A stretch of DNA of 64,000 bases, from the NCBI GenBank assembly GCA_951406725.2, contig OX597840.1, positions 3,844,001 to 3,908,000 on the forward strand, given 5' to 3'. The DNA is from Octopus vulgaris (lineage: Eukaryota). The notes beneath the pieces were generated by a model. It was given only the letters and a program-made list of their open reading frames with translations, made no database searches and had not been told where the DNA came from. Of this stretch, positions 1 to 64,000 are shown piece by piece; the stretch's first letter is position 1, and every line of letters starts with the position of its first letter. Position numbers and translations under genes: made by a program.

Positions 1-12814: not shown

Positions 12815-12985
12815 TCGCATCGCGGTACTAAATGTTTGACGGCATTTCGTCCGTCTTCCCGTTCTGAGTTCAAATTCCGCCGAGGCCGATTTCGCCCTTC
12901 ATATTTGGAAAGGTGTTGATAAAATTAGTATCAGTTGAATACTAGGGTCTATGAAATGCTGGCTTTGTGCCAACATTTGAAACAA
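12815..12985 (+). mobile_element. SINE S2, diverged, with (ATT)n-type tail
   Basis: GGCATTTCGTCCGTCTTCCCGTTCTGAGTTCAAATTCCGCCGAGG. Confidence 0.7.
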
Positions 12986-13011
12986 TTATTATCATTATTA
13001 TTATTATTATT

Positions 13012-13410
13012 CAGTAGTTTTATTTTTATAGTGTGCTTTCACTTCACTACCGAGCGCAGCTCTGTGTGCCTTGGGTATGTGCTGTGATTTGTTGTGATGC
13101 TCTGATGGTTATTGTATGGAAATTGTTCTGCGTAGGATGTGTGCAGTGCCTAGTAGTGCATTTTTTGGGTAGAGCACTGCTGTGAAGTATGCGTGTAAGA
13201 TAGAAATGTATTCCTCACGTGTCCATTTACGTCTTTTGGGTTTTATTTGCGGGACATGAGGTACAACGTCCGGCCCATTATTTTGACGGTCGTCATTTTC
13301 GTAGGGTACCGGTCCGTTTATTTCTGTTGTCACATTATTTCGCACGTGTAGTTTTTCGTACATTTTTTGTTGTAAGTTTAATGTACGTACCGCTCGATTG
13401 TTATTCTTGG

Positions 13411-13411
<1 letters not shown>
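13012..13411 (-). mobile_element. Internally deleted R4/Dong-like retrotransposon (5' region fused to 3' end) in (TAA)n
   Basis: 13012-13160 nearly identical to the 3' end of 27808-28698; upstream part encodes KRRKWTREEYISILHAYF; TTA repeats on both sides. Confidence 0.75.
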
Positions 13412-13479
<68 letters not shown>

Positions 13480-13480
<1 letters not shown>

Positions 13481-13720
13481 GTTTGACTTTTGCTTTATAT
13501 TTGAACAAGTTGGGTCCAAGTCTCACCCAGAGACCTCAAGAGACAACACGTTGGAAGTTCACGTTGTTGTTATGCCTAGTGTGCCATATATTTGGGGGGG
13601 TTATTTGGTGTTGTACTAGTGAATGTCTAATAAAAAAAAAATTTTTTTAATTGTTTGTTTCAAACCTTGAGATTACATAGAAAGTATTTTGCGTAGGAAA
13701 TGAGCAGTTCCCATAAGCAC
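13480..13720 (-). mobile_element. 3' end of a second R4/Dong-like subfamily in (TAA)n
   Basis: Minus strand VLMGTAHFLRKILSM* parallels ALLGTAHILRRTLSIQ*; different 3' UTR; TTA repeats on both sides. Confidence 0.65.
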
Positions 13721-13729
13721 TATCTTTTG

Positions 13730-13808
<79 letters not shown>

Positions 13809-13839
13809 GGTGAATGAGTGAGTCAGTGAGTGAGTGAGT

Positions 13840-14240
13840 GAGGGGAGCACACGCCATTAAAGTGATGCTGGAGGACAAATATACGAATCCTAATTTACCC
13901 ATCATGACCACTCGTCTGATAAGGGTACACCATGCACATGCATCACTATCATATGTGCGAGGCACAGTAACCTCATATGAAGGTGAACAGCACATGACGT
14001 TGCCGGTAGGACCCAGTTAAAATTATCTTCAAGTTGTGTATCCCATCCCGCTCGAAAAAGGTCCCTGAATAAGGGTTGTTAAAGGATGATGGACAAAACA
14101 CCCATTTTTCTAGAGGGAAATTATTCAAACTTCAAAGAATCCCTCTCAACACAGGGCTATGATTCTCTTCTGCTACTTCTGCTCGTAATCAGAGATGTAC
14201 ATATCTTTAGCCACCAAGGGACATGCTCAACTAGTTACGG
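13840..14240 (-). repeat. Unclassified retroposon 3' portion with (AAT)n tail
   Basis: Second partial copy at 14471-14644; both abut (TTA)n. Confidence 0.6.
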
Positions 14241-14284
14241 TCAAACAAATGACAAGCAATTCTGCCGTATCGAACAGACTATTT

Positions 14285-14431
14285 GCTGTGAAAGGTAAGA
14301 GAGTCCAGTTTGCTGGACATTGTTGTAGAGCTGAAAAAGAGGTAATTTCTACTCTTCTCCTCTGGAAGCCATCTACTCGCAATACCAGAGGGCGCACACT
14401 CTTACCCTGATGTCTGGTACTGCATCAGGGC

Positions 14432-14432
<1 letters not shown>
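14285..14432 (+). mobile_element. RTE-like LINE C-terminal fragment
   Basis: VKGKRVQFAGHCCRAEKEVISTLLLWKPSTRNTRGRT matches the RTE-type R.RFAGHC.R...LW.P...RGRP motif. Confidence 0.65.
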
Positions 14433-14471
<39 letters not shown>

Positions 14472-14648
14472 GAGTGGGAGAGCAGTGCATACCATCAAAG
14501 TGACACTGGGGTAAAATATATGAAGCCTAGTATACCCTTCATGACTACCCGTCTGATAAGAATACACCAGGCACATGCATCACAACCATATGTGCGTGAC
14601 ATGGTGATCCCATAACAAGATAAACAGCGCATGACCTTGCGGGTAGTA

Positions 14649-14708
<60 letters not shown>

Positions 14709-14709
14709 T

Positions 14710-14910
14710 GGCGTCGAGCTGGCAGAATCATTACCGCACCGGACGGAATACTCGACCGCATTTCGTCCCTCTTTACGTCCTGCGTTCAAATTCCGCCGAG
14801 GTCGACATTGCCGCTCACTGGAAGGAGGCGAGGAAGGGAGGAGGAGGGGGTCGATGTAATGAACTTACCCACATCCCCTAAAATTACTACCCTCGTGCCA
14901 AAATTTTCAA
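14710..14910 (+). mobile_element. SINE S2, diverged
   Basis: GAGCTGGCAGAATC head and GTTCAAATTCCGCCGAGGTCGAC. Confidence 0.7.
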
Positions 14911-15765
14911 GCCTTTATTATAATTAGTTAGCGTTGCTATGGCGGCAACGGTGGTGGTTCTGGTGGCGATGGCGGTTGGAATCCTGTTTCTACTGTTACA
15001 CTTTCTTTTGTCATCGAATTCTGTTCCTATTTTATTGTTGTTGTTCTTGTTGTTGTTTTTTTAGTTGTTAATTTTTACCTAATACATCATCGCTTTTGGC
15101 GGCGAATCTCTTTCATTATTGTTTGATGAATTTTTTTCCGATAATTTTTACTTTTCTAGCGAGAGGTATTTTTTTTTATAATTTTCTATTCTTTTTAAAA
15201 TTTATATATATTTTTTTTCTTTCCTTCCATTGATTTCTGGTTTTATTCTGTGTCTTTCCGTCTATGCGTATGTCTGTGTGTCTATGTGCATGTGATATGG
15301 TGGTGGTGGTGGTGGTGGTGGTGGTGATGGTAATGTTGCTGGTAATAGTGGAGTTGGTGGTGTTGATGTGATGGCTGGAAAGCAGTGGTGGTCGTCGTCG
15401 TCTTTGTCGTCGTAGCAGCGCTGACATTGTTGTGGTTGCGGCTGAAGTTGTGGTAATAGGAGTGGTGGTTGGTTGAGGTGATGGTAGTGGTGGTGGTGAT
15501 GGTAGTGGAAGGGGTAGCGGTAGTGGTGGTGGTGGTGGTGGTGGTGATGTTAATGCAGGTGATGGTGATGGCAAACTCGCTTGTTGAGTGCTATAATGGG
15601 GTTTTGTTTTTTTTTGTTTTTTTTTATTTTTTGACAATGGCCGCTAGAATGAAAATAAGACAATGCAAGTCTCTATTCCAGCATTCTTCAATATCAGAGT
15701 GAAGCAGATTAGATGCTGTAGTTATCATCATCATCCTCATCACCACTCATCACCACCATCATCAC

Positions 15766-15822
<57 letters not shown>

Positions 15823-15844
15823 CATCATCATAACACCTGTATCT

Positions 15845-16140
15845 AAGGTAGAATCGTCAACACGTCAGTCAAAATGCTTAGAAAGCATTTCGTCCGTCTT
15901 TTGCGTTCTGAGTTCAAATTTTACCGAGGTTAGCATTGCCTTTCATACTTTCGGGGGTGGGGGTCGACATTATAGTGGTTGCGGCATCTTGAGTTCAAAT
16001 GCCACCGGAGTCGACTTTGCTTTTCATTAATCACTTCGCGATCGATCAAATAAGTACCAACCTAGCGCTGTGGGGTCGATGTAATCGAATTTGCCACCTT
16101 CATCCAAAATCCAAAGACTCGTGTCTATAACACAAAGAAT
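15845..16140 (+). mobile_element. SINE S2, diverged, partly duplicated
   Basis: Two B-box plus GTCGACTTTGC-type segments. Confidence 0.65.
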
Positions 16141-16748
16141 TATTATGTTTTGGTCTTTTTGTAATTCTAACAGCATTCCTTAATTTCACAAATCTAGATT
16201 TCACACGGTTTCATACTTTGCTGTTTTGTTTTGCTGTGTCTAGGGAGCGTCATCATGCTAATATAATTAACACACACCCTGGTTCGATTCCATTCATTTA
16301 TTAAACATCCGATTCTTTTGTTTTTGTTTGTCAAATCTTCGCTGCTTCTTGCAACCTTTTCAATGACTATTGACTTAGTCCGTTATGGAGGTTGATTTCG
16401 CTTGTTTAACATCGTGCGTTTTAGTTCTCTTCCTTGCTTGTTCCGTGAGTCCGAGTTGCTTGACAGCCGAATTAAATTATTTTGTGTATAGCCTGGGGAA
16501 GATACATACTTTATTGAAGAGGAGATGTCGGATGTTATCTTGATTTTTAGACAGCAGAACACAATGTCCTTTTAAATAATCTATGTTTGAAACTTTTTAT
16601 ATATGGCTTATATTATTGTTGTTCTTGGTGTTGCTACAGCTGCAGTTGTTGTTATTGTTCTTTAGCTCTAGGTCAGCCTGAATTGAGCAAGGCATTTAGT
16701 CAAAGGAAAACCCCTTTTTAAAGTTTATGGAAGATAATATTAACTAAT

Positions 16749-16869
16749 GAGGGCTGTACGTAAAGTCTTGAGCCTCAAAGAAACAAAAATGGTACAAGAC
16801 TTCTGATGAAGGTAGAAGACTTCAAGGCTCAAAGGCCTTAATGGCTCAAGATCTTACATACACACCTCG
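16749..16869. mobile_element. Small mariner-derived MITE
   Basis: Imperfect TIRs GAGGGCTGTACGTAAAGTCTTGAGCC / GGCTCAAGATCTTACATACACACCTCG followed by TA. Confidence 0.5.
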
Positions 16870-17059
16870 TAATGTGTTCTTTCTTTGAGATGGTTGGATG
16901 GAGTTTGAGGAAGATTTAGCTGCTATTTCTAACAGGTTTTGTGACGAAGGATTTCCAGCGATTTTAGTGACGTTACATTTGTGTCAGTCTCTTGCTATCT
17001 GTTGCGGATTATTCAGAAATTTACTGTGATAACGGTTACTCTTTGATTGAAGACCTTTT

Positions 17060-17690
17060 TGTTCTTGATGTTGCTGTTGTTGATGCTGCTGTTGTTGTTG
17101 TTGTTGTTGCTGTTTTTGTTGTCACTGCTGTTGTTGTTAGTGTTTCCGTTGTTGATGATAAGGATGATAAGGAGGGGGAGGAGGAAGAGGAGGATGAATA
17201 GGAGCAGGAGGAGGAAGGGGTTAAGGAGGAGGAGGAAGAGGAGGAGGAAGGAGAGGCGGAAAAGGAGGAGGAGTAGAAGAAAGGTGAGGAGGAGGAGGAA
17301 GAGGACGACGAAGAAGTGGAGGAGGAGTAGGAGAAAGGTGATGATGATGAGGATGGGTATGGAGATCATGACGACGACGATGACGATGGTGACGATGATG
17401 ATGACAACGACGATGACGACAACGATGATAATGATGATGATGATGATGATGATGATGATATTGACGACGATGATCAATGATGGTCATGATGATGATGCTA
17501 GTGATGGTGACGGAGGCGATGCTAACGATGACGGTGATGATGAGGATGAAGATGATGGTGACGATGATGACGATGACGACGCCTTTGTACTTGTTGTTAT
17601 TGTTGTTATTGTCGCTGTCGTTGCTCCGTTATCAGTTTCTCCTATTGTTTCTCCCTTTTGTCGTTGCTCTTCTTCCTGCAGTCAATGCAG

Positions 17691-17728
<38 letters not shown>

Positions 17729-18012
17729 ACCATTGTTGCAACTACTGTTCTTCTCGCTACTCTTACCGCTACTGTCACTGCATCTGTCATTGATGTTGCT
17801 GTTGGCATTGTCGTCCTGTTCCGTATGTCTATTCATATACTTTGTATTTATTTTTATATTGTTGTTATTGTTTTGTTTTTGCTTTGTTTTTGTTTTTTTG
17901 TTGTTTTTTTTTCACGTTTTTTATTCTTCTATTTGTTAATATCGTCATCGTCATCGTTGTTGTTGTTGTTGTTGTTTTTGTTATTGTTGTTGTTGTTGTT
18001 GTTGTCGTCGTA
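17060..18012. repeat. Compound trinucleotide tract (GTT, GAG, GAT, GCT)
   Basis: Direct inspection; homopolymeric ORFs in several frames. Confidence 0.9.
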
Positions 18013-18139
18013 TCATTGTTCGTTTTTTCAGACTTGAAATAATCAAACGTGATTTTCATTGAACGTGTCTGTCTTGTGAAGAAAGGTCTGTGAATTCACC
18101 TGTAATGGTGAATGTGATCACTTGCTCATGCGCACTAAG

Positions 18140-18177
<38 letters not shown>

Positions 18178-18345
18178 CTGTATCTATGTGTACGTGTCAC
18201 TGTGGATCTATATATGTATATATATATATATGTAATGAAAGTACTTATATATATATATATATGTATATATATGTATGTATATATATATGTATATATATGT
18301 ATATATATACATATATATACATGTGTGTGTGTAAATATATATATG

Positions 18346-18378
<33 letters not shown>

Positions 18379-18702
18379 GTATATATGTATATATATATGT
18401 ATGTATATATGTGTATATATATATATGTGTGTATATATATGTATATATATGTATATATATATATATGTGTGTGTGTATATATATGTATATATATATATAT
18501 ATATATGTGTGTGTATATCTGTGTATGTGCAAGTGTACCTGCAAGTGTTTATGTCAGTGTGAGCGCATGCGTGTGGGTATTTGTGTATGTGTGCGCCTGT
18601 GTACGTGTGCGTGTATCTATGTATGTGTCTGCGAATGTGACGGTGTGAGTATGCCTCTATGCATCTGAATACGAATATATGCGATGAAAGTATACATAGG
18701 CA

Positions 18703-19098
18703 TGGGCGTGGCTGTATGGTAAAAAATCTGCTTCCCTAACAATATGGTTCCGGGTTCAGTCCCCCTGTTGGCACCTTGGGAAAGTATTTCCTCCTATATT
18801 CTCGGACCTACCAAAACCTTCTGAGTGGATTTAGTAGACGGAAACTGAAAGAATCCCATTATATGTGTGCATGCGTGGTGCCCGTGTGTGTGTATCTTCA
18901 ACACTTCACAACCGGTGTCTCTATGTGTTGTGTATGTCTCTCTTATGTGTGAGTACGTTTGTGTCTGTGAGTCTGTGTATAGAACAAGTATCAAACATAT
19001 AAACAATAAGTACCGGCGTCGATTCATACGGCTAAAAGTTCTTTAGGGCCGTGCTCCAGCGTGGCCGCAGCCTAATAGCTGAAACAAGTAAAAGATAA
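18703..19098 (+). mobile_element. SINE S1
   Basis: Head, CORE-like motif and tail present; internal segment replaced. Confidence 0.8.
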
Positions 19099-19421
19099 GA
19101 GATATGTGTGTCTCCATATGTGCCTCTTTGTATGTGCGTGTGTCTGTGTGTGTCTATTGGTGTCTCTATGTTTGCGTATGTCTCTCTTATGTGTGAGTAC
19201 GTTTGTGTCTGTGAGTCTGTGTATAGGTGTCTCTATGTTTGTGTATCTATGTGTATATGTATCTCCTATGTGTGCGTATGTGAGTGTGTGTTTCTGTGAA
19301 GGGATGAACGCCTACATAAGTAACTGTGAAACCGAAAATTATTTCTCCATCTGTTCCCAATATAACAAAACCTACAACAAATACGACGAGATGTGTTTAT
19401 GACTTTATTCTTTTATTACTC

Positions 19422-19813
19422 TTTTACTCTTTTACTTGTTTCAGTCATTTGACTGTGGCCATGCTGGAGCACCGCCTTTACTCGAGCAAATCGACCCCAG
19501 GACTTATTCCTTGTAAGCCTGGTACTTATTCTATCGTTATCTTTTGCCGAACCGCTAAGTAACGGGGACGTAAACACACCAGCATCGGTGTTGGGGAGAC
19601 AAACACAGACACACAAACACACACATATATGTATACATATACGTATATACGACGGGCTTCTTTCAGTTTCCGTCTACCAAATCCACTCACAAGGCTTTGG
19701 TCGGTCCAAGGCTATAGTAGAAGACACTTGCCCAAGGTGTCACGCAGTGGGACTGAACCCGGAACCATGCGGTTCATAAGCAAGCTACTTACCACACAGC
19801 CACTCCTACGCCT
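19422..19813 (-). mobile_element. SINE S1, full length
   Basis: Reverse complement of the S1 consensus seen in this window. Confidence 0.85.
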
Positions 19814-20521
19814 ATTGTTTGGTAACTAATTTCAAATCATACTTAGCACAAAGGACAAAAGCATATACAAGGCGGTACTCCAGCATGGCCACAGTCTAAT
19901 GACTGAAACAAATAAAATTGAAAATAAAAGTAAAATAGTTCTTCGACCTGCCTCCAAGAAATAACAACAAAATCACATTTTGGCTAACTGACAGCCACAG
20001 GTTCTACATCGCATTAATATCATTTGTGATACACTACATCGTCTGGTGGTTATAGTCGGTCAGTTAGACAACGATGTACGAAACCATAGGCCCGAGGTTT
20101 TTGTGGATTCAAATTCGAAAGAACAATTAAAATCTATCAGTTTGGATCATAAAAGACAATGGTCATACTTCGTTGCAACGTTCTTTTGTACCAAGTGTAC
20201 GCGGATTTTTACTATTATTTGAATCGTAACGGTATAAGCGACCATTATAGAAGTATATTGACAGCTATAGTAAATAAGATACTGGCAAACATTTAGTACA
20301 ATATTGGTCTGTAAGTTTCTAATGAGATGCATTTAGAAGTATTCCAAGGACTAGTTATACATCCATCCATATACAGCTAACAATATGAAGACAGTGGTGC
20401 AGATAGACCGATTAGGTTTCATATAAATAAATACATATATTAATACGTATAAACATAGATATAATAAACTTATTCAAGATATAGATACATATGTAGAAGC
20501 ATATATATAAATATATGTGTG

Positions 20522-20557
<36 letters not shown>

Positions 20558-20561
<4 letters not shown>

Positions 20562-20868
20562 CGTGATCACCGTGACCGACCAGGCTATCAGATGTTGGTA
20601 CACATCGCTGGTCACAATGCGCTTCGCATTGTTTTAGCCTTCAAATGACGCCACTCCGCTGGCTAAGCGAGCAGGCCAACAGAAGTAAGAGTAAGAGAAA
20701 GTTGTGGAGAAGGAGTACAGCAGAGATCGCCACCACCCCCTGCCGGAGCTTCGTGGAGCTTAAGGTGTTTTCGCTCAATAAACACTCACAACGCCCGGTC
20801 TGGGAATCGAAACTGCGATCCTACGACCGCGAGTCCGCTACCCTAACCACTGGGCTATTGCGCCTCCA
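20558..20868 (-). mobile_element. tRNA-headed SINE family S3
   Basis: Head GGAGGCGCAATAGCCCAGTGGTTAGGG...GTTTCGATTCCCAGACC shared with 30033 and 50804. Confidence 0.8.
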
Positions 20869-20869
20869 C

Positions 20870-20933
<64 letters not shown>

Positions 20934-21030
20934 TAATAATAATGGGTAAAATTAATTAATTAATTAATGATTAATAATTTTACCAAGTAGTTCGGTATGT
21001 TAAAAGGACCATTATCAGTAAACTTATACA

Positions 21031-21242
21031 AAAATTCTATAATTATGAGTAAAATTATAATTAATTATAACTGCTTCACCACATACCGAAATTCAGAAAT
21101 AGCAGTTAAAACTATTTCACTGGGAGATTTTCTCATAATAGTGAAATAGTTAGTTTTAACTGCTATTTCTAAATTTCGGTATGTGGTGAAGCAAATTTTT
21201 GCTGAACCCTAATTATAATTATACCCATAATTATAAAATTTT
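21031..21242. repeat. Fold-back inverted repeat, about 210 bp
   Basis: TGCTTCACCACATACCGAAATTCAGAAATAGCAGTTAAAACTA / TAGTTTTAACTGCTATTTCTAAATTTCGGTATGTGGTGAAGCA plus outer arms. Confidence 0.85.
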
Positions 21243-21263
21243 ATATATATGTGTATATGTATG

Positions 21264-21321
<58 letters not shown>

Positions 21322-21543
21322 ATATTAAGAAAAAAAGCACCTTTTATCAATTCAAAAATGAATAATTAAATTACACCATCTAGAAAATTACATATAATAG
21401 AAAAGTTAAAATTAAAATAACAATTAAAAAGTAAAGATTAAGTAAATTACAAAAATAATATAATGTATATAATAGGTAAAAAAGCGACACGTGTTTCGCT
21501 GCTATATTTGGATTTTATTCCCTCAAATAATAATTATATATAC

Positions 21544-21618
<75 letters not shown>

Positions 21619-22342
21619 GGGCTATTCTTTACTGGAAAGCAATACTCTCGTATTGCATTACTATTTATATATATATATATATATACAGGGGGAGAGAGAA
21701 AGGGGGAGATTTACATTTACAAGGAGCATAGAAAATGCAGAATACTAAGGAGAGTGTGCATAGGTTTTTAACTCGACAGCTGTTTCTAGGACCTCGGAAT
21801 TAGCTAATAATCGTAATGTTCATAATAACAGATAGAATATGCAAAAAGTTATGGATATACACCTAGTAAATGGGATGTGCAACTACTAAATGGTCACATA
21901 GAGATATTACCATAAAACTGGTTTTGCAAGTAAGGTAAACCGAAACTGGAAACCAAGTACTTCCAAACAAACGATCGTTGCAAACAACCTTGAACGACCT
22001 AGGAATAAATTTCATAACAGATTTTGTACTGTTCGGTATTTTGTCTGGATTCCACCCCCAGGAACTCCACTCTCTTCTGCAATTAATCCATAGTCGAGTT
22101 TCATTAAAGTTCAAAATTCTGAATATATGCCAGTTCATGAAAGAATAATTTTTCATCTGTTAATTAGTGAGCTGTTAACAAGATGATATAGATGTCTGTT
22201 TAAAGTTATTGGCAGCATTAAACTGAGGTGGTTTAGTGTTTAGTGTTTAGTATGTTGCTGTCCATTTAAGTACGCCCCGCTGCAGAGAAATGGCGTTTAG
22301 TGTTTCATTGATAAAGAGAGACCGCCGAGTAGTGGTGATAGT

Positions 22343-22394
<52 letters not shown>

Positions 22395-22469
22395 GTGTGT
22401 GCGTGTGTGCATGTGCGTGTGTGCGTGTACATACATACATGTATACGTAAGTAGATAGATAGATAGATG

Positions 22470-22531
<62 letters not shown>

Positions 22532-22574
22532 CAGACAGACATATAGATAGATAAATAGATAGATATATAGAAAG

Positions 22575-23095
22575 ATATGTTTCTTTATTAGCCACACAGG
22601 GCTGCACACAGACAGGACAAATTACAAGGTACGGCTTTTCTTTTGGGGGTAAAAAAAGAGGGTTTGGTTTTCGATCAAAAGGGATCGTAAAGGGAAAGAA
22701 AGAGGACAAAAAAAGGGGGGAATAAAATTTTTTTTTTAAATAAAAGGGGGGGAGGAAAAAAGGGAAAGGAACAAAAAAATTGATCAATAGGGATCGTTAT
22801 CACAGAAATGTCAATATGAAGTGTAAAGGGGAGGACAGGTGAGGTTTACCCGTGGAAAGAAAAGCCTACGGAAAAGACCACGGTAACCTCGGTCAATGAA
22901 GTCACATGTTATATTTCTTTTTTTTTTGCAAATAAGCAACTCTCTGTATTAATTTTTACGGCTCATAGAATCATAGTCAAGGTGGCTTCGTCATTCATAC
23001 GTGCCATCCTTGCTACATTCACCCATCTTTTTTAAAACATTCACTAGACAACACTTGCCTCTCTACTCTCACTTTCCTCTTCAAGTGATACTTAG
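22575..23095 (-). mobile_element. LINE 3' end (Tx1/L1-like)
   Basis: Inverted homologue of 24590-25108; 3' UTR ends GGCTAATAAAGAAACA next to (GATA)n. Confidence 0.7.
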
Positions 23096-23661
23096 GTAGA
23101 CACAAGGCAGACAGACAAGCATGCAAGAAGGCACACGGGAAGGCATACAAGCAGACAGACATGCATTTAGAGAGATAGGCAAAGAGAAAGATCGGTAAAA
23201 AAAGAAAGAGAGAAAGAAGAAAATAGAAATTAAGTTGTTTAATTATGGAATGACAGAATTAGTGACAATAAAAGAACAGGTGAGTCAATTAACAGGTTTC
23301 AGCATGCTCGGATAGGAAGAGGTTAACAAATAAGAAGGAAAACATTTAAAATAATTAATTAACTAATCAGATAGATAGCTAATTGGATTGGTAAATAATT
23401 CACAAAAGGTAGATTATATATTTTTGAAAAAAAAAAATTATAAATAGGTAAATAACTACACAAAATATAAATAAAACAAGTGTAATAATAAATATTAATT
23501 TGAAACTCTTTCATACTTATATGGTTATGTATGTATTAACATAGATGTCGCTTCAGTACTCACTCTCTATTTTACTCTCGCCCCCCCTCTATCTCTCTCC
23601 TTCGCTCCCTGTATCTGTCTTCATATGTATATATGTGTGTGTGTGTGTATAAATATATATA

Positions 23662-23709
<48 letters not shown>

Positions 23710-23759
23710 TATATATATATGTATATATGTATATATGTATATATGTATATATAGATATA

Positions 23760-23798
<39 letters not shown>

Positions 23799-23855
23799 AC
23801 GTACACATAGAAATACACGTATTTATAAACGTGTAAGTGTATATATATATATATT

Positions 23856-23891
<36 letters not shown>

Positions 23892-24218
23892 CATATATAA
23901 TATATATATGTATATATATAAATAAATATACATATATATATAAATATATACATATATATGTATATATACATATATATGTATATATACAAACACAAATATA
24001 CATATGCATATAATGTATGTATGTATCTATCTCTCTAGCAATAAGCGCGCGCGCATATGTACATAGTGTTGTTTGAAGTATTCGAATATATATCAAAACA
24101 ATGTGTCGTAGGATAATATGTTATAGAATTATAGAATAACAATATCTTTGAACCATTGAATATTAGTTATAAAAATAACAAAGATAATCAAATTTTACTT
24201 TAGAAATATGTAATAAGT

Positions 24219-24253
24219 CACAATATTTCGGGTAAAATACCCCTTTTCAAATG
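24219..24253 (-). ncRNA. Minimal HHR-like motif with U3-A8 core
   Basis: Reverse complement CAT-TTGAAAA-G-GGGT atttt ACCC-GAAA-TA-T-T-GTG; homologue at about 29431-29472 has TTGAATA. Confidence 0.45.
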
Positions 24254-24589
24254 GATTTTGAAAATGAATATACGTCCGTTGAATATTGTAGCTAGCTTTC
24301 TGTGTGAGCGGCGGGCAAAATCCAATGAATGTAGGAATGTAGATTTTCAGGCTGTCTATTGCTTTCCATGGAGCTATTTATTAGAATGAGTGGTATTCGC
24401 TCAGGTATTCTAATATAAGATGACTGTAAGAAGTCATAGAGGTATCTACTACGGCTGTTGCTATTCTTATTAAAACAGGCTGGTGATTGTAGATTTGTAT
24501 TTAAATATATCAAGATAGAAGATAATTGATGTTACAGTCAGTGATTCTGATGCTGAATGCTATACTACGCTTCATATTACTATATTACA

Positions 24590-25108
24590 CTTTCCTCTCT
24601 GGCCAATCTCTCATCAACTTCTTCAAGTATCACTTGAAAAGGAAAGTGAAAGTAGAGAGGCAAGTTTTGTCTAGCGAATGTTTTAAAAAAAGATGGGTGA
24701 ATGTAGCAGGGATGGCACGTATGAATAACGAAGCCACCTTGAGCATAATCCTATAAACCCAGAAATTTAAAACAGAGGGTTACCTACTTGCAAACAAATG
24801 TGGTAACATGTAACAATATTGACCGCGGTTACCGTGGTCTTTTCCGAAGGCTTTTCTTCCCACGGATAAACCTTATCTGCTTCCCCCTTTACACCTTACA
24901 TCATGACACTGTGATACACGATCCCTATTGATAATTTTTCGTTTTTTTTTTCTCTTTTCTTTTCCTTTTTTTTCTTTTTTTTTCTTCTTTCACTTTTACG
25001 ATCCCTTTTGAACGAAAACCTACCCCGCCTTTTTTTTCCCAAAACGAAAAGCTCTACTTTGTAATCTGTCCCGTCTGTGTGCAGCCCTGTGAGGCTAATA
25101 AAGAAACA
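24590..25108 (+). mobile_element. LINE 3' end (Tx1/L1-like)
   Basis: FLSGQSLINFFKYHLKRKVKVERQVLSSECFKKRWVNVAG...* followed by a T-rich UTR and AATAAAGAAA; clade assignment from motif resemblance only. Confidence 0.7.
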
Positions 25109-25494
25109 TATTACATGTAGGTATACTTCATGTTCATATAATTCTCGAGAGTAATTTTTAGCCGTCTTCCAACACGTAAAGACTACAGTATTTCTTATGC
25201 ATATATCTGTTACAAGGGCAGGTGTCTATTATGAAATCTTTCGTGACTTTGTGACCTTGTGGTTGACACAAATTTATTGAGACTGTTTGGCAATTCATAA
25301 TAGAAAACCATGCTATCAAGCGGTAGAAGGAAAGAGAATATATCGTTTATTATGCGTGGCTAAACGGATGAAGTGTTACCGCCATGATGTAATTATGTAT
25401 GTCCGTGTGTATATGCAATAAATATGTATGCGTTTGCATATATATATATATATGTGTGTGTGTGTGTATATTTGTACATATACATATATGTATG

Positions 25495-25534
<40 letters not shown>

Positions 25535-25886
25535 CGTATATGTATATGAACAAATATACATACACACACACACACATATATATATATATGTGTATACGCA
25601 TATATATGTATATATGTATATATATATGCAATAAATATGTATGCATATATGCGGGTATATAATGTATATATGAATATACATATGCATTTACATATATATG
25701 TTTATATGTATAGATAACATAAAAGTATATAAACAGATTACGTAACTATATATAAGTGTGTGTGTTTATCATTGTGCATATACATACATACATACAAATA
25801 CATAAATATATATGTATATATATATATATGTATATATATACATATATATATATGTATATATATATATAGACATATATATATGTGTG

Positions 25887-25927
<41 letters not shown>

Positions 25928-26304
25928 GTATATAGATAATATATGTTATGTATATATATATTCATATATATATATTTATATCTATATATATGCACATATG
26001 TATGAGTGTATACGAATACACAAAATATATGTATTCATATATGTTTGTATGTGTCTCAATACATGTGTGTGTATCAATATGTGTGTGTGTGTGTGTATAT
26101 GTATACATGTGTATGTGTGTAGGGCATTAAAAAACTGATGTTAACCGTAGTGAAATGGAACCATTTATTTTTTAAACATTTTGCATTTCATATTTTTGCT
26201 CAAATTATTTATTCATGATGCGGTATCTTTGTAGATCGGTACAAGTATGAATTAGTGATCAGATAACATACTATACACATACATACATACAACCACAACA
26301 CACT

Positions 26305-26335
<31 letters not shown>

Positions 26336-26656
26336 GCTTGTACACACATATATATATATATGTATATCGATATAGATACAGATATATATGTATGCATATG
26401 TATATATATACATATTTGTATGTGTTTGTGTGTGTGTATGCATATACGCACATACACACTTTCATACACACATAAATATGCACCCTTACATTTATAAGGA
26501 TACATATACATGCATATATATATATATACATATATATACACACACACAAGCGTAAATATATATACACATATCTATACATGCTATGTGTATATTCATGTTT
26601 ACATACATAAAATTTGCTTTCAAAATTGAAGTATTGATTAACCACATACTAGTTTC

Positions 26657-26698
<42 letters not shown>

Positions 26699-26767
26699 CG
26701 TGGTGGTGGTAGCAGTAGTAGTGATGGTGGTGGTGGTGGTGGTAGTAGTATTTGTAGTAGCAGCAGC

Positions 26768-26843
<76 letters not shown>

Positions 26844-26859
26844 AGGTGTAGGAGGATGT

Positions 26860-27073
26860 GTATTTTAGATTTTGGTATAAAGCCAGCAGTTTCGGAGCAG
26901 GGGATAAGCCGATTATTTCGACCTCAGTGTTAATCTGGTACATATTTTATCAATCTGGAAAGGATAAAAAGCCAAGTTGACCCCGGCTGCATTTGAACTC
27001 AGAATCAAATATTGGAAGAAACGTCGCTCAGCACTTTTCCCGACGCGGTAACGATTCTGCCAACTCGTCGCAT

Positions 27074-27075
<2 letters not shown>
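26860..27075 (-). mobile_element. SINE S2, diverged
   Basis: ATTTGAACTCAGAA and CGATTCTGCCAACTCG on the plus strand. Confidence 0.7.
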
Positions 27076-27151
<76 letters not shown>

Positions 27152-27155
<4 letters not shown>

Positions 27156-27550
27156 CCTTTCTACTAAAGGCACAAAGCCTGAAATTTGAGGGGAGGGGAC
27201 TAGCCGTTTACATCGACCCCAGTGTTTCACTGGTACTTAATTTAACGACCCCGAAAGGAAAAAAGGCAAAGTCGACCTCGGCTGAATTTGAACTCAGAAC
27301 GTAACGGTAGACGAAATACCTATTTCTTTACTACCCACAAGGGGCTAAACATAGAGAGGACAAACAAGGACAAACAAACGGATTAAGTCGATTATATCGA
27401 CCCCAGTGCTTAACTGGTACTTATTTAATCGACCCCGAAAGGATGAAAGGCAAAGTCGACCTCGGCGGAGTTTGAACTCAGAACGTAACGTGAGACGAAA
27501 TACCGCTAAGCATTTCGCGCAGCGTGTTAATGGTTCTACCAGCCTGCCGA
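27152..27550 (-). mobile_element. SINE S2 dimer with two different tails
   Basis: Junction GAAATACC|TATTTCTTTAC at 27320/27321. Confidence 0.85.
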
Positions 27551-27556
27551 CTTAAT

Positions 27557-27622
<66 letters not shown>

Positions 27623-27626
27623 CAAC

Positions 27627-27661
<35 letters not shown>

Positions 27662-27668
27662 CAACAAC

Positions 27669-27706
<38 letters not shown>

Positions 27707-27716
27707 CAACAACAAC

Positions 27717-27759
<43 letters not shown>

Positions 27760-27766
27760 CAACAAC

Positions 27767-27801
<35 letters not shown>

Positions 27802-27807
27802 CAACAA

Positions 27808-28698
27808 CAACGAACCATGATAAAACGATGGCAAGAAAAGCCCCTTCATGGTAAATACTGCACTAAACTAAACGCAAAAGAAATAGACAAAGAAAAATCC
27901 CAGCAATGGTTGAGAAGCTCAGGACTCAAAGCAGAAACAGAGGGATTTTTAATTGCAGCACAAAGACAAAGCCTCCCCACCAGAAATTACCAAAAACATG
28001 TAATGAAAAGAAATATTACAAGTAACTGCAGAATATGTGGAGATGGACAAGAAACAATAAATCATATTATCTCTAGCTGCCCAGTCCTGGCTAAGAAGGA
28101 ATATATTCACAGACATGACAGAGTTGGAACCTACATACATTGGAAGCTATGCCAACATTATGGAATAACAACAGAAAAAAGATGGTATAGGCACACACCA
28201 GAAAAGGTCACAGAAAACGAGAAAGCAACCATACTCTGGGATATGCCGATACACACAGATAGAGAAATTAAGGCCAACAGACCAGATATAGTTGTCAGAG
28301 ATCATGAAGAAAAAAATGCTTTTTAATTGATGTATCAATACCGGCAGATGACAACGTGTCTCTAAAAGAAATGGAGAAACTCTCAAAATACAAAGACCTG
28401 GAAATAGAGGTAACTAGAATGTGGAATCTGAAAACAGAAACAATTCCTATCATAGTAGGTGCATTAGGCATGATAAAAAAATATTCAGACAAATACATAA
28501 CAAAAACACCAGGACTTACAAACACATATAACATACAGAAAATTGCACTACTAGGCACTGCCCACATCCTACGCAGAACACTTTCCATACAATAATCATC
28601 AGAGCATCACAACAAATCACAGCACATACCCAAGGCACACAGAGCTGCGCTCGGTAGTGAAGTGAAAGCACGCTATAAAAATAAAAATAAAACTACTG
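27808..28698 (+). mobile_element. 5'-truncated R4/Dong-like non-LTR retrotransposon (CCHC knuckle plus restriction-like endonuclease) in (TAA)n
   Basis: CRIC...HIISSC, RHDRV, NRPDIVV, then after one frameshift in the A run near 28310 LIDVSIP...KEMEKLSKYKDL and IPIIVGALG; long AAT/AAC arrays on both flanks. Confidence 0.9.
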
Positions 28699-28728
28699 AA
28701 TAATAATAATAATAATAACAACAACAAC

Positions 28729-28772
<44 letters not shown>

Positions 28773-28779
28773 CAACAAC

Positions 28780-28814
<35 letters not shown>

Positions 28815-28833
28815 CAACAACAACAACAACAAC

Positions 28834-28871
<38 letters not shown>

Positions 28872-28904
28872 CAACAACAACAACAACAATAATAATAATA
28901 ATAA

Positions 28905-29045
28905 TGTTTCAAATTTTGGCACAAGGTCTGAAATTTTAGGTAAATCGATTACATCGACCCCTGTACTCAACTGGTACTTATTTTTTGGACCCCAAAAGGA
29001 TAAGAGGCGTATTTCGTGGTCTAATAACGATTCTGCCAGCGTGCA
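28905..29045 (-). mobile_element. SINE S2, internally deleted
   Basis: TCGATTACATCGACCCC...CTGGTACTTA and CGATTCTGCCAGC. Confidence 0.65.
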
Positions 29046-29077
29046 ACCTTGATGATGATAATAATTATTATCATAAT

Positions 29078-29145
<68 letters not shown>

Positions 29146-29959
29146 TGATGATGATGATGATTTTTACTTAACACGGGCCATCAGATAAGGGGAATATTAG
29201 AAGGACAATTTGTTTGGGCAGGAGTTTACATAAAAGAAAATGTGATTACTGGAGAAAAAGAATGATATGAAAATATATATAATATAAAAAATATGTGAAA
29301 GCATCCATAATACAATCCATCTGCTACAGAAGGGCCTTGGAATAGATCCAATTAATAGAACTCTCTACAGATCTAGGTTCATCAGCAGTTCTTCTTACTG
29401 GGGCAGTTGTTACTTTAGGAATATTTAATAAGTCACAAAATATTTCGGGTAAGAATACTCCTATTCAAATGGGTTAAGAAAACGAATATACGTCCGCTGA
29501 ACATTGTACCTAATATCCAAGCGCATATTTATCATAGGTTCATTCACCGTAACCATTTTTGTCTCAGTCGTCTACCACTTCGGAATTTAATTGGGGAAAT
29601 GTACTTTTCTTCACCCTCCCTTTACGTATGAATGTATGTTTATGTATGTATATTTACTCACCAACTTCATGACCATCATCGTATTTTGATAGATAGAGAG
29701 AGACAGATAGACGTAAATAAAAACAGATACGTGCATATATAGATATGTAAATATCTATGAATACATATGTATATATATATGTATATATTTATACATATAT
29801 ATTTATATAAATCTGTATAGTTACAAATGAATATATATATATGCATGCATATGCGTTTATGTTTATACACATACATATATATGTATGTGTATTTCTGTTT
29901 ATATATATATGTCTGTGTGCATATATATATGCGTATATATATGTATATATATATATATG

Positions 29960-30032
<73 letters not shown>

Positions 30033-30034
<2 letters not shown>

Positions 30035-30288
30035 AGGCGCAATGGCCCAGTGGTTAGGGCAGCGGACTCGCTGTCAGAGGATCGCGGTTTCGATTCTCAG
30101 ACCAGGCGTTGTGTGCTTATTGAGCGAAAACACTCAAAGCTCCACGAGACTCCGGTAGGGGGGGTGGCCACCCCTACTGTACTCTTTCGCCACAACTTTT
30201 TCTCACTCTTTCTTCCTGTTTCTTGAGTAACGCTGGGATGGACTGGCGTCCATGAGCATGGCTAGGCTTGGAAAGGGTGCATAAAAAA

Positions 30289-30290
<2 letters not shown>
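30033..30290 (+). mobile_element. SINE S3
   Basis: A box TGGCCCAGTGG, B box GTTTCGATTC. Confidence 0.8.
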
Positions 30291-30341
<51 letters not shown>

Positions 30342-30496
30342 TATATATATGTATATATATATTCATATATCTATACATATATGTATGCATACATATATAC
30401 ATATATATGTTTACTTATATAAAATGTGATCGCGTGTGTACCGTTGGCGATTTTTTTTCTTCCGTCTTCCTTTCTCTGGATCTTTCCTCTTCCTAT

Positions 30497-30531
30497 GTTT
30501 CTGACGAAGAGCTCCGCTCGAAATGTTAAAC
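30497..30531 (+). ncRNA. Minimal type I HHR, family B (element 30428-30633)
   Basis: GTTT-CTGACGA-A-GAGC tcc GCTC-GAAA-TG-T-T-AAAC. Confidence 0.65.
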
Positions 30532-30629
30532 CCTCCTTCTTTCCTTCTTTCCTGAGCGTCCAATAATACTATACTTGTTCCACGACCTCGCGTTGTTGTG
30601 TTTTCTCTTTGTGTTTTCATGTTTGGATT

Positions 30630-30732
<103 letters not shown>

Positions 30733-30856
30733 TATATACATACGTAATATATCTACCGATACATATATGTATGTATATACATGTTTATACATGTATATAT
30801 ATATATATAAATATATGCATATATATATACATATGTATATGTATCTGTTGTGTGTG

Positions 30857-30897
<41 letters not shown>

Positions 30898-31192
30898 GTG
30901 TGTGTGTGTGTGTGTGTTTATAACCGTAGCTGTAACCTCAACTGTAACATGACCGCTCAGAATCCGCGTCAGTCAGAACTACAACCTCTTACAGCAATAA
31001 ACATCTGTCACAGAACTAACAACCAGAACATCCCAGCAATCGGAACGACAACTACAACGACAACAACATCAAAAAACAACAACAATATCGAAATCTCAAC
31101 GACAGCATTTGACACAGTAATATATACAGTGAGCTGCCAAAATAATATTGGAATTTTTGTTAGACAGCTTTGGGAAATCATTCTCTCCTTTC

Positions 31193-31480
31193 CTCATCTT
31201 CCGCACCTTTTGCTCTCCTTGTTGCCCTCCTTCTTGCTCTTCTTTTTGCTCTCCTTCTTGCTCTCCTTTTTGTCTTCCTTCTTGCTCTCCTTTTTGTCTT
31301 CCTTCTTGCTCTCCTTTTTGTCTTCCTTCTTGCTCTTCTTTTTGCTCTCCTTCTTGCTCTCCTTTTTGTCTTCCTTCTTGCTCTTCTTCCTCCTCTCTTT
31401 ACTCATCTTCCGCACCTTTTGCTCTCCTTGTTGTCCTCCTTCTTGCTCTCCTTTTTGTCTTCTTTCTTGCTCTTCTTCCT
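31193..31480. repeat. Pyrimidine-rich minisatellite (12/24-bp units such as TTGCTCTCCTTC)
   Basis: Direct inspection; CTCATCTTCCGCACCTTTTGCTCTCCTTGTTG duplicated at about 31193 and 31402. Confidence 0.8.
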
Positions 31481-32210
31481 CTCATTCTTGCTTCTTTCTA
31501 CTCTTCTCCCTTTCGTTCTTCTCTTCCTTCCTTTCATCCTTGCCTCTTCTTCTCATCCTCTTCTCATTCTTCCTCATTTTTCTCGCTTTCCTTCTTCATC
31601 ACTTCCTTCCTCGCCTTTATTTCCACTCCTCCTCCTCCTCTCTTTCTTCCTCCTCTTGTCGCTCTCCTCCTTCCTATTTCTTACTCTCCTGCTTGCTCTC
31701 CTTTCTTTCCATTTTGCTTCTTCCTATTCTTCTAACTCTACCTCACCTTCTTATTTGTTCCTCTTCTCCTTCCACTATCCTTTATTTCTCCCCTCCTCCT
31801 CTACTCATTCCTTCCATCCTTTGCTCATTCTCTCATTCTTTCCATTTTGCTTTATATTTTCCTCTTTATTCTTTTACTTGTTTCAGTCATTTGACTGTGA
31901 CCATGCTGGAGCACTGCCTTTAGTCGAGCAAATCGACCCCAGGACTTATTCTTTGTAATATGTGTTCTATAAATGCTCATAACACACTTTATACATATAT
32001 ATGTATATACATACATATATATACATATATACATATATACATATATGTATGTAAACATATATATGTATATATATATATATATATACATATGCATATATAT
32101 ATACATATACATGCATATATAATATATATATAGATATATAGATATACATATACATATACACATATATACGCAGACACACAGTATATACATATACATATAT
32201 ATACAAGTAC

Positions 32211-32255
<45 letters not shown>

Positions 32256-32257
<2 letters not shown>

Positions 32258-32470
32258 CTAATACATACTAATACGTACTAATACAACTAATACATACTAA
32301 TACGTACTAATACATACTAATACATACTAATACATACACCAACCCTATACATACACACGTCCAGACCCCTCATACGCACTTATACTCTCTCATACACACA
32401 CACACACTTATACGTACTAATACATACTAATACATACTAATACATACACCAACCCCATACATACGCCTGT
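32256..32470. repeat. 10-bp tandem repeat TACTAATACA/G in two blocks
   Basis: Direct inspection. Confidence 0.8.
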
Positions 32471-32649
32471 CCAGACCTATCCTAGGGTCATTCAACCCTA
32501 TTATCAACCCTATTATCTCCCCTTATTTCGTTCTCGTGTCTCATGTTTGATCTCTGACCTCTGGCCGAAATCAGATCGCCATGTTGATTCGTTAGTTACT
32601 GCACGCATTTTTTTCTCTCCTTCTTTCTGTGTTTTTTTCTCTCTGTGTA

Positions 32650-32687
32650 TCTTTCTGTTGAAGAGCGTAGGCTCGAAACGTTAAAGA
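32650..32687 (+). ncRNA. Minimal type I HHR, family A (element about 32475-32786)
   Basis: TCTTT-CTGTTGA-A-GAGC gtag GCTC-GAAA-CG-T-T-AAAGA. Confidence 0.65.
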
Positions 32688-32803
32688 CTTGTTTTATTTA
32701 TATTTCCTGAGCGCCATACTAATACAATTGTTTGTTTGTTTTCCACCTGCCTTCGTCTTTTGTCTATTTTCATAAAGCTTCCCGTTATATATATATGTAT
32801 ATA

Positions 32804-33344
32804 TAGCGTGTGGCATGTATGTATAATGCCCTCTGGCATGTATGTATAATGCCCTCTATATATAAATTAATATGTTCAATAAGAAATAATTATTTTCGAA
32901 ATTTTTTCTCTTATGAGGTTTTCACGCTATCTACCTGACAATTTCTTGTTAAGTTTTCCTTATTAAGTAGTTGTCCTTAATTGCTAAATTTTTATTCCGA
33001 AAAACTTTTCCTTTCCCGAAATGCAATTCGTAAAAGTCGGCCATTTACCGGATGTAATATATGTAAACTCACCCATGTGCTTCGTTGATGTTGATCAGTT
33101 AGCTGATCGGCTTAAGCGAGACAGGGTCGTTTATGTATGATACATCCAGGCCTGCTGATGAATACGTAAGTATGAAATCACTGTGATACAGGTCTATATT
33201 TTTTAAATGTCTTACTTTGAAAAATTGCATTCGGTGGGATTAGTAATATTTTTGGTAGAAATGACTAATTGTCCCTCTTAGCGTGTGGCATGTATGTATA
33301 ATGCCCTCTGGCATGTATGTATAATGCCCTCTATATATAAATTA
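32804..33344 (+). mobile_element. Retrozyme-like element: 475-bp unit with 66-bp terminal direct repeat and internal HHR
   Basis: 32804-32869 equals 33279-33344; no ORF; TA-rich flanks. Confidence 0.75.
33148..33195 (+). ncRNA. Canonical type I hammerhead ribozyme
   Basis: AGGCCTG-CTGATGA-ATAC gtaa GTAT-GAAA-TCA ctg TGA-T-A-CAGGTCT: 7-bp stem I, 4-bp stem II with GNRA loop, closed stem III; predicted cut after 33188. Confidence 0.9.
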
Positions 33345-33373
33345 TATGTATATATATATATATATATATTCTT

Positions 33374-33411
33374 TGTCCCCTGACGAAGGATTGAATCCGA
33401 AACGTTGGACA
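33374..33411 (+). ncRNA. Minimal type I HHR in a 90-bp island between (TA)n tracts
   Basis: TGTCCC-CTGACGA-A-GGAT tga ATCC-GAAA-CG-T-T-GGACA. Confidence 0.7.
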
Positions 33412-33699
33412 TTCCACTCCTCACAGCAAGTTCACTGTACCCATCTCAATTTTTTACATATATATATATATATATATATATACATAAGGAAGTCAGTCTG
33501 TAGACAGAGCTTACAAACCCCGTTTGAGCGTATAGAGCTCTAGAAGAAAATAACTTGAGTGAAGAGAATTGAGCCGTTTTAGGATAGCTTTTTCTAACGC
33601 ATGACCGCTCAGTGGCGTTGTTGAAATATCATTGGTCAGTAATAAAGGCTTATCGGCATTATATGACCCATATATATGACCTATAGTGGTCATACGCAC

Positions 33700-34396
33700 G
33701 CATGCACAACAGCACGCACACCGTTTATCGATAGAGGGAGAAATGTAAATTGTGTATTTAAACTGACGGAGTGCAAAAGATTTTAATTAAGTAATGTTGT
33801 AGGGAGAACGTAGAAATACCGTGAAGACAAAGATATTTTGGCACGACAAAATTGAAATAAACTGCAGTCAATTTTTAGCCAGATGTAGCAAGCCTGAATT
33901 TAAACACACTGGGGGAACAAAAATTACAAATAATTAAATTATTTTTCAGGGAGAACGTACAAAAACCGTAACAACAGAGATTTTTAAGCACGTCTAATTT
34001 AATTACAAGGAAACCAATTTGTAAACAGAAGTCAGTGTGTGAGAGAGTTGAAGAGCGAGAGGGGGGGGGAGAAAGTGATAGAAACAGGCATGGACTAAAA
34101 GAGGGTGGGAGAGAATATGTGTCAGCAAAAGAAACAGAGAATGCGAAAAAGAGAGAGAGAACAGAGAAATAAACAGAGAGAGAAAAGTGAGATAATCGGT
34201 TTTAAAAGTGCAAAACTTTTTAGAGAGAAACCCGTATAAAAAGCCGTTTTGCCCGGTTTTTGGCTTTACACCACAGCACTGAGCAAAATGTTGTAGCGCA
34301 TGACCATCCTTGGCGCATAAATAATTTGTGTGTAAGTTTGGTGAAAATCGGTTGAAAACTGTAGAAATACATACGTACTACTCACACACAGACATC
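33700..34396 (+). mobile_element. Possible Helitron/Helentron-type non-autonomous element, 3' part
   Basis: Ends AAGTTTGGTGAAAATCGGTTGAAAACTGTAG...CACACACAGACATCCTTTGTTTTATATACATAG, resembling such ends from memory; left boundary unknown. Confidence 0.35.
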
Positions 34397-34834
34397 CTTT
34401 GTTTTATATACATAGGTATGATGGCCGTCCAATCGTGCCGGGGGAAGAACATTGCTGACCTTCAAGGACATAGTGCACTCTAGGATATATAAAAAAAACA
34501 AAAAAAGCAGTACATATTGAGCAGAGGTCAGCAATCCATGTGCAGAGTTTTAGGTCCAATAAGGTTTGCACAACACCTCATAGACCCTCTCCACTCTATT
34601 CACATTATCCAGAAACAAGCAAGAGCAGGATGTCTAGTGCCAATATGAGTCGTAGGCTCAGGGGTGTGGGAGCGCCATGACCTCTAGCACAAACCAAAGA
34701 TCCCCAAAATGTTCAATGCCATTCTTTGCATATCTGGTTTTATATCAGAGTGACATTTCCTAGATACATGCTTCAACAGAAGCTGAGAGGTGCCTCCTTC
34801 CCGGTGGTCTTCCAGCACGCCAGACAACATACAT

Positions 34835-34877
<43 letters not shown>

Positions 34878-35142
34878 TTATTAGAGACAAAACCACTATT
34901 TTGCAAAACAAACAAGGAAAGACTTAATCAATACATAAAATATATATATACTTATATTATTATACATACATTTATATATATATTATATATATATATATAC
35001 ATGCATATATATGTATATATATACATACATACATATATACATCAATTTTCTCCTGGTTTACGGTATTAATGTTATTTTGCGGTTAAAGCTTTTGGCTGTT
35101 ATTTCTAGTGGGTGAATGGCCTATTATGGCCGTTCCTTGATT

Positions 35143-35180
<38 letters not shown>

Positions 35181-35218
35181 CATACATACATACATACATA
35201 CATACATACATACATACA

Positions 35219-35251
<33 letters not shown>

Positions 35252-35399
35252 GTGTGCGTGTGTACATAAATATGCATATAAGTATAAATATATATCGAAA
35301 GGGCGACAGAGATGGTTGTGTGTGTGATTTGACGCAATTCCAGCTGCACAAACATAACAGAATAATTAGAAATGAAATTAATTAATCAGTGATGAAAAT

Positions 35400-35492
35400 C
35401 ATGATGGTGGTGATGGTGGCGGCGGTAGATTTGTAGTGCTAAGAGAGTTAACAGATGATGACAGCATAGTAGTGGTAGTGGTGGTGGTGGTG

Positions 35493-35574
<82 letters not shown>

Positions 35575-35671
35575 CGGCAGCATTTCCAGAAAGTAGAACA
35601 CGAGCAAGAACATGAAGAGAAAGAAAAGCAAGAAGGAGGGGGTAGAAGAAGAAGAAGAAGAAGAAGAAGAA

Positions 35672-35728
<57 letters not shown>

Positions 35729-36045
35729 GAAGAAGAAGATGAAGAGGAGGAGAAAGAAGAAGAAAAGGAAGAAGTACAAGAAGAAGAAGTAGAAGAAGAA
35801 AAAATAGAAGTACAAGAAGAAGAAGTACAAGAAGAAAAAATAGAAGTACAAGAAGAAGAAGAAGAAGAAGAAGAAGTAGAAGAAGAAGAAGTAGAAGAAG
35901 AAGAAGAAGAAGAAGAAGAAGAAGAAGAAGAAGAAGAAGAAGAAGAAGAAGAAGAAGAAGAAGATGATGATGACGACGACGATGTTAAGGTTGATGACGA
36001 TGATGATGGTGAGGATGACGACGACGATGACGAGCAAGAAGAAAT
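35400..36045. repeat. Compound (GGT)(AGT)(GAA)(GAT) microsatellite
   Basis: Direct inspection. Confidence 0.9.
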
Positions 36046-36236
36046 CAGAAGCCAGATAAATAAATATTTCATTGAACGAAATAAATTGAGCGATGAATCA
36101 AAGAAACGTTACATTGTTACTCATAAACAATATTTAATAAAGCGTTTGTTCCTCAACCATTTTTCTGTTGTTTTCTGTTGCTTTCTTCTTCGACGGCGAT
36201 TAGATTATAAAAGATGGTAACATATAAGCACACGAC

Positions 36237-36298
<62 letters not shown>

Positions 36299-36463
36299 AG
36301 GTATAGAGATTTAGCTGTATATATTTATGTATGTATCGCACATTTATCCGTTCAGTAACGATCTAGAAAAGTACTCAATACCAAAATACGGCGGCCTGTT
36401 TCAAATAAAATGCCTATGTATATATGTGTGTATATATATGTGTATATATGCCTATGTATATAT

Positions 36464-36856
36464 GAAGGTGGCGAGCTGGCAGAAACGTTAGCACACCGGG
36501 TGAAATGCTTAGCGGTATTTCGTCTGTCGCTACGTTCTGAGTTCAAATTCAGCCGCGGTCGACTTTGACTTTCATCCTTTGGGGGTCGATTAAATAAGTA
36601 CCGGTTACGCACTGGTGTCGATATAATCGACTTAATCCGTCTATCTGTTCTTGTTTGTCTCCTCTGTGTTTAGCCTCTTGTGGGTAGTAAAGAAATAGGT
36701 ATTTCGTCTGCCCCAAGACTTATTCTTTGTAAGCCTGATACTTATTCGATCGGAGTTTTTGCCCGCCTGCCAAGTTACAGGGACGTAAACACAACAACAT
36801 CGGTTGCCAAGCGAAGAATTGGACTGGAACAAACACAAGTACAAAGAAACAGACAG

Positions 36857-36897
<41 letters not shown>

Positions 36898-37273
36898 GGC
36901 GCAGGAGTGTGTGTGGTAAGTAACTTGCTTACCAAACACATGGTTCCGGGTTCAGCATGGGTGATAGCCGATAGAATAAGTACTAGGCTTACAAAGAATA
37001 AGTCCTGGTGTCGATTTGCTCGACTAAAGGCGGTGCTCCAGCATGGCCGCAGTCAAATGACTGAAACAAGTAAGAAAAAAAATTATATATATATATAGGC
37101 GTAGGAGTGGCTGTAGGGTAAGTAGCTTGCTTACCAACCACATGATTCCGGGTTCATTCCCACTGCGTGGCACCTTGGGCAAGTGTCTTCTATTATAGCC
37201 TCGTGCCGACCAACGCCTTGTGAATGGATTTGGTAGACGGAAACTGAAAGAAGCCCGTCGTATATATGTACAC

Positions 37274-37305
<32 letters not shown>

Positions 37306-37685
37306 TTGTTTGTGTGTCTGTGTTTGTTCCCCCAACATCGCTTGACAACCGATATTGGTTTTATTGCGTCTCCGTAACGTAGCGGTTCGGCAAAAGAGAC
37401 CGATAGAGTAAGTACTAGGCTTACAAAGAATAAGTCCTGGGGTCGATTTGCTCGAGTAAAGGCGGTGCTCCAGCATGGCCGCAGTCAAATTACTGAAACA
37501 AGTAAAAGAGTAGAGAGTAAAGAGAGACGTGCGACGTGCTTCTTCCAGTTTCCGTCTACCAAATCCACACACAAGACTTTGTTCAGGCCAAGGCTGTAGT
37601 AGAAAACCCTCGCCCCAGTTGCCACACAGTGGGACCGTTATCTGGAATTATACGTTTAGGTAACAAGCTTCTTACCACACAGCCT
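36464..37685. mobile_element. SINE cluster: S2(+) 36464-36712, S1(-) 36711-36850, S1(+) 36897-37075, S1(+) 37097-37510, S1(-) 37537-37685
   Basis: Matches to the S1 and S2 consensus seen elsewhere in the window. Confidence 0.85.
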
Positions 37686-38182
37686 CGCCGCAAGGATGCA
37701 TATACATTTGTTCACGTGAATACACATGCATGCGTACGATCTTCCTATGAAATACGACGCTGTGGTTTCGACATAACCTTACGCAATCCAAAGAAAGCGA
37801 GAGAGAGAGATTCTTGCCAAGAGAAAGAAAATGTCTGCGTTGAACGAATGAGAAGTCTTCAGCTCTACTACCCGGTTTTTAACTTCAGGTTTATACGCAA
37901 TAATTATTTTTGGGTCACTTGGTTACGTAACGAACTCTCTCAGTACTAATCTTGAGACGCTGGACTTCACAAAGACAGAAAGGTCAGAAGTAATTAAGAA
38001 ATTATAATTACAAATCATTAATTGAAATTACACGACAGGAGTTTGGCCTGTAACAGGCAGATATAGACACACACAAACACGCATGCGTATTCACGTTTGC
38101 ATATGTGATAAATTATAGAGCTTTACTAGTAATTATATATATGTGTGTGTGAGTGTGTGTGTGTGTGTGAGTGTGTGTGTTT

Positions 38183-38234
<52 letters not shown>

Positions 38235-38455
38235 ACACATGCATGCGTGTGTTGATATTCATCTATAGATATATAATTTCGTACACACACATACGTAGAT
38301 ATGCAAATATATAGACGCGTACATGCTTGAATACATATATGTACACATGTTTACATGTATAATTATATATGTATACACATGTATTTACTTATACACACAC
38401 ACACATACATATATATATACATACATATATATATATATATATACATGTATATACG

Positions 38456-38486
<31 letters not shown>

Positions 38487-64000: not shown

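Follow-up and report, generated by a model that had tools for sequence, protein, structure and literature searches.

The insertion at positions 32804 to 33344 of the window, i.e. of the whole stretch of 64,000 nucleotides of Octopus vulgaris contig OX597840.1 that was analysed, is a truncated copy of a young, ORF-less hammerhead family, probably inserted by a borrowed Penelope-like element (PLE) enzyme copying a 475-nt RNA circle. PLE-type mobilisation of this family is well supported, because the anatomy of its insertions, with two fixed ends (S and L), inverted arms of the S+L type and a (TA)n target, is that of the PLE tail signature.

The window copy and its hammerhead family

The features assigned in the window are as follows, with the strand in brackets where one applies.

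32786..32803: left (TA)n target tract
32804..33344 (+): whole insertion, single arm of 1.14 units, 5′-truncated, 3′ end at the fixed S site
32804..33278 (+): one 475-nt unit, candidate RNA circle (family period 475-482)
32804..32869 (+): first copy of the 66-bp repeat; the TA of the 5′ junction is common with the flanking (TA)n
32812..32857 (+): internal tandem repeat of 2 × 23 nt with stem-loop fold, directly before the S site
32870..32989 (+): S-to-L stretch of about 120 nt, equivalent of the PLE tail
32986..32995 (+): L, the other fixed 3′ end of the family (unit positions 183-192) and putative reverse-transcription start site 2, internal here
32989..33264 (+): predicted long rod with the hammerhead as side branch, including the 33016/33223 pairing
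33148..33195 (+): type I hammerhead with near-palindromic stem III, predicted cut after 33188 (AUA)
33279..33344 (+): second copy of the 66-bp repeat, where the next turn begins
33333..33344 (+): S, the fixed 3′ end at about unit positions 55-70 and putative reverse-transcription start site 1
33345..33370: right (TA)n target tract
1127, 7163, 30501, 32655, 33380 (+): minimal PLE-type hammerheads
about 6231, 8297 (−): minimal PLE-type hammerheads

The sequence-only reading of this DNA had described a terminally redundant 475-nt unit, and most of what it had seen in the letters was found again. The 66-bp repeats are identical and extend to neither side, (TA)n is present on both flanks, the words at 33016 and 33223 are complementary, and the claimed lack of an ORF holds (longest ATG ORF in the circularised unit: 39 aa on the + strand, 43 aa on the − strand). 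Animal non-LTR retrozymes are defined by the lack of an ORF and a GC content under 45%; the GC content of the unit is 34%. The 66-bp redundancy itself results from a fixed start site and a chance stop and is not a family trait: the single arm of the window copy starts at S and stops after 1.14 turns on TA. With one hammerhead, this copy is likely an ordinary truncated member and a dead end, and where a 2026 preprint gives a criterion for an active copy, it asks for two units (10.64898/2026.07.22.740005), which the window copy does not have. Its S-to-L stretch contains a 16-mer kept in an older sister family and a stem-loop at unit positions 134-171. Seven minimal PLE-type hammerheads, belonging to at least three other repeat families, are also found in the window, and two of these hammerheads flank the insertion in the same (TA)n nest. 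At 27799-28326, there is a 175-aa open frame which by eye resembles the C-terminal part of a non-LTR retrotransposon protein.

The genome (2.8 Gb, 227 contigs) was searched for further copies. Among 1405 candidate places for the unit, scoring was confined to the best 40, which returned 30 loci at 97-100% identity. The exact 38-nt hammerhead word occurs 105 times genome-wide (control 0), the stem III word 665 times (control 29) and the conserved 16-mer 1530 times (control 2). The 475-nt unit is thus a young dispersed family with hundreds of hammerhead copies and not the single-copy sequence that the earlier reading had named as an argument against itself. Units run head-to-tail at 475-482 bp, with 2 to about 32 of them per array. 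A sister family of ~497 nt is older and roughly 75% identical to the young one; it retains the core of the hammerhead and a self-complementary stem III, and its stems I and II pair in spite of different sequences. Its stem II is longer and its two ends are the same (L174 980-1737; L162-L191), and intermediate forms between the young and the 497-nt family show 77-90% identity. The copy number of the 23-nt repeat slips to 1 or 3 in 10/55 loci, in no fixed order within loci.

The longest array (L192-L193, C1:64.64 Mb) consists of about 32 near-identical 481-bp units, bounded on one side by an inverted S arm and on the other by an L end, and looks like a nascent satellite. Among its 30 whole units, 9 are distinct; because the units are nearly identical and some variants are common to several of them, arrays can, as judged from these variants, grow after insertion. 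Long arrays were rejected as proof of many turns at one go since their units share variants. Contigs of the family were found in sequencing runs of three organism labels (X1 and X5 = A; X14 = B; X16 = C), and the family likely spans related species; no contig of these four runs covers the stretch from end to end. One contig of run X14, guessed to be RNA, carries eight A>G changes relative to window positions 32929-32979, and at 6/8 of these sites no G was present in about 155 genomic copies. Such changes would fit A-to-I editing of the hammerhead-sense strand, in this one contig and under another organism label.

The hammerhead had been read as canonical and fully paired. Our own scan confirmed a type I hammerhead at 33148-33195, composed of stem I (7 bp), CUGAUGA, stem II (4 bp), GAAA, stem III and the AUA triplet; full pairing did not stand, as stem III of the monomer consists of no more than the core pair and 3 bp, with 3 nt in the loop. 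The active monomer fold (−9.7 kcal/mol) loses against an alternative fold (−12.1 kcal/mol), while two copies of stem III give a 10-bp duplex (−10.1 kcal/mol). In these predicted folds, the stem III pairing is the layout of a dimer-type hammerhead, and hammerheads with such an unstable stem III have been described as acting in pairs (PMC4209133). Against the predicted cleavage counts that 8/9 Xenopus dimers reported in the 2026 preprint did not cleave in vitro (10.64898/2026.07.22.740005). Rfam at gathering threshold gave no match within the window, hammerhead included. The unit folds more stably than its shuffles both as a linear RNA (z −7.3; 0/100 as stable) and as a circle (z −8.8; 0/60 as stable; 67% paired by prediction), and the 66-nt hammerhead stretch alone does no better than shuffles (z −0.95). 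Selection on the RNA fold is likely because inherited variants keep predicted pairs more often (16/24) than one-locus variants (17/53; P 0.006).

Insertion ends, inverted arms and the probable Penelope-like machinery

For the analysis of ends, 75 insertions in 74 regions with 134 arms were used, six classes being corrected by hand from the printed ends. The first 40 loci had been picked for matching all 541 bases, so that arm lengths are biased upward. L006 and L016 have flank and haplotype in common and probably go back to a single insertion that was duplicated; each was kept in the counts, the latter as single-arm. The 5′ ends of the 134 arms are scattered over the unit, and a pile-up at the cut site was rejected with 1/134 ends within 3 nt of the cut (2 expected), in agreement with the earlier observation that the ends of the window copy do not coincide with the cut at 33188. 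The 3′ ends fall on two fixed sites, S at unit positions ~55-70 and L at 183-192, with about 120 nt between them; in nearly all cases listed, S and L ends give way to (TA)n where the element has a TA or AT. The circularly permuted copies predicted by the sequence-only reading were therefore found in part: the family is multi-copy with tandem arrays and variable 5′ ends, but random permutation was rejected, as 3′ ends keep to two fixed sites and an inverted second arm is present in most copies.

Head-to-head inverted insertions account for 59/75 cases, comprising 51 S+L, 1 L+L, 0 S+S and 7 with one odd end, and the remaining 16/75 are single-arm (9 S, 7 L). If ends were chosen independently, half would be mixed; the excess of S+L has a binomial P of 1e-14. 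A second set of loci, selected by motif words, contained 12 inverted insertions (9 S+L, 0 alike, 3 odd), which gives 71 in both sets pooled (60 S+L, 1 L+L, 0 S+S, 10 with one odd end). In the older 497-nt family, with loci picked by the L end, 13/30 are inverted, and their second arms are clearly S in 9, L in 0 and unclear or odd in 4 cases. At the head-to-head junctions, raw counts without chance baseline are 40/59 with overlap, 2 blunt and 17 with inserts; the arms are mostly joined over 1-6 shared bases, and a few overlap by 8-33 nt. AAAT precedes (TA)n at many ends of the unit, of the sister family and of a 781-aa PLE of the same genome, and is a possible priming signal common to the three. 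In the young family, the most frequent L end falls 3 nt short of such AAAT ends.

The second arm might also be a fold-back copy of the first cDNA, or the arms might have been homogenised by gene conversion, both without a second priming on RNA. Self-priming has been proposed for rotifer PLEs (PMC3846280), arm lengths would allow it in 28/47 of the S+L loci classed automatically, and the few 8-33-nt overlaps would suit it. In the other 19/47 loci, however, neither arm fits inside the other, which excludes fold-back as a general explanation of second arms. Gene conversion should leave private variants that are shared in part, and these are rare (5 vs 17 complete); both processes leave the other fixed end site of the second arm unexplained. 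Taken together, we regard this explanation as very improbable.

This anatomy is closely paralleled in EN+ PLEs, which have been described as 5′-truncated and forming partial tandems, with an inverted 5′ copy, a tail that often sits at one end only, and microsatellites as targets (PMC8557442, PMC3846280); AT-rich targets and two internal start sites are likewise common to both (PMC8557442, PMC3846280, PMC11167929). The purified anole PLE protein, a predicted dimer, cleaves AT-rich DNA on both strands, and the tail is delimited by the two internal RNA sites at which the enzyme starts (PMC11167929). The octopus tail is longer (about 120 nt vs 30-40 nt), the octopus unit has no ORF and its hammerhead is canonical instead of minimal. 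The one-ended tail, called 'often' present or 'optional' in the EN+ PLE papers as far as they describe it, is found in 60/61 octopus insertions with two standard ends. The family shares with non-autonomous PLEs a fixed 3′ end and 5′ truncation, partial tandems, inverted copies with a one-ended tail and an AT-rich target; a repeat flanking an RT-GIY-YIG ORF, as in an autonomous PLE, was not found.

The O. vulgaris genome itself contains many copies of an intact 781-aa ORF with RT and GIY-YIG domains and a CxxxC-type linker, which from its sequence is read as a Neptune-like PLE. The element has a 456-bp pLTR and two fixed ends 40 nt apart in (TA)n, and in the two inverted copies read (L138, L160), the tail is on one arm only. 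A young intact copy is located at L156 430-5672, further ones at L157, L158 and L160, and a second, upstream open frame of 330-380 aa was noticed. Our scan of its pLTR, made on shorter loci, found no hammerhead. The GIY-YIG search gave 6136 candidates, of which 150 were scored with 148 matches; 30 loci and 6 wider stretches were compared with the unit. None of the element ends in these 36 loci resembles the unit DNA, and the sole match of the unit is a neighbouring older copy in L133.

The earlier reading had treated retrozyme and PLE as alternatives, with a pLTR attached to a PLE ORF as the ordinary explanation. No attached PLE ORF was found, in favour of a retrozyme, whereas the copies show PLE insertion anatomy, so that this opposition could be kept only in part. 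That the unit is an ordinary pLTR stump of an autonomous PLE is extremely improbable. Ends, target and hammerhead type are indeed as at PLE termini (PMC8557442, PMC4209133), but the units adjoin directly at 475-482 bp for up to 32 turns, and PLE-like ORF fragments were present in only 5/74 young, 4/30 old and 0/29 further regions, in none of them inside a unit run. The 29 further regions came from a stem III word search for an ORF-bearing relative, in which 0 had an ORF match and 10 had no family match, the matches being family copies or unrelated chance occurrences.

Template of reverse transcription and proposed mechanism

The cut site is crossed by 111/134 arms, 29 of them crossing it twice or more, and the spacing is exact in 133/134 crossings; in the exception (L029), 1 nt is inserted next to the cut. 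Since arms read through the cut site, a single round of copying on a cleaved linear monomer, which the sequence-only reading had already discarded, is excluded. That reading had left the choice between a circle and a multimer. For a haplotype test, 16 family-polymorphic columns were used and the 23-nt repeat region was masked. Disagreement at these columns was 12/762 between arms and 17/891 between turns, compared with 43576/131499 (33%) between loci. Full concordance was obtained in 29/34 informative two-arm loci vs 9% in shuffles, the five exceptions differing at 1-2 columns, and 26 complete haplotypes were counted in 57 loci. Of the variants shared between loci, 167 occurrences extended to every copy of the locus and 20 to some copies only; private variants were present in every copy of their own locus in 17 cases, partially shared in 5 and confined to a single copy in 81. 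Each insertion would thus begin uniform, as expected of one unit copied repeatedly, and because arms and turns share one haplotype and most arms cross the cut site, these comparisons favour a monomer circle. Matching arms show one source unit and not one molecule, and tandem DNA gives the same joint as a circle. In the overall reading, a circular template appears likely. Copying of circles was already proposed in 2014 as origin of PLE tandems (PMC4209133).

The same PLE enzyme and start sites could also have been used with an uncleaved linear multimer, transcribed from uniform arrays, as template, in which case the hammerhead would matter little. This we consider unlikely, yet it keeps part of the choice left by the sequence-only reading alive. 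A linear multimer explains why the cut site is passed without scars, arrays that are nearly uniform and can still grow once inserted are present (C1:64.64 Mb; period-3 pattern in L037), and the number of 23-nt repeats, masked in the haplotype test, varies within 10/55 loci. Also, the anole PLE used mainly unprocessed RNA in vitro and did not need its own hammerhead (PMC11167929). On the other hand, a separate uniform source array would be required for each of the 26 haplotypes in the 57 loci, progeny could never outgrow the length of their source, and the differences within loci are mostly private (81 single-copy; 167 all-copy vs 20 partial) instead of inherited in order. That a sister family at 25% divergence has preserved the hammerhead core and the self-complementarity of stem III likewise speaks against a dispensable hammerhead.

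End-to-end jumps of the R2 type are expected to leave inexact joints and 5′ ends piled at the end of the template. An enzyme jumping from the 5′ to the 3′ end of a cleaved linear monomer at each turn would give the same one-haplotype result as a circle, and the 1-nt insertion in L029 would fit it, but with 133/134 crossings exact and only 1/134 5′ ends at the cut we judge such jumping very unlikely.

In the proposed mechanism, which retains the RNA circle as template, tandem loci would be transcribed, pairs of hammerheads would cut out monomers and a host ligase would close them to circles, the weak stem III keeping the monomer circle from cutting itself. The PLE reverse transcriptase-endonuclease would then break both strands of a (TA)n tract. 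From the observed pattern of ends, one broken end would prime at S and the other at L, at TA or AT of the RNA. Copying, as read from the arms, passes through the cut site, often goes beyond one turn and stops at scattered places; finally, two copies would be joined head to head, or one copy straight to the target, as the two classes of insertions suggest. The window copy would be the single-copy case, started at S, continued for 1.14 turns and joined on TA. A more specific version is tentative and in our estimate somewhat less probable than an even chance: an asymmetric enzyme dimer would hold a single RNA circle and prime the two ends of one DNA break, each at its own fixed site, whereupon two reverse transcriptases would roll with strand displacement until their products are joined head to head. 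In favour of two reverse transcriptases on one circle, both arms are longer than one turn in 11 loci.

Relation to known elements and significance

By every testable feature of its sequence, the family is to be placed among the animal non-LTR retrozymes; their circles were demonstrated in mussel, coral and axolotl, and PLEs were named as strong candidate helpers (PMC7229834, Cervera and de la Pena 2020). Common features are the canonical type I hammerhead, short low-GC tandem repeats without ORF, a strongly self-paired predicted circle and PLEs in the same genome (PMC7229834). The octopus unit is longer (475 nt vs about 170-400 nt) and its circle is a predicted one, while circles were shown for the described retrozymes (PMC7229834). 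To the sequence-only reading, no such family was known from cephalopods; its novelty is limited, as animal non-LTR retrozymes including a mollusc one are already described, and the cephalopod part stands in so far as the word 'cephalopod' is absent from the text consulted of PMC7229834 and no description of a cephalopod retrozyme was found in the literature searched. Repbase and Dfam may already hold the family. A giant squid paper lists 235 hammerhead matches, without analysis in the part concerned (PMC6962438). The consulted text of PMC7229834 also has nothing on fixed start sites, inverted arms or a choice of target.

Li, Clavereau and Pollet (2026) describe retrozymes as non-autonomous PLEs with unit lengths of 51-972 bp (10.64898/2026.07.22.740005), and our conclusion on the helper is the same. 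Their support, as presented in the preprint, is co-occurrence and pLTR similarity in 35 genomes without molluscs (10.64898/2026.07.22.740005), whereas ours is insertion anatomy, pLTR similarity being not found in the 36 GIY-YIG loci. With the non-autonomous PLEs of Chlamys (MRC1), the family has in common that ORF-less passengers form multicopy head-to-tail insertions (PMC8557442); these PLEs generally resemble their autonomous partners at the 3′ end and belong to a clade without canonical hammerheads, as far as described there (PMC8557442). Plant LTR retrozymes are defined by a type III hammerhead in LTRs and a 4-bp target duplication, neither of which applies here, as the topology is type I and the length of the terminal repeat varies between copies.

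The value of these data lies in the family's record of the insertion reaction and not in the window copy. They bear on PLE insertion, on the origin of tandems and inverted arms, on the nature of the tail and on what moves animal retrozymes, for which the step from circle to DNA remains a proposal in earlier papers. Where earlier work described, the family gives counts, namely a nearly strict rule of one S and one L end and a single haplotype for each insertion; the literature searched yielded no such count, whether of end pairing or of haplotype uniformity. With its short, recent and well-assembled copies, the family could also serve in vitro work with the intact local PLE protein, as a 475-nt substrate on which the start sites are already mapped. 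If the reading with an asymmetric dimer on one circle is true, the tail would necessarily mark two-ended priming, circles would be the source of pLTRs and tandems, and the family would represent a fossil record of the whole PLE insertion reaction.
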